DNA of 64,000 bases from Verrucomicrobiota bacterium (GTDB lineage: Bacteria > Verrucomicrobiota > Verrucomicrobiia > Limisphaerales > AAA164-E04). The translations under genes and the position numbers were made by a program. Below the pieces are notes generated by a model, which saw nothing but the letters and a program-made list of their open reading frames with translations, made no database searches and was not told the origin of the DNA. Of this stretch, positions 1 through 64,000 are shown one piece after another. Location: the NCBI GenBank assembly GCA_047947115.1, contig CP170459.1, positions 4,288,001-4,352,000 of the forward strand. Reading direction: 5' to 3'. Positions within the stretch are counted from its first letter, which is position 1, and the number at the start of each line of letters is the position of its first letter.

Positions 1-282
1 GCCGCACATCTCCCGGGCATGGTGGCCAGTCATACGCCGCTCCCCGTTATCGGCGTCCCCGTGCAGAGCAAAGCATTGAATGGTCTCGACTCCCTGCTGT
101 CCATTGTCCAAATGCCAGGAGGCATTCCCGTGGCGACGGTCGCCATTGGAAACGCCAAAAACGCTGGATTACTGGCCATTTCCATCCTGGCTTCACAAGA
201 TCCCGGGCTTCAGAAAAAGCTCATGGATTACAAGCAGCAGATGGCGGAAGAGTCTCGCAAGAAAACTGCCAACCTGATCTGA
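1..282 (+). CDS. purE: N5-carboxyaminoimidazole ribonucleotide mutase (5' truncated by window edge)
   Basis: Frame open from base 1: [21 protein letters not shown]...[21 protein letters not shown], the PurE signature. Confidence 0.97.
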
Positions 283-418
283 ACATTAAACGCTGATTCG
301 AAGGAGCTTGAGATTACCTTTGCAGAGTTCCCTGGAAATGGGGAAACCACATGGAAAGCGCCTGGGATCCCGACTCGTCGGGATTTTACCTTTTGCTTGG
401 GCATTCGAGGGCATTGAT

Positions 419-2983
419 TCAGGGTTTGCGGCGTTCAATCATGGATTTGACTCCGTCCACATCCAGGCGCTTTACGGGAAGCTCCCATCCAAGAGTGTCC
501 CCGTTGGGTTGAAATCCGTTGCCGTCCACATCCACATAGATGGGATTATGATAGGCACAAGGTTTCCAGGAAGCCTGGGAACTGGTGCCATATCCAATGG
601 ATAGATCTTCATTTTCCCCATACGCGACCACCATCAAATGGCTGTCTTCACTGAGTGGAACTTCAATGGTTTGTTCAAAAGCAATAAGTCCTTTCTGAAA
701 CATGTCCGGATGTGAAGCGGCAGTATAGTTGAGTGAAGGAACCTTTCGACTGTTCACGAGCACCTGCACCCTATCAATCTTGATCCAGTCAGTGCATTGA
801 ACCTTGACTTTCACTCTGATGGAACCCTGGGCTCGTGTGAAACCTCCGCTGATTTGACCATCCTCCGTTTCCACCTCCAGAAAGGGGCCCGTAGTCATCA
901 TCATTCGACCCGCTTTGGCATTACGAACAATTTCCTGCCAGTCAATTTCAGAAGGATTGTCTGTTGAGGATGGCACGTAGCTCCTCCATCCACCGACTCC
1001 GTTGCCATGAACCGAATGGGCATCTGAAACGGCAATGCTCCACATCTTGCGTCCCGTATTGAGCAATTGTCGCCAGACAAATTCACGGTGATTTCTGACA
1101 ATCGGTTGCTTGTTGGCGGCCTCGGCGATGTAATAAGGCGCATCTGCAAGGATGTTCAATCCCCAAACCTCGGCGGCATCCACCATATTTTCGAGCCCTA
1201 CATACCCCAGGTCCGGGCGCCCGTCACCGTTTCGATCAACAAAATCCGCCACTGTATCAGGGTGATTGAGATGCACCCAGCGTTCTGCCATGGCCCCCTG
1301 GAAATCACGTAATACAATGGCATTAAGTCGCGGATCTTTCTGCCACTGCGGGGCACCATGGTCTTGCGTGAAAGGTGTGGGCGTAAATGGAAAGGCATTG
1401 AAATGCGCACCGGATCCGGTGAGTTCGAGCCCTGGAACACTTAGCATTTCCTGCGCTAATCCAAGTTTTTCAATATGAGGTGTCCAGTCGTATAAACGAT
1501 TGTGCTCCGTTGTCGGAACGAACTCCACCTGCTCGACGGCTAGGTTGATGATGCGATCATCAGTCTTGGTGTTGTTGTCTCCGCTTGGAGTCGAGTGATT
1601 GTGAAAATCGGTACTAACCCAACCGGTCGTATCCACCAGTCTTGTCAGCTGCCCCCCGAACTCCAAAGTGGTTTCAGGCCTAAGCTCAATGATCCTGCGA
1701 AGGTGACTGTATTCGATCCCGTGAGTGACGGTGATTTGATATTTTCCGGGCGTCACCTGAACACTGAACGCTCCATTTTCTGAATGGTATTGATCCACGC
1801 ATCCATGGGCTCGGTTTGCCGGTCCGAGATTGGGCGTTTTTGTATCATCCAATCCTTTGAATTGCACCTTGCAGGGAATAGATCGACCATGTGCATCCCG
1901 AATGTCAAAATCAATCTTTGCCGGAGCATTCATGGATGCCATCAATGGTGTGGAATCATTGGCTACAATGACAACATTTCTGGTCAGGGGGGATCGGCCA
2001 CGATCCTGAACCTCCACCTCGTATTCTCCAGATGGAAGCTGCAATGTAAACCGTCCGTCCTTGTCTGGATATGCGGTCAGAGCCGATTCCCCACGTTTGA
2101 GCGTCAGGGATGCCGTGCCAATACCACTGCCAGTCGAATCGCTGACAACACCGGTGAGTGTTCCAGCATCCGATTTTAATGTTGCGAGAAAACCAAATGC
2201 CTGGGCTGGCGAAGCACCCACCGCCACGGCCCTGGCCCACTCAACTCGTTGACCCGGCTCAATGCTGAGAGGTTCATCCCCAGGCATGATGCATCCATCC
2301 AAGTCCATCCACGCCGTTGCATATCCGCATTTATCGGCGGGATCAACGGAATCCCAAACGGTGATTCCCGCGACCTTTTTCTTGTCGTTGACGGGTTTCC
2401 ACTGATCAATGGGATCAAATGCCACAGTTTGGTCTGATTGATTATGCACATGTGTCGAGATGAGCAAACCATGCCAGTCATCTCTCAAACGGTAACGATG
2501 AACGATTTCCAATCCATCATTACTCGCAGCGGATACCAACACTTCAATGACAGCCTCCCCTGATTCCCCGGAATCCACCACCCTGACATAAGTTACCGGA
2601 CCACGCTGATTGGAGGGTGAGAAAACGGTGATTTGATCGTTGTCTGTGCCTCTGAGAGTCAAATCATACAAACAACCAGGACTGACAGCATCCCACCAGC
2701 CACCCATATCAGCCTTACGCAAGGGGGCATCACTGGAAATAACCGCTTCGATCAGATTATTCCGCATGAGAAAATCCCCTACAATGCCGTCAGCTTCTTT
2801 GCCACCGGGCAGCAAACCAGTTTGCGACTTCCCAATTTCAAGGGCTTCGGGAGAAGCCACAGACGACAGAACACTCAGTAAGAACAGAAAAACCGGAAGA
2901 AACGGAGATATATGAACACGCAAAGAGGAAGAAACGAATTTCATGATGAGAAGCATACTGCCCTGAGAAACCCACAAAACCAA
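419..2983 (-). CDS. Secreted CehA/McbA-family PHP metallohydrolase with carboxypeptidase-regulatory-like domains
   Basis: Hydrophobic signal-like N-terminus; PHP motifs DFHNHS, TEHN, HFNAFP, NHP, SDAH; true start probably ~2944. Confidence 0.75.
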   Translation of the reverse strand: MVLWVSQGSMLLIMKFVSSSLRVHISPFLPVFLFLLSVLSSVASPEALEIGKSQTGLLPGGKEADGIVGDFLMRNNLIEAVISSDAPLRKADMGGWWDAVSPGCLYDLTLRGTDNDQITVFSPSNQRGPVTYVRVVDSGESGEAVIEVLVSAASNDGLEIVHRYRLRDDWHGLLISTHVHNQSDQTVAFDPIDQWKPVNDKKKVAGITVWDSVDPADKCGYATAWMDLDGCIMPGDEPLSIEPGQRVEWARAVAVGASPAQAFGFLATLKSDAGTLTGVVSDSTGSGIGTASLTLKRGESALTAYPDKDGRFTLQLPSGEYEVEVQDRGRSPLTRNVVIVANDSTPLMASMNAPAKIDFDIRDAHGRSIPCKVQFKGLDDTKTPNLGPANRAHGCVDQYHSENGAFSVQVTPGKYQITVTHGIEYSHLRRIIELRPETTLEFGGQLTRLVDTTGWVSTDFHNHSTPSGDNNTKTDDRIINLAVEQVEFVPTTEHNRLYDWTPHIEKLGLAQEMLSVPGLELTGSGAHFNAFPFTPTPFTQDHGAPQWQKDPRLNAIVLRDFQGAMAERWVHLNHPDTVADFVDRNGDGRPDLGYVGLENMVDAAEVWGLNILADAPYYIAEAANKQPIVRNHREFVWRQLLNTGRKMWSIAVSDAHSVHGNGVGGWRSYVPSSTDNPSEIDWQEIVRNAKAGRMMMTTGPFLEVETEDGQISGGFTRAQGSIRVKVKVQCTDWIKIDRVQVLVNSRKVPSLNYTAASHPDMFQKGLIAFEQTIEVPLSEDSHLMVVAYGENEDLSIGYGTSSQASWKPCAYHNPIYVDVDGNGFQPNGDTLGWELPVKRLDVDGVKSMIERRKP

Positions 2984-3017
2984 GTCAATCCTGTGACAAT
3001 TTTCTCATATTTAGGAA

Positions 3018-3033
3018 TGGCATCAAGCTTGCG
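3018..3033 (+). promoter_or_regulatory. sigma54 (-24/-12) promoter
   Basis: TGGCATCAAGCTTGCG = GG-N10-GC with TGGCA and TTGC. Confidence 0.6.
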
Positions 3034-3043
3034 TTCTATCAAA

Positions 3044-3286
3044 TGAGACAGGAACGGATAGTACGAACAAAACATAGCAATGAGGATCAAAGGAGAAAAA
3101 GACACAAAACTGTTCCGTCCATTTAGCTAGCCGACAAACCATCTAGCCATCCAAGTTGGACACCCAGCATACAAAAAACGGGGAATCGCACAGGTAGCCG
3201 CACCTACCTTCCTCGTCCGCACGCCAACTCACCGACTTGGAGTCGCGCGCACCGACTCCCATCTCTTCGGAGATGGGAGTTTCTTT
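3044..3286 (+). ncRNA. Candidate structured small RNA (or small-peptide transcript)
   Basis: Lies between the sigma54 promoter and a + strand terminator; no long + strand ORF; several hairpins. Confidence 0.4.
3255..3286 (+). terminator. Rho-independent terminator with cUUCGg tetraloop
   Basis: ACTCCCATCTC-TTCG-GAGATGGGAGT (11-bp perfect stem) followed by TTCTTT. Confidence 0.8.
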
Positions 3287-3318
3287 AATTAAGCCAACAG
3301 AGGGCAAAGGTGAAACTT

Positions 3319-3717
3319 TCACCGGGATGATGCCGGAGTGGGTTGCTGGGGCACGATGTCCACCTTGCCTGTTTGAGGATGATAGGTTACCACCATTCCA
3401 TAAGGAGCAGTGGGTTCCTTGGCTAGCAGTCCCTCTCGAACCAAAACGGACAAACTCTCAGGATTGCGCCCCTCCAGAATCCGGTATTCCTGCAACGCCT
3501 TGTTCACCTGGGACAGTTCGAGGGTTTTATTGGCCATCTTGTTTGCGGTATTGACGGCGCCAAGATAATCGACCGGAGCGGTCAAAGGATTACCGGAAGA
3601 TTCACTGCTTTCCGCCTGTTTGCTGGTTTCCGGAGAAGTCACTGCTTCATCCTTTTTTCCACAGGCAGACAACAGAATCAGGCAAAGTAGCGAAAAGATT
3701 GATCCGATATGATTCAT
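3319..3717 (-). CDS. Hypothetical lipoprotein
   Basis: Lipobox LLSAC; abuts the upstream AsmA-like gene. Confidence 0.75.
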   Translation of the reverse strand: MNHIGSIFSLLCLILLSACGKKDEAVTSPETSKQAESSESSGNPLTAPVDYLGAVNTANKMANKTLELSQVNKALQEYRILEGRNPESLSVLVREGLLAKEPTAPYGMVVTYHPQTGKVDIVPQQPTPASSR

Positions 3718-6700
3718 TTACTGGTCCTCTTTGGCAGGTTCTTCTTGCTGTTTATTGCGGGATCCCCCCAGCTGATTGAACAGTTTGAATGGGTTGACTT
3801 GCTGTAAGACCCCGCCTGGGGATTCCTGCTCACCTTCCTTTTTGGGATCACCCGCCCCTGCTTCTTCATTCTCTTTCTTACCGGAGTCACCTACCAGGAA
3901 ATTACCGACACCTTTGAGCGCATTGACCGCGCCCTCTCCCACATTAAGAGGCAATCCGGCAGTTGATTTCATGAGGAGTCCCGAAAGGACAAGTTTGTCG
4001 GTCTTGGTTTCTGGTTTACCGACGGTTCCCTGCAGGCTGACAAAATCCGGAAGCTTTACAAACGGTGCGTCTTTCGGAGCACTGTATGGAATAAGATTGG
4101 ATTTCCTGGCAATGGATCGCTCCAGATGAAAAGCGACAGGTAAATTCAACACACTGTTGGTCAGAACATTTGCCAGGGGTATATCCCCTCCTGTGTGCAC
4201 TTGAAACGCATCGGAAAGCACTTTGGTATCCTTCAACGAAAGCACCTGGTTCTGAACGCCTACATGGGCTTCCATGCCGGTTATCGGGGCCTTCATCAAC
4301 TCAGGCAAACGCAGGAGTGCCGTGATGGGGGTCATCAACAATCGAACCGTGGGACTGACCAGTTCAATATTGGCATCCGAATATTGCATGGACATGGAGC
4401 CGCTAAGATGCTGCTGCAGGGCGGGTTCCGTGAGCCCGGCCCCTGACCAGTCACCTTTGGCTGTCAGCAACCCGCTGACCTTTCCTTTGTTGGCCGGATC
4501 AAGGGTATCGGTGAGGGCCTGAACCGGAATGTTCTGAACGTCAAAGTTCAGAACATAACCCCAGTCGGGTTTGGTGAAATCCATGTGCAAGCTGGCCTGA
4601 ACAGGTGCGTCGTTCAACTGCATCGAAACCGGTTCGAGATGCAGGGTATTGGTTTGCCAGAGCATTCGCCCTTTGAATGCCTGCAAAGAAAGTTCTCGCA
4701 TGAACAGCTTTCCGATATCCAACTGGGCATCCAACTCCCCAAGTGGCACATCAAGCGGAGCCGGGTCCGCTGATTGAGACGCGGGCTCCGGGGTTGCGTT
4801 TTGCGCCTGCGGAGTGTCCGTGGTCGTCTCAGCATGAGCCGTCAAAAGATCCATGTAAGGCGTCAAATCCATGGAAGCCGAACTGAGGTTCACGGCTGCT
4901 TTCGATGCAATACTCAGTTGCATCGGCAGGTGACCGGAAAGTTTCAGGATGTTTCCCGCCTTCGCGGTTGGAGAAAGTTTCAGCGTTCCCTCACGTATGT
5001 CAAGCTGGTCAGCGGTCCACCCCAGATCCCAAACCAATTCTGTCATCAACTTGCGAATGTCTTTCGTTTCGGCGTCTTCATATTGTAGATTGGTGATATC
5101 GACCTTGCCCTGAAAGGAACTTTCCGCTGCAGGATCCAAGTCCAATTCCCCATTCAAATCCATCCCCACATCCTTGAACGGACCTTCGCCGGAATGAACA
5201 CCCAGAACAGGCTGTAACGCGTGACGATTGATGCCGTTGGACTGAATCTTGAATGCCCCCTTCAAGGAAGCAAGGTCCAGATCCCCGCTGAGCCCAATGG
5301 AACCACCCAGTTCGTATCCTTCTTTGAACGCTACCTGAGTATTACCGAGTCGAAATTTGTCTCCTTGCAAGCTGCCATCTGTCCCAAAGTCGACTGAGGA
5401 CCGTTGAAACTGAAGGCCGGCAAAACTCCCGGTGTAATCCGACAAGGCGGTTTGAACATTGCCTGACCATCCGTCTTCCTTTTGCTGCACACGTGCAGTC
5501 AATTTCCCGCTGCCTTTTTCCACCACCAATCCATCCACGGGAAGGAACGCGGACAGCAGAGGCAGGTCGCCACTGGCATCAAGTTGTAATTGCATTCCGG
5601 GTTTTTCAATATGGTAAGCGCCCGACCCTGAAGCGGAAGCAACCACCTCTTCAGAACCGTTGACCCATTCCATTTGAATCTGATCCAATATCAGCCTCGC
5701 AAAGTCTTGAATGGTAAAACCTGTTTCCACTTTGACTCGATGATTGGCCAGGATCTGATTGTTCACGGACAAATGTGCCTTCGTCAACTCGCCGCTGCCA
5801 CTCGCCTGAATCCGCTTCCCCTGCTGTAAAAAGGCAACATCCAGATTCCCGTTTACTTCTCCCTGTTGCACGACTCCTCCCAAAAGCGAATTCCAAGGAA
5901 CCAGATCCATTTGTTTAAGACTCAACTGGAACTTTGAATCCTGAAAATTTTGGCGGTTCAGCCCCCAGGATAAGGTCACCGGTTTATCAATGTTTCCTTC
6001 CAGCCAAGTTCGATTGTTGTTGGATGCACTGACACTCCATTCACGGATGTTGACAGATTCCTGATCGGCATCATAGTGAGCGACCATTTTCAGTTCCGTG
6101 TCCATTTTCGGCAGGGCCATTCCCTGCGTTTCCAAAGAAAAATCCTTGGCAGTCGTCACGGTGCTGAGGGCGATGTAACTCCCCCCCTTGGTCAGGGAAC
6201 AGGTCAAGGTGCCGTCGATGACCGTGTCACCAAAGTCCAATCCGGCAAGCGCTCCAGCCAGGTTCAGGAACTGACGATTCAGACCGGATAAAGCCAGTTG
6301 AAGATCGCCTTCCAAGGTATCGAATTTCATCGGCCCTGAAAGCTCGATGCTTCCCGCCGCTTGCCCGTTTTTAGAAAATCGAATCGAGGCTTCATCAATG
6401 GAATCGGGTTGAACCGTCAAGGCCATGGCACCTCCGACTCCTTTCAAATCCGCATAGTCCGTCGAAGTGGACCGAACCTCGATGGAACCGGAAAGGGAAG
6501 ATTTCTTTGGGAACAGATCTGCATTCAAGTCCAAGTCCCCTTTCAGCATCATCTGAGTTGACAGCAGTTCTTCTTCTTCATTTGAGCTGGCATTGAGGGT
6601 CGTCATCCGAATCAGCGATTCCAGATTGATGGAACCGGAAAGATCTTGTCCAACTCTTGAAACATGCGCTTTAGAAAGAGCTATTTCCACCTGACTCCCT

Positions 6701-7242
6701 CCTTGATTCGCACCTTCTTTTCGATAAACGATGGTTCCGTCGACCACCTTCAGGTCATTGAGATCCAATCTGGGAAGAGGTGCATCAGGGCTGGGCGGCA
6801 GGCTGTTCAACCAATCTGTCAGATTACTGCTCCCGTCCTCGCGTTCGGTGATGGTGACTTTGGGATTCTGCAGATGAAGCTGATTTAACTTGATCGTTCC
6901 GCCGATAATGTCCCCCAGGCTGTATTGAACAGTCGCCCGTTGAGCCGAAACCATGGTTTCCTGATCGGCGGGCGAAAAATCCAGATCCTCGATTTCAATG
7001 CCTGTCAGAGGACTGAAAGAAACCTTGCCAACAGTGACCTTGGCCATCATCGAGTTTTCCACCATTGGAAGCACGATGGATCGAACAAAGAACGAGCTTC
7101 CAATTACAAGATATACTCCAATCAGCAACAAACAGCCCAGTCCTCCAGCTATCGCCGCGCGCTTGGGCCAAGGATTTTTCTTCGTGTTTTCCGCAGAATT
7201 ATCTAAGCCAGATTTTGATGGATCGTGAGTCGAATCAGTCAT
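3718..7242 (-). CDS. AsmA-family protein
   Basis: N-terminal TM anchor, long beta-rich body, AsmA-like N- and C-terminal regions, 1174 aa. Confidence 0.7.
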   Translation of the reverse strand: MTDSTHDPSKSGLDNSAENTKKNPWPKRAAIAGGLGCLLLIGVYLVIGSSFFVRSIVLPMVENSMMAKVTVGKVSFSPLTGIEIEDLDFSPADQETMVSAQRATVQYSLGDIIGGTIKLNQLHLQNPKVTITEREDGSSNLTDWLNSLPPSPDAPLPRLDLNDLKVVDGTIVYRKEGANQGGSQVEIALSKAHVSRVGQDLSGSINLESLIRMTTLNASSNEEEELLSTQMMLKGDLDLNADLFPKKSSLSGSIEVRSTSTDYADLKGVGGAMALTVQPDSIDEASIRFSKNGQAAGSIELSGPMKFDTLEGDLQLALSGLNRQFLNLAGALAGLDFGDTVIDGTLTCSLTKGGSYIALSTVTTAKDFSLETQGMALPKMDTELKMVAHYDADQESVNIREWSVSASNNNRTWLEGNIDKPVTLSWGLNRQNFQDSKFQLSLKQMDLVPWNSLLGGVVQQGEVNGNLDVAFLQQGKRIQASGSGELTKAHLSVNNQILANHRVKVETGFTIQDFARLILDQIQMEWVNGSEEVVASASGSGAYHIEKPGMQLQLDASGDLPLLSAFLPVDGLVVEKGSGKLTARVQQKEDGWSGNVQTALSDYTGSFAGLQFQRSSVDFGTDGSLQGDKFRLGNTQVAFKEGYELGGSIGLSGDLDLASLKGAFKIQSNGINRHALQPVLGVHSGEGPFKDVGMDLNGELDLDPAAESSFQGKVDITNLQYEDAETKDIRKLMTELVWDLGWTADQLDIREGTLKLSPTAKAGNILKLSGHLPMQLSIASKAAVNLSSASMDLTPYMDLLTAHAETTTDTPQAQNATPEPASQSADPAPLDVPLGELDAQLDIGKLFMRELSLQAFKGRMLWQTNTLHLEPVSMQLNDAPVQASLHMDFTKPDWGYVLNFDVQNIPVQALTDTLDPANKGKVSGLLTAKGDWSGAGLTEPALQQHLSGSMSMQYSDANIELVSPTVRLLMTPITALLRLPELMKAPITGMEAHVGVQNQVLSLKDTKVLSDAFQVHTGGDIPLANVLTNSVLNLPVAFHLERSIARKSNLIPYSAPKDAPFVKLPDFVSLQGTVGKPETKTDKLVLSGLLMKSTAGLPLNVGEGAVNALKGVGNFLVGDSGKKENEEAGAGDPKKEGEQESPGGVLQQVNPFKLFNQLGGSRNKQQEEPAKEDQ

Positions 7243-7263
7243 ACTGAATGTTTTTACAAGTCG

Positions 7264-8196
7264 TTAAGAGGACCTCTCCTTTTGTAACCAGTCTACATAA
7301 TCATGGATCCCCCGGTCCAGATCGAAAGCAGGCTGATATTCCAACTCTTTTCGGGCAAGCGAGATGTCGGCTTCGGTGAAATTCTGATAAAACGGGTATG
7401 GATTTTCGAAATAGTCCGGCTCCAGCTGTGTGCCCAGAGCTTTGTTCAGCCCCGCAACGATCTGATTGAATGATGCGGATGCACCTGATCCAATATTGTA
7501 AATCCTGGAATCCGGCGCCATCAAAGCCGCCAGCGTGGCAGCAACCACATCCTTCACGTAGACAAAATCACGCCGTTGCTCCCCATCTGTGAAAATACGC
7601 GGTCGTTTACCGGCTGCCATTTGCTGAAACAGTTGAAAAATCATGCTGGATGCGTGCCCTTTGTGAGCTTCTCGCGGTCCGTAAACATTGAAATAACGGA
7701 GTCCGACTATTTTCCAGGCCGGATGCTGCTGGTGATAATACCGTGCCAGATTGTCCAGCTGAACTTTGCTGAAGGCATAAACGTTTTGGGGAGAAGCATC
7801 GGTCGCCTCGGTCATCACCGATTGAGCCTTCCCATAGGTAGCGGCCGAGGAGGCATAAACCACCGGCGTTTGATCTCTTGAGGCCCAGTTTAACAGCATC
7901 CGGAAACTTTCCACATTGTCGCGGACCTGACGCAACTGATCGTGATCGGTCGTGTCCGTGATCGAGGCCAGGTGGAAAATGGCATCGAATGTTCCATCCC
8001 GGAATCGTTCGGAAAGTCTGAGTTCCGCCACATTCGACGCAATACAATCTCCTCTAAAGCCTTCCAGATTGGAGAAATGTCCGGACCGAAAATCATCCAC
8101 CACAACAATCCATGCATCCGGATAACGGTTTTGAAGTTCCAAAACCAGATTGGCCCCGATAAACCCGGCACCTCCTGTAACCAAAACGCTGCGCAT
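7264..8196 (-). CDS. hldD: ADP-L-glycero-D-manno-heptose 6-epimerase
   Basis: VTGGAGFIG, YASSAATYG, YAFSK, LRYFNVYGPREAHKG, RRDFVYVKD; start taken at MRSVLVTGG. Confidence 0.85.
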   Translation of the reverse strand: MRSVLVTGGAGFIGANLVLELQNRYPDAWIVVVDDFRSGHFSNLEGFRGDCIASNVAELRLSERFRDGTFDAIFHLASITDTTDHDQLRQVRDNVESFRMLLNWASRDQTPVVYASSAATYGKAQSVMTEATDASPQNVYAFSKVQLDNLARYYHQQHPAWKIVGLRYFNVYGPREAHKGHASSMIFQLFQQMAAGKRPRIFTDGEQRRDFVYVKDVVAATLAALMAPDSRIYNIGSGASASFNQIVAGLNKALGTQLEPDYFENPYPFYQNFTEADISLARKELEYQPAFDLDRGIHDYVDWLQKERSS

Positions 8197-8289
8197 AAGT
8201 TTCCAAAATGCCCTGCAAATCAAAAAAATTCAAGCCAAGGCTGAAATCCCATTGCCTTGATGAACTTGAACCGCCTAGTCTGGACCCAC

Positions 8290-9537
8290 ATGAACACGAC
8301 AGCTCCGAAGTCGGCAACATTTCAAGTCAACGAAATCAACTACAACGTTCCATCATACCCGATCGCGGTCATATGTCTGGACGGATCGGCGGATGCGTAT
8401 CTGGACGCTGCCCTGGCCCGGGATGCCATGCCCAACCTAAAGCGCATCAGCGTGGAAGGTCATCGAGCCCAGGCACGCGGAGCGTTGCCATCATTCACCA
8501 ACGTCAATAACGCCTCCATCGTCACAGGTCGCCCCCCTTCTCATCACGGCATCTGTGGCAATTACTTTTTAAATCCGGACACAGGCGAGGAGGTGATGAT
8601 GAACTCCGCTTCCTTCCTCAGAGTTTCCACCATCATGTCCGCCGCTGCCAAAGCCGGACGAAAGGTCGGGGTCGTGACCGCCAAGGAAAAATTAAGAGAT
8701 ATTTTTGCGCATCAACTGGATGGCATTGCATTCTCATCCGAAAAAGCCAATCAGGCAACGCTGGAAAAACACGGTATCAACGATGTGGAAGAACTGGTTG
8801 GCAAACCCACCCCACATATTTACAGTGGTGAAGCCAGCGTTTACGTTCTCGAGGCAGGTGTAGCCCTGCTCCGGTCGGGTCGTTCGGATTTCCTGTATTT
8901 GTCCACCACTGACTACATGCAGCACACCTATGAACCTGAGATGCCGGAATCCATCGAGTTTTACCGTCAACTGGACAACGCCATCGGCGATTTACTGGCA
9001 TTGGGCGCACGAGTCGGGATCACGGCGGACCATGGTATGAATGCCAAGCAAAAGCCCGATGGATCACCCAACGTTATTTACCTCGAAACAGCTTTGAAGG
9101 AGACCTTCGGAGACGGTTTTGCCGTGATTCTGCCCATTACGGATCCGTATGTCGTCCACCACGGTGCCCTCGGTTCCTTTGCCGTGGTGCATTGCCCCGA
9201 AAACAGCAACATCGATCAAGTGGCAGCATGGTGCAGTCAACAGGATGGAGTCACCGAGGTCCTGGATAAAAAACTGGCAGCTCAAAAACTGGAGCTGCCC
9301 GAAGATCGCATGGGTGATCTGGTGGTCATGAGCGGCCGCGATGTGGTGCTCGGACGCACACCGGCACACCACGATCTCAGCGCACTCAAAGTGGGATTAC
9401 GTTCACATGGCGGAAGGTATGAAGAAATTGTCCCGTTTGTCTTTTCGCACCCGCTCAAAAGCGATTATCAGACCAGACTGCTGGGGGATCCCCGAAATTT
9501 TGAGATCTTCGATTACACCATCAACGGTTTGCAATAA
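8290..9537 (+). CDS. phnA: Phosphonoacetate hydrolase
   Basis: VICLDG, PSFTNVNNASIVTG, YLSTTDYMQH, TADHGMNAK, PITDPYVVHHGALGS, LRSHGG; next to phnY. Confidence 0.93.
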   Translation: MNTTAPKSATFQVNEINYNVPSYPIAVICLDGSADAYLDAALARDAMPNLKRISVEGHRAQARGALPSFTNVNNASIVTGRPPSHHGICGNYFLNPDTGEEVMMNSASFLRVSTIMSAAAKAGRKVGVVTAKEKLRDIFAHQLDGIAFSSEKANQATLEKHGINDVEELVGKPTPHIYSGEASVYVLEAGVALLRSGRSDFLYLSTTDYMQHTYEPEMPESIEFYRQLDNAIGDLLALGARVGITADHGMNAKQKPDGSPNVIYLETALKETFGDGFAVILPITDPYVVHHGALGSFAVVHCPENSNIDQVAAWCSQQDGVTEVLDKKLAAQKLELPEDRMGDLVVMSGRDVVLGRTPAHHDLSALKVGLRSHGGRYEEIVPFVFSHPLKSDYQTRLLGDPRNFEIFDYTINGLQ

Positions 9538-9570
9538 GCCTTTTCCCGAACTTATATCGATCAAAAAGAC

Positions 9571-10992
9571 ATGGCATCCACTCACCACAGTTACCTGGCA
9601 GGACAAGCGATTCAAAGCGATCGACACGTCGATGTATATAATCCATACAACAACGAACACATCGCCCAAGTCACAGAATGCTCAGCCGTCCACACACAAC
9701 AGGCCATCGAAAAGGCTTTGGGCCTTGGCACTCGCTTGACGCGCTACGAACGCTTTGAAATCCTGGACAAAACCAGAAGAGCGCTCCTGGCCGAGAAAGA
9801 ATCCTTTGCCAAACTGATCACTTCCGAAGCAGGTCTATGCCTCCGCGAAACACTTTACGAAGTCGGGCGCGCGTGCGATGTGCTTCAGTTCTCAGCCATG
9901 GAGGCACTCAAGGATGATGGACAGGTCTTCAGTTGCGACGTATCTCCACAGGGCAAGGCTCGAAAAATCTTTACTCTGAGAGAACCGTTAAACCTCGCGG
10001 TCGCGATTACCCCTTTCAACCACCCGCTCAACCAGGTCGCACACAAATTGGGTCCTGCCATTGCGGCCGGAACCCCCATCATTCTCAAACCTTCCGAAAA
10101 AACACCGCTGAGCGCGATCCGTCTGGCGGAGTTGTTATACGAAAACGGACTTCCTGGTGAAATGTTGAGCGTGCTCCTCGGGCCGACTCAGGAAGTTGCG
10201 GAGCCATTGGTCTTGGATGAAAGAGTGGAATTGGTCAGTTTCACCGGCAGTGTGGCCGTTGGAAAACACATCGCCAAAACCGCCGGATACAAGAAGCTTG
10301 TTCTGGAGCTGGGTGGCAACGACCCCCTCATCATTCTGGAAGATGCGGACCTGGAAATGGCCGTGCACCTGGCTTGTGAAGGAGCCTTCCGCAACTCCGG
10401 ACAACGCTGCACAGCGGTCAAACGCATTTTGGTTCAAAGATCCATCCTCGACACATTCACCAAAGCGTTTGTCAAACAAGCCGCCACATACACATCAGGT
10501 GATCCAAGTTCCATGGACACCCGGGTGGGGACGGTCATCGATGAGGCATCGGCTGAACGCTTGTCTCAAGCAGTTGAAAAAGCCGTCGCCCAAGGTGCAA
10601 AGGTACTCCTGGGTGGCGGACGTGAGGGAGCGTTGTTGGAACCCACCGTCATTGCCGACGTCCCGCGTGACGCCGACATGGTGACTTCCGAATCGTTCGG
10701 CCCCCTGGCCCCTCTGCTCGCTGTGGACGACATGGATGATGCCATTCGACTGACCAACTCCACACCTTACGGTCTTTCATCCGGCGTGGTGACCAACAAT
10801 ATGGAACAGGCGCTCAAAGCGGTGCGTGAATTAAAATGTGGAACGGTCAATATCAACGAAGTTCCCGGATACCGCATCGAATGTTCCCCATTCGGAGGCA
10901 TCAAGGACTCCGGTCTCGGCATCAAGGAAGGGGTCATCGAAGCGATCAAATGCATGACCACCGTAAAAACTTTCTCGCTCCCATGGGGGTAA
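9571..10992 (+). CDS. phnY: Phosphonoacetaldehyde dehydrogenase
   Basis: ALDH motifs ITPFNHPLNQVAHK, LELGGNDP, NSGQRCTAVKR, PFGGIKDSGLG; C-terminal KTFSLPW; directly after phnA. Confidence 0.9.
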   Translation: MASTHHSYLAGQAIQSDRHVDVYNPYNNEHIAQVTECSAVHTQQAIEKALGLGTRLTRYERFEILDKTRRALLAEKESFAKLITSEAGLCLRETLYEVGRACDVLQFSAMEALKDDGQVFSCDVSPQGKARKIFTLREPLNLAVAITPFNHPLNQVAHKLGPAIAAGTPIILKPSEKTPLSAIRLAELLYENGLPGEMLSVLLGPTQEVAEPLVLDERVELVSFTGSVAVGKHIAKTAGYKKLVLELGGNDPLIILEDADLEMAVHLACEGAFRNSGQRCTAVKRILVQRSILDTFTKAFVKQAATYTSGDPSSMDTRVGTVIDEASAERLSQAVEKAVAQGAKVLLGGGREGALLEPTVIADVPRDADMVTSESFGPLAPLLAVDDMDDAIRLTNSTPYGLSSGVVTNNMEQALKAVRELKCGTVNINEVPGYRIECSPFGGIKDSGLGIKEGVIEAIKCMTTVKTFSLPWG

Positions 10993-11078
10993 ACCCATCA
11001 CTCCACTCAGGTAAAAAGGCATTGCAAGAGCCGGTGTTCTGCGCGATTGATTGAATCACGAAAACCCTGGACCCATTC

Positions 11079-14000
11079 ATGCAACGATTCCTGACAACTG
11101 TTTCTCAGGGGGTGCGTTTCAACCCGAGGAAGCTGTCGTGGAGTGCTGTGTTGTGGTGTTTGTTATGTCTGTCAGATTTACATGCAAGCGAATCTTCCAG
11201 ATGGACACATTACCGCATGTCTGACGGACTACCCAGTGCCGGTCCGGCAGGCGTGACGATCAGCCCGAGAGATCGGGTCTGGATTCGCCACCTGGAAGCG
11301 AACACCATCACGGAATTGACCGGTTACGACATCGCCAGCCAGACTGTTCCAGAGGGATCGGCAAAGCGTGTTTATGAAAGCCGTTCAGCACAACTCTGGA
11401 CGACCTATGCGCGTGGCATCCGTCTATGGTCCAACAATTGGAAAAGTTTTCCCATTCAAGCCATCGCCACCGCATATCAGGGAGTCGTACAACAGCTCCA
11501 AAGCCCTGTCAGCCTGGTTCCCCTTCAGATCAACCAATGTCTCATCCTGGCAAACGACAGCATCCACTTGTTCAACGCCACCAGCTCACGGACAAAAAAG
11601 ATCATCGATCTGCGAATCGATGGTTGGCAGGAATGCTCGGCAATGATCGAATTGAGCCAGGGTGACGTGTTAGTCTCCGCACGCGGCGGATTTATCCGCT
11701 ACAAAGGACCGGCCAAAGACATCGAACAAGCCGATCCCGGATTCATCCGGCTCCCCGAATCCATCAGGCAATACAAACTCAGCAATCCATTGGAAAACCC
11801 GGGAGAGGTCATGACTTTCATTGGGGAAGCCACCGACAAGCCCCGTCTGGCAATCAAGTTTGACGGTTCACACTGGTCCTGGGCTACTGTTCCAGAAGAC
11901 ACGGTGCTGCGGACCTATTGGGAAAACGATGCAGGACATGGATGGGGAACAACTTATACCGGCATTTATCAAATAGACACACAGGCAGATCAAATCACTT
12001 CTTCAAATGCCCTGGAAGCCGGCCAGTTCTTCGATGTGGTTACGGACGGCAAAGGGAGCGCATGGATCGCCACCAGTGAGGGCCTGGTCCGTCAATCTCC
12101 AGCCTACTGGAAACCCATCTTCCCCGAGTTGGGTGAATCAAGTGTTTTTGACATGGTGGGTGATTCGAAAAGCGGATTGTGGATGATCACGGAAAACGAA
12201 CTGGTCCACTACGATGTAACAGGCCGTCGAACAGGCATAGCCTGGCCCCAGGACCTGGAAAACATCTTTACCCCCGGCAAAGGACTCTTCCTGCTGAACA
12301 ACGGCAAAATTGGCCTGAACATAGGACAAAGCCCGCTGATATACGATCCGGCTGAAGATCAATTCACCCCGATTCAAACAACCAATCCTGATCTTACCAT
12401 CCAACGGATACTGACCAAACTCGACAACGATTCCCTGCTGGTGTGGGCCGCGGGCGAATCGTCGGAAAACGCTCTGTTCTGGAACTATTCGGAAGGAAAC
12501 CTGACACCTTTCGATATCCCCATACCCGATGAACAAACCGAAACCGAATTTCTTTGGGCCACCGAACTGGTTTCAGCAGATGAAATATGGTTCGGATCAC
12601 ATCACGGAGTGGCTTATGCCAAGCGAAATCAATGGATCCAGTTCGCCCCCGAAGAAGGACTCGGATTAGACACACCCGGGCGGCTCCTTGAACTGAGAGA
12701 CGGCAGATTATGGCTGGGAGCCGGATCGCATGTGTACGAACTAAGAAGCAACCGCTGGGAAAGTGTTTATGTGACCTATGAAAAAATAAACGACATGCTG
12801 GAAGCCCGCGACGGCACGGTATGGGTAGCAACCAATAATGGCGTTCATCGATTTGTTCAGGAAACATGGCTCAGCCACAACACACAGGAAGGCCTCCCCA
12901 GCAACACGATCTACAAGCTCCACGAAAATGCGGCTGGAATCATCCGGGCAGCCACCACCCGAGGGGTGTGTCAATACAACCCGCAATTCGATCGAGATGC
13001 GCCCATGACCGATATTCGCATGGATGAAGTGGACAACAACAGAGTCCTCCGTAATGGATCCATCCTGCATTTTGAAGGGCAGGACAGATGGAATCACACG
13101 ACAAGCTCGCGCCTGCTCTTCTCATATCGCAAGGATAGCGAACCATGGAAACCATTTTCACATACCAATTGGATGGTTCTTTCCGACCTGCCAGCCGGCC
13201 CCCACCAGGTGGAAGTCAAAGCCATCGATCGCAACGGCAACATAGAAAACGCGCCACCTGTATTCCGGTTTGATTTCATCATTCCATGGCATGAAGACCC
13301 ACGACTCATGGGCATGACCATCGGAGCAGTCGTCGTCACCGTGCTCCTGGCCGGATTTGCCGTTAACCGCCACCTGCAACTCAAACGAAGCTACGCCGAA
13401 GTGGAACGAATCGTCGCCATCCGAACCCAAGAACTGGAACGCGCCAACCACGAACTACTCCAGGATCAGAAAATGAAGGCGCTGGGCACGCTTGCATCCG
13501 GTATCGCTCATGACTTCAACAGTATTTTGTCCATCATCAAGGGATCCGTCCAAATCATTGAATCCAATTCCAACGACGCCGAGAAAGTTCGAAAGCGTGT
13601 CGATCGCATCCATTCCGTCATCGACCAGGGAGCGGGCATCGTACGATCCATGCTGGGCTATGTCCGAAGAAAAAACGAACCTTCCCAACCCCACGATCTG
13701 AACCGCATCGCCCGTGAAGCCATTCAGTTGACCGAAGAAAACACAAGCAGTCATCGAATCGAATTTCTCGATCATCCCGGCATAGGTAAAGTGACCATCG
13801 TCCCAGATCTGGTCCGCCAAATCATGATCAATCTGATCAACAACGCCATGGACTCCATGGAATCGGAAGGGTGCATCCTGATTCGACTGGAAGAGTCGAG
13901 GGAACTCTCAGGGCATGTGGCATTGAAACCCAAACACCAGGCGCCCTATGCCGTCCTTCGCATTCAGGATTCCGGTGTCGGGATATCGAATGAGATCGTC

Positions 14001-14231
14001 ACACGTATTTTCGAGCCGTTTTACACGACAAAAGCATTTTCCTCGCGCCGTGGAACAGGATTGGGACTGTCGATGGTGTATGAAATGGCCAGAGAAATGG
14101 GAGCCGGTTTGAGTGTGTCATCCGCCCCCGGCAAAGGCAGCACCTTTTCCATCTACATATCCTATTCCGGTCAAGCCTCCTCCTTGCCTGAATCCCCCAG
14201 CACCGACGCCGAAGACTTTCGGACAAAGTAA
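11079..14231 (+). CDS. Membrane sensor histidine kinase with periplasmic beta-propeller and Y_Y_Y domains
   Basis: Signal peptide, Reg_prop-like repeats (WIATSEGL, WVATNNGV), TM helix, H-box ASGIAHDFN, N/G boxes NLINNA, DSGVGI, GTGLGL. Confidence 0.88.
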   Translation: MQRFLTTVSQGVRFNPRKLSWSAVLWCLLCLSDLHASESSRWTHYRMSDGLPSAGPAGVTISPRDRVWIRHLEANTITELTGYDIASQTVPEGSAKRVYESRSAQLWTTYARGIRLWSNNWKSFPIQAIATAYQGVVQQLQSPVSLVPLQINQCLILANDSIHLFNATSSRTKKIIDLRIDGWQECSAMIELSQGDVLVSARGGFIRYKGPAKDIEQADPGFIRLPESIRQYKLSNPLENPGEVMTFIGEATDKPRLAIKFDGSHWSWATVPEDTVLRTYWENDAGHGWGTTYTGIYQIDTQADQITSSNALEAGQFFDVVTDGKGSAWIATSEGLVRQSPAYWKPIFPELGESSVFDMVGDSKSGLWMITENELVHYDVTGRRTGIAWPQDLENIFTPGKGLFLLNNGKIGLNIGQSPLIYDPAEDQFTPIQTTNPDLTIQRILTKLDNDSLLVWAAGESSENALFWNYSEGNLTPFDIPIPDEQTETEFLWATELVSADEIWFGSHHGVAYAKRNQWIQFAPEEGLGLDTPGRLLELRDGRLWLGAGSHVYELRSNRWESVYVTYEKINDMLEARDGTVWVATNNGVHRFVQETWLSHNTQEGLPSNTIYKLHENAAGIIRAATTRGVCQYNPQFDRDAPMTDIRMDEVDNNRVLRNGSILHFEGQDRWNHTTSSRLLFSYRKDSEPWKPFSHTNWMVLSDLPAGPHQVEVKAIDRNGNIENAPPVFRFDFIIPWHEDPRLMGMTIGAVVVTVLLAGFAVNRHLQLKRSYAEVERIVAIRTQELERANHELLQDQKMKALGTLASGIAHDFNSILSIIKGSVQIIESNSNDAEKVRKRVDRIHSVIDQGAGIVRSMLGYVRRKNEPSQPHDLNRIAREAIQLTEENTSSHRIEFLDHPGIGKVTIVPDLVRQIMINLINNAMDSMESEGCILIRLEESRELSGHVALKPKHQAPYAVLRIQDSGVGISNEIVTRIFEPFYTTKAFSSRRGTGLGLSMVYEMAREMGAGLSVSSAPGKGSTFSIYISYSGQASSLPESPSTDAEDFRTK

Positions 14232-15573
14232 ATACAGCTGCTCACCAGACAAACCGTACCCAATGCGGCCATGAACCAGGTGAACCCCTTGAAAAATCCA
14301 AGCCTGGACATATCGCTTTGAGCCAGGTCCTTGTACAACTGAATCCCCACCGACCCGGTGTAACCGATGGCGTCTGCAACATAAATGGCAAACACCGCGG
14401 TTCCGACCACTCTGGTGGAAGCCATCATTCGATCGAACAACAACGATCCATAGGGCACATAAGCCAGGTAAGAACCAAGTCCGGTCAGGGTCAGCCACCA
14501 GAAACCGTTGATGATTTTCATTTCCAGCAGCATGGTACTGATCCCAAGCAACGCCACCCCACCGGTCATAACCGCATACGCGGCAATTAAACCGGCTCGG
14601 TTGTGGCGTATGGTGTTCAGCAAGGCCATGGACCCCATGACACCAAAAGCCACCAAGGTTTCGGTTCGGGAAATAATGGTTTGATTGTCCTCATAATTGA
14701 AACCGAGGTCGTCGAGAATTTCGACCATGTAATTATCCCGGAAATCACGATACGCGGTGAGAAAGAAATAAGCCACCATCAGGAACAGCAATCCTGGAAG
14801 AAAATGCTTCACGAACGAAACCCGTTTTCGCCCATCCATGGGCTTCCGCTCGGTTTTGGCGGCCATGTCTTTTGAATTCTGGGGCGGCAACTGATTCAGC
14901 ATCCAGACCGAAAGGAAAAACAAAGGCAGAAAATGCAAGCCAACCACAGCGGGCATCCATCCTTCACTCACTTCCCCCATGGAGCGTGCAACCATGGGCC
15001 CCAGGACCGGAAGATGATTCCACAGATCGGCGATCGAGCCGCTCATCATGGCCCTGCCGATATCCTTGACGATCCCGCTGGAGACAATGAATGAACAGCT
15101 CAGTCCTGCCAGAAGGATTTCAGAAGTACGCCGCCCTTCCAGATACCAGACAACCAACCCCCAAACCATCCCCAGAGGCAACCCATTGAAAAAGATCGCG
15201 GCAAACTTCCATTGAACAGGGGCAAGTCCAAACAAAAGCAAAGAAAACTCAGCCACCAGAATCAATCCAATCAAGGCCTTTGCACGAGCTGCCGGGTTTA
15301 TTTCAGAACAAACTTTGATTCCCACATACTTGCTGACCGCATACCCCAGAATCTGACTGATCACCAGAGCCGTCTTCAGGGTCACATCCGTTCCAAAGAA
15401 ACTCAGCCCATCAAAAGTCGCTGCAGTGAAAGGCTTTCGAAACGCATACATGCAGAAGTAAGTGCTAAAAGCAGCCACCACGGCAAAAAGGACAAAGACG
15501 AACTCGGGAGCCCCCGACAGCCATCGTGATAAAACACCAGACCGTCCCACACTGTTATCATTCAATTGGGTCA
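14171..15573 (-). CDS. DUF5690-like multi-pass membrane protein (putative MFS-like transporter)
   Basis: AAFSTYFCMYAFRKPF, NGLPLGMVWG, YLEGRRTSE, LTAYRDFRDNY, ADAIGYTGSV; about 12 TM segments. Confidence 0.75.
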
Positions 15574-15642
15574 TAGGATTCGCGAAACCGGAGCATTCAT
15601 AAAACAAAAGTTCCCCTCATAAAAGCACATAAATCAACCAAA

Positions 15643-16154
15643 GTAACCGCATACACCAGAATGTGCCCCTCCCAACGCTCCCCCACGTAGCCGCATTCGC
15701 CAGAATGTGCCCCCCCAACGCTCCCCCACGTAGCCGCATTCGCCAGAATGTGCCCCCCCAACGCTCCCCCACGTAGCCGCATTCGCCAGAATGTGGCCCC
15801 CCAACGCTTCCCCACGTAGCCGCATTCGCCAGAATGTGGCCCCCCAACGCTCCCCCACGTAGCCGCATTCGCCAGAATGTGGTCCCCCAACGCTCCCCCA
15901 CGTAGCCGCATTCGCCAGAATGTGGTCCCCCAACGCTCCCCCACGTAGCCGCATTCGCCAGAATGTGGCCCCCCAACGCTCCCCCACGTAGCCGCATTCG
16001 CCAGAATGTGGCCCCCCAACGCTCCCCCACGTAGCCGCATTCGCCAGAATGTGGTCCCCCAACGCTCCCCCACGTAGCCGCATTCGCCAGAATGTGGCCC
16101 CCCAACGCTCCCCCACGTAGCCGCATTCGCCAGAATGTGGTCCCCCAACGCTCC
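15643..16154. repeat. Tandem array of about 12 x 43-bp GTAG-type REP units
   Basis: Unit GTAGCCGCATTCGCCAGAATGTGG(C/T)CCCCCAACGCTCCCCCAC starts at 15687, 15730 ... 16117 (43-bp period) plus a degenerate copy at 15643; hairpin CCGCATTC-GCCA-GAATGTGG. Confidence 0.92.
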
Positions 16155-16157
16155 TCG

Positions 16158-16766
16158 CTAAACCATACACTCCAGCAACCGTGCCCCGAGCTGCTGCCGC
16201 CATTTATCTAGAAAAGTCCACTCGTGATAGATCAAGGTAAGCGAATCGATCCATTCATCAGGAACAGCTTGAACACGCTCATCCCAGGAAGATTCGTAAG
16301 TGGAAAGCCGTTTCATCAAAGTCGATTCATCCTGAAGAAGCAGCCCTTGAAGCTTCTCCATCTGACCTTTGATGGGTAGACTTTTTTTAAGAAAGATCAC
16401 CCTGCTCAATTCGCTGGCATCCTCTCCGGGTTTCTCCCTGAGCAAAGCATCTGCCTGACGCAACACTTCCCCCACCTCCATGAACCGATCCCCGACCGCT
16501 TCCGGGATTCGTTTCAAACTTTCCGGCGCCTCCCCCGTTAAAACCAGCAACAGGTGACGCAATCGTGTGGGCATTTTTGAAAGTTGCTTGAACGCTTCAT
16601 TGATCATGGATGCATCCAACTCCGTGTCATCCGACACATTCCTTGCGCGATCAGGATGAGCATTGGATGAAAGACGAAGGTAATTCTGTTTCAACACTTC
16701 CTCGTCCAAAAAAGGAGACACTGGAAGCTCAAGGCTCACAAAGTAATTTGGGTGTCCCATAGACAA
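16158..16766 (-). CDS. hscB: HscB-like J-domain co-chaperone
   Basis: NYF...HPD...INEAFKQL J-domain; downstream of iscA. Confidence 0.7.
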   Translation of the reverse strand: MSMGHPNYFVSLELPVSPFLDEEVLKQNYLRLSSNAHPDRARNVSDDTELDASMINEAFKQLSKMPTRLRHLLLVLTGEAPESLKRIPEAVGDRFMEVGEVLRQADALLREKPGEDASELSRVIFLKKSLPIKGQMEKLQGLLLQDESTLMKRLSTYESSWDERVQAVPDEWIDSLTLIYHEWTFLDKWRQQLGARLLECMV

Positions 16767-16777
16767 AAAAGGACTAT

Positions 16778-17170
16778 TCAGGCACTGAAACTTTCACCAC
16801 AAGAACAACTCGTGGCTGCGTTTGGATTATTCACTTTGAATCCTCCATCCTGCAACGCATCCTTGAAATCCAATTCAGACCCTGTCACATAAAGAGCACT
16901 CTTGGGATCAACAACCACTTTAACCCCTTGGGATTCTACCAGAATGTCCCGATTGGCCGGACGATCCTGTAGATCCATCTTGTACTGGAGTCCCGAACAT
17001 CCGCCCCCCACCACCGCCACACGGAGGACGCCTTCCGGACGTCCCTGACGGGTCAAGAGCTTGGTCACCTTGTTCGCAGCGCTCCCCGTGAGTTTGATCA
17101 AGCGTTCATCTCCCTTGCGAAAGGAGATTTCGTCGGACTTTTTCTGAACTTTACCTGCGATCATTGCCAT
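16778..17170 (-). CDS. iscA: Iron-sulfur cluster assembly accessory protein (IscA/HesB)
   Basis: GGGCSGLQY and NPNAATSCSCGESF. Confidence 0.92.
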   Translation of the reverse strand: MAMIAGKVQKKSDEISFRKGDERLIKLTGSAANKVTKLLTRQGRPEGVLRVAVVGGGCSGLQYKMDLQDRPANRDILVESQGVKVVVDPKSALYVTGSELDFKDALQDGGFKVNNPNAATSCSCGESFSA

Positions 17171-17242
17171 GAGGTGGGGACACTAGCCCATACTTCAACC
17201 ATTTTCAACGTCCAAGAAAACAAAGTCTTCCCTTTTCCAGCG

Positions 17243-17343
17243 GTAGGGATGCGCTGCTGCGCGTCCGCCTACGTGTCCGCATCACGCCAGAACTTTTCAA
17301 ATATCCACAACACGCACCCGGCCCCGCGGCAGCGGGGCCCTAC
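17243..17343. repeat. Inverted REP doublet (REPIN-like), second GTAG family
   Basis: GTAGGGATGCGCTGCTGCGCGTCC on + (17243) facing GTAGGGCCCCGCTGCCGCGGGGCC on - (ending 17343). Confidence 0.7.
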
Positions 17344-17459
17344 CCAAGCCGAAGACTCTCGGACTAAAGGCATTCAAAAGCCAACTGCACCGAGCGAACA
17401 CGCCACCGGACACGCAATCCCGATACAATCGGAATCCCTACCCATAGAGATCCAAGTCA

Positions 17460-20400
17460 TCACGAACGTTTGCGGGGCCTCCCCGCCCTCAACACCCGCA
17501 ACGAAAATCCCCTCCCATTCTCATAAGGTTCCACCCGGGCGTTGACCTCCAGCACCGGATACCTCACCGTGGCCAATCCGTAACTCCGATACGTCGAGGC
17601 AAACAACTCCGTCTCCACCATCCCCGTCCAGTCCGCCAGGGTCAGGAATTTCATGGGCTCACCGGTAACCTGATGATGCAATCGCTGCTCAATCACCAAG
17701 CCACAGGTGGTGATTTCCTGTCCGATATAATGTCCCAGGCGTTTCACCGGACAATAGGTCTCCCACGCCACCTCCGGATGCAGATCCAGCAGATGACCCG
17801 ACACCGGGAACCCCAGAGCCTCGTCCTCCCATTCCAGACGCTGTTGCCATGAAGGCTCCTGCAACGTGGTTTTCGGCAAACGCTCCGTGTCCGGCGGCGG
17901 CAACAACCAGCCCTGATCCGGACATTCCCGATCCGAAAAAGTCCGGTTCAAAAACTGTGACACCCAGAACTGGGACGTACGCGTCTTGCCAAACGCATCA
18001 AATGCCCCCACACGAATCAAGCGTTCCATCTCATCCGCCAGCGGAAACACCCGCCGGTGGAAATCAGCCATCGAAACAAACTTTCCCTTCGCACGTTCGT
18101 TGACCACCCGTTGCACCGTTTGATCCGTCAGGCCCTTGATCGCGCTCAACGGCACGCGAATGCCCCGCTTCGCCAGGCGATGACGTTGTGATGTCTGACG
18201 GGACTCGGCAGGATCCCCCAAACGCTCCACCTGATAACCGGGGCCCGGGGCTTGGATCGAAGGCGGCAACAGAGGAATCCCCAGACGATCGCACTCCAGC
18301 ACATAAACCAGCGGATGATAAAACCCCTTCCCTTGCGTCAACACCGAGGCCATGAACTCGGCGGGAAAATAACACTTCATCCAGGCCGACTGATATGCCT
18401 CCACCCCGTAGGCCGTGCTGTGCGCCTTGCAGAACGCGTAGCCATTGAAGCCGCTGACCAGTTCCCACACCTCTTGAATTTTCTCCTCTCCATGCCCGCG
18501 CTTGAGCGCCGAGGCGAAAAACTCGCGACGAATCTCCTCAATCGTGGCCGCCTTCCGCTTATTCAACGCACGCCGCAGCACATCCGCACGCCCCGGTGGC
18601 AGCCCGGCAAACCGCTCGCTGATCTGCAGAATGTGTTCCTCATAAACGACCAGACCAAAGGTGCTCCGCAAACAATCGGCCAACGAAGGATGCGGATAGA
18701 CAGGTTCCTCCATCTTCTGATAACGGCGAGTGAAACGAAGTTTCTTCTGTTCATTGGCCGCCCCCGGGCGAATCACCGACACGATGGCCACCAGCCCGTC
18801 AATCTCCCGTACATTACACATCCTGCAGAGACTCACCATGGCCGGACTCTCGATATGATGCACCGCGCGCGCGCCGCCCCCGGCAATCATCGCCCAGACC
18901 TTCGGGTCCGTCCACGGATCGGTCTCCGGCGCTGCGATCGTCTCGGGAGGCCCATCTTCACCCGGCTGCATGATGCGCCACTGACATCGATCCAGATCCA
19001 TCCGAATCCCGCGCACCTGCAACATCTCCCCGACATCCCGCATCACCGACAAGCCGCCCTGGGCCAGGATATCCATCTTGACCAGACCGATTTCTTCCAC
19101 GGCATCCATGTCGAAATGCGTCGTCGGGTATCCCTTGTTCGCCTTGAACGTCGGGGTGAGATGATGCATCGGTTGACGGGACAACACCACGCCACAGGGA
19201 TGCATCTTCGGATAACGCGGAAACCCGTCCAGAAACTCCGCCATCCGCAAAGCCGTCGAATAGGGTTCTTCCTGGAGTGGCAGATCGCGGCATTCCTGAT
19301 TCCGGGCAATGAAGCTGCTCATGTCCCGCGCGCCTGCATAAGGAAACCGTTCGGTTACCCGCCGGATCTGATATTCCGAAACGCCCAATACCTTGGCGAC
19401 ATCCCCCATCGCTCCGCGTGATTTGTAGGTCGAAAAACCACCCACCACGGCACAGTATTTCTCACCGTATTTGCGGAAGATCAGGTCAATCACATCATCC
19501 TTCCGGTCATGAGGAAAATCCACATCGATATCCGGTAACTTGTGCAAGGCCATGCGGTCCTTGTTCAGAAAACGTTTAAAATACAGTTCAAACCGAATCG
19601 GACACACATCACTGATTCGAAGGCAATAACACACCAACGAATCCGCCGCGCTCCCCCGTGTGATCCAATGAATCCCCGCCGCCCGGCAATCCTGCAACAG
19701 ATTCCACACCACCAGGAAATATTCCTCGTAGCCCACATCATGAATGATCGCCAGTTCCTCCTCCACCTGACGTTGCACACGTTCGCGCCGGGACGCCGGA
19801 TAACGTTCCGCCAGTCCCTTCATCACCAGCTTGCGCAGAAAAGATCGCGGCGACGAACCATCCGGCGGACGGTAATCCGGAAACTGCGGCGGCCCCAACG
19901 GCATCTGGAAATCACGACAACGCTCTGCAATCTCCCGGGTGCGTTCAAACACTTGCGGATGCTCCTTCCACAAATCCCGCCAGGTGTGCATGACCGGATA
20001 ATGCAAGGTCCCGCTCTGATCCTTGTCGGGATGACGCTGCTTCAGCAAGGTCAGGGTGCGAATGGACTGCACCACATCGTATTTCCAATAATCTTTCGGC
20101 AAGGCATAATGCACCGGCGTCACCGCCACGACAGGACTCTGTTGATCGGCAAATTTTTTCAATACCCCGGGATGTTCCGCCCCGCGGTAAAACCGGTTTT
20201 CAAAAAAGGATTCAAGTCGGGGATCCTTTCCAATCGCGATCAAACCATCCGTCGGAACCGAAGCCAATTGATGCCGCGTCCAATGCCCGTGTCCGCTCAA
20301 ACGCCGGATCAGAGCCGTCGATTCCTGCGAGGCATCGGAAACCGGTTTCTTCCGCCCTTTCCGTCCGCGTTGCAAAGGCACGGGCGGCGGTTTCTCGACG

Positions 20401-22088
20401 GGTGATTTGGACGAAAGCAGTTGGCACAGGTTGCGGTAACCGGTTTCGTTCTGCGCATATAGCAGCAAGGGCTCGCCATCCACACCGATCTCCGCCCCGA
20501 TGACCGGTTGAATCCCCTGTTCTTTGGCGCATTGATAAAACGGCACCGCGCCATGCAGGTTCCCCTGGTCCACCATGGCCACGGCGGGTTGCTGTTGCTC
20601 GCAGGCCAAGCGCACGACATCCTCTACCGACAAGGCCGAGTTCAGAAAGGAGTAATAACTTTTGACGTTCAACGCCACCGGCGTCACCACACGACGACGC
20701 ACCGGGGTTGACCGGGAAACCGGTGCCCGATCACCGCGTCCAGCATCCACCGCATCCCCATAGCGGGATGCGCGCTCGGTCATGACTTGTCCCGTAGCCG
20801 GGGAGGGTGGATACACTCGTATCTGCCGTCCTGTGACGCCATCCGTTCGTTCGCGAGAAGGTTTTTCCGATTCTTCGCGTCCGGGGTTTTGTTCGTGTTG
20901 TTTGACCGCGTCCCGCAAAATGAAATCATGCCCACGCAGAATCGCACCGGGACCGCACCGACGCTTCAGATCATCCACGATCCGCGCCAGGCGACGGCGT
21001 GATTCACGTTGTTCGGAAGCACGGTCGAGGGTCAGTTCGCTGCGATAAAAACTGTCGTAAATATTGGACAACTTGAGCGACACCAAACGCAGACTCACCC
21101 GCCGCCGCCAGGCCTTGCGCAACAGGATGCCCAAGCGACCGTAGATATCGGTCTCCAGATCGGTGGGTTCCTCCAGACTTTCCCCGCATTGATCCTCCAT
21201 CATGTCGTTGTAACGCACCTTGACGGTCAGGGTGCGGACGCATTTGCCATCCGCACGCACCTTGGCCATGAGTGTGTCGGCCATGCGCCGCAAGGTGGCC
21301 TCAATGCGATCCTCATCGGTCTGATCTTCTCCGAACGTTTCCTGTTTCCCATACGACTTGGCCGGTGCGGATACCGCCACGATGGGGCGATCATCCACCC
21401 CGTCGGCATACTCCCGGATGCGCGGCGCAATGTTCCCCAGAATCAAATGCAACAGATCCGTCGAAGTCGCCGAAATCTGCCCGATCCGGGCCAACCCGGC
21501 GGCATTCAAACGCGACGCCGTCTTGGCTCCGATCCCCGGCAACCAATGGTTGGGCAGCGGATGCAGAAACGGAATTTCATACCCCTTCTCGATCTCCTGA
21601 AATGCGGCGGGTTTGTGCAGTTTGGACGCGATCTGGCTGATCAGTTTGTTCGTGCCGATTCCTTCGCTGACCGTAATTTTCAGCGATTGACCAATGGCTT
21701 TGCGAATGATCTGGGCGATTTCGGACGCCGGTTTGCGCACGCCGGAAAGGTCGAAGTAACCTTCATCGATCGAAGTGATCTCCACATCCGGCGTAAAATC
21801 ATAGGCATACGAAAACATCCAGCGGGAGAAGCGTTCGTATTTCTCGTAATCCCCCGGCAACAGAATCAGTTTCGGACACAACTTCCGCGCCTGTACCGTC
21901 GGCATCGGAGTATAAATCCCGAATTTCCGCGCCTCATACGACGCCGCGGCGATGATCCCCCTTTTCTCGCCCCCCACCGCCACCGGCTTGCCCCGCAACC
22001 GCGTATCAGACGCCTGCTCCACCGAAGCAAAAAAAGCGTCCGCATCCAAATGAACCATCGTTCGTCGCAATGGAGAAGCACCTGCCAT
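17460..22088 (-). CDS. Fused Y-family DNA polymerase (DinB-like) and DnaE2-type error-prone Pol III alpha
   Basis: aa 1-~395: HLDADAFFASVE, ASYEARKFG, SIDEGYFDL. From aa ~471: PHP domain, TRGSAADS, PDIDVDF, HPCGVV, KMDIL, GYAFCKAH, C-terminal OB fold. One uninterrupted frame. Confidence 0.93.
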   Translation of the reverse strand: MAGASPLRRTMVHLDADAFFASVEQASDTRLRGKPVAVGGEKRGIIAAASYEARKFGIYTPMPTVQARKLCPKLILLPGDYEKYERFSRWMFSYAYDFTPDVEITSIDEGYFDLSGVRKPASEIAQIIRKAIGQSLKITVSEGIGTNKLISQIASKLHKPAAFQEIEKGYEIPFLHPLPNHWLPGIGAKTASRLNAAGLARIGQISATSTDLLHLILGNIAPRIREYADGVDDRPIVAVSAPAKSYGKQETFGEDQTDEDRIEATLRRMADTLMAKVRADGKCVRTLTVKVRYNDMMEDQCGESLEEPTDLETDIYGRLGILLRKAWRRRVSLRLVSLKLSNIYDSFYRSELTLDRASEQRESRRRLARIVDDLKRRCGPGAILRGHDFILRDAVKQHEQNPGREESEKPSRERTDGVTGRQIRVYPPSPATGQVMTERASRYGDAVDAGRGDRAPVSRSTPVRRRVVTPVALNVKSYYSFLNSALSVEDVVRLACEQQQPAVAMVDQGNLHGAVPFYQCAKEQGIQPVIGAEIGVDGEPLLLYAQNETGYRNLCQLLSSKSPVEKPPPVPLQRGRKGRKKPVSDASQESTALIRRLSGHGHWTRHQLASVPTDGLIAIGKDPRLESFFENRFYRGAEHPGVLKKFADQQSPVVAVTPVHYALPKDYWKYDVVQSIRTLTLLKQRHPDKDQSGTLHYPVMHTWRDLWKEHPQVFERTREIAERCRDFQMPLGPPQFPDYRPPDGSSPRSFLRKLVMKGLAERYPASRRERVQRQVEEELAIIHDVGYEEYFLVVWNLLQDCRAAGIHWITRGSAADSLVCYCLRISDVCPIRFELYFKRFLNKDRMALHKLPDIDVDFPHDRKDDVIDLIFRKYGEKYCAVVGGFSTYKSRGAMGDVAKVLGVSEYQIRRVTERFPYAGARDMSSFIARNQECRDLPLQEEPYSTALRMAEFLDGFPRYPKMHPCGVVLSRQPMHHLTPTFKANKGYPTTHFDMDAVEEIGLVKMDILAQGGLSVMRDVGEMLQVRGIRMDLDRCQWRIMQPGEDGPPETIAAPETDPWTDPKVWAMIAGGGARAVHHIESPAMVSLCRMCNVREIDGLVAIVSVIRPGAANEQKKLRFTRRYQKMEEPVYPHPSLADCLRSTFGLVVYEEHILQISERFAGLPPGRADVLRRALNKRKAATIEEIRREFFASALKRGHGEEKIQEVWELVSGFNGYAFCKAHSTAYGVEAYQSAWMKCYFPAEFMASVLTQGKGFYHPLVYVLECDRLGIPLLPPSIQAPGPGYQVERLGDPAESRQTSQRHRLAKRGIRVPLSAIKGLTDQTVQRVVNERAKGKFVSMADFHRRVFPLADEMERLIRVGAFDAFGKTRTSQFWVSQFLNRTFSDRECPDQGWLLPPPDTERLPKTTLQEPSWQQRLEWEDEALGFPVSGHLLDLHPEVAWETYCPVKRLGHYIGQEITTCGLVIEQRLHHQVTGEPMKFLTLADWTGMVETELFASTYRSYGLATVRYPVLEVNARVEPYENGRGFSLRVLRAGRPRKRS

Positions 22089-22090
22089 AC

Positions 22091-22104
22091 TGTTCGCTTG
22101 AACA
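22091..22104. promoter_or_regulatory. LexA (SOS) box, Verrucomicrobia-type TGTTC-N4-GAACA
   Basis: TGTTC-GCTT-GAACA within the extended palindrome ATACTGTTC-GCTT-GAACAGTAT, 2 nt upstream of the ATG. Confidence 0.85.
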
Positions 22105-22129
22105 GTATCTGAACGACGAGCGGTGTCAA
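22102..22129 (-). promoter_or_regulatory. sigma70 promoter of the polymerase fusion
   Basis: Minus strand TTGACA-16 nt-TACTGT; the -10 overlaps the SOS box. Confidence 0.65.
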
Positions 22130-22130
22130 T

Positions 22131-22277
22131 TTAGGTTTTAGCTTTTAGGTTTTAGATGTTAGCTTTTAGCTTTTAGTTTTTAGCCGTTAGCCGTTAGCCG
22201 TTAGCCGTTAGCCGTTAGCCGTTAGCCGTTAGCCGTTAGTCGTTAGCCGTTAGTCGTTAGCCGTTAGTCGTTAGCTG
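22131..22277. repeat. Heptamer tandem repeat (TTAGNNN) x21
   Basis: TTAGGTT/TTAGCTT units grading into TTAGCCG/TTAGTCG, exact 7-bp phase over 147 bp. Confidence 0.95.
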
Positions 22278-23307
22278 TCTTCCCATCTTCTCCACGTGAC
22301 AGAATACGATAGATTTTGGTGCGATTGATGCCCAGGAGTTTAGCTGCTTTGGACATATTGCCGTCCGCTTTGGTTAGGGCACGCCGGGTGAGTATGAATT
22401 CGGCTTCTTCCAGATTATCAGGCAATTCCGGATCAGCCCCATGGCTTCCACTCTCAGTTTCAACTTGAGACAGACCCTGTGCTTCACTCGGCTGCTGCAG
22501 TCGCAATTGCCTGGCATCGATAATACCTGCGGGAGATTCAATGGTGGCGCGTTCCAGGATGCTTTTGAGTTCACGAACATTGCCAGGAAATGCGTAATCC
22601 ATCAGCGCTTTCCAGGCATTTTCGCTCAGGGATGGTGTGATTCGCCCCAGTTCCACAGCAAAACGATGGAGAAAATGCGCAGTCAGCAGTTCGACATCCT
22701 CACGGCGTTCCCGCAAGGGCTGTAATTCAATTTCATCTCCCACTATAAAACCACGAGCTGCGCTCCTTTCATCCCCAAAGGCATCGATTGAAACTGATAA
22801 TGGATCTGAACCAACCAAATTGCCATTGATATAAAATTTAATGTCCTCAGGTCCAGCAACCGCCGCCACATGCATCCATTCCCCAATCCGGATATAATCG
22901 CGCATCGTCATACGATTTGTTCCTTGGGAAGTTAGGATAAAAAAATTAATGTCTGCCGTTCCATTTCCTCGATGGATACTAAAACCATCTTGACCGGAAA
23001 CGTATAAGAAAATGCTATCTTGTCCTGACAGATCATCCCACCGAACCCAAGTCTCAATCGTCAATGCTGACAAGGTTTTGAACACCTCATATCCACCGTT
23101 TTCAAGTTCGATGTAAGAATCGTCTTCCGAAAATTGAAGCACATGATTTGGCAAGATTTGGTCCTGCCCAAAGAGCGCAGTCGTGTGGGTTAATCCGAGA
23201 ATGAGGAAGGACAATGTTATCCACCCCCGCAATCCAAGCTGGATTGAATGACACACCGACAGAACGTCGCGTTTTGCTTCTAAGGTTTTCATGGACATTT
23301 CAAGCAT
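22264..23307 (-). CDS. Chimeric or internally deleted protein: signal peptide, LamG-like domain, C-terminal part of a sigma54 activator and Fis-type HTH
   Basis: LTIETWVRWD...WMHVAAV...FYINGNLVG, then abruptly IELQPLRERREDVELL...FPGNVRELKSILERA...GNMSKAAKLLGINRTKIYR; no Walker A/B or GAFTGA. Confidence 0.7.
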   Translation of the reverse strand: MLEMSMKTLEAKRDVLSVCHSIQLGLRGWITLSFLILGLTHTTALFGQDQILPNHVLQFSEDDSYIELENGGYEVFKTLSALTIETWVRWDDLSGQDSIFLYVSGQDGFSIHRGNGTADINFFILTSQGTNRMTMRDYIRIGEWMHVAAVAGPEDIKFYINGNLVGSDPLSVSIDAFGDERSAARGFIVGDEIELQPLRERREDVELLTAHFLHRFAVELGRITPSLSENAWKALMDYAFPGNVRELKSILERATIESPAGIIDARQLRLQQPSEAQGLSQVETESGSHGADPELPDNLEEAEFILTRRALTKADGNMSKAAKLLGINRTKIYRILSRGEDGKTAND

Positions 23308-23318
23308 GGATTTTCATT

Positions 23319-23335
23319 AGCAACCGGAATGCCAA
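23319..23335 (-). promoter_or_regulatory. sigma54 promoter
   Basis: Minus strand TTGGCATTCCGGTTGCT (GG-N10-GC). Confidence 0.65.
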
Positions 23336-23409
23336 ATAGTCTACCCAATTATTATCCAATAATAAAGAACGACTTAACAACAAATCCGCCATGCTTCCAT
23401 GTAAAACGG

Positions 23410-23449
23410 AGATGACACAAGTGTTCATATGTGAACACTTGTGTCATCT
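23410..23449. promoter_or_regulatory. 40-bp inverted repeat, putative enhancer (UAS) or terminator
   Basis: AGATGACACAAGTGTTCA-TATG-TGAACACTTGTGTCATCT, perfect 18-bp arms. Confidence 0.6.
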
Positions 23450-23459
23450 GGATGTGATT

Positions 23460-23501
23460 TTAGCTCTTAGCTCTTAGCTTTTAGCAGTTAGCTTTTAGGT
23501 T
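23460..23501. repeat. Heptamer tandem repeat (TTAGNNN) x6
   Basis: TTAGCTC TTAGCTC TTAGCTT TTAGCAG TTAGCTT TTAGGTT. Confidence 0.85.
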
Positions 23502-24526
23502 TTGGTGCTTCCTGTGTGGTAGGCGATGATGCGGGTTTGGGGGGGGAATGTGTTTTTGCGAACCAGGTCCATGAGTCCGAACATCATTTTGCCAGTGTAA
23601 ACAGGGTCCAGGGCCACGTTTTGTGTTTGCTCGAAAGATTGACAGAAGGCGCGTAGCGTTTCATCGGATTTCGCGTAGCCTCCGAAGTGGTAGCGTGTTT
23701 CTATCGACCAACGCTGTGCACCGATGGGGTGTCCTTCCAGGAGTCGCTCGACTTCTTTTTCAAGGAAAGCACCTCCTTTCAATGATGAAAAGCCCAGTGC
23801 GGTCACATCTTTTTGAGCGCCTGAGACGATCCCGGCCAAGGTGCCGCCTGTTCCGACCGAACAACACACATAGTCGTGAGGTGTGGTAAGGCGTTCGACC
23901 ATTTCCCGGGTTCCTTTCACAGCCAATGGCCACGATCCCCCCTCGGGTAGGACAAGACAGGGAGACCATTGGGTTTCCAATTGGCGGGTGAAAGCGGGAT
24001 CATGTTTTTGCCGATAACGTTCCCGTGAAATCCCCTCAAGATGCATTCCCCAACGTTGGGCCTGGGACAGCACCGGATTGAGCGCTCTGGCTTCATCACC
24101 TCGCACCAGCCCCACTGTTTTGAAACCGAAAAGGTGTCCGGCCCCCGCTACGGCAAGCAAGTGATTGGAATAGGCACCCCCGAAAGTCACCAAGGTGGTC
24201 TTCCCCTGCTCCGCAGCGTGGATGAGAGCATGCTTTAGCTTCCACCATTTGTTGCCGGCGATCATGGGGTGCAGCAAATCATCCCGGACCAGATCAATGG
24301 TCACATCACGCTCTTTCAACTCGAAAAGATCCACGCGATGCAATCGCAACGGTTTTCCCTGTGCCGCAAAGAAATCCCGAATACAACCTGTCCGTGGGTG
24401 ATCACATACAGGGGATAGGGATTTGCTTTTTTGAACCGCAGATTTCACAGATTTACGCAGATTTTTTTTATTAGTATTGAGATAATTTGAGTCTGCTTGG
24501 CAATGAGAGCTGACAGAGTCATGCAT
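23495..24526 (-). CDS. PLP enzyme, ACC deaminase / D-cysteine desulfhydrase family
   Basis: RDDLLHP..AGNKWWKL, TFGGAYSNH, LPEGGS, VGTGGTLAG, LDPVYTGK, HTG; true start probably ~24400. Confidence 0.85.
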   Translation of the reverse strand: MHDSVSSHCQADSNYLNTNKKNLRKSVKSAVQKSKSLSPVCDHPRTGCIRDFFAAQGKPLRLHRVDLFELKERDVTIDLVRDDLLHPMIAGNKWWKLKHALIHAAEQGKTTLVTFGGAYSNHLLAVAGAGHLFGFKTVGLVRGDEARALNPVLSQAQRWGMHLEGISRERYRQKHDPAFTRQLETQWSPCLVLPEGGSWPLAVKGTREMVERLTTPHDYVCCSVGTGGTLAGIVSGAQKDVTALGFSSLKGGAFLEKEVERLLEGHPIGAQRWSIETRYHFGGYAKSDETLRAFCQSFEQTQNVALDPVYTGKMMFGLMDLVRKNTFPPQTRIIAYHTGSTKT

Positions 24527-24625
24527 TGAACGTCATCTTAACACCCCACATACCGGTGATAATCTGGTAAATCTCGAAGATCCCACGAATGCGGTGGTGC
24601 GGATAAAAACCATACAACCAACGGT

Positions 24626-25558
24626 TCAGGATCGAGCAATCATTTGCCCTGCCATCAGTAAAGCCCCTACCGGCACGACATCTTCCCGCAATACAGCCTG
24701 CTTGATTTGAGGAGCTGGGAGAAACACTTTCATCATCCAATGGGGCAATTGATCAGCGACGCCTTGGATCAAGCGATCACCCATCAGGGAGAGTCCCCCT
24801 CCCAGAATGATCGCCTCCGGATGCATCAGGTGAACCACATGAGAAAGTGCAAACGCGAGGCTGCGCGTAGTTTCTTCAAAAATCTTTTCAGCCACTTCAC
24901 ATCCACCATCCAGAGCCTGATTCAAACAGGTCGCTTCGCCTCTGTTCCGATCACCAACCACTCTGGCGAGCAAGCTGTCAGGCCTATTCGTAATGGCTTC
25001 CCGAATGCGCCGATCCACCGCCCATCCGGAGCAAACCTCCTCCACGATCCGGCCGGACATATCCAGCCTGAGATGCCCTATCTCACTCTCTCCGGGGTGA
25101 GCTCCATGATAGATACCATTGTCCACAACCGCTCCACCACCCACCCCACTTCCAAGGGTGACGTAAAAGACCGGGTTAAAACCAATCCCAGCCCCTTTCA
25201 ATGCTTCCCCAAGGGCGGCGACGTTGGCGTCATTATCCACCACTGCCGGCAGCCCACTCAGATCCTGCAACCAGTTCTTCAATGAAAAATCAGCCCATCC
25301 TTCGATCTGATGGGAACAGGCCACCTTGCCGGTTGTTCGATCCAGCGGTCCGCCAAAACCAACCCCGATCCCCTGCACGGCGGCATGCTGATTCATCAAG
25401 CACCGGACCCCCTCCTCAACTTGCTGTCGGATACCGGCAGCACCCTGGTGGGGGTCCACCTCAAAACGTTTTCGGTCCAAAATTTCGCCATCTGACTGAC
25501 CACAGACGAGCTGCAACTTGGTTCCACCTATCTCGACACCTATGAAGTGAGCATTCAT
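24626..25558 (-). CDS. ROK-family sugar kinase (glucokinase-like)
   Basis: GVEIGGTK, DNDANVAALGE, TLGSGVGGG, EIGH. Confidence 0.88.
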   Translation of the reverse strand: MNAHFIGVEIGGTKLQLVCGQSDGEILDRKRFEVDPHQGAAGIRQQVEEGVRCLMNQHAAVQGIGVGFGGPLDRTTGKVACSHQIEGWADFSLKNWLQDLSGLPAVVDNDANVAALGEALKGAGIGFNPVFYVTLGSGVGGGAVVDNGIYHGAHPGESEIGHLRLDMSGRIVEEVCSGWAVDRRIREAITNRPDSLLARVVGDRNRGEATCLNQALDGGCEVAEKIFEETTRSLAFALSHVVHLMHPEAIILGGGLSLMGDRLIQGVADQLPHWMMKVFLPAPQIKQAVLREDVVPVGALLMAGQMIARS

Positions 25559-25641
25559 TGTATGTTTTTCAAAAGGGATATGTAACGGGGTGAGTCATAC
25601 GCCAATATAACCGCAATTGAGCAGAATCCCACCCGGAAATA

Positions 25642-26739
25642 TCAACGAATGTACTGAAACTCGATCTTGGACGGATCACTTTCCCCAAGCTGCATCAAGC
25701 CGGCATTACGATAGAGCCGGAAAGCGGACTCATGGATATCCAATCCCGCTTTATGCCGTTGACGATTGATTTCCATCAGGGACAGCACATCCAGCGCGAC
25801 GGGATCTTGACTGATGCGCAGTTCGTTCAACACCACTGAATATTGAAGAAACCCACGTTCTTCCCCCTGATATTGGCAGATCAGAGCATCCACGAGATTA
25901 AAGGCTATTTTATCGTAAAGCTCAGGCATGCTGCAGATTTCAGCCATGGATTCATGATATCGGCTCTCATCCACGGTGAACCGCAAATGATTATCCACCC
26001 CGGAAGTTGCCAGACCAACAACGTGCCCGTTCACACCGGCGAGGTAGTGATTGAGCATCGGATGGATCTGAATGATACGGGTCAGCTTCTGAGTCAACAA
26101 TTTCGAGACGTACGATTTACGCCCGATCCCCTCTCCGCTTGCCCCAAACTCATGATCGCCATAGACAAGATTACCCACCAAAGCCGCTTCATAGTAGGCG
26201 GATGGATCGTATCCATAGTCCGAACTTCCCTCGTAACCCACTCCCAACTTTTTGGCCAACTGATCGTATCCGGTTGCAACCAGCAAACCTTTGCGGCGGT
26301 CCCAGATAATGATCTGATCCTTCGGAAATCCGGTTCCCAGCAGACTTCGCACGACGGCCTCCACCACGGCGGGTCGTGTTCCGCTGACGCTGCCGGGATC
26401 GGAAAGCACCTTGATACCAACAACGTCCTTCGGTTTGACAAACATTTCCCAAGCCTCGACAACATCCTCTTTCAAGGCGTAGGCTTTCAACAAATCATCG
26501 AACATCCTGCGCACGACATCTGTTTTGGCCTGAAACCGGGCCACCGCCTGCTCATCCCGCACGGCCAGGACACGGGACTTTTTTTGAAGGTGCACGGGCG
26601 ATGAAGCTTCGGAGGCGCTCGATTTGATCGGTGCATGGGTCGTCAACACCAGCATCAACATCCAAAACATCAAAGCACAGCGATCCTTGGAAAACGTTGA
26701 GTTTCCTGCCCGGATGTCACTGTTTACACGTTCCGTCAT
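25642..26739 (-). CDS. DUF362-domain protein
   Basis: FVKPKDVVGIKV, RPAVVEAVV, IIIWDR, SQDPVALD. Confidence 0.65.
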   Translation of the reverse strand: MTERVNSDIRAGNSTFSKDRCALMFWMLMLVLTTHAPIKSSASEASSPVHLQKKSRVLAVRDEQAVARFQAKTDVVRRMFDDLLKAYALKEDVVEAWEMFVKPKDVVGIKVLSDPGSVSGTRPAVVEAVVRSLLGTGFPKDQIIIWDRRKGLLVATGYDQLAKKLGVGYEGSSDYGYDPSAYYEAALVGNLVYGDHEFGASGEGIGRKSYVSKLLTQKLTRIIQIHPMLNHYLAGVNGHVVGLATSGVDNHLRFTVDESRYHESMAEICSMPELYDKIAFNLVDALICQYQGEERGFLQYSVVLNELRISQDPVALDVLSLMEINRQRHKAGLDIHESAFRLYRNAGLMQLGESDPSKIEFQYIR

Positions 26740-26799
26740 TGCTTTTGAATTCTGTTTAGTGATAGTCTGAATCCTTTAAAGGGTCAACATTCGTCAGAG

Positions 26800-28629
26800 A
26801 TGAATCCAAATCCAACAGTCATTCAATTTGTCAATCCATTCCGATCCACCGGTCCACGGTGGATGAACGGCATTCTGTTCACCCTGATGGCGGTCTTGAT
26901 GCTGAGCGGTTGCACCCCTCCCTGGGCCGACGCCATGTTTGAAGGAAAGACGCAACTGGAGAAAGGTGAATTCAAGGACGCCATCAGTTCGTTCAAACAG
27001 GCCACCCGATTACAGCCTGAACTGGCCCGTGCCTGGAACTACCTTGGATTGGCCTACCATCAGGACAGGCAATTTGCAGAGGCAACAGCCGCCTATAACA
27101 AAGCCTACAACACTGACAACAATCTTGCGGAAGCTGTTTACAATATGGGATACCTTCGCCTTGAAACAGGCGTTTATGAGGACGCCATCCATTGGTTCAA
27201 AATTTACCAGATGCTGCGCCCCCAGTCCACTGCAGCCCTACCCTACCTGGCATTGGCGCACATTTCTCTCAACGAACTCGATGAAGCTCAGAAGCTTTAT
27301 GACTTGATTCTCAGGCAAGAGCCAAACGATCCCAAAGCTTATAATGGTATGGGATTGATCCAGCAACGGAAGGGCAATCCCAGAGAATCATACAACTACT
27401 TCCATACCGCCCTGGAACGTGATCCGGAATATACCCCCGCCATGTGGAACCAGGGCATCATCGCTTATCCGGCATTGCAACGCCCGGATCTGGCTGTCAA
27501 CAAGATGCGCCGTTTCACATACAAGGCGCCTCAATCCCCTCTTGCCCCAATCGCAAAAAGCATTGCGGAAGATATCGAAGCCCGTCTGTTCAAGAAACCG
27601 GAACCGATCGTCGAAGCTCCGCCTGCGGAACAACCCAAAGAACTGGGTGGAAAGACCACCGAGGAGATAGTTGCTCACAAAGTGGAAGAAACAACGCCCG
27701 CAGAGGAACCAACTCCTGCAAAAAAGGATGAAGAACCCACAACGCTGAAAACCGTTTCGGATCAGGAACCTGCGGAAGCATTGCCAAACAATGATATTCA
27801 ACCCGTCGCTCCTGAAATCGAGAAACCTCAAATCACCCAAAGGGAAGTGGAAAACCCAAAGCAGCCGGAAGTCAGGAAAACCACACCGGTGAAACCGCAA
27901 GAAAAGATTGAGACACCGACCGGCGAGCGCCCCACATCACAAACAAATGTGGTCATCAAAACGGCCATTCCTAAAAAGGAGGAATCCAAACCAACCATCA
28001 TCGTGGATATCCCCCGGACTGCCAACGACGATTCTCGTGCCGTCGTGGAAATGGAACGTCCCGTCATCGTTCCACCTTCGGAACCCGGCGTCACCCCCTT
28101 GCCTCAGGGAAGATCTTTCAAACCCTATCGGTATCTGCTGCCTGGAGCACCACTTGCCGGCAATCGTCAGGTGGCAGCCCCCTTGTTCGATCGGGCGAAC
28201 AGGGCACTCGAACGCTCGGATTACAATGAGGCAGTCACTCAATACGAACGCGCCATCTCAGCCGACCCTTCTTTCTTCGAAGCCTATTTCAACCTCGGCC
28301 TGGCCGCTCTGAGCGGAGGGAACGCTGAGAAGGCACTGCCCTCTTACGAATACGCTCTCGCCATCGACCCCCAGCATCGTGATTCCCGATACAACCTGGC
28401 CCTCGGTCTCATCCAGAAGGATCACTTGCGCGATGCCGCACGCGAATTGGAAACATTGCTGAAGGCCAATCCTGAGGACAAACCGGTAATCATGCGCCTG
28501 GGAGAACTTTACTCAGGACCGCTTCAGCGGCCGGTTCGCACACGAGAAGTCTATCAGCAATTGCTTAAAGCGGCGCCGACTCCGGATGAAGTGTCCACAG
28601 CCCGAAGCTGGCTGCACTCGAATCCCTGA
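26800..28629 (+). CDS. TPR-repeat lipoprotein with central Pro/Glu-rich linker
   Basis: Lipobox LSGC; TPR blocks at both ends (AWNYLGLAY, AYFNLGLA). Confidence 0.85.
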   Translation: MNPNPTVIQFVNPFRSTGPRWMNGILFTLMAVLMLSGCTPPWADAMFEGKTQLEKGEFKDAISSFKQATRLQPELARAWNYLGLAYHQDRQFAEATAAYNKAYNTDNNLAEAVYNMGYLRLETGVYEDAIHWFKIYQMLRPQSTAALPYLALAHISLNELDEAQKLYDLILRQEPNDPKAYNGMGLIQQRKGNPRESYNYFHTALERDPEYTPAMWNQGIIAYPALQRPDLAVNKMRRFTYKAPQSPLAPIAKSIAEDIEARLFKKPEPIVEAPPAEQPKELGGKTTEEIVAHKVEETTPAEEPTPAKKDEEPTTLKTVSDQEPAEALPNNDIQPVAPEIEKPQITQREVENPKQPEVRKTTPVKPQEKIETPTGERPTSQTNVVIKTAIPKKEESKPTIIVDIPRTANDDSRAVVEMERPVIVPPSEPGVTPLPQGRSFKPYRYLLPGAPLAGNRQVAAPLFDRANRALERSDYNEAVTQYERAISADPSFFEAYFNLGLAALSGGNAEKALPSYEYALAIDPQHRDSRYNLALGLIQKDHLRDAARELETLLKANPEDKPVIMRLGELYSGPLQRPVRTREVYQQLLKAAPTPDEVSTARSWLHSNP

Positions 28630-28635
28630 CCCATC

Positions 28636-30471
28636 ATGAGCGGTTTTATCGGCCCCGAATTGGTGGAGCAAATCCGGCAGGCAAGCGACATTGTCGAAGT
28701 CATCACTTCTTACATTCCGCTGAAACGGGCCGGTGTGTCTTTCAAAGCAAGGTGCCCTTTTCACAATGAAAAGACGCCGAGCTTTCATGTCAACCCGCAA
28801 CGTCAGACCTTTCATTGTTTCGGGTGCCATAAAGGCGGGGACGTGTTTACTTTCGTCCGCGAATACGAGAACCTGAGCTTCTATGAAGCCGCCGAACGAC
28901 TGGCGGATCGGGCCAAGATTGCCATTGAGGTCGTCCAGGATCCCAAAGCCTCCGAAAAGGCCGAAGCAAAAAAAATTCTCCTGAAAATCCATGAGGAACT
29001 CGCCCACCGATGGCATACGCTGTTGTTGAACGACGCACAAGGCCTTCCAGGTCGTGATTACCTGAAATCCAGAGGCGTAACGGAGGAAGCCATCAAACGT
29101 TTTCAACTGGGATATGCACCTCTCTCCTGGGACGACACACTGCGCTGGAGTCGCAGCCGCAAATATGATCCGGACCTGATCGAAAAAGCAGGCCTGATTG
29201 TCCGTAAACAGGAGGGAAAGGACTTTTACGATCGCTTTCGAGGACGTCTCATGTTTCCCATTCATGACCCACAGGGCCGGGCCATCGGATTCAGCGGCCG
29301 TGTGGTGGAGGGAGATGAAAAAGGAGCCAAGTATGTCAATTCCCCCGAAACCCTTCTATTTCGCAAAAGTGAAGTGATTTATGGTTTGGACAAGGCAAAA
29401 CGAGCCATTCTGGACGCCAAATCCGCCATCGTTTGCGAAGGTCAACTCGACCTCATCGCCTGCCACATGTCCGGTGTTAAAAACGTCGTCGCCCCTCAGG
29501 GCACCGCGCTCACAAAACGACATGCCCAGATTGTCAAACGTTACGCCGACGAGATCGTCCTGTGTTTTGACTCCGATCAGGCGGGAACAAATGCCGCTCT
29601 ACGCTCCATGGATGACTTGATCGAATCCGGTCTCAACCTGCGCGTGGCAAGTGTGCCAGCGCCGCATGATCCGGACAGCTATATCCGCGAACTCGGGGCT
29701 GATTCCTTCCGCCAACTGGTAGACAAGGCTGAAGGATTTTTTGACTTTCTATTGCAGAATCTCCGGAAGGCTCACCCTTCCGGCACCGACAAGGACCGTA
29801 TGGCCATCGTTCATGAAATGGGAAAAGCCGTCACGAAGACGGGCCATGCCGTCATGATCGACACTTATGCCCAGAAGACGGCCCATTTGCTCAACGTCGA
29901 TGTGGATTCCATTCGGGCAGAGTTCAAGCAAAGCCGAAGATCCCAACCCGAACCATCCGCTTTTGATGACGGACCTCCGATCGAAGACATCGACATACCC
30001 GAGGAACCCGTCGAGCCGTTGCCGGAATGTCCAGTGCAAGAATACTGGCTCATGAAACTGGTCCTGACAGAAGAAGAAGAAGAACCTTTGGAATGGTTGT
30101 TTGAACATTTGGATCTGCAATGGATCCGCCACCCGGTCGTGCGGGAAGTTTTGATCGCATCACTGGACGCACATGCGGAACACAAAAAACCCGATACAGG
30201 CACCATCCTCACCCAGTGCAGACGGGCGGGCGCCGATCGATTCATCACCGAAGCTGTAACCGAAGCCCGGGCCATACCCAGCAGGGATCGACAGTATGAA
30301 GAACTGGTTCGACGGTTGCGGGACAAATACATCGATCACGAAATCCTGATGAAGAAGAACCTTCTTTCATCCGAAGGGCTCAGTGATGATGATCAAATGG
30401 AAATCACCCGCGTCCTCATGGACCTCCGCCGCTTGAAAACTGAACCGTTGGGACCGATTGCCGACTCATGA
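28636..30471 (+). CDS. dnaG: DNA primase
   Basis: CPFHNEKTPSF zinc finger, DRFRGRLMFPI, KYVNSPET, TOPRIM EGQLD / FDSDQAG. Confidence 0.97.
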   Translation: MSGFIGPELVEQIRQASDIVEVITSYIPLKRAGVSFKARCPFHNEKTPSFHVNPQRQTFHCFGCHKGGDVFTFVREYENLSFYEAAERLADRAKIAIEVVQDPKASEKAEAKKILLKIHEELAHRWHTLLLNDAQGLPGRDYLKSRGVTEEAIKRFQLGYAPLSWDDTLRWSRSRKYDPDLIEKAGLIVRKQEGKDFYDRFRGRLMFPIHDPQGRAIGFSGRVVEGDEKGAKYVNSPETLLFRKSEVIYGLDKAKRAILDAKSAIVCEGQLDLIACHMSGVKNVVAPQGTALTKRHAQIVKRYADEIVLCFDSDQAGTNAALRSMDDLIESGLNLRVASVPAPHDPDSYIRELGADSFRQLVDKAEGFFDFLLQNLRKAHPSGTDKDRMAIVHEMGKAVTKTGHAVMIDTYAQKTAHLLNVDVDSIRAEFKQSRRSQPEPSAFDDGPPIEDIDIPEEPVEPLPECPVQEYWLMKLVLTEEEEEPLEWLFEHLDLQWIRHPVVREVLIASLDAHAEHKKPDTGTILTQCRRAGADRFITEAVTEARAIPSRDRQYEELVRRLRDKYIDHEILMKKNLLSSEGLSDDDQMEITRVLMDLRRLKTEPLGPIADS

Positions 30472-31413
30472 GCGGCGTCTCAACACAGCAACGAGATTAT
30501 CAGCCGCAAGCAAACCGGTGAGCACGGATTCCAAACCGTTGTAAGCCACCTTCAGCGGTGTCAGCAAAGGCGATTTCTTCAATCGATTGGTCTTTTTCAG
30601 CAATTGAGCCCGTTCCGCATCCGGAACTTCTGACCTGGGGCGCAAGGCATCCTTGATCAGTACCACTGGATTGAAGTGCATACTCGTCACCTCTTCCACC
30701 TCCCAGCCACCGATCCGATGAACCATGCGCCGCAACGCACGGGCTGAAAAGTAATTCAAATGCTCCGCCATGATATACCGGTAACAACTTCCCAGGCAAC
30801 GAATGGCCAGAGAATGCAAATTGGGAACCAGCAGGATGCAAATGCCATCCGGTTGTAGAAGGCTGGCCGCCTTGTGAAGAAATGCGTCAGGTTTCTCAAC
30901 ATGCTCCAACACAGCCCAAAAGGTGATGGCATCAAATCGCGGGCCGGAAGGTTCCCACTCCAGAAATGGTTCTCTGATCACATGGATTCCCTGACGCTCC
31001 GCCATGTTCAGAGCTCCTTGAGAAACATCCAGCCCCGTCAGGTCATAGGAACCGAACAAAGGCAGCCCTCGCAGGAATCCACCAGTGGAACAGCCCACAT
31101 CCAGAATTCGCCCCGAAGGCACCCAACGACGAAAGAGTTTCCATTCGCGTTGAAACCGGACCGGATCGTAATCGGATTGAAGTTTATCTTCGGAAAGATA
31201 AAACGATTCGGTCCGGTCTTCATAAAACTCGCCATTGACGAAGGCTATGGGCACTTCAGTGACATAAACCATACCGCAGGACTCACACTGCACAAAGCGT
31301 GTGTCCGCTTTCACCCATCTCTCAATCGATCGACTCTCCCTGCAAGCCGGGCAAGAGCGTTCGATCACCGAATGGGTTGCATCGATACCGTTTGTTTGTT
31401 TCGGTTTATCCAT
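30466..31413 (-). CDS. Class I SAM-dependent methyltransferase with N-terminal zinc ribbon
   Basis: CPAC...CESCG, ILDVGCSTG, FDAITFWAVLEH, HLNYFS. Confidence 0.85.
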   Translation of the reverse strand: MDKPKQTNGIDATHSVIERSCPACRESRSIERWVKADTRFVQCESCGMVYVTEVPIAFVNGEFYEDRTESFYLSEDKLQSDYDPVRFQREWKLFRRWVPSGRILDVGCSTGGFLRGLPLFGSYDLTGLDVSQGALNMAERQGIHVIREPFLEWEPSGPRFDAITFWAVLEHVEKPDAFLHKAASLLQPDGICILLVPNLHSLAIRCLGSCYRYIMAEHLNYFSARALRRMVHRIGGWEVEEVTSMHFNPVVLIKDALRPRSEVPDAERAQLLKKTNRLKKSPLLTPLKVAYNGLESVLTGLLAADNLVAVLRRRS

Positions 31414-31600
31414 GGCTGCCAACTTGTGAAATCCGTTTGGTGCAGATTGTCCCAAGAAAAGCCAAAAGTCGCTCAAAAAATGTTAACATCCCGACGAATC
31501 TGTTTGCCTAAGCTCGACAAATCCACCAGCATGCGATCACGTCTAAACCTAAACCAAAGAACCCTCAAACAACGCGACGCCATCGCTGAATCAGAAACAT

Positions 31601-32524
31601 ATGAGCACACCCTCCGACACCCCATCCGAACCCATGGACAACCAGGTAATGGAAGAATGGGATGAATTTGTAAAGGAACGATATCCGGAACCACCCAAAA
31701 CCAGTTCGGCAGCCGAAGACCCTACTGATTTCAACCCGACCGATCCCAACAAAAAGGAGGAAGCATTCCGTAACTACGCGGAAACCGTGCGCCCGAGCGT
31801 CCGCAGGTTCTACGAAGAAAACCACACGAAGCAAACCTACGACTTCGTGCGGGAAAAGAAGGGAACATTCACCCAATTCAACCGAAAGAAAATGGGGATT
31901 TGGGAAGCGGCGGAGTATTTAAACACCCTGGTGGACGACAGTGATCCGGACACCAACCTTTCCCAGTTGCAACACCTGCTGCAGACATCCGAAGAAATCC
32001 GCAAAGACGGCAGACCACGCTGGATGATTTTGAGCGGGTTCATTCATGATCTGGGCAAAATCCTGTGCCTTTACGGAGAACCCCAATGGGCCGTGGTGGG
32101 AGACACTTTTCCGGTAGGATGCGCCTTCTCGGACAAAATTGTGTTTCCTGAATTTTTCGACAAAAACCCCGACCGCAACAACCCGGAACTCAACACCAAG
32201 TTCGGTGTCTATGAAGAAAACTGTGGTCTGGACGCGGTAAACCTGTCCTGGGGCCACGACGAATACATCTACCAGGTCGCAAAACCCTACCTTCCCATCG
32301 AAGGCCTTTACATGTTGCGATACCACTCCTTTTACCCCTGGCATCGCGAAGGAGAATACGATCACCTCTGCAATGACACCGATCGTGAGATGCTCAAATG
32401 GGTGTTGGACTTCAACAAATACGACCTCTACACCAAAAGCCACACCGCCCCCGACCCGGTCGCATTGAAACCCTATTACGAAGACCTCATCGCGGAATTC
32501 TTCCCTGACAAACTAGATTGGTAG
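31601..32524 (+). CDS. myo-inositol oxygenase (MIOX family)
   Basis: LVDDSDPD, HLLQTSE, IHDLGK, PQWAVVGDTFPVGC, SWGHDEY, RYHSFYPWH, DLYTKS. Confidence 0.92.
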   Translation: MSTPSDTPSEPMDNQVMEEWDEFVKERYPEPPKTSSAAEDPTDFNPTDPNKKEEAFRNYAETVRPSVRRFYEENHTKQTYDFVREKKGTFTQFNRKKMGIWEAAEYLNTLVDDSDPDTNLSQLQHLLQTSEEIRKDGRPRWMILSGFIHDLGKILCLYGEPQWAVVGDTFPVGCAFSDKIVFPEFFDKNPDRNNPELNTKFGVYEENCGLDAVNLSWGHDEYIYQVAKPYLPIEGLYMLRYHSFYPWHREGEYDHLCNDTDREMLKWVLDFNKYDLYTKSHTAPDPVALKPYYEDLIAEFFPDKLDW

Positions 32525-32552
32525 TATTGATCGTCAAATCGTTTTAAGAAGA

Positions 32553-32585
32553 AAGAATGGCCCGGAAACGGCCCGTTCTTTTTTT
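32553..32585 (+). terminator. Probable intrinsic terminator after MIOX
   Basis: AAGAATGGCCCG-GAAA-CGGCCCGTTCTT (imperfect stem) plus T-run. Confidence 0.55.
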
Positions 32586-32589
32586 ATGG

Positions 32590-32853
32590 TCACACCTTTT
32601 TCCGCTTGAACCATTGGCGAACATGACCTCGGGGCACCGACTGCCAGGCACGTTCATGGAAGTAATAAATCAGGAACTTGCTGGGAAACTCGATCGCACC
32701 AACAATCAGAGCTGTCTTCACCTCCCCAGTGGTACGCCACGCGATCAACACCGTGGTCAACGTAGCGATGATACGCCACGAGATCCCCTTGAGGATGCTC
32801 CTTACATGTGATTCCCTGATATTTTCAACAGCTGCGCTCATATTTGTGCTCAT
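32590..32853 (-). CDS. DUF2061-domain small membrane protein
   Basis: ESHVRSILKGISWRIIATLTT...KFLIYYFHERAW. Confidence 0.8.
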   Translation of the reverse strand: MSTNMSAAVENIRESHVRSILKGISWRIIATLTTVLIAWRTTGEVKTALIVGAIEFPSKFLIYYFHERAWQSVPRGHVRQWFKRKKV

Positions 32854-33091
32854 TGTTTCATAGGATAGCCGAATTCGCCATCGCATGAGAACAAGCTACG
32901 ACCGCTTACTTAAGTTATCAAGGTATTTTACTTATCTTTATAGACGTCCGCACCGGTGTTTGTATCCGTTTAGGTTGAGAAAATTACTTAACTACAACTT
33001 GGTTAGTTAGTAAGGAGGAACACATGGGACATATCAGAAGCCCCAACATCTATACTCCATGCAGATAACAAGGAGGCAAGCAATCGTCATT

Positions 33092-33219
33092 TACCAACAC
33101 CTGGATCATGCGCTGGACGACGACCTGTTTCTGTCGACACTCGATTATCGGTTCAAATTTCATCATATGCTCCAAATCACAACGGCGGTGGCCAGTTGCC
33201 TGCACCACCTTTGTCGGAC
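33092..33219 (-). repeat. attC site (degenerate R'')
   Basis: Minus strand GTCCGAC AAAGGTGGTGCAGGCAACTGGCC...GATCCAGGT GTTGGTA; ~50-nt core shared with 34684 and 35317. Confidence 0.7.
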
Positions 33220-33221
33220 CC

Positions 33222-33476
33222 CTATTTGAGCAATCTGTCATACTCATTATGATGGCCAATCCAGAACCAATAAAAATCGCCGTCTTTCGGATAACAAAGT
33301 GCTCGATATTCCAAATTAATTCGGACAGACCAAAACCGTCCTACCTTCTTGAACTGGAGAGATGGGTGATTCGGGTCTTTCAACCAAAGTAAAAATTGCT
33401 TTCGAGCGGTTCTTTGAATCTCTGGAGGCAACCCAGCGTAATACCCCCAGAACTTACTGGTGGTCCACGATTTCAT
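33222..33476 (-). CDS. RelE/ParE-superfamily toxin
   Basis: FW..Y..LP.EIQ..ARK, PNHPSLQFKKV, WSVRI, WFWIGHHNEYDRL. Confidence 0.85.
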   Translation of the reverse strand: MKSWTTSKFWGYYAGLPPEIQRTARKQFLLWLKDPNHPSLQFKKVGRFWSVRINLEYRALCYPKDGDFYWFWIGHHNEYDRLLK

Positions 33477-33672
33477 TAAGGGGCTTTATTATACCTTTTT
33501 CGATATCGAATTCGATTTCCCCTATGAGGTGGTCCAGTCGACCAGCTTCCGAATCAGCCTCGATCTGTCTATCCCACTGAGCCATATCAAAATCAGCAAA
33601 CCACTTGCGAAAAGTGTTCAACTCCTCCGGAGTGAATGCCGAGACAGCTTGTTCTACTTCTTCGATGCTCAT
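33454..33672 (-). CDS. Putative cognate antitoxin
   Basis: Small acidic protein (FRKWFADFD..QWDRQIEADSEAGRLD) overlapping the toxin start. Confidence 0.75.
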   Translation of the reverse strand: MSIEEVEQAVSAFTPEELNTFRKWFADFDMAQWDRQIEADSEAGRLDHLIGEIEFDIEKGIIKPLNEIVDHQ

Positions 33673-33720
33673 TACTGCAACCTACATAAAGTCCCAGAAA
33701 AATCAAACTTTCCCAGGCAA

Positions 33721-33764
33721 TAGCTGAACGGCTGGCTCCCGTTCGCTGGATCGTCTGGTTCGCC
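33721..33764 (-). repeat. Truncated attC (left arm only)
   Basis: Minus strand GGCGAAC CAGACGATCCAGCGAACGGGAGCCAGCCGTTCAGC; no matching GTT arm follows. Confidence 0.55.
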
Positions 33765-33798
33765 ATCCCCTCCATCGTGCCCCGCGAAAGGCCGAATC

Positions 33799-34650
33799 TC
33801 ACCCGACTGCCATGAACCCAGAGCGATCAACCGCTTGTTCGGAGAATAATCGACATCCGATGGAAATGGGACCTAATATACCTCCAAACGCTGGCCTGTC
33901 ACCGCACAATAGTGTAAGATACAATCCTTTTGCACTGAGGCGAGGAAACTGCATACTGGCAGAAGCACAGCTCTGACCCGGAACCTCCAATGGTCACGCG
34001 AGCCCGCCACAGCAGCCTGGCCGAGGGCAGCTCATAGACGTGACGATCCTGCGGAGGAGCGCCGAACAGAACCGCGAGTCGCGATCCATCTTCGGAAGCG
34101 GCTGATGCGCAATTGAAAGGAAGCTGAATGCCAAGTCTGGAAGGCGAACAATCCGAGAATGGCCAAGTCCAAATAGTAAAGTAGCCGTCCGCAGGGGGCT
34201 GATCACCCGTCGTTGCCTTGGGCGAGTGTTCGATGATCCAGACAGTACCGCTGCGCACCGAGTGAACTCGGCAGAGCATCTCTCCCGCGTACTCCCGGCG
34301 GTGATGGACCTTTCCGGTGGACGCATCGCGCACTTTCAGAAACACATCCCACGAATCGTCCACAATGAAATGCCCGCAATCCTAAAAGCGTAGATTGATC
34401 CCTTCACCCTCCGCATCGTTCTAGAAATCTTTCCGTACTTCGCCACTATCCCAAGTCAGAGTCACAATCTGGCCGGATGTGCTCTTGACAGCGATCATGT
34501 CACCCTTGGGCGAAAACGCAGCGTCGGAGGGGTTAGAAAAGGGATGCGCTCGCCATGTCTTCTTGCGCGATGCGATGTCCCAAAGGCTACTGTCCCGCGC
34601 CAATGTGATGTTGTTCCGCACCGGCTGAAACCAACAGCATAACTGCTTTT
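33799..34650 (-). pseudogene. Degraded WD40/beta-propeller cassette gene
   Basis: SLWDIASRK, AAFSPKGDMIAV, KVRDASTGK, SEDGSRLAV in one frame broken by TAG at 34421 and 34382; ends approximate. Confidence 0.6.
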
Positions 34651-34683
34651 GACCTTTACTGGGCACACGGGCATCAGTCTTTT

Positions 34684-34810
34684 GGCGAACGTCGAGGCCT
34701 GGCGCTGACCTGTAAACCGACCTGGCAATGCTCATGAAAAGTTACAAATTTCATCATATGCTTCAAATCACAGCGGTGATGGCCAGTTGCCTGCACCGCC
34801 CTGGGTAGGC
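34684..34810 (-). repeat. attC site
   Basis: Minus strand GCCTACC CAGGGCGGTGCAGGCAACTGGCC...GGTCAGCGCCAGGCCTCGAC GTTCGCC. Confidence 0.75.
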
Positions 34811-34815
34811 CATCC

Positions 34816-35004
34816 TCAATTATCTTCGCTTGAGGTAAGACGCCGAATAATTCTTTTGGCGAGGATCTCATTAACCTCTCGGTGCCGAGGTATCGGCTCC
34901 GATCTGCCATTCTTCGGGTTGTGGTAGATGTCATGCCTGCCACCATGGCGAAGCAAAATACAGCCCGACTCCTATAACTGACGAATAAGGTCGAGCCGTT
35001 TCAC
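34816..35004 (-). pseudogene. hicA: HicA-family toxin with premature amber stop (absent from ORF track)
   Basis: GTG start: MKRLDLIRQL*ESGCILLRHGGRHDIYHNPKNGRSEPIPRHREVNEILAKRIIRRL; TAG at 34972-34974. Confidence 0.85.
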
Positions 35005-35192
35005 GCAATCTCCAATTCCTCTACTTTTCTGATTCCAGGAATCTGCTCCGAGCCGAAGGTCTGGTATAGGTCGCGTAAATGATCTTTTAGATCATCCAGG
35101 TTCTCTCCTTGCGTCCAATGATCAGGGTAATCGTTCAAATACCCCAAGAAACGACCATCGCTTTCTTTCCAATACGTAAAGCATGGTTTCAT
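35001..35192 (-). CDS. hicB: HicB-family antitoxin
   Basis: YWKESDGRFLGYLNDYPDHWTQGENLDDLKDHLRDLY; GTGA overlap with hicA. Confidence 0.8.
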   Translation of the reverse strand: MKPCFTYWKESDGRFLGYLNDYPDHWTQGENLDDLKDHLRDLYQTFGSEQIPGIRKVEELEIA

Positions 35193-35316
35193 ATTGTCCA
35201 ATCTTGCAAATCTCGGCTCATTTGGCCAGCCCTTACTTGCGGTAAAAAACGTCCGACAGCCGCTGTCCAATCTCAGCACAAACATACCCACCCACAGCAC
35301 CGACGAAAATGTTGCC

Positions 35317-35441
35317 GCATAAAGCGAGGTCAGGCACTGGCCTGTAAGCCGACCTGACGATACTTAGTTAAAGGTTCATATTTCATCATATGCTCCAAAT
35401 CACAGAGGCGGTGGCCAGTTGCCTGCACTTCTTTGTTCGCC
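35317..35441 (-). repeat. attC site (R' GTT mutated to TTT)
   Basis: Minus strand GGCGAAC AAAGAAGTGCAGGCAACTGGCC...GGCCAGTGCCTGACCTCGC TTTATGC. Confidence 0.75.
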
Positions 35442-35442
35442 T

Positions 35443-35706
35443 TCAATCTCTGTAAACGTCTTTCCGATGCCCAACCTTGATCACCTCGATAATGAGGCAG
35501 TGGCCTTGAACATCGTAAAGAATCCGGTAGTCGCCCACTCGAATCCTGTAGCTTCGCTCGCTCCCTGAAAGCTTGACGCACCCTGTTGGAAATGGATCTT
35601 CCGCCAAGGATTCTACAGCAGCGATGATCCTGACAACATCTGTAGAAGGGATGCGGCGCAGATCCTTCCGAGTGGATCGTCGCCACTCAAGCCGGTAGGA
35701 GGCCAT
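35443..35706 (-). CDS. relE: RelE/ParE-family toxin
   Basis: LAEDPFPTGCVKLSGSERSYRIRVGDYRILY...VGHRKDVYR. Confidence 0.9.
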   Translation of the reverse strand: MASYRLEWRRSTRKDLRRIPSTDVVRIIAAVESLAEDPFPTGCVKLSGSERSYRIRVGDYRILYDVQGHCLIIEVIKVGHRKDVYRD

Positions 35707-35875
35707 CGTGCTTCAACTCCTGGATAAACTCCTCGTGAGATATCGTCGGTTCGTTGCGACGCTCGGCGATGGCAGCCAAGTCCCCCAGATCCTCGAGCAA
35801 CTTCTCATACTGGTCAATTGGCAGCACAACCGCTGTCCTCCTTCCAGTGTTATCTGTAACGTACTGAGCATCCAT
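35687..35875 (-). CDS. Cognate antitoxin
   Basis: QYVTDNTGRRTAVVLPIDQYEKLLEDLGDLAAIAERRNEPTIS; overlaps the toxin start. Confidence 0.8.
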   Translation of the reverse strand: MDAQYVTDNTGRRTAVVLPIDQYEKLLEDLGDLAAIAERRNEPTISHEEFIQELKHDGLLPA

Positions 35876-35929
35876 ATCATTGAGCTACCATAGTTTATTC
35901 ATTTTGTCGAGAAGGGGATCATCCATTGT

Positions 35930-36056
35930 GGCGAACGACCAGGATCACCGACCGCCGCCGGGAGCGCACGCTGGCTGCGAATCCAGCATCCGGTTTTCCG
36001 GGGCATCCGAAACAGAGGCGTGGGGCGGCGGTTCGTGTGCATCCGCTCGTTAGGCG
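35930..36056 (-). repeat. attC site (intact-looking)
   Basis: Minus strand GCCTAAC GAGCGGATGCACACGAACCGCCGCC...GGCGGCGGTCGGTGATCCTGGTC GTTCGCC. Confidence 0.85.
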
Positions 36057-36077
36057 CTCACAGGGAGATAATATGGA

Positions 36078-37619
36078 TCATTCACGCTTCGTCGCAACTT
36101 CCAGCACCCTGTCCCGGCCCGTACGGATATCCTCAATCGTTTTCTCTACCACAATATCGGGCTCGATTCCTTTCCCTGGCGTGAAAGCCTTGTAGGAAGT
36201 GGTGGTCCAAAGCAATGGCACACGAACGCGAATGGTCGATTCAGGAAGTGACAGAAAAGCGATGACGCCACCTGTGGGGCCCTCTGCGCTGCCCCCGGTT
36301 AACTCACCGACCAGCGTCGCCGTTCGCTCGTCACGCAACTCCGCCAGCAATACCGTAGCCCCGGATTCGTTGTTCGGCCCAATCAGAACCGTCAGAGAGC
36401 CCTTCCAGGCATCGGGAGCTGGTTCAACTTGGCGAGTACCTCCAGTGACCTCCGGGCTGACCGTGTACATCCCGGTATCATCCTCGACGAAGAGGGACGC
36501 GGGCATATTAAAGACGTTTTCGTCCCACGTGCTTAGGTACCGGCGAAAGGCATCGAACTGATAGGTCTTGACGCGTGACGGCCCACCAACAGTAATCGGC
36601 TTGTCTATCAGGTGCCGGAGAAGGCTGTTCATGACGTCGTCGGAACCGCCCCCCACCGAACGGAAGTCCAGAACGAGTCGATCAACGCCTGAGTCTCCGA
36701 TTTCCCGAAAGACAGGACCAAAGACGCTTTCAGGATCTATCGGTGTTCGGTAGTTCACAAAGGTATTGATATTCAACACCGCAGTGTTGCCAACCCGGCT
36801 CCACGAAACAGCAGCTTTGTCGCTGAAGTTCGACTGTGCCCGTCCGATACCGCGCACAGCATTGGAAACCTCTGTGCCGACGGCTGAAACACGCGTTTGT
36901 CGCAGATGGCCATCGGTGCCCCGAACCGAGAGGCCAAACGAACTCGAGAAACCGTGCATTAGTGGATAAAAAACGTCGAAGGTCGTGAGGCCGATGTCGT
37001 CACTTCCCGAAAATATCGAGGCTTTCGTGTAGTCTGTAAAACCATCGACCGAAATGTATGGGATTGTAGCTTCATACAGATCCTGCATGGGTCGACCGTC
37101 CACTTCGATCGATTCATCCCCTGCCAGAATGCCAGTGACTTCAGGTGCTACTCCAGTCACAATCGCTTTGCCTCCGATCCACGCGAAGGCCACGGGCAGC
37201 ATGCTGGCGTGTTTATTCCTCCACTCCAGCATCTGCGGTGGCAACTCGGCCTCCGTATGCTCGCACCTTATCGCTGCTAAAAACTTGCTGACGGTGAGAT
37301 ACATCTCACCCGTATTTCGAGCATCAGTTGCCGCCGCGAGAAATGCCTGTTCAGCAGCAGTGACATCGGCAGCAGTCCGATATCGCATGTACCCGGGATG
37401 GATGCCTCTCAGCACGCTAATCAACAACTGCGCATCCCGGCCGGTTTGCTCGATGGTAAGGGGCGAGGTGGGTCGGCTTTCGTCAATTTCCTGACCAAAG
37501 AGGCAACAGCACGATAGTCTTACTTCGATCACTAACCCGGATATTTCATCAAAACCAGAAATACCCACAAATTGGTTTTCATTATAGCTCAAGGATGAGT
37601 TTGGAGAGGTCAGACGCAC
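36078..37619 (-). CDS. S41-family peptidase cassette (N-terminus probably damaged)
   Basis: PDZ-like segment, LVLDFRSVGGGS, VLIGPNNESGA, LVGELTGG, GIEPDI; a signal-like MKTNLWVFLVL lies in another frame at 37582. Confidence 0.75.
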   Translation of the reverse strand: MRLTSPNSSLSYNENQFVGISGFDEISGLVIEVRLSCCCLFGQEIDESRPTSPLTIEQTGRDAQLLISVLRGIHPGYMRYRTAADVTAAEQAFLAAATDARNTGEMYLTVSKFLAAIRCEHTEAELPPQMLEWRNKHASMLPVAFAWIGGKAIVTGVAPEVTGILAGDESIEVDGRPMQDLYEATIPYISVDGFTDYTKASIFSGSDDIGLTTFDVFYPLMHGFSSSFGLSVRGTDGHLRQTRVSAVGTEVSNAVRGIGRAQSNFSDKAAVSWSRVGNTAVLNINTFVNYRTPIDPESVFGPVFREIGDSGVDRLVLDFRSVGGGSDDVMNSLLRHLIDKPITVGGPSRVKTYQFDAFRRYLSTWDENVFNMPASLFVEDDTGMYTVSPEVTGGTRQVEPAPDAWKGSLTVLIGPNNESGATVLLAELRDERTATLVGELTGGSAEGPTGGVIAFLSLPESTIRVRVPLLWTTTSYKAFTPGKGIEPDIVVEKTIEDIRTGRDRVLEVATKRE

Positions 37620-37968
37620 CAGGCTATAGTCTTTGAGATTCCCAATAGGCAGTTACTGTGCATATTACATTTTCTTCATGCATGCTCCGTTCCACATTGC
37701 TTCGCGTCTTTGCGGCTCCGCGCCTTAGCGATAAAAACAGGCAATCATTGAGAACTGAGGAGCCTGTAAAAAGGTTCCATGCAAGTTTCGATCGCGTATA
37801 AGAGTATTGCGTTATCCTGACGCGCATTCGACTTATCGGTAGAACTCTCCCCTTCATTGTCTAAAAAGGGAACTGCTCCCCTCCCCCACCTGAAAAGGGC
37901 AAATAGTTGCAATTCAGTGGCGGGATGGCATGATGTCGTGCCCGCTTCTTGCGGAGCAATACAAGCAT

Positions 37969-39873
37969 ATGAGCAATATTATCGGCATTGATCTTGGAAC
38001 CACCCATTCGGCGGTGGCTGTTGTGGATTCTGGTTTTCCCATTGTCCTGGCCAACGCTCATTCCAAACGCCTGACCCCGTCCGTGGTGCATTATCCGTCC
38101 GATCAAAAGGCCCCCAAAGTGGGTGAGGAAGCGGTGCGCATGCGGACGATCGCTCCGGATCGAACCATTTACTCGGTCAAACGTTTCATGGGACGCAGAT
38201 CCGGCGATTTGTCGGACAGGGAAAAAGAAGTCGACTATTCCATCCAGGCAGCACCGAATGCACCCATTCAAATCCAGATTGGTGAAGCCCTGCTTTCGCC
38301 TGAAGCGGTTTCTGCCGAAATCCTGAAATCGCTCAAATCAGCGGCCGAATCCGCGATGGAATGCACGTTTGAACGAGCCGTCATCACCGTACCGGCTTAT
38401 TTCAATGATGCGCAAAGACAGGCCACCATCGAAGCCGGGCGTCTGGCCGGTTTGACTGTGGAGAGGATCATCAACGAACCCACAGCTGCTGCGTTGGCGT
38501 ACGGTCTGAATCGGCTCAAGGATCAATCCAAAATCGCAGTGTATGACCTGGGTGGAGGCACGTTCGATATCACCGTTCTGGAGTTGAATGAGGGAGTGTT
38601 CAGGGTTTTATCCACCCATGGGAACACCTGTCTTGGAGGGAATGATATCGACCAGGCAATCCTCAACCATTTTCTGTCAGTCATCCGGACCCAGTCTGAA
38701 AAAATCGATGTAACGCAATCGGAGGAAGCCCTGCCCCGCCTGCGAGAGGCGGCTGAACAGGCCAAAATCGCACTGTCCACCGAGACAACAACCACGGTCG
38801 AATTACCGTTCCTGACGCCCGATTTCCATTTCAAACTGGAATTGACCAGAGAAGAGCTTCAATCCATTGCCCGTCCCATCATTATACGCACAAAGCAGCA
38901 TTGCCTTCGGGCCATCAGCGATGCAGGCATTCGATCAGAAGATCTGGATCAGGTCGTGCTGGTGGGAGGTCAAACCCGCATGCCATTGGTCAGGGAGAGG
39001 GTCAGCGAGTATTTTCAATGCAGTGACTTTGAAGAAACACGGGGGGATGTGCGCCTGGGAGATTCCTTTCACACTGCATCCGGTCCAGAGTTGAACACCG
39101 GACAAAACCCGGATGAAGCTGTGGCCTTGGGCGCGGCGATCCAGGGAGCCATTCTCACTGGAGAAATGTCGCAAATGACTTTACTGGATGTCACCCCGCT
39201 CTCGTTGGGCATTGAAACCTTTGGTGGTTTGATGAATGTGTTGATCCCCCGCAATTCCACCATCCCGGCCAAGGCCGGCGAGGTCTTTACTACTGCGGTA
39301 GCCAATCAGAAGGAAATGCTGATCCATATTCTCCAAGGAGAACGCGAGAAAGCAGCGGACAACTGGAGCCTGGGCCAGTTTGTCGTTTCCTTTGAAAAAG
39401 CTCCGAAAGGCGTCCCTCGTGTCGGCGTACAATTTGAAATTGATGCCAACGGCGTCCTGCATGTGCTCGCCCGAGATATCAAGTCGGGTAAGGAACAGAT
39501 TGTTGAGATCAAATCCGCCATTGACGTGGAAGATCACAAAGTAACCGAAATGGTGGAATCTTCAGTGGAACACGCCATGCAGGATTGGGATGCACGACGC
39601 TGGATTGAGAACAAACTCAAAGCCAATGATCTGTTGTCCGCAGTCAGGCAAAGCCTTTCGGATTGCAGCGAAGATCTTGAACCCGACTACCTCGAGCTGA
39701 TCCAGGAGAAGGTTGACGTGCTCAAAGGCGTATTGGCGAGGGAGAACAAGGAAAACCAATCCGGCGATGTGGACGCCCTGAAAAGTGCCGTCGCGGAATT
39801 GGATGACGCCACTCAAACACTGGCCCAAATCCATCTGGACAAGATCACGACAGAATATCTGACAGGAGCTTGA
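37969..39873 (+). CDS. hscA: Hsp70-family chaperone, HscA-like
   Basis: [48 protein letters not shown]; divergent from canonical DnaK; hscB/iscA in the window. Confidence 0.7.
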
Positions 39874-40153
39874 ATCCATCATGCCCGCCTGCATCCCGGC
39901 ACCCTTCCAGAGGCAACCGCAACACGAATGACTTCCGGCATGGACCTTCAGACTGGAATGGGCCCCGGTCTGAAGCTGGAATCCAGCTTTGGAAACCGGT
40001 TGCAACGGGTGTTTTCACCCTGCATGAGATGTGTTTTGCGGGAAGCCGCTGTTTTCAGATTGCCACATCAGGCATCACCTCACTACCATCCCTGCTCAGC
40101 ATCGGAGCAGATTCATTGGTCGATTCGAAGATTGCTGGAAGATCCTATCAGTT

Positions 40154-42463
40154 ATGGAAACAGAACCACTCGCACAACCCTTGGCGACATTGGACTGGGT
40201 GATCATTGCCTTGTTCATACTCGGCTCACTGGCCATCGGTATATTCCTGGCGAGACGAGCCCGCAGTTCCACCGACGACTACTTCAAAGGAGGCGGCAAC
40301 ATGGGTTGGCTGATGCTTGGGACCTCCATGGTGGCCACAGCCTTTGCCGCAGACACTCCCCTCGCCCTCACCGGCTGGGTGGTGACCAAGGGGATTTCAC
40401 AAAACTGGTTCTGGTGGTCCATGGTTCCCATCACGATGCTCGGGGTATTCTTTTATGCGCCACTCTGGAAACGCGCCAACCCCCAGACGGATATGGAACT
40501 GGTCTATCAACGCTACTCCGGCAAATCCGCCAGCGCCCTGCGCGTCGGCAAGGCGCTTTGGCTGGCGTTTCCCTTTGGATGTGTGAACATGGGGTGGGTC
40601 AACAAGGCCATGACGGTGATCATCAGTTACACCGTCCCGGAATTCCCCCGCATACCGATAGTCGATTCCCTGATCCTCTGGCTGGTCATGGCAACTCCTT
40701 TATCTGGGAATGTGGATTCAAACATACGTCAAGCCGTCCAGTCCAATCAACTGGAACCCATGCAAATAGCCTATGAGACCGGCATGCTTCGGCAGCCGGC
40801 CTTCTGGTCGACGTTTCAATCGGGAGCTTATGGTCCGACGTCCACCGCCGAAAGCGATACGCAGCTCAGGCAAGAGGCGTGGAGCAACCTGAAACTGAGA
40901 GGATCGTATGACTTGAGCACGCCCCTGTCCCTTCCGGGAGTATCCGACGGTCTTGTGCCCGCTTCCTGGGATGCGCTGGAGTTCACCCATCAAATCTACC
41001 TGATTTGTTCAACCGTCAACCAATACAAAGTGTTGTTCCTCCTTTTTCTGGTGGTCATTGCTTACACGGCGATTTCCGGTCTGTGGGGTGTCATGGTGAC
41101 GGATTTCATCCAGTTTTGGATTGCCATGGCGGGGTGTGTCATTCTGGCGGTGATGGCGGTGAATCAAGTGGGCGGATTGGAGGCGTTGTTCAGTAAAATG
41201 AACGAACTTTATGGAAGTGAACGATCCGCCGCCATGATGGCCCTGTTTCCGAAGGCCAACTCCGCGGAATTCGGACTGTTCACGCGCCCTGAGTTTTGGT
41301 TGTTGATCCTGATTTTCTGGTGGTCTTACGCCTTTACCGATGGCGGCTCCTTCTTTGCCCAACGCATGTTGAGCGCTCGGGATGAACGTCAGGCCGCGCT
41401 GGGATACCTCTGGTATGGGGTCGCGCACTATGCACTACGCATGTGGCCTTGGTTGCTGGTGGGATTTGTTGCCGCGGTCATGTTCCCGCACGTGGCATCT
41501 GCCAATGGCACCATGCCGGAAGGCGCCCTTGCGGAAGCGGGTTATGTGCGTGTGATGCTGGCGGTTATTCCCACAGGCATTCTCGGTTTGATGGTCGCGT
41601 CCTTGTTTGCAGCTTACATGTCCACGATTTCGACATGGGTCAATCTGGGGGCATCCTATTTGATCAATGACGTCTACCGCCCCTTCATCGCTCCGGGCAG
41701 AGAACGTCGCATTCAACAGTCGACAGGCAATTCCGATTTCTCCTTCTCGGAGAAACATTACGTCCGCTGGGGCATCCTGGCGACATTATTGATTGCCCTG
41801 GCAGGGATTGTGGTTGCGCTGTTCATGAACACCGTTTCGGGTGCATGGTTTTTCCTGGCAGGATTCAATGGCGGGATCGGCGTCATTTATCTGCTCCGCT
41901 GGTATTGGTGGCGCATCAACGCCTGGGCGGAGCTGGTCTGCCTGATCTCGCTGCTGTTGCTGTCCCTGGGTATGTTTGCGCTCAAGGATTCCATGATCGC
42001 AGAGTCCACCCTCATCCTCATGAAAGGAACCGATTTCGCCATCCCCATTGCATCGCTGTTTGATTTTCCCTTCAGCCTGCTGGTGACAGTCCCCATCAGT
42101 GTCCTGCTCGCCATCGCGGCCAGTTTTCTGACGCCACAAACCGATGTGTCCGTGTTGAAATCCTTTCATAAAAAGGTTCAGGCCGGGGGCTTGGGATGGA
42201 GGAAAATCGACGAACTCGTCCGTGCGGATGATCCGACTTTCAAAGCTCATTCACCGCTCAATCTCAGAAACCTGATTCTATGGATTCTGTCTTCTGCGGG
42301 TGTTTGCTTCTGGCTGATCGGATTGGGCAAGGTCATCATAGGTGACGCCTTCGTGGAGGCCCCCTCTTTCTCTCCGAGATGGTTGGGTATCTTCATGCTC
42401 GTCGCCGGCTCAATCTGCATCGGTGCCGTGGCCAAATTTTTCCCTGATCAAAAAGCATCTTAA
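40154..42463 (+). CDS. Sodium:solute symporter family protein with large insertion
   Basis: GTSMVATAFAADTPL, SGLWGVMVTDFIQF, AQRMLSARDE, AAYMSTIST, LRWYWWRINAW. Confidence 0.88.
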   Translation: METEPLAQPLATLDWVIIALFILGSLAIGIFLARRARSSTDDYFKGGGNMGWLMLGTSMVATAFAADTPLALTGWVVTKGISQNWFWWSMVPITMLGVFFYAPLWKRANPQTDMELVYQRYSGKSASALRVGKALWLAFPFGCVNMGWVNKAMTVIISYTVPEFPRIPIVDSLILWLVMATPLSGNVDSNIRQAVQSNQLEPMQIAYETGMLRQPAFWSTFQSGAYGPTSTAESDTQLRQEAWSNLKLRGSYDLSTPLSLPGVSDGLVPASWDALEFTHQIYLICSTVNQYKVLFLLFLVVIAYTAISGLWGVMVTDFIQFWIAMAGCVILAVMAVNQVGGLEALFSKMNELYGSERSAAMMALFPKANSAEFGLFTRPEFWLLILIFWWSYAFTDGGSFFAQRMLSARDERQAALGYLWYGVAHYALRMWPWLLVGFVAAVMFPHVASANGTMPEGALAEAGYVRVMLAVIPTGILGLMVASLFAAYMSTISTWVNLGASYLINDVYRPFIAPGRERRIQQSTGNSDFSFSEKHYVRWGILATLLIALAGIVVALFMNTVSGAWFFLAGFNGGIGVIYLLRWYWWRINAWAELVCLISLLLLSLGMFALKDSMIAESTLILMKGTDFAIPIASLFDFPFSLLVTVPISVLLAIAASFLTPQTDVSVLKSFHKKVQAGGLGWRKIDELVRADDPTFKAHSPLNLRNLILWILSSAGVCFWLIGLGKVIIGDAFVEAPSFSPRWLGIFMLVAGSICIGAVAKFFPDQKAS

Positions 42464-42475
42464 CGATTCTAAAAC

Positions 42476-43972
42476 ATGTCGACCGAAGTCATTCATCCTT
42501 TAATTCCACTTCCCCAATCCTTTCGCAAGGATGAAGGAAGATTCAACTGCAAACCCACGCTGACAATCGCCTTTGAAACCTGTTCCGATGCGGTTTCCCA
42601 CGCCGGAAAATTGCTGGAGGAATGGCTCAAAGTACGCCAGCCCGAACTGACATGTGAGGTCTTGAACGGATCATCAGACATTCGTTTCCTGGAAGAAAAT
42701 TCGGAGAATGAGGAAGCATACACACTGACGATCACACCCGACCAGATCACCATCCGGGGCAGTCAAACCGGATGGGTACGCGCCGCTGCGGCACTGGTAA
42801 TGCTTTATGATCAGGGAGGATGGAACGCTTGCCATATCGAGGATGCGCCGCGATTCAGCTGGCGCGGCATGCATCTGGATGTCTGTCGACATTTTTACCC
42901 TGTGCGATTGGTGAAACGTCTCATCGATGTCATGGCGCTGCACCGGATGAATACATTTCACTGGCATCTGACCGATGACCAGGGTTGGCGCATCGATATC
43001 AAGGCATTCCCGCCATTGTCCAACATCTCGGCATGGAGGGACAAGGATGGAGAAACGTATGGGGGCTACTATACCGCCGAAGACATTCGAGAGGTTCTGG
43101 CATATGCGCAAGAACGCAAAATTCAAGTGGTGCCGGAAATCGAGATGCCCGGACACGCCCTTGCCACCTTGTCGGCTTTTCCCGAATTATCCTGTGCAGG
43201 CGGACCCTTCCAGGTTTCCAATACCTGCGGCATCTTTGACGACGTTTACTGCGCAGGCAAGGAAGCCACTTTTGATTTTCTAGAAAAGGTTTTGGAGGAG
43301 GTGTGCGAATTGTTCCCCGGTCCTTACATCCATGTTGGGGGCGATGAATGCCCCAAAACCCGATGGAAAACATGCCCTGACTGCCAGTCCCGCATGAAGC
43401 AGGAAGGATTGAAAGACGAGAACGAATTGCAAAGTTGGTTCGTTTCCCGGATGGGCCGTTTTCTGGATTCCAAAGGAAAACACATGATCGGCTGGGATGA
43501 AATACTGGAAGGAGGACTCCCTCCAACCGCGATCGTGATGTCATGGAGAGGCGTCGCCGGGGGTGTTGAAGCGGCTCGAATGGGGCACGATGTCATCATG
43601 TCACCCACCACACATTGCTATTTCGATTACCGCCAATCGACCGAACCCGAAGAACCGGGCAACCTGGGAATCATTCCGATCGACACCGTTTATGATTACG
43701 ATCCGGTGCCGGAAGAGCTGGACGCCAAAGCGGCATCCAGAGTATTGGGGGTTCAAGCCAACATTTGGACTGAACGCATGCCATCCTGGAAACTGCTGGA
43801 GTATATGGTGCTGCCCAGACTGTGTGCATTATCAGAAGTGGCCTGGACATCGCCAAAGCAAAAAAACTGGAAACATTTTGAGGATCGACTCAATCGACAC
43901 CTCGGTTTTCTGAAAGCATATGGATACACCTACCGCCACCCCCTTCGCGAAAACAGGGAATTCCCGCTTTAA
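42476..43972 (+). CDS. Beta-N-acetylhexosaminidase (GH20)
   Basis: PRFSWRGMHLDVCRHF, HWHLTDDQGWR, PEIEMPGH, HVGGDE, GVQANIWTE. Confidence 0.95.
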   Translation: MSTEVIHPLIPLPQSFRKDEGRFNCKPTLTIAFETCSDAVSHAGKLLEEWLKVRQPELTCEVLNGSSDIRFLEENSENEEAYTLTITPDQITIRGSQTGWVRAAAALVMLYDQGGWNACHIEDAPRFSWRGMHLDVCRHFYPVRLVKRLIDVMALHRMNTFHWHLTDDQGWRIDIKAFPPLSNISAWRDKDGETYGGYYTAEDIREVLAYAQERKIQVVPEIEMPGHALATLSAFPELSCAGGPFQVSNTCGIFDDVYCAGKEATFDFLEKVLEEVCELFPGPYIHVGGDECPKTRWKTCPDCQSRMKQEGLKDENELQSWFVSRMGRFLDSKGKHMIGWDEILEGGLPPTAIVMSWRGVAGGVEAARMGHDVIMSPTTHCYFDYRQSTEPEEPGNLGIIPIDTVYDYDPVPEELDAKAASRVLGVQANIWTERMPSWKLLEYMVLPRLCALSEVAWTSPKQKNWKHFEDRLNRHLGFLKAYGYTYRHPLRENREFPL

Positions 43973-44155
43973 AGAGAAAAAGGAACGGGTGCAGTCAACC
44001 ACATGTTTTGAGAATAGTCCGAACCTCAAAGCGGCAATGGCTGCGATTCGTCGGGCAGGCCCGGTGGTCAAAAGTAAATGTGAATACGTTCAGGCGATCA
44101 GGTTTGGCAAACACATTGGAAGCGTAGCCACCGAAAAAGCATTGCCCCGAACAAT

Positions 44156-45616
44156 CTACTCCGTTTCTTCCAAAGCAAAAGATTCCTCGGGAGCCCGGAC
44201 CAACCGTTTGCGCCCGACCACGGCGAACCATAGCACGCCCGCGGCAAACCAGATGGCCGCCCCCCAAACGGCGGGTCGATAAGCGGGATCCACCACAAAC
44301 AACGCCACCAGGGTCACCACAGAAACCACCAGTGCAAACCAGGCTCCGATCAATCCCAGCGGACTCCGATAGGGACGATTCATGTGTGCAAAACGACTAC
44401 GCAATCGAATGAAGGAAACCATCTGAAAAACATAGGCGATCACTGCTCCAAACACTGCCATATTCAACAAAGCAGCCCCTACAGAGCTATCCGAACCGGC
44501 GTAGTGGATAATCAATGCAAACACATACCCGATCACGGCTCCAGCAATCAAAGCCATGGCTGGCGTTTTGCGGCTCGAGTGTGTCAGCGACAATACCTGT
44601 GGAAAATAACCCGCTCGTGACAACGAATAAATTTGCCGGCCATAAGCGTAAATGATCGTATGGAAACTCGCGATCAAACCGGCCACAGCCACCAGGGCCA
44701 GTATTCGACTGCCGGCTCCTTCCCCAAATATGGTTTTGAAACCCTCGAACAAAGGTTCATCCGTGCTGCCAATGACCTGCGCGCCGGGGGCAATACCAGC
44801 ATTCAAAATCAACGTGGCAAAAGCGCAAATAATCAAAGTGAACAAACCGGTAACGATCCCTTTTGGAAGGTCTTTTTGAGGTTGATGTGATTCTTCCGCC
44901 GCCAATGGAAGTTGTTCGATGGCGAGATAAAACCAAATGGCAAACGGCAGCGCCGCAAACACCCCCTTCCATCCTCTGGGCAGCCATCTGCTTCCGCCTT
45001 CATCCGGAGGAATGTTCAAAGCCTGCTGCAAATCAAAATGCCCCACGGCCCCGACATAAAACACCGCCAGGATCAACAGTGCCACAATGGTGATGATCAC
45101 TGAAAATCGAAACGATAATTCCACCCCCCAAATATTGAGCCCCACAAAAAGGATATAGGAAACCAACCACCATAACGGAGCCCAGCTGTCAGGCGTCCCA
45201 AAAATCGCTCCGAGATATCCGCCTATCCCCACCACGATCACAGCCGGAGTCAACACATACTCCATGTTCTCAGCCAGCCCGGTCAGATACCCGCCCCAAG
45301 GCCCCATCGAGGTCCGGGCAAATGAATACGCACCGCCGGTGTGCGGCATGGCGGCGGTCATCTCGGCTATACTGAAGCAAAGACCGACATACATCAATGT
45401 GATCACAAACGTGGCAATCAGCAACCCGCCAAAGCCCCCCGATGCCAAACCAAAATTCCAACCGAAGAAATCACCTGAAATAACAGCTCCCACGCCGAGT
45501 GCCCACAAATGAAACACCCGCGCAAAACGCTTGAGCTGTCGTTTTTCAAAATAATCGTGTTCCACTTCCCGATATGAAACAGAACCGCTGCCGGATTTGC
45601 TTTTTGGGTCAGTCAT
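44156..45616 (-). CDS. eat: APC-family permease, ethanolamine-permease-like
   Basis: WALGVGAVISGDFFGWNFGL, ALPFAIWFYLAIE, GLIASFHTII, RPYRSP. Confidence 0.8.
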   Translation of the reverse strand: MTDPKSKSGSGSVSYREVEHDYFEKRQLKRFARVFHLWALGVGAVISGDFFGWNFGLASGGFGGLLIATFVITLMYVGLCFSIAEMTAAMPHTGGAYSFARTSMGPWGGYLTGLAENMEYVLTPAVIVVGIGGYLGAIFGTPDSWAPLWWLVSYILFVGLNIWGVELSFRFSVIITIVALLILAVFYVGAVGHFDLQQALNIPPDEGGSRWLPRGWKGVFAALPFAIWFYLAIEQLPLAAEESHQPQKDLPKGIVTGLFTLIICAFATLILNAGIAPGAQVIGSTDEPLFEGFKTIFGEGAGSRILALVAVAGLIASFHTIIYAYGRQIYSLSRAGYFPQVLSLTHSSRKTPAMALIAGAVIGYVFALIIHYAGSDSSVGAALLNMAVFGAVIAYVFQMVSFIRLRSRFAHMNRPYRSPLGLIGAWFALVVSVVTLVALFVVDPAYRPAVWGAAIWFAAGVLWFAVVGRKRLVRAPEESFALEETE

Positions 45617-46929
45617 GATGTGATGGATGGGTTCCGGTCATCCCTGATGCTCCTTTCAACAGCCGCATAGACAGTCTGAATAGAGACTTGAGCCGCCTCG
45701 GCTGCTTGACGACATGATTCGTATTCAGGCGTCACGCGGATGATGTCCCCATCAAGAAAACCTGTTTTCGTCTGAATCTCCCCGTACGGTGTCTTGATGC
45801 TGCCGAGGGACCGCTTAAGCTTACGACGTTCCATGGTGGCACTACGCACGCCGAAAGCTGTCGTTTCGGTCAGAATCAAGTCCCTGAACTCGGAAACATC
45901 CCTCGGCTGACACAGCACACTCAACAACACGCCCGGACGGTGCTTCTTCATCTGAATGGGCGTATAATAAACATCGAGCGCCCCACGCTTCAAAGCAAGT
46001 TCCATGAAGTGTCCGATAATCTCGGGACGGCAGTCATCCAAATTGGTCTCCAACAGAACAACGGTGTCGGATTCCAAATCACCATCCACCTCTGAACCAA
46101 CCGTTTCACCCAGAATCGCCCGCAGCACATTGGGTTTCCCTGGTATATCCCGCCCTCCCAATCCATAGCCCACTTTGCGGGCCACCAATCCGCGCATGGG
46201 ACCAAAGGACTCCCCAAATTCTGCCAACAAGGCGGCCCCGGTGGGCGTAACCAATTCATAAGGCACATCACACTGCGTCAGGCTGATCCCGGCTTCTCCC
46301 AATATGGACAATGTCGCCATGGTTGGCACAGGGAACTTGCCGTGAGCACAGTGGACAAATCCGGTTCCTTCCACCACTGGAGCGGACAGCACTTTCGGAC
46401 ATCCCAGCGCTTCCAACGCAATGCATGCCCCAAGGATATCCACAATCGAATCGACCGCCCCAACCTCGTGAAAATGCACCTTTTCTGGCGGCAAGCCATG
46501 CACTTTCCCTTCGGCAATGGCGATGCGATGAAAGACTGCAATCGATCGACGTTTCACCCAATCAGAAAGTGGGCTTTCTTCGATCAATGTCTTTATTTGA
46601 GCGTAATTCCGGGCATGTTGATCATCATGCCCATGGTCCTCGATCCCCCCATGCGAATGGGTATGTGAATGGTGATCGTGAGAGTGCGAGTGTCCGTGAT
46701 GATGGTGGTGATGGGAGTGATTGGATTCAGGTTGATCCAGTATCACATCGAATTTGACACCCTCCACACTGGAGCGTGCGTCGCGATAAATATTCAGTTT
46801 GTAATTTCCGACCGGTATGGAGGCCAACTGCTCTCGCAGATGGGATTCATCCAAGCCCAGATCCAGCATGGCTCCCAGGAACATGTCCCCGCTGATGCCG
46901 CTAAAAATATCAAGATAGAGTGTCTGCAT
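45613..46929 (-). CDS. larC: Nickel-pincer cofactor nickel insertase
   Basis: SGISGDMFLGA, His-rich linker, VHFHEVGAVDSIVDI, ELVTPTGAA, LETNLDD, MKKHRPG, PEYESC. Confidence 0.95.
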   Translation of the reverse strand: MQTLYLDIFSGISGDMFLGAMLDLGLDESHLREQLASIPVGNYKLNIYRDARSSVEGVKFDVILDQPESNHSHHHHHHGHSHSHDHHSHTHSHGGIEDHGHDDQHARNYAQIKTLIEESPLSDWVKRRSIAVFHRIAIAEGKVHGLPPEKVHFHEVGAVDSIVDILGACIALEALGCPKVLSAPVVEGTGFVHCAHGKFPVPTMATLSILGEAGISLTQCDVPYELVTPTGAALLAEFGESFGPMRGLVARKVGYGLGGRDIPGKPNVLRAILGETVGSEVDGDLESDTVVLLETNLDDCRPEIIGHFMELALKRGALDVYYTPIQMKKHRPGVLLSVLCQPRDVSEFRDLILTETTAFGVRSATMERRKLKRSLGSIKTPYGEIQTKTGFLDGDIIRVTPEYESCRQAAEAAQVSIQTVYAAVERSIRDDRNPSITS

Positions 46930-46949
46930 AGAAAATCGAACGCGGTTCG

Positions 46950-47759
46950 TCAGGATTGGGATTTTGAGGCGCGTGCAATGAGCGAAGTTATTTGACTGGC
47001 GGCATAGGCGGCGCCGAACCCGTTATCGATGTTCACCACCGTGACGCCACTGCCACAACTGGTCAACATGCCAAGCAAAGCCGCAACCCCTTTGAAACTT
47101 GCTCCGTAACCCACACTGGTTGGAACGGCCACGACCGGCTGAGCAACCAAACCGGCAACAACGCTGGGTAAGGCCCCTTCCATCCCGGCGGTTACAATGA
47201 TCACATCAGCCTCCTGAAAGCGTGGCAATTGTGCGAGCAAGCGATGCAATCCCGCCACCCCCACATCGTAGATTCGATCCACCACATTTCCCATGGTCTC
47301 AGCCGTCACGGCCGCTTCTTCAGCCACTGGCAAATCGGTGGTTCCTGCGGAGACCACACATACCTTACCCAGTTTGACAGGTATCGGATGCTGGTTCCAA
47401 ACGAGACAACGAGCGGTGGCATGATAGGTGACATGACTGAGTGAGGATTGAACCTTGGCCGCGTCCTCAGATCCGATGCGCGTCACGAGCACGGCGTGAG
47501 ATGTTTGAGAAAGCTGCTGAACGATACCGAGAATCTGTTCAGGAGTTTTTCCCTCTCCAAAAACCACTTCCGGAAAACCTTTTCGCAAGGCACGGTGGGT
47601 ATCCACTTTGGCAAACCCCATGTCAACAAACGGAGCCTGCTGAAAGGCGCGCAGGGTTTCATCCCTGGTGATGCTGCCCTCCTGGAACTGATCGAGTAAT
47701 TTTACGGCTTCTTCAGGTGTCACGCCGAGGAAAATGCCACGTCCCGGGCCCCAGGTCAC
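46950..47759 (-). CDS. larB: Nickel-pincer cofactor biosynthesis carboxylase/hydrolase
   Basis: GFPEVVFGEGKT, AGTTDLPVAEEA, DVGVAGLHRL, AGMEGALPSVV, VPTSVGYG, VVNIDNGFGA; start may be ~47724. Confidence 0.95.
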   Translation of the reverse strand: MTWGPGRGIFLGVTPEEAVKLLDQFQEGSITRDETLRAFQQAPFVDMGFAKVDTHRALRKGFPEVVFGEGKTPEQILGIVQQLSQTSHAVLVTRIGSEDAAKVQSSLSHVTYHATARCLVWNQHPIPVKLGKVCVVSAGTTDLPVAEEAAVTAETMGNVVDRIYDVGVAGLHRLLAQLPRFQEADVIIVTAGMEGALPSVVAGLVAQPVVAVPTSVGYGASFKGVAALLGMLTSCGSGVTVVNIDNGFGAAYAASQITSLIARASKSQS

Positions 47760-47782
47760 GTCGAAAGAAGGTTAAATAACAA

Positions 47783-48157
47783 TCAATCCATCTCCAATAC
47801 ATGATCCAGCAAATGGGCCAACTGATCCAGCACCCCCTCGCGCCCCGCGATCAACTTGGCTCCGGCAATGCGGGCCCGCTCTTGAAGCGCCTGGTCATCG
47901 AGATTGGCAAATGCCAAAACAGGAATGTGCTGGGTTTCCAGATCTTCCTTGAGTTCCCGTATCGCATCCGGAATGTCACCCGTTTTAGTGTCCAGATCGG
48001 CAACCAGGACCATTGGTTTATGTTTTCGGACTTCGGCAACCAGTTTGAGGGGATCCGTCGCCGACACCACACGATAGCCAAGATCCTGCAACCGGTTCAC
48101 CACCTGGCTACCCGGCATCAGTTTCTCGTAAAATAAAAGCACCAATGGCGACGGCAT
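47783..48157 (-). CDS. Atypical stand-alone receiver-domain protein
   Basis: CheY-like pattern (LGYRVV, KPMVLVADL, TQHIPVLAF, ARIAGA); N-terminal acidic pair degenerate. Confidence 0.65.
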   Translation of the reverse strand: MPSPLVLLFYEKLMPGSQVVNRLQDLGYRVVSATDPLKLVAEVRKHKPMVLVADLDTKTGDIPDAIRELKEDLETQHIPVLAFANLDDQALQERARIAGAKLIAGREGVLDQLAHLLDHVLEMD

Positions 48158-48199
48158 GGAGGCATTATGAACTCATTTGATTACGAAAATCAAAGCATT

Positions 48200-48763
48200 T
48201 CAGTCAGAAGATGATGAACTCAGCGGGCCGCCCACCTGAATGCTGTTCTTCAGGCAATAGCGGGTATTGGCAACATATTTGTCCGCCCAATGCCGCAAGC
48301 CTGCCCTTTGCTCCCCGCTCAACGGTTTCACCACCTTCGCGGGAGCCCCGAGAACCAGGGATCCCGGCGGAACAACCGTGCCTGAAGTTACCAAGGCATT
48401 GGCTCCCACGATACTTTGAGCGCCAATCACCGCTCCGTCGAGAACGGTGGCCCCCATCCCGATCAAACACTCATCCTCCACAGAGCAGGCATGGAGGATG
48501 GCCGAATGCCCCACCGTCACATAATTCCCAATGAGACACGGGTAGTCATCTGCCAGATGCACCACCGCATTGTCCTGAATATTGGAATGATGACCCACAA
48601 CAATGCGATTGATATCTCCCCGCAGAACAGCTCCATACCATACGCTGGACTCCTCCCCAATCGTTACATCACCGATAACCACTGCACCCTTGACGATGTA
48701 GGCATTATCGGCCACCACCGGCTTTCGGCTCCAGAAGGTGTCCAGTCGTTTCTCGAAATCCAT
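48200..48763 (-). CDS. Gamma-carbonic-anhydrase-family protein
   Basis: GAVLRGD, SNIQDNAVVH, VTVGHSAILH, hexapeptide repeats. Confidence 0.92.
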   Translation of the reverse strand: MDFEKRLDTFWSRKPVVADNAYIVKGAVVIGDVTIGEESSVWYGAVLRGDINRIVVGHHSNIQDNAVVHLADDYPCLIGNYVTVGHSAILHACSVEDECLIGMGATVLDGAVIGAQSIVGANALVTSGTVVPPGSLVLGAPAKVVKPLSGEQRAGLRHWADKYVANTRYCLKNSIQVGGPLSSSSSD

Positions 48764-48779
48764 GAGCCCCTTTTGGTAA

Positions 48780-49832
48780 TCAGGATTCAGGCAGCCACTG
48801 ATTTTTCAGAATCTTGGCAATGTCCATAAAGGACTGAGCTGCCGGAGAATCGGGATCGGTGGCTGCGATGGGTTTCCCGGCATCACCAGCTACTCGAATT
48901 TCCGGGAATATTGGCACTTCACCCAGGAAAGGGATTCCCTTGCGTTCGGATTCCCCTCGCCCACCGCCGTGGCCGAAGATTTCGACGCGTTCACCGTTCG
49001 GCGTGGTGTAATAGCTCATATTCTCAACGATCCCGAGGATAGGAACATTAACCTTTTCAAACATGGCGATCCCCTTCCGAACGACTCCCACGGACGCTTC
49101 TTGCGGAGTGGTAACGATCACACCCCCGTCCAACGGAACCGTTTGACACAAAGAGATTTGGGCATCACCAGTACCTGGAGGTAAATCAACGAGCAAGATA
49201 TCCAGCTCACCCCAATCCACACTACTGAAAAACTGCTGAATGGTTTTCATGATCATAGGGCCGCGCCAGATGACCGGTTGATCATCCGTCAACAGGAACC
49301 CCATGCTCATCAACTTGATACCATGACTGATCAAGGGAAGCATTTTCTGTTCCGGCGTGATGGAAGGACGGTCGTTCACCCCCATCATCAAGGGGATACT
49401 GGGCCCGTAGATATCGCAATCCAACAGCCCCACCTTCACTCCCAAGTGTTGCAAGGCACAGGAAAGATTGACGGAAAGAGTGGATTTCCCCACACCACCC
49501 TTGCCACTGGCAACGGCTACAATCCGCTTTAAACCTGGTATGTTGTGCTGGTTCTCAAAAGCGTTCCCAGTCTGTCCAGTCTGACCACTGCCCTGCGGGG
49601 CTTTGGCTTGGACATGCACGTAATCAATACCGGGAACCGCCTTCAACACCCGCTCAACTTCGCTTTTGATTTGAGCGGCAATATCAACCGTGCCACTGCT
49701 AAGCTCAAGACCCACACTAACGGCGTTGTTGTTGATGGCTACATTTTTAACCAAACCGAAGGACACAATATCCCTGGAATACCCAGGATATTTCACCTGT
49801 TTCAGAAGTTCTTTGATCTGTTCTGCTGTCAT
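48780..49832 (-). CDS. mrp: Mrp/NBP35 Fe-S cluster carrier ATPase
   Basis: VASGKGGVGKST, DCDIYGPS, WRGPM, DLPPGTGD, VTTPQ, ENMS. Confidence 0.93.
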   Translation of the reverse strand: MTAEQIKELLKQVKYPGYSRDIVSFGLVKNVAINNNAVSVGLELSSGTVDIAAQIKSEVERVLKAVPGIDYVHVQAKAPQGSGQTGQTGNAFENQHNIPGLKRIVAVASGKGGVGKSTLSVNLSCALQHLGVKVGLLDCDIYGPSIPLMMGVNDRPSITPEQKMLPLISHGIKLMSMGFLLTDDQPVIWRGPMIMKTIQQFFSSVDWGELDILLVDLPPGTGDAQISLCQTVPLDGGVIVTTPQEASVGVVRKGIAMFEKVNVPILGIVENMSYYTTPNGERVEIFGHGGGRGESERKGIPFLGEVPIFPEIRVAGDAGKPIAATDPDSPAAQSFMDIAKILKNQWLPES

Positions 49833-50127
49833 AAATGATTCAGGTTCATTATTAACCCCATTCATCCCAAAGGCCTGCAATACTCCCTTGCACCGCTGGG
49901 ACAGGGCATCTCCGAAAACCTGCCACGCCATCCTAACCTCGTTCAAGACTTTGGCAACCGACTTTTTGGACTGGCCTTTCAGAAAGTGCCACTCTATAGA
50001 TAGTTCTGCTTGATGCCGTCGAATACTTGTCAATACAGGCAGGGTATTCCGGGTCTTTATGGGATCAGCGGGAAACCTGGCCAAGGCCTTCAATGAGTGA
50101 GCGGAAGATTTACTGAAATAAAAAGCA

Positions 50128-51687
50128 ATGAAACGGGTCGTTATATTAGTTAAATCCGGTGAAGAACAGGACCAGAAACTGGCCAAATTGATCGAGAACA
50201 AATTGATCCAGAAGGGTCATTCCGTGTTTGTCGATCGCGAAGCGCAAACCAGCATGGCTTGGGCGGAAAATGTGGCACAGCAGATCAAATCGGCAGACAT
50301 CGTGATTCCCCTCGTTTCCGATGCCTCATGCCGAAGTGAAATCTTTTCATATCAAATCGAAGCCGCGCACGACGCCGCACAAAAGCAAAATGGCGCACCG
50401 ACAATCATCCCCTGCCGTGTTGCCTTTACGGAAGATCTGCCCGACCCCATTGGCGGCATCCTGGCCCCCATCACCCACTTCCTTTGGGAAACGGAAGAGG
50501 ACAATGATCATTTGATTCAGGACCTTGAAGAACGGATCGACCATATCAAGGAAAGAAAGGATCCCGTCAAACTGACTGTGAAGCCGGGTCTGAGACTCGT
50601 CTCCAAACCCGCTCCCAAGCCAAAGCCCATCCGGGTCACCATTCCGGTCCAAACCAAACCCAAGGGTCAGCTTCCTCTGGAACCCATCGGCGGCGCCGTG
50701 CCCCTGAATTCAGAATTTTACATCAAGCGCATAGCGGATAAAGATTTCCGTGAAGCCCTGACCCGCTACGACAGTATTGTCCTCCTGAAAGGAGCACGTC
50801 AAATCGGGAAAACCTCTTTGCTCGCACGAGGGCTCCAAATGTCCCGTGAGCGAGGTGCGAAAGTCGCACTGACTGATTTTCAGAAATTCAACGCATCCAA
50901 TCTGGCTGATGTCTCCAGCTTCTATATCAGCCTTGCGGAATCCCTGGCCGAACAACTGGATTTGGACGTCCTTCCATCCGACACCTGGGATGAACGACGC
51001 GGTCCGAACGTGAATTTCGAACGATTCATCCGGAGAGAGGTGCTCAAGAACATGAACGCCCCTCTGGTGTGGGGTTTGGATGAAGTCGACCGGCTTTTTA
51101 CCTGCGATTACGGAAGTGAAGTGTTCGGTCTGTTCCGAAGCTGGCATAATGAACGTGCACTCGATCCAAGCGGCCCCTGGGCAGGTTTGACCCTCTGCAT
51201 CGCCTATGCCACCGAAGCGCACCTGTTCATCACGGACATGAACCAGTCCCCTTTCAACGTCGGCACCCGCCTGGCTCTGGAAGATTTCTCAGCCGAACAA
51301 ATCAAAGAGCTCGACGAACGTTATGGGAGTCCTTTGAAAACAGAAGATGAAGCGAAACAATTTCAAACACTGCTTGGAGGGCATCCTTTTCTGGTTCGCC
51401 GTGGGTTGCATGAGATGACCACCCGCAAGATCAGCTTTGCGGAATTTGAAGCCGGAGCCGACAAGGAAGACGGTATATTCGGCGACCATCTACGTCGCAT
51501 CCTGGTATTGTTGGCCAAAGACCCCGAATTGGCCGATGTGCTGAAGGGAGTCATCAACGGACAACCCTGCCCCACACCGGAAAGTTTTTACAGACTTCGC
51601 AGTTCCGGAATCATTCACGGCAATTCACAAAATGACTGCCAGACTCGCTGCGACCTTTACGCACGATTCCTGAAACAACATCTCTAA
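50128..51687 (+). CDS. TIR-like domain fused to AAA_35-type P-loop ATPase
   Basis: N-terminal HSVFVD...W...IKSADIVIPLVS; GGAVPLNSEFYIKR, GARQIGKTSL, LDEVD, SPFNVG, GGHPFLV. Confidence 0.8.
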   Translation: MKRVVILVKSGEEQDQKLAKLIENKLIQKGHSVFVDREAQTSMAWAENVAQQIKSADIVIPLVSDASCRSEIFSYQIEAAHDAAQKQNGAPTIIPCRVAFTEDLPDPIGGILAPITHFLWETEEDNDHLIQDLEERIDHIKERKDPVKLTVKPGLRLVSKPAPKPKPIRVTIPVQTKPKGQLPLEPIGGAVPLNSEFYIKRIADKDFREALTRYDSIVLLKGARQIGKTSLLARGLQMSRERGAKVALTDFQKFNASNLADVSSFYISLAESLAEQLDLDVLPSDTWDERRGPNVNFERFIRREVLKNMNAPLVWGLDEVDRLFTCDYGSEVFGLFRSWHNERALDPSGPWAGLTLCIAYATEAHLFITDMNQSPFNVGTRLALEDFSAEQIKELDERYGSPLKTEDEAKQFQTLLGGHPFLVRRGLHEMTTRKISFAEFEAGADKEDGIFGDHLRRILVLLAKDPELADVLKGVINGQPCPTPESFYRLRSSGIIHGNSQNDCQTRCDLYARFLKQHL

Positions 51688-51708
51688 GCTTCAGACAATC
51701 CAAACAGC

Positions 51709-51742
51709 GAAAAGCCGAGCAGATGCTCGGCTTTTCTTTTTT
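51709..51742 (+). terminator. Intrinsic terminator between convergent genes
   Basis: GAAAAGCCGAGC-AGAT-GCTCGGCTTTTC plus TTTTTT. Confidence 0.9.
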
Positions 51743-51763
51743 GATGGCGCGTTTCATTCGCCT

Positions 51764-53413
51764 TCATTCAGCCAACGGAATTCCACTGGGCACCCGCATC
51801 GGGATGTCGCGCGTCATGTTCAGCGCGCGTGGATCCGTAAGTGCATGAAGGAAGGAAAGCAATTGATCCGTTTCCGATTCGGAAAGTGAAACCGGCTCCA
51901 GTTCGTTGGCTTCAGCCAGATTATCCACCAGCGTAGCATCATCCATGAACTTCCAGTCCAACGCATCCAAATCGTGTCTCGGAGGCAGCACGGCCTGTTG
52001 CCTGTCATAGGTCGCCAGGGATCCGAATGGATGGAGATGATGCAACACCACCTGCCTCAAATCGCGATAGGCCCCATCGTGACCCCAGGGACCCGTCAAT
52101 GCCACATTGCGCAAGCTGGGGGTTCGAAAGCGATACCGGTCCTCGGGATCATCAGTGACTTTTTCACGGCCAAAATCCTCGCGTCCACCGGGACCGTCTC
52201 CTTTACCCGGCCCCAATTGAGGCATGCCAATGGCATGGAAATCGTGATCGGTCAAAAACGGTCCCTGATGGCAGGAAGCGCACTTGGCTTTTCCATAAAA
52301 CAAAATCATCCCCCGCTTTTGATCCGGACTCAATGCCGTCTGGTTCCCCCTCAGGTAACGGTCAAAGGGGGTGTCATCAAAACGCCAGGAATGTGCCTCA
52401 AATGCCGCAATGGCATTGGCGGCGTGTACGAAAGTGATGTCACCTGCGCCATCGACGTCATCAAATACATTGACGAAAAGATCGACGTATTCGGGTATGG
52501 ACTGCAACCGAACTGCCAAAGCCTGCCAAACTCCCGGCAGATCCTGCGCTACGGCTAGATCCGCCACCAGGTTTTCTCCGGCTTGCCCAGCCATCTCGGC
52601 GCCCGAAGTGACCGGGAACATGGCCTGCACGGCCAACACATTGTCCAGACCTGCTGGAAGATCATTGCCGGCCGGAGATCGGAATCCGTGGGGCTGATCA
52701 GCGGCCAGTTCAACACGTCCGTCGTGAAACATGCGTTCAAACTCACGAGCGCCTCTGTTGAAGATGTCGGGAGCGTTTCTTGGAACACGTTCATGAATCG
52801 CCTGATCTCCCACTCCGATATGTCGAGTTGGACCGAGTCCGCGGCCTCCCTCACCAATCGGAAGCGACAGAAGATCACTGGTTCCGGTCAGGGAATGATG
52901 ACAGGTCGCGCAAGAAATATTCATATTTCCACTCAGAACTTTGTCAAAAAACAGCATGCGTCCCAATTCAACTTTGGCCGGATCGGGTGTTCCATGATCA
53001 TAGAAATCGGAATCCCGGACAGGGCCCGGAACCGGAAATGCCAATGGGTGTCGATTCAGTCTGAAAAACATTGGAACACCCGTTTCGAATCCATCAGGGG
53101 CTCCATCGGAATCATGTTTCCAGAAAAGATTGTTCCAGTAACTCTTCCATTCTCCTTGAAACCCGTTTTTAAACTCCAGTTCATAAGCTGCCGGGCCGTC
53201 TTCGGCATCAGACCATTGAACGCGTCCGTTGTGTGAAATCGATTTCAAACCCTGAGAGGTTTGGGCGTTTGATTCACCGGTTGGCATGACCAGTGTGCAA
53301 GCAAATATCCAGGCGCAAAGCCGGGCGGGCATACGAAAGCATTTTTGTTCGTAGGGCATTTTCATGTTGTTATCTCCTTTGGTTGAACAGATGTGTTTGT
53401 TCAAAACTGACAT
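51764..53413 (-). CDS. Di-haem cytochrome c peroxidase / MauG-family protein
   Basis: LGRMLFFDKVLSG, CATCH, RNAP, MFHDGR, CASCH, FRTPSLRNVALTGPWGHDG; start may be 53359 or 53365. Confidence 0.88.
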   Translation of the reverse strand: MSVLNKHICSTKGDNNMKMPYEQKCFRMPARLCAWIFACTLVMPTGESNAQTSQGLKSISHNGRVQWSDAEDGPAAYELEFKNGFQGEWKSYWNNLFWKHDSDGAPDGFETGVPMFFRLNRHPLAFPVPGPVRDSDFYDHGTPDPAKVELGRMLFFDKVLSGNMNISCATCHHSLTGTSDLLSLPIGEGGRGLGPTRHIGVGDQAIHERVPRNAPDIFNRGAREFERMFHDGRVELAADQPHGFRSPAGNDLPAGLDNVLAVQAMFPVTSGAEMAGQAGENLVADLAVAQDLPGVWQALAVRLQSIPEYVDLFVNVFDDVDGAGDITFVHAANAIAAFEAHSWRFDDTPFDRYLRGNQTALSPDQKRGMILFYGKAKCASCHQGPFLTDHDFHAIGMPQLGPGKGDGPGGREDFGREKVTDDPEDRYRFRTPSLRNVALTGPWGHDGAYRDLRQVVLHHLHPFGSLATYDRQQAVLPPRHDLDALDWKFMDDATLVDNLAEANELEPVSLSESETDQLLSFLHALTDPRALNMTRDIPMRVPSGIPLAE

Positions 53414-53668
53414 AGCAAGAAGTATGCATTTTGCGGATTTGCGAAAATGTCATCGATGAATCAGAAACCATTCGAACCTGATGATCGGGCAAATGCCCTA
53501 CGGTCAACAGGTGTATCTGAAGGGCATATGAGACCGTAACTTTATTTACAGCACTCGGGTTGGGTCTGCAGAATCGTTTCAACCAAAAAAGCACCCACAT
53601 AACAGACGAACGCTTTCAGGCGTGAGCATCGGTCCTTTTTCAGGGATCATCATCAACGGTAAGCATCT

Positions 53669-55780
53669 ATGAGGAAACACAAAGCACATCAGATTCAAGT
53701 GGCTGGATTTGAAGAGGCAGAATCCTTGTCAAATGATGAAAAATTTCGCAAAGCGATGGAGGCAGCACCTCTGGCGATGTTGAAAGTGGATCAAAAAGGG
53801 ACCATCCTGTTTGCCAATCAAAGCGCGCTGGACCTGTTCGGCTACGAGAAGCAAGAACTGTTGAACAAACCGGTCGAAACACTCCTTCCTGGCGAGTTGC
53901 GACACCTGCACAAGCAACATCTACAGAATTTCTCCAGGAAGCCGGACAATCGACGCATGGCAAAAGACCGAGACCTTTTCGGGCAGCACAAGGACGGATC
54001 ACTGATTTACCTTCAAATAGGACTCACTCCGCTCAATTTCACCGGTGACCACCAGATATTGGTGACGATACATGACATATCAGACCAAAAGCGTTTTGAG
54101 GAACCGCAGGCACAATTGAACACCGAACGGGAGGAGCGTATCAACGAATCGGAGCGACAACGGTGTGCAGCATTGAAACTGGCCCAAGATGCGGAAAGAG
54201 CCCGCCTCCGGGCGGAAGCAGCCGAACAAAGATTGGCCAAAGTTGCTTCCGATTTAGCATTGTTCAAATCCACACAATCGAGGAAAACAATAAAGCACCG
54301 ACTCAACGGTTTTCACCTGCGCAATATGATCCGATGCGGCAACCAAATCAGAAGGTTGAGCATCAAACGCCGATCACTCGACGGTGTCGCCGATGAAATT
54401 GTTGAGTTTTTTGATCAGCATTTCATTGATCACGACAACAACAAGGCATTTTCCTGTATCCGATTCTTCCGCACGCAGGCTTTTGCCACTCTCACCCAGA
54501 AGCAAAAGACCTTTTTATTAAAAGATACAACGGATATCGGACAGGATGAAATGTGCCTCGTCCAATGTGGTTTTGTCTGCAAGGACAAGGCTGAGGACAT
54601 CACCAGCGATACATTCGGCATACACGGAGATCTTCCTCAACATTTCGCAACCCCCCTGAGTTCCAACAACTCAAAAAACCCCATCCCGCTCGTCCAGGCC
54701 ATGCTGTGTTATCTGGGGCATAACAGTAGATTGAAAGGAAAAACGCTGAACCAGGAGGAATGGATGATCGGAAACAAATATCCCGGTTACGTCTCCCTTA
54801 TTTCAAGAACTCCGGCAGGAACCTCGGCAGATGATCATCCTTCGACACTCATGGGATTAGGAGGGGTGTTGATAGACGAGCAGTTGTTCCTGATGATCGC
54901 CCAGGCAAACACCCACATTTCAGAGGAAACATTCATGCTTCTTTCCCACCTGAACCTCAGCATCAAGCTGTCGTTGCTTCCCCTCTGCGCACACGAAGAT
55001 CGGACGATCGAACAAATCAAAACGGTTCAAACCTTGCTGCAAAGAACTCAAAATCTCGTCATTGATCAGGAAAACAGATTAAGACTCACCATGGAGCAAC
55101 TGGAATACACCAACGCCGAACTCGACCAGTTCGCCTATATCGCTTCCCACGATCTGCAGGCCCCATTGCACGGAATATCCAATCTGGCCGATTTTCTGCT
55201 CGAGGATTTGCAGGATACCATTCCGGAAGATTCCAGAAACGACCTGCTCATGCTCAAAAGCAGGACAGGCCGGATGAAAAAGTTGCTCAATGATCTGTTG
55301 GAATACGCACGGGTAGGACACCAGCATCCGAATTTCGAAGAACTGTCGATCAAGGAAGTGGTGAATGACATTCTCATCCTGTTTGAAATACCCCGAACCT
55401 TCACCGTTCATGTTCCAGAAGAACTCCCCGTCATCAGGTCTCCACGAACCATCATGGACCTTATTTTCCGCAACTTGATTGGAAACGCGCTCAAGCATCA
55501 TGATCGTGAATCAGGTCGGATTGAAATTACATGTGTCAAAGTTGGCCGCATGTTTGAGTTGGGCGTAAAAGATGACGGTCCTGGCATTGATCCGGCCTAC
55601 CATGAGCAGATCTTCAACGTTTTCAACACCCTGAAACCACGTGATCAAGTCGAAGGAAGCGGCATGGGACTCGCCATCGTTGAAAAAACCGTACAACACT
55701 ATGGAGGCACCATGTCACTGGATTCCGAAAAAGGGAAAGGAGCCCATTTTAAGTTTACATGGCCTCAGAAGTGCGGGTAA
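53669..55780 (+). CDS. Cytoplasmic PAS sensor histidine kinase
   Basis: PAS (FANQSALDLFGY, HKDGS), H-box FAYIASHDLQAPL, NLIGNALKH, DDGPGI, GSGMGL. Confidence 0.9.
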   Translation: MRKHKAHQIQVAGFEEAESLSNDEKFRKAMEAAPLAMLKVDQKGTILFANQSALDLFGYEKQELLNKPVETLLPGELRHLHKQHLQNFSRKPDNRRMAKDRDLFGQHKDGSLIYLQIGLTPLNFTGDHQILVTIHDISDQKRFEEPQAQLNTEREERINESERQRCAALKLAQDAERARLRAEAAEQRLAKVASDLALFKSTQSRKTIKHRLNGFHLRNMIRCGNQIRRLSIKRRSLDGVADEIVEFFDQHFIDHDNNKAFSCIRFFRTQAFATLTQKQKTFLLKDTTDIGQDEMCLVQCGFVCKDKAEDITSDTFGIHGDLPQHFATPLSSNNSKNPIPLVQAMLCYLGHNSRLKGKTLNQEEWMIGNKYPGYVSLISRTPAGTSADDHPSTLMGLGGVLIDEQLFLMIAQANTHISEETFMLLSHLNLSIKLSLLPLCAHEDRTIEQIKTVQTLLQRTQNLVIDQENRLRLTMEQLEYTNAELDQFAYIASHDLQAPLHGISNLADFLLEDLQDTIPEDSRNDLLMLKSRTGRMKKLLNDLLEYARVGHQHPNFEELSIKEVVNDILILFEIPRTFTVHVPEELPVIRSPRTIMDLIFRNLIGNALKHHDRESGRIEITCVKVGRMFELGVKDDGPGIDPAYHEQIFNVFNTLKPRDQVEGSGMGLAIVEKTVQHYGGTMSLDSEKGKGAHFKFTWPQKCG

Positions 55781-55871
55781 CCTCTGCCACAGATGGAGGG
55801 GGAGGCAGTGCTGCACGTTGCCTTTCCAAGTAACAAGACCTTGTTTTTTTAACGAAAAGGGAGTTTGTACT

Positions 55872-56342
55872 ATGAAAGGTGCTATTCAGGAGAAGAAATC
55901 GGTCAATCGTAATCTCAGAATTCTTCACATTGAAGATGATGAAATCGACCAACGCAAAGTCGCACGCGCGCTGTCAAAACTGAACATCGATTTACCGTTG
56001 CATTCAGTTCGTGATGGACAGGAAGCCCTGGAGTTGCTCAGAGGGAAGGAATGCAGTTCCATACTGAACAGTCCTTTGCTGATATTGCTGGACCTGAACA
56101 TGCCCCGTGTTTCTGGCATCGAGTTTCTTGAAAAAATCCGCAAGGAGCCCGGACTGAAACGTGCCGTTGTTCTGGTTTTCACCACCTCAAATGATGAGTC
56201 CGACAAAATGAGGGCCTACGACTATAATGTGGCGGGTTATATCCTGAAAACGAATGATGCCGAGGATTTCCAGGAGACCATGCGTGTCATTAAAGACTAC
56301 ATTTCATCGGTTGAATTCCCAACATTGATCCACGCGGCCTGA
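55872..56342 (+). CDS. Single-domain response regulator (Rcp1-like)
   Basis: HIEDD, ILLDLNMPRVSG, VFTTS, AGYILK. Confidence 0.9.
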   Translation: MKGAIQEKKSVNRNLRILHIEDDEIDQRKVARALSKLNIDLPLHSVRDGQEALELLRGKECSSILNSPLLILLDLNMPRVSGIEFLEKIRKEPGLKRAVVLVFTTSNDESDKMRAYDYNVAGYILKTNDAEDFQETMRVIKDYISSVEFPTLIHAA

Positions 56343-56365
56343 CATACAGAGGCAGAGACACCAGC

Positions 56366-57040
56366 CTAATCTCCATTGGGATCTTCCAACTGTTCCTTGG
56401 AGAAAGTCTCATAACATTGTTCACAAAAACCGTGGGAAAATTGAGCATTTGTATGTTTGGACACATAAATCTCCATACGCTCCCATACCCCGTCATCGCT
56501 GCGAATCTTTTTACACACCGAGCAGATGGGGATGATGCCTTCCAAGGTCTGGATACGTTCCAGTGCCGATCCCAACTCTTTGACCAACCTGTTCTTTGCC
56601 GAAAGTAACTTTACCCTCTCCATGGCGTATCGAATGGTCTTTTCCAGAAGTCGATCATCAAAACTCCCTTTCACCAAATAATCCTGCGCCCCGGCTTCCA
56701 CCATTTCCAACCCCAAAGTCCGATCGTCCAGAACCGTCAAAATAATAATGGGAATGTCACTGGTTTTTTTATCCTTTGCTTTCCTGAAAAAATCCAAAGC
56801 CGTTCCGTCCGGCAAACGGAAATCAAGCATCACACAGTCAAACCGCTGACACTCCATGGCTTCCTCAGCCATGGCAAGTGTGTCTGCCTCGTGAAGCTCG
56901 TAAGAAGGCATCGATCTGCATCGCCCCAAGTGGCTCTTGAAAGCTGCCCGATCGACAACATCATCATCGATCAGAAGGATATGCAATGTTTCTTCATCAG
57001 GCAATTTTATAACATAAGATATTAAGTAAATTAACTCCAA
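56366..57040 (-). CDS. Response regulator with C-terminal Cys4 motif
   Basis: LIDDD, MLDFRLPDG, AGAQDYLVK; tail IPICSVCKKIR...FSHGFCEQC. Confidence 0.85.
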   Translation of the reverse strand: MELIYLISYVIKLPDEETLHILLIDDDVVDRAAFKSHLGRCRSMPSYELHEADTLAMAEEAMECQRFDCVMLDFRLPDGTALDFFRKAKDKKTSDIPIIILTVLDDRTLGLEMVEAGAQDYLVKGSFDDRLLEKTIRYAMERVKLLSAKNRLVKELGSALERIQTLEGIIPICSVCKKIRSDDGVWERMEIYVSKHTNAQFSHGFCEQCYETFSKEQLEDPNGD

Positions 57041-57179
57041 TATATTGCAAGCCTAAAATCAAAGATGGTTCTCTATAAAGCACAGTCAGAAAATAGAACT
57101 TCATGACCGACAGGGCCAAGTTTCAGCTTGAACCCACTTCAAAGCCCGGAGCATTGTAATTGCCCCTGATCATGGTGGT

Positions 57180-58844
57180 CTATTTCGACATTGCCACCTG
57201 CTCCGCAAGGCGCTTCCCCATCTCCAGAATGCCCGCTGTCGATATCACCAACTCCTTTTCGGTATCCGGAAAATCCCTCCATTTGACATGAACGGTATCC
57301 GGATCACTTTGCAATGCTTCTTCAACTTGTGAAAGAACGTCGATTCGGCTGAGTTCTTCATTATGAGTGGGAGATTGCTGGCTGACATACCACTTCAGGT
57401 GCGGACGCATCAGATCCAGTCGTGTTTGCCGAATGATCGTCACCAATCGCTCTGGCGCCTGCTTCCGGTATGGATGAAAAGACATATCATTTTCACCCAA
57501 ATGATACCAGATTCCGGCCAAGTCGACTTCGTGCCCCCTTTTTTCCAATTCTTGAATGGATGTTTTGATGAAGTTTACGAAATCCGGGTACAGGTGGCGT
57601 GAGCGCGCCTCACTTCCTTCAGGCGTCCAATCAATGATCTGAGAACCACTGTGAGTGAATTTCGCGATCGCGAACTGACCCGCCCCCATCCTTTGCAGTT
57701 CCGAACCAAAACTAAGCTCAGGCCCAAAAGTATCATAATAATCAACCACACCGAGTGGTTCCCAATCCGTCGACCTGCGATATCCTCCCCCGATATCATA
57801 CCGATAAGCAATCTCTGTTTGATCGCCCTGCAAGTGATTCCAGGTCGATGAATCCCGCAACTCCTGAACAAAAGCACGCTCACCTTCCATATTACGATGA
57901 CCGGCGAGTACGAACAACTTCACCCTGGACCCGGGAGCATAAGGCCACTTTTCGAGCCGACGATCCTCCCGATGCCACAATTTCATGTTGTGCAAATAAG
58001 CCTCGGCATAATTGGCTCCATGCTGCAATTGCCCCAACGTGCCGTAATGATAATGTAATCCAACCGGACGCCCGATTTCCACTCCCACATGCGATGTGGG
58101 CACATACTGGGCTAGATGATCACTCTGAGCCACCGACTTTTGCCCCAGACTGATGGCGTACATACGAGGACGAAGATCCATTCCCCAAATGGTTTTTGTG
58201 CACAACTCGCCGATGTAAAAACGAAGATCCGGCGCATGCAAATCCCGGCGCACACATTCAAGAAATCGGGTGAGGTGGGCTCCATATTTGGCCATGTAAT
58301 CTTCATTAAACATGTCATTCTCGCCCTGGTGCCACATGAATCCTTCGAGTCGATACGGAATGCCGCCGGCTTCCAGCTCGGCCAAAGAAGTGCGCACCAA
58401 ATCCAAAAGGATGGGATACATCTTGAATCCGCTTGGTTCATCGGGATTCCAATCGCCACCCAGATGAGTCCCCCCCGCAGCGCACTTGATGATGGCAATC
58501 GGAGCGTCCACCTTGGCAGCCACATCCCGGGCAAAACTCAGTTCCGGGCCAACCACACCGTCGACCGGCTGCAGCTCCACCCAGCCATTCGACCGCATCT
58601 TGTTCTCACGACCTATACAATAAGAAAAACGAACTCCTTTCTGAGGTGCCTCCAAGCCTCGAAAAGGAGGGAACTTGAGAATGTCTTCCACATGAGAATC
58701 AGACCCCACCATGTTCGACTGACCGGCAAAGATGAATACACGAACCGGCGCCGTCTCGTTCTCAGCCCATACCGCAGTGACACTCAGACCAAGGCATGTC
58801 ACAAACAAGGGTGTCAAGTTCTTCAAAAAAATCATCCATTTCAT
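57180..58844 (-). CDS. Secreted tandem SASA (sialate O-acetylesterase-like, DUF303) protein
   Basis: FAGQSNM, GPELSF (twice), WHQGEND and YHLGEND. Confidence 0.8.
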   Translation of the reverse strand: MKWMIFLKNLTPLFVTCLGLSVTAVWAENETAPVRVFIFAGQSNMVGSDSHVEDILKFPPFRGLEAPQKGVRFSYCIGRENKMRSNGWVELQPVDGVVGPELSFARDVAAKVDAPIAIIKCAAGGTHLGGDWNPDEPSGFKMYPILLDLVRTSLAELEAGGIPYRLEGFMWHQGENDMFNEDYMAKYGAHLTRFLECVRRDLHAPDLRFYIGELCTKTIWGMDLRPRMYAISLGQKSVAQSDHLAQYVPTSHVGVEIGRPVGLHYHYGTLGQLQHGANYAEAYLHNMKLWHREDRRLEKWPYAPGSRVKLFVLAGHRNMEGERAFVQELRDSSTWNHLQGDQTEIAYRYDIGGGYRRSTDWEPLGVVDYYDTFGPELSFGSELQRMGAGQFAIAKFTHSGSQIIDWTPEGSEARSRHLYPDFVNFIKTSIQELEKRGHEVDLAGIWYHLGENDMSFHPYRKQAPERLVTIIRQTRLDLMRPHLKWYVSQQSPTHNEELSRIDVLSQVEEALQSDPDTVHVKWRDFPDTEKELVISTAGILEMGKRLAEQVAMSK

Positions 58845-58872
58845 CCAGCATATCCTGTCTAAAAAACAAACA

Positions 58873-59862
58873 TCACTCACCGTCCTCATATTTCACATTG
58901 GCCAGCAATAACTCCACACATTCCAGCGCCGTGGTGCATGTTTCCAAATCATATTGAATAGCCCCACCCTGTTCCGCTCCGCCACCATGACCGGTCAACT
59001 CGAGCAGGACATATTTCTGCTTCTGATCGGGTGCGATGAAAGCGGTGTAAAGTACAGAAGGTTGCCCGAGGTGCTTGTCCTCATAATGTTCGTTGGGATC
59101 TCCCGGGCGATTGACCTCCACACAAAGCACGAATGATTTATCTTCACCCAACACAAGATACTCGTCCAATGTGAATTTATGACTGCTGGTCGCACCGGTC
59201 ACAGCGTCCACTTCACCCAATGGGTTGACCCCCGATACCAAAGTGTAGCGATGCCGCCAAATCGGTAAGATCTGATGACGAGGGGTAGGTTCCCCTCCCC
59301 AATCGGGCGTTTCTTCATAGGCAAGCAATGGGTCGATATACAAGGTCTCGATCATCGAGCCCGAACTGGTTTCAGCCCACACGGCAACCGACGCAGGGGG
59401 ACCGTCCGATTCAGAAAGCTGCACCCTCAAAGAAACCATCACGTCCACATCTTTTGCAGGTTTGCGGGCGATCACCTTGACGCCTTCCCCTAGATCATCA
59501 TGCCCCCCCCACGGAGAGGATCGCACAATGGTCGCCCGGTGCCGGGCTTCATAACCCTGGTCGATGAGAAGGGAAACCGGATTCATTCCCTTCCACGCAA
59601 CCCAAAGAAGCCCACTCCACACGATCGTCAATGCCGTCAACTTTCCGTAGCCGAAAAATGACTTCTCCGACTTGCGAAACGATCTTTTGAAGTATCGCAG
59701 TCTGCTGAACAAATGGCACCCCACCAAAAAAACGGTCAGGAAACCAAACACGATATGAATACGCGTCGTAATCAGCGAAAACGGCTGAAAGAAACTCAGC
59801 ACCCCGGAACATGCCAGGGTGATGAAACAAAACAGCAATCCAAAATTAACGACATGTTGCAT
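58873..59862 (-). CDS. Hypothetical membrane protein (three N-terminal TMs with His pair, soluble DUF2271-like domain)
   Basis: RIHIVFG...GCHL; VAVWAE..G..IETLY, LPIWRH, VDAVTGAT, GQPSVLY. Confidence 0.55.
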   Translation of the reverse strand: MQHVVNFGLLFCFITLACSGVLSFFQPFSLITTRIHIVFGFLTVFLVGCHLFSRLRYFKRSFRKSEKSFFGYGKLTALTIVWSGLLWVAWKGMNPVSLLIDQGYEARHRATIVRSSPWGGHDDLGEGVKVIARKPAKDVDVMVSLRVQLSESDGPPASVAVWAETSSGSMIETLYIDPLLAYEETPDWGGEPTPRHQILPIWRHRYTLVSGVNPLGEVDAVTGATSSHKFTLDEYLVLGEDKSFVLCVEVNRPGDPNEHYEDKHLGQPSVLYTAFIAPDQKQKYVLLELTGHGGGAEQGGAIQYDLETCTTALECVELLLANVKYEDGE

Positions 59863-59964
59863 GACTCATCCGATATCGGTGTTCTCATACACCCCAAAAT
59901 GAAATGAACCTTCGAGCTTCGCAAAGCAAACTCCGCCACTGATCCGACCTTGACCGGAGCGAGG

Positions 59965-61791
59965 CTAACCCAAGCCCTTTTCGTATCCGATCAATGTCTG
60001 CAACTCTTTGATGTGCTGGCTCCCGATTTCTCGAGGCTCCTTGCCATATTTCTTGCAAAGGGAGGCGGCATAGCCGGTCGCAATCCCCATTTGACCGCAG
60101 GTATTCATCACACGAGGTCCGGCCAGTCCAATATGGGAACAACTGAAACAACGACCCGCCATCATCATGTTGGTGATATCCCGGGAATACATGCTGCGGA
60201 ACGGCAGGTAATAGGTTCCTCCCGGATTGCGGAAAAGAGCCTTTGATAAAAAGTCCTGCTTGGAACCGGTAAGTTTCAACTGGTAATGCGAATCCACACT
60301 GCGTGTTTCCTCAGCCACAGTATCAGGAAAGGTTCGACGCTCCGTCATATCTTTCATCGTGTAAAGGTAGTCCCCCATGATTCGACGTGACTCACGCTTT
60401 CCGGCAATGTGGGCCACCCACTTCAATTGCACGGTGGCGTTCTTTGGGTGCCTTTTGGCATTTGAAAACGAACCATAGATGGCACGCAACACATGATCCC
60501 GAATCTTCTCGGCATCGTGGATCTGATGCAGATCGTTGTCGGAATACTCCCAATACCATTCTCCCTGAATGGCTTCGTGGCCATTGGCCACCGGGAGCGC
60601 CCAGGGTACCTGGGGAAAGGTGGAACGCTCATTGGTGCGTTCGGTGTTCCAAAGAACACTGGATCCCATCACGCGGTCATCCGCTTTCTCAGGACTCCAA
60701 AGATCACCATGAGGATCCCAGCTTTCTTCGTAGTCGTGTCGTGACTCACGCCCGTAACGACACTCGGCGCCCGCCCAGAAACCCAACCATCCGTCACCGG
60801 TGGCATCGATGAAAACAGGAGCCTTGAAGCGCCGGATGATTCCTGATATGACCTCGCGCGCCTCGACACTGGCAATGGTGTCACCATCCTTTTCGAGCCC
60901 GATGGCGATATGATTGGCAAATCGCCGCACCCCGGATGCGGACATTGCCTTGTCACGTTTGCCCTGATCCTTGATGGCATCCGCGTCACCGTTAGGATAG
61001 TGTTCGGTATCGATCTGTTTGAGAATACCTTCACCCTTACCGTGGATTCCCTCCGTATGCACACGAATCTCGTGACTGGCGTTTCCGCCAAAAACCGGAC
61101 GATCCTGAATCAGAGCCACATTCAATCCCTGAGAACGAGCGGACAAAGCAGCCGCACACCCAGAAATCCCTCCACCGACCACCACCAGATCAAATTCCTG
61201 TTCCTCAACATCCAGTTGATCCCGACCTGTCAGCTTGTCCTTCCAGGCGGCCAATTCCACGAGATCATCATTAGGCAGACGGGGAGCATGCTGTTGCGTA
61301 AAATAAACGGCATCGCAACGACCGTCGAACCCGGTGAGGTCTTCCAACTCAACACTCACATCTCCGGCACGCTCAACTTCGATGCTTCCGCCTTGCTGCC
61401 AATGCCAGGATTCATTGGCGGCACCGAATACAGGCTGCAGGACAGTGCCGTTCACATGGACGCGAAACCTGCCTGGAGATTGCCATTCCCCGGGGCACCA
61501 GTCACGGGTTCGAACAAACACATGCCACTTGCCAGCCTTTGGCAACGTGACCGTGGTCTGGGCATTCTCAACCGGCATTCCCATGCCGTGGGCCAACAGG
61601 TATGAACCGCCCATTTGCTGGTAATGTTGAGTGTCCAGCTTCCAGCCACCATCCTTTTCAAAAGACGCAGCTTCGGCCAAAACGCCGTCCGCATCAAAAG
61701 CGTCCACGGAAGCTCCAAAAGCATACCTCGGCGCCAAAACGGAAGACAAGCCAACGCCGCCCACAACACGGATAAATGATCTACGGTTCAT
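59965..61791 (-). CDS. Tat-exported FAD-dependent oxidoreductase
   Basis: MNRRSFI twin-arginine signal, DLVVVGGGISG, GGNASHE, FIDATGDG, KRESRRIMG, PRVMNTCGQMG. Confidence 0.88.
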   Translation of the reverse strand: MNRRSFIRVVGGVGLSSVLAPRYAFGASVDAFDADGVLAEAASFEKDGGWKLDTQHYQQMGGSYLLAHGMGMPVENAQTTVTLPKAGKWHVFVRTRDWCPGEWQSPGRFRVHVNGTVLQPVFGAANESWHWQQGGSIEVERAGDVSVELEDLTGFDGRCDAVYFTQQHAPRLPNDDLVELAAWKDKLTGRDQLDVEEQEFDLVVVGGGISGCAAALSARSQGLNVALIQDRPVFGGNASHEIRVHTEGIHGKGEGILKQIDTEHYPNGDADAIKDQGKRDKAMSASGVRRFANHIAIGLEKDGDTIASVEAREVISGIIRRFKAPVFIDATGDGWLGFWAGAECRYGRESRHDYEESWDPHGDLWSPEKADDRVMGSSVLWNTERTNERSTFPQVPWALPVANGHEAIQGEWYWEYSDNDLHQIHDAEKIRDHVLRAIYGSFSNAKRHPKNATVQLKWVAHIAGKRESRRIMGDYLYTMKDMTERRTFPDTVAEETRSVDSHYQLKLTGSKQDFLSKALFRNPGGTYYLPFRSMYSRDITNMMMAGRCFSCSHIGLAGPRVMNTCGQMGIATGYAASLCKKYGKEPREIGSQHIKELQTLIGYEKGLG

Positions 61792-61912
61792 ATGCATGGT
61801 GAAAGCGATTATACGCAACAACCGCCCCCTGCCCAGTGGAAAAATTCAACAGCCACCATTCTCTGTTTCCCCCGGCTGGACATGTCACAAGTATGTATTC
61901 TATTTTTGAATC

Positions 61913-63259
61913 ATGAGATCACATTTTCATTTGATCTGGCATTGCTTTGCCTTTTTGTTTGCGGTTCTACTCGACACCAACGCCGGGCACCCCATCCAGG
62001 CAGACAGACCAAACGTCGTGCTGATCATGGCTGATGACCTCGGTTTCCATGACCTCGGTTGTTATGGACATCCGGAAATCAAAACGCCTGCCCTTGACGG
62101 ACTCGCCAAAACCGGTGTCCGGCTCACCAGTTTTTACAGCGGTGCCACGGTTTGCACTCCATCAAGAATGGCCCTTCTTACAGGCGCTTACCCTCCCCGG
62201 CTGGGTTGGACAAAAGGCGTGGTGGGTTACATGATCAAGATTAGTCAGGGCATGTCTCCTGAGGCATTGACCATGGCGGAAGTGTTTAAATCCGCTGGTT
62301 ATGCAACGGGTCTCTCAGGCAAATGGCACCTTGGCGATGATGAAGCATTTCGTCCGCATCGACAGGGATTTGACCGCACCTACTATGCCAACAAAAGCAA
62401 CAACCAAACCACTCAGCTCTGGTGGAATGACGCAGTGGTTGAAGATCCATTTGACAACCGGCTCCTGACCGAACAATTCACACACGAAGCCATCCGCTTC
62501 ATTGAAGACAACCGTCACAAGCCATTTTTCCTCTACCTGCCTTACACCGCCCCACATTTCCCGGTACAAGCTCACCCAGCTTTCGAGGGACATTCGACAT
62601 TTGGCGCTTATGGGGATGTAGTGGAAGAACTGGATACCCGAATTGACAGCATACTCGACAAACTGAGAGAAACCGGTCTAAGCAGCAAAACCATCTTGGT
62701 CTTTCTCTCCGACAACGGCCCGCAACCCGGTGAACAAGCACGGGCCAAACCCTTTCGCGGAAAAAAATGGGACGCCCTCGAAGGAGGCACACGGGTTCCG
62801 TGCATCGTTTCATGGCCAGGCGTGTTGCCTGCGGGAACGGAATCGGATGCCTTGATGGCAGCGATCGACTTGTTTCCCACCCTGAGCAGGGCTTGCGGGG
62901 TGAAGTTGGCAGGCTTGACGCACAACATGCCTTACATCGACGGAGTCGACGTCTGGGATACATTGATGGGGCGAAAGCACGTGGAACATCCGCGAAAGCA
63001 TCTCCTCTATTGGCATGGAGCCAATGGATTTCAAGCCATTCGCCAGGGAGACTGGAAACTGTTCCCCGATGCGACCCATGCAAAATTGCCAGGAGCACAA
63101 AGGGGACCTGCATTGTTCCATTTAAAAACAGACCCCGCCGAAACCAACAACCTGGCATCCAAACATCCCGATCGGGTGGACCAAATGCAAACCCTGGCCC
63201 AACAAAGACTGAAGGGGATCATGGAACACCAACTCCCTCTCGGGGAATCACTTCCCTGA
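61913..63259 (+). CDS. Formylglycine-dependent sulfatase (S1)
   Basis: PNVVLIMADDLG, CTPSR, GKWHLG, YTAPHFP, SDNG, EGGTRVP. Confidence 0.95.
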   Translation: MRSHFHLIWHCFAFLFAVLLDTNAGHPIQADRPNVVLIMADDLGFHDLGCYGHPEIKTPALDGLAKTGVRLTSFYSGATVCTPSRMALLTGAYPPRLGWTKGVVGYMIKISQGMSPEALTMAEVFKSAGYATGLSGKWHLGDDEAFRPHRQGFDRTYYANKSNNQTTQLWWNDAVVEDPFDNRLLTEQFTHEAIRFIEDNRHKPFFLYLPYTAPHFPVQAHPAFEGHSTFGAYGDVVEELDTRIDSILDKLRETGLSSKTILVFLSDNGPQPGEQARAKPFRGKKWDALEGGTRVPCIVSWPGVLPAGTESDALMAAIDLFPTLSRACGVKLAGLTHNMPYIDGVDVWDTLMGRKHVEHPRKHLLYWHGANGFQAIRQGDWKLFPDATHAKLPGAQRGPALFHLKTDPAETNNLASKHPDRVDQMQTLAQQRLKGIMEHQLPLGESLP

Positions 63260-63334
63260 CCGGACACAGAAGACGGATTGACATCATTACAGGGAAGCTT
63301 ACGTTTTCATCCATCGTCTTAAGGAGCACAACAC

Positions 63335-63907
63335 ATGAATACCATTCGATCATTCAACTATTGGGCCATCGCACTGGTTGCGGGCATTTGTATCGCCACT
63401 TTCAATCAGGCGGAAGCCGCCAAGTTTGGCTTTGGCAAAAAGAAGGACAAACCATCGATGGAAGAGCAGATCAAAGCTACCATCGAGCGCTTCAAAGAAA
63501 AGGATCCCAGTCTGGAAAAACGATTCAAGGAATCGGTGGGTTACGCGATTTTCCCAAAGGTTTACAAAGGGGGCATCGGCATTGGCGGAGCCATCGGTGA
63601 CGGTCAGGTCATCGAAAAAGGCAAACACGTCGGCGACACTTCACTCAAACAGGCCACCATAGGATTTCAGTTGGGCGGACAAGCTTACAGTGAAGTCATC
63701 TTCTTCCACGATCAGGAAGCATTGGATACATTCAAATCCGGCAATTTCGAATTCGGCGCACAAGTTTCCGCTGTCGCAGCCAATGCCGGAGCCTCGGACG
63801 ACGCCTCTTTCGATCAGGGCATGATGGTCTTCACAGTTGAAATCGGAGGATTGATGTACGAGGCCACGGTCGGCGGCCAGAAATTCTCTTACAAGGAAGC
63901 CAAATAA
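63335..63907 (+). CDS. Secreted SYLF/YSC84-domain lipid-binding protein
   Basis: GYAIFPKVYKGGIGIGG..G.G, GFQLGGQ, GGLMYEATVGGQKF. Confidence 0.85.
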   Translation: MNTIRSFNYWAIALVAGICIATFNQAEAAKFGFGKKKDKPSMEEQIKATIERFKEKDPSLEKRFKESVGYAIFPKVYKGGIGIGGAIGDGQVIEKGKHVGDTSLKQATIGFQLGGQAYSEVIFFHDQEALDTFKSGNFEFGAQVSAVAANAGASDDASFDQGMMVFTVEIGGLMYEATVGGQKFSYKEAK

Positions 63908-64000
63908 TCCCGGGTTTTCAACTTGTCCTATGGGTGGCTTTGCCGAATGATAGACACATGCATCATCCTGGCTCCGATCCCATCAAATCGACCACGCTCT

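Follow-up and report, generated by a model that had tools for sequence, protein, structure and literature searches.

Are two DNA polymerases that are encoded in one reading frame also one working enzyme? This question is raised by a gene in the window analysed here, a stretch of 64,000 nucleotides from a Verrucomicrobiota genome (contig CP170459.1), in which a Y-family polymerase (PolY) and a C-family polymerase of the DnaE type are joined. Cooperation of a Y-family polymerase with a second DnaE in SOS mutagenesis is still debated, and the system studied best has a catalytically dead protein as its Y-family member. That system, the ImuA-ImuB-DnaE2 complex, is hard to reconstitute. The fused protein puts the pair into a single polypeptide that is open to biochemical and structural study, and both polymerases in one widespread natural chain, with both sites under selection, would amount to genetic proof of joint action. 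We show here that the fusion is genuine, that it is widespread in Verrucomicrobiota and that it shares its operator with lexA.

Architecture of the fused gene

The minus strand of the window holds a single unbroken frame of 1542 codons plus stop (Table 1). A preceding sequence-only reading had placed this uninterrupted 1542-aa ORF in the span 17460..22129; the frame itself is confirmed and the gene occupies 17460..22088, whereas the bases up to 22129 include the operator and the -35 hexamer. A Pfam scan recovers six domains in the protein, IMS, IMS_C, PHP, DNA_pol3_alpha, DNA_pol3_finger and HHH_6, in line with the proposed fusion of a DinB to a DnaE. The strings on which that proposal was built are in place: HLDADAF (residues 13-19), SIDEG (106-110), SELTL (350-354) and behind it the helix LARIVDDLKRRCGPGAILRG (367-386) in the N-terminal half, and LNVKS (473-477) as well as the core strings PDIDVD (852-857) and KMD (1004-1006) in the C-terminal half. 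A RecA-N-terminus-like motif, which in ImuB precedes the ImuB-C beta-domain, is followed here by a variable linker and then by the PHP domain. The latter is indeed degenerate at LNVKS, where N474 and K476 replace the first two histidines of the PHP motif; among 120 relatives, histidine is found at 476 in 70, and at 474 it is outside the four commonest residues. An OB fold had also been claimed. It is supported by alignment to DnaE models, which reaches position 1022 of 1022 in TIGR00594 and 1050 of 1146 in NF004226, but an OB domain was not called by Pfam in the fused protein, so that the region is visible via these alignments only. The match to the DnaE1 model NF004226 stops at 1050 of 1146 and the protein ends in ...RAGRPRKRS, and hence the tau-binding tail and the SRDF end are absent, as had been read before. 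The gene neighbours encode Fe-S_biosyn, DnaJ-like and DUF5690 proteins, a Laminin_G_3/AAA_lid/HTH_8 protein and a PALP enzyme; neither imuA, imuB nor another repair gene adjoins the fused gene.

Table 1. Features of the fused polY-dnaE gene and its upstream region (window coordinates; residues of the fused protein)
Feature	Position	Strand	Residues	Basis or remark
Fused polY-dnaE gene	17460..22088	-		1542 aa; identical protein present in the protein collection
IMS, Y-family catalytic core	21621..22049	-	14-156	PF00817, 153.6 bits; D15, D17, D108, E109
IMS_C, Y-family little finger	21060..21359	-	244-343	PF11799, 69.8 bits
Decayed beta-clamp motif ELTLD	21024..21038	-	351-355	Conservation in 120 relatives
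RecA-N-terminus-like helix-strand motif RRRLARIVDDLKRRCGPGAILRGHDFILR	20913..20999	-	364-392	Family conservation; no Pfam match
Variable linker	20679..20906	-	about 395-470	Lowest conservation and occupancy, 120 relatives
PHP domain start	20409..20672	-	473-560	Pfam; degenerate first metal motif, N474 and K476
Poorly conserved insert inside PHP	20253..20411	-	about 560-612	Conservation in 120 relatives
DNA_pol3_alpha, palm/NTPase core	19062..19841	-	750-1009	Pfam; D853, D855, D857, D1006
DNA_pol3_finger	18498..18929	-	1054-1197	Pfam
HHH_6, HhH domain	17976..18281	-	1270-1371	Pfam
Candidate internal beta-clamp motif QGWLL	17901..17915	-	1392-1396	Conservation and alignment to DnaE rows
C-terminal OB-fold region, protein end	17484..17831	-	about 1420-1535	Alignment to TIGR00594, NF004226
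LexA-type operator TACTGTTC-N4-GAACAGTA, 20-bp palindrome	22088..22107	.		Last base is the A of ATG
Candidate promoter TTGACA (22129-22124), 16-nt spacer, TACTGT (22107-22102)	22102..22129	-		Inferred

Conservation and distribution

The relatives aligned here are the 120 listed of 2449 matches with E<=0.001. Every one of these 120 carries all six domains, in proteins of 1388-1763 aa that are 54-100% identical, and of the 80 best loci, taken from genomes at species level that are mostly Verrucomicrobiota MAGs, 62 have one frame of 1350 aa or more that contains a PolY motif. Thus, it is not the case that relatives always encode two genes, and split pairs exist as well (G004 and G005). A search of 401 sampled Verrucomicrobiota species genomes with NF004225 listed canonical DnaE2 and DnaE1 and left the fusion unlisted; its distribution was therefore searched with the PolY half, which found the fused frame in four of the 401 (G000, G330, G174 and G342). 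Presence of the same fusion in the 120 listed relatives and in 62 of 80 loci argues that there is no assembly error. An artefact of assembly or gene calling, or a pseudogene join of two genes, has a negligible probability: the source genome is one contig of 6.08 Mb, the frame contains no stop or frameshift, the identical protein and the 120 listed full-architecture relatives come from many sources, and the 62 one-frame assemblies are independent. Each of the residues D15, D17, D108, E109, D853, D855, D857 and D1006 is invariant in all 120 fused proteins, so that the catalytic residues of both polymerases, seen earlier in the single sequence, are kept throughout. The linker, previously estimated at about 75 aa, is found again as the most gap-rich and least conserved stretch among the relatives.

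In the split relatives the two halves are separate genes. G004 has a polY with the tail QLDLF and then an adjacent 998-aa dnaE, and in G005 the polY and dnaE frames overlap by 55 nt in different frames. Compared to the fusion, the PolY halves of these pairs are 52-53% and the DnaE halves 44-50% identical; they share its tail motif and fall into the same clade in both trees, but differ from it in being two genes and in having canonical or near-canonical clamp motifs (QLDLF, QLPLG, QLSLF). Trees of the N halves (P0126, without the N-terminal motif, was left out) and of the C halves (L011, a row mis-extracted from a wrong ORF, was ignored) give the same grouping, with the split state of G005 nested among fused forms in both. 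It could be argued from these pairs that the fusion is mechanistically meaningless: a polY-dnaE operon lost a stop codon, and its two independently acting SOS polymerases became one chain and simply stay co-expressed. Adjacent or overlapping genes in G004 and G005 are in line with such an origin, as is the long, variable and poorly conserved linker, and the nested position of G005 indicates that the joined state is not obligatory. However, the fused state is kept in at least 62 species-level genomes, the two halves agree in their tree grouping, and after fusion the clamp motif of one half decayed and that of the other was kept, which suggests a shared tether. We regard a meaningless fusion as quite improbable.

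The Y-family half and its tail

A search of the genome with PF00817 gives two matches, DinB and the fused gene. The standalone DinB reaches 346 bits on the Pol IV model and is 34% identical to the fused N half, for which the best of the NCBIfam Pol IV equivalogs is NF002677 with 252.1 bits, below the cut-off of 256. The Asp/Asp/Glu triad of Y-family polymerases is retained, whereas loss of the catalytic carboxylates is the hallmark of ImuB. After the little finger the canonical QLxLF is absent and ELTLD is found instead, with a family consensus xELxL[ED] (E351 in 112, L352 in 118, L354 in 115 and E or D at 355 in 101 of the 120 relatives). Split and standalone relatives have QLDLF, QLPLG and QLEMF at this site (pattern QL[ED][ML]F). 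The clamp-like SELTL that had been pointed out is therefore present, but judged against these relatives SELTL/ELTLD is a decayed clamp motif.

The motif behind it resembles the N-terminus of RecA by eye and by the place of its best hhalign match; alignment of the tail profile to the full RecA profile is best locally at RecA 16-46, with P 0.036 and a probability of 1.4%. Neither DUF4113 nor a RecA-type family came up when Pfam was searched with residues 330-400 (E<=10) and with four PolY proteins (E<=5), and an HMM of the tail motif found only its own gene in the six-frame genome, with RecA absent at E<=10. A predicted complex with RecA scored 0.39 (best of three controls 0.00) and was graded as weak support, passing scores of up to 0.60 being found in only 18 of 157 solved complexes and in both mismatched pairs that passed. 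The mark used in these predictions is reached by 116 of the 157 solved complexes and by 2 of 215 mismatched pairs. The runs agreed in at least 85% of contacts, with a partner pLDDT of at least 63. From the resemblance of the tail helix to the RecA N-terminus, RecA may be a partner of the protein, for which the prediction gives weak support.

A tail with clamp-type and RecA-N-terminus-type motifs is an ImuB-like part, and the sections consulted of PMC6511836 and PMC12926913 describe the Y-family protein of the canonical ImuA-ImuB-DnaE2 system as a scaffold. One may thus ask whether one half alone is catalytically relevant, with PolY as an ImuB-like clamp/RecA scaffold or with the DnaE as a clamp/DNA tether. 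This is unlikely in our view, even if it deserves some weight. The carboxylates of both halves are invariant down to 54% identity, a pattern not easily accounted for unless both activities are under selection, and the part that decayed is the PolY clamp motif, precisely the scaffold feature.

The C-family half

PF07733 likewise retrieves two proteins from the genome, DnaE1 and the fused gene. The separate DnaE of 1231 aa groups with rows above the DnaE1 cut-offs, and the fused C half is a second DnaE copy beside it. The highest-scoring NCBIfam match of the C half is the replicative DnaE1 model NF004226, and one could take the protein for a replicative Pol III alpha to which a Y-family domain has been added as an accessory. 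Its 622 bits are far under the cut-off of 1002, however, the 1231-aa protein takes the place among DnaE1-passing rows, and the fused gene combines the missing tau-binding tail and the degenerate PHP motif with a LexA operator, so that a replicative role appears highly improbable. An assignment to canonical DnaE2, as made in the sequence-only reading, is not upheld either. On NF004225 (error-prone DNA polymerase) the C half scores 511 bits, below the cut-off of 939, whereas true members from the same phylum score 1010-1334 bits. The fused C halves form a separate clade with support 97, and the canonical DnaE2 rows, of which 10 were usable, group by themselves on the DnaE1 side with support 100 (FastTree, 64 rows, unrooted, single method). 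The S(R/H)DF(H) end is missing here; in nine of the 10 canonical rows, RDF or HDF is followed by a single last residue.

By its position in the tree, the C half belongs to a clade of DnaE proteins of about 1000 aa without tau-binding tail, some of which are paired with a separate PolY gene. By description, it is likely the published "DnaE2B". The sequence Q-G-W-L-[LF] is conserved in the DnaE half at the usual site of the internal clamp motif. In QGWLL, Q1392 and L1395 are each found in 120/120 relatives, and its counterparts in the alignment are QTSLF, QLSLF and QASLF in DnaE1 rows and QLSLF in the partner from the split pair of G005.

ImuB, UmuC and canonical DnaE2 were not detected in the genome. 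The ImuA model NF033429 found only RecA there, which scored 42.9 bits where 150 are required; the Caulobacter control genome, which presumably has imuA, stayed below the cut-off too, and as no control genome passes it the model is narrow and its silence weak evidence. Within this limit, the genome search suggested earlier has thus yielded no imuA, but a separate DnaE1 and a separate DinB.

Operator, promoter and linkage to lexA

In a palindrome scan of the 6.08-Mb genome, the operator occurs with 0 mismatches only in front of the fused gene and with 1 mismatch at the start codon of lexA; further sites have 2 (one site) or 3 mismatches (14 sites). The two best matches genome-wide are thus the fused gene and then lexA, which have the operator in common, and the LexA box proposed before is borne out. 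Both sites end in ...ACAGTATG and both are preceded by TTGAC(A/T)-N16. The proposed -10, TACTGT, is the left half of the operator; TTGACA-N16-TACTGT was not called in a consensus promoter scan because this -10 matches only 3 of 6 positions. The published LexA motif of Verrucomicrobia is reportedly TGTTC-N4-GAACA. This motif lies directly upstream of the polymerase in three fused loci only (the present one, L073 and L147), and a search of the 300 nt before the polymerase in 66 relative loci with a PolY-motif frame found it in two (again L073 and L147). Its near-absence there led to the recognition of lexA as the upstream gene: in 47 of the 62 fused loci the polymerase is directly preceded by lexA in the same orientation, and the identity of lexA was Pfam-confirmed in four of four tested. 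Most of the 47 lexA promoters show a TTGAC-type -35 and then a palindrome that ends at or beside the ATG, as judged by eye and uncounted. Taken together, the best operator match at the fused gene, the second at lexA with the same promoter layout, and lexA upstream in 47/62 loci make SOS control of the fused gene well supported. SOS control appears to be kept outside the lexA operon here, because the gene carries its own lexA-type promoter and operator.

The absence of imuA next to the gene stands as first described, but the statement that no partner is adjacent does not extend to the relatives with their upstream lexA. Likewise, the term "one-gene mutasome" is too strong in view of the lexA linkage and of the possible, weakly supported RecA partner. 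GGACA-N5-TGTCC was considered as a LexA box and rejected; 11 of 62 loci have it in the interval from lexA to the polymerase, but only two have it upstream of lexA. The recA of this genome has no LexA-type box within 400 nt.

Proposed function

We consider it reasonably probable, at roughly 0.6, that this LexA-box gene with its intact-looking DinB-like and tail-less C-family polymerases encodes a damage-induced translesion enzyme whose two sites both act within one clamp-tethered polypeptide. LexA would repress a near-leaderless transcript from TTGACA-N16-TACTGT, and the fused protein would be made after DNA damage. As the PolY clamp motif is decayed, the protein would reach stalled forks through QGWLL in its DnaE half. 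Insertion across from the lesion would then be the task of the PolY site and extension that of the DnaE site, probably without proofreading because of the degenerate PHP motif, and the RecA-N-terminus-like helix may recruit RecA in ImuA's stead. We infer that both active sites work on the same lesion in an inserter/extender order, for which invariant catalytic residues are no proof. A more far-reaching picture can be offered tentatively: a self-contained two-polymerase translesion machine in which the Y half has lost a clamp motif of its own and uses the DnaE tether, the primer is handed over in cis to a DnaE without proofreading, and RecA, attached to the tail helix, replaces ImuA as activator. 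If true, no natural inserter-extender polymerase in a single chain would have preceded it, and the protein could stand in for the ImuA-ImuB-DnaE2 mutasome as a more tractable object. The family also illustrates a change after fusion, namely that one of two clamp motifs decays.

Comparison with known systems

With the ImuA-ImuB-DnaE2 (ImuC) system of Mycobacterium, Pseudomonas and Caulobacter, the fusion has in common the SOS-regulated pair of a Y-family and a non-replicative DnaE protein and a Y-family tail with a clamp-type and, tentatively in the fusion, a RecA-N-terminus-type motif. In contrast, ImuB is catalytically dead while the triad is invariant in the fusion, ImuA is part of that system and was not found in this genome with its narrow model, and three polypeptides stand against one. 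Canonical DnaE2 scores above the NF004225 cut-off and has S(R/H)DFH at its end; neither holds for the fused C half, which falls into another clade. According to the sections consulted of PMC6511836 and PMC12926913, ImuA/ImuB-free modules consist of an active PolY, DnaE2B and RecA as separate genes. This DnaE2B-PolY-RecA module (Bacteroidetes PolY2 and DnaE2, for example in Cellulophaga algicola), as described in the same sections, resembles the fusion in its apparently active PolY with a second DnaE, in the lack of ImuA/ImuB, in a frequent link to lexA and possibly in the RecA-N-terminus-type motif of the PolY tail. It differs by its separate genes, whereas here there is one polypeptide, and the Verrucomicrobiota fusion belongs to another phylum and has a decayed PolY clamp motif. 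A DnaE2-type polymerase tied to PolY in a genome in which ImuA and ImuB were not found is what characterizes the DnaE2B module, with the tie being covalent here. From an evolutionary point of view, the gene would be the fused form of an ImuA/ImuB-free "PolY + DnaE2B (+RecA)" module. Y-family polymerases that require UmuD' (UmuC-type) are SOS-induced and bind RecA with a C-terminal tail, as stated in the consulted part of PMC6511836; unlike the fusion, they come without a C-family polymerase.

Our literature searches found no paper on a polY-dnaE fusion. In the consulted part of the main text of PMC12926913 "fused" is used only of other proteins, and the examined part of one of its supplementary files contains neither "fused" nor "fusion". 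Most database copies are labelled Pol III alpha, as had been presumed, and some members are already named "fused DNA polymerase IV/DNA polymerase III subunit alpha" by NCBI.

A fused, probable translesion polymerase gene in Verrucomicrobiota

We identify the polY-dnaE gene as a fused, putatively SOS-controlled variant of an ImuA/ImuB-free module that consists of a PolY and a probable DnaE2B-type polymerase. The gene is a single unbroken reading frame for 1542 residues, and Pfam places six domains in it, in the order IMS-IMS_C-PHP-DNA_pol3_alpha-DNA_pol3_finger-HHH_6 (see table). The genome of origin is one contig of 6.08 Mb (C1), with the window at C1:4288001-4352000. A sequence-only reading had proposed an apparently active DinB fused to an apparently active DnaE2, and all sequence strings quoted in its support are found in the frame. 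Full-length fused homologs are frequent: among 5.8 billion clustered proteins, 2449 matched the query at E<=0.001, and all six domains are present in each of the 120 matches listed (1388-1763 aa, 54-100% identical). A species-level scan (one genome per species), using an alignment of 29 fused proteins as query, gave 640 relatives, of which 80 loci were kept. A frame with the PolY motif occurs in 66 of these 80, and in 62 of the 66 it is at least 1350 aa long; the other kept loci are mostly contig-end pieces, and L121 and L148 match the C half only. The unbroken frame and the fused relatives in both searches bear out the fusion, and an assembly or gene-calling artefact is excluded as its source. 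Overall, the observation behind the sequence-only reading stands and its interpretation holds in part.

Features of the polY-dnaE gene, its product and its neighbourhood
Feature	Position	Strand	Source
polY-dnaE frame	window 17460..22088	(-)	
IMS	residues 14-156	(-)	Pfam
IMS_C	residues 244-343	(-)	Pfam
PHP	residues 473-560	(-)	Pfam
DNA_pol3_alpha	residues 750-1009	(-)	Pfam
DNA_pol3_finger	residues 1054-1197	(-)	Pfam
HHH_6	residues 1270-1371	(-)	Pfam
Adjoining heptamer arrays	window 22130-22276	(+)	
347-aa protein	window 22264-23307	(-)	
PALP-enzyme gene	window 23495-24526		

Records with fused loci are titled nearly throughout as Verrucomicrobiota, Pedosphaera, Limisphaerales or "subdivision 3" MAGs. 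L079, L107, L124, L126, L134, L144, L151 and L152 carry the titles of Chitinophaga, Klebsiella, Bifidobacterium/Bifidobacteriaceae or Enterobacteriaceae MAGs despite a Verrucomicrobiota-type fusion, and these are probably mislabelled bins. Among 401 Verrucomicrobiota species genomes, sampled evenly, four contain the fused frame (that of the window, G330, G174 and G342). In NCBI some members already bear the name "fused DNA polymerase IV/DNA polymerase III subunit alpha", and others appear in databases as Pol III alpha, Pol IV, PolC or error-prone polymerase. Full-text searches for a PolY-DnaE fusion returned nothing relevant, and two census papers, in those sections covered here, describe unfused modules and no such fusion (PMC6511836; PMC12926913). 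The fusion is thus recognised in annotation, and we found no published study of it.

Class and origin of the two halves

The best NCBIfam match of the N half is Pol IV, with 252.1 bits against a cut-off of 256; the standalone DinB of the same genome (367 aa, 346 bits) is 34% identical to it. The C half reaches 622 bits with the DnaE1 model (cut-off 1002) and 511 bits with the error-prone DnaE2 model (cut-off 939); canonical DnaE2 exceeds its cut-off in 37 of the 401 genomes. As sole query against 1.84 billion representatives, the C half retrieved fused forms, unfused proteins about 1000 aa long (38-52% identity: P0125, P0127, P0131, P0133, P0134, P0141), a large number of proteins with 1000-1080 aa and 30-36% identity, and also true DnaE1s. 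The unfused proteins of about 1000 aa stay under both NCBIfam cut-offs, and P0204, P0215, P0231 and P0241 lie above those for DnaE1. In the C-half tree (FastTree, 64 rows, read without the mis-extracted row L011) one clade (support 97) unites the fused C halves with the nearest unfused proteins, a separate clade on the DnaE1 side (support 100) holds the 10 usable canonical DnaE2 rows, and the DnaE1 of the window's genome clusters with tested DnaE1s. Nine of the 10 canonical DnaE2 rows have RDF or HDF and a single further residue at the C-terminus, an end that is absent from the fused family. Low score, separate clade and different C-terminus thus place the C half outside the canonical DnaE2 family, to which the sequence-only reading had assigned it. 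Its architecture is DnaE2-like, that is, a second copy, SOS-linked and lacking a tau-binding tail. Most likely it corresponds to the "DnaE2B" group of PMC12926913. As described in the sections covered, members of this group are found where a genome lacks ImuA or ImuB, and they are often paired with active or inactive PolYs that bear a RecA-NT motif (PMC12926913).

The inventory of the window's genome is in line with this description. PF07733 matches a separate DnaE1 and the fused gene only. PF00817 matches DinB and the fused gene only, hence no ImuB-like or UmuC-like gene was detected by this search. The ImuA model matches only RecA, under cut-off; since it stayed under cut-off in all control genomes too, this negative is weak. 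The neighbours of the fused gene are unrelated to repair, and the claim that no partner gene adjoins it was correct.

Two unfused arrangements are informative on the origin of the fusion. In G004 a gene for a PolY of 402 aa precedes one for a DnaE of 998 aa (P0134). In G005 (locus L068) the reading frames of a PolY and of a 1020-aa DnaE differ in phase and share 55 nt (L068 7083-7137); over 894 residues this DnaE has 50% identity with the C half. The N-half tree (IQ-TREE quick, 38 rows) and the C-half tree concur in placing G004 outside the fused clade and G005 inside it, beside G174. This indicates that the two halves evolved together and that a polY-dnaE gene pair gave rise to the fusion. 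G005, nested in the fused clade in both trees, probably split secondarily or carries a frameshift; its overlap could reflect such a split, a frameshift from sequencing or a programmed one.

Active sites

Conservation was measured on an alignment of 120 fused proteins. The Y-family carboxylates D15, D17, D108 and E109 and the C-family palm aspartates D853, D855, D857 (PDIDVD) and D1006 (KMD) are each present in 120/120, so that the catalytic acidic residues seen in both halves of the window's protein are retained throughout these relatives. The first PHP metal motif is degenerate, as had been noted: the protein has N474 and K476, none of the four commonest residues at position 474 is histidine, and histidine occupies position 476 in 70/120. 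A PHP proofreading site is therefore unlikely, judged from the residues. Conservation is lowest and gaps are most frequent in the linker (about 395-470) and the PHP insert (about 560-612).

SOS control and linkage to lexA

The candidate operator TACTGTTC-AAGC-GAACAGTA lies 5' of the polymerase ATG, and its final A doubles as the A of that ATG. Scanning the 6.08-Mb genome for its 16 specified bases found only the polymerase site without mismatch, one site with one mismatch, one with two and 14 with three. The one-mismatch site is at the start codon of lexA (LexA_DNA_bind match, C1:3336567). The LexA box of the sequence-only reading is thus the top match genome-wide, with lexA as runner-up. Both sites share a layout of TTGAC(A/T), 16 nt, TACTGT as left half of the box and a box end ...ACAGTATG. 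The candidate -10 matches the consensus at 3/6 positions, and a consensus promoter scan did not call the proposed polymerase promoter. No LexA-type box was found within 400 nt upstream of recA (C1:1538286-1538773), unlike the near-perfect boxes of lexA and the fused polymerase.

Among the relatives, the 14-bp core box stands directly 5' of the polymerase in only 2/66 loci. In 47/62 fused loci lexA is the directly upstream gene on the same strand, and Pfam confirmed both LexA domains in 4/4 tested upstream genes; the fused family is thus normally the second gene in a lexA operon. Judged by eye, most of the lexA promoters inspected have TTGACA, 16-17 nt and a 20-bp palindrome of the type TAC(T/C)(G/A)T...A(C/T)(A/G)GTA that ends at or beside the ATG. 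In the window and in L073 (95% identical) the polymerase is away from lexA and has its own lexA-type promoter and operator; in L074 and L075 (79% identical) lexA is upstream and the right half-box GAACAGTATG is still at the polymerase start. SOS control of the fused polymerase by the predicted LexA operator is well supported by inference.

The palindromes at lexA start codons vary by lineage (L074-L152: TACTGTA..TACAGTA, TACTATCCA..TGGATAGTA, TACTACTCA..TGAGTAGTA, TACCGTA..TACGGTA) and mostly keep their position relative to the TTGACA -35 and the ATG, as if LexA and its operator had changed in step and lexA mRNAs were near-leaderless. A further palindrome, GGACA-N5-TGTCC, lies between lexA and the polymerase in 11/62 fused loci (L079, L087, L090, L091, L096, L098, L107, L114, L123, L126, L152), about 55 nt before the HLDADAFF codons; it occurs upstream of lexA in 2 loci only and 5 times in a coding background of 62 x 3600 nt. 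In L100, L109, L125, L132 and L139 the upstream same-strand gene is not lexA and its product ends in AARWIA.DALREL; that of L100, the only one of the five tested, is a DNA_alkylation (AlkD-like) repair protein. The window's genome also holds 17 exact TGTTC-N4-GAACA sites, four of them within 10 kb outside the window (C1:1341828-1351509), two of these identical including their flanks; this cluster could be an SOS-linked element that is repeated or mobile.

Clamp and RecA contacts

The standalone PolYs closest to the fused protein, a single family from the same class with 44-48% identity, carry QL[ED][ML]F past the little finger, followed by KRRRLAAVLDxLN...V(V/I)xHGHQL, and the PolY tails of G004 and G005 have QLDLF and QLPLG. 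At this place the 120 fused proteins show xELxL(E/D) (E351 112/120, L352 118/120, L354 115/120, an acidic residue at 355 in 101/120). SELTL, read earlier as a clamp-like motif, is thus in the right place and is a decayed version of it. In the DnaE half, Q-G-W-L-(L/F) at residues 1392-1396 (Q and L in 120/120) is aligned to QTSLF, QLSLF and QASLF in the DnaE1 rows and to QLSLF in G005; we take this to be the usual internal clamp-motif site of Pol III alpha, as in E. coli. The DnaE half, we infer, tethers the fused protein to the clamp.

The helix past the clamp motif, RRRLARIVDDLKRRCGPGAILRG, resembles the N-terminus of RecA, which reads NLDTAIQSITKTFGEGSIMRLG in this genome. PolY tails with such a motif are described in the sections of PMC6511836 covered here. 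Pfam gave no match for the RecA-like helix of the tail, and a motif HMM of the tail did not find RecA in the genome. With hhalign, the single best local alignment of the tail profile to a full-length RecA profile covers RecA 16-46, and its register is the one expected (P 0.036, probability 1.4%). A complex prediction for RecA (26-row alignment) and tail residues 340-400 (29 fused proteins) returned "weak support" with a score of 0.39, against 0.00 for the best of 3 controls. The mark of this method is reached by 116/157 solved complexes and 2/215 mismatches, and among those reaching it only 18 of the 157 solved complexes, and both passing mismatches, score <=0.60. At least 85% of contacts agree between the predicted runs, with a partner pLDDT of at least 63. 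RecA is therefore a plausible candidate partner via the tail helix. Taken together, the two active sites would work in cis on one polypeptide, held at the clamp through the DnaE half and possibly activated by RecA.

Upstream region of the polymerase

The 347-aa protein encoded upstream matches Laminin_G_3, AAA_lid_14 and a Fis-type HTH_8, with no match to a sigma-54 AAA+ core. In L073 a PALP-enzyme gene adjoins the polymerase promoter directly, and its C-terminus is nearly identical to that of the PALP enzyme in the window; the Laminin_G_3 gene appears to have been inserted between the PALP-enzyme gene and the promoter. The arrays TTTAGCT x7.9 and TTAGCCG x13.7 fill the interval from the upstream gene's 3' end to the -35 hexamer of the polymerase. 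The 14-mer CTAACGGCTAACGG occurs 7 times (0 expected), and L073 has only a short CTAAAAG/C run at this place.
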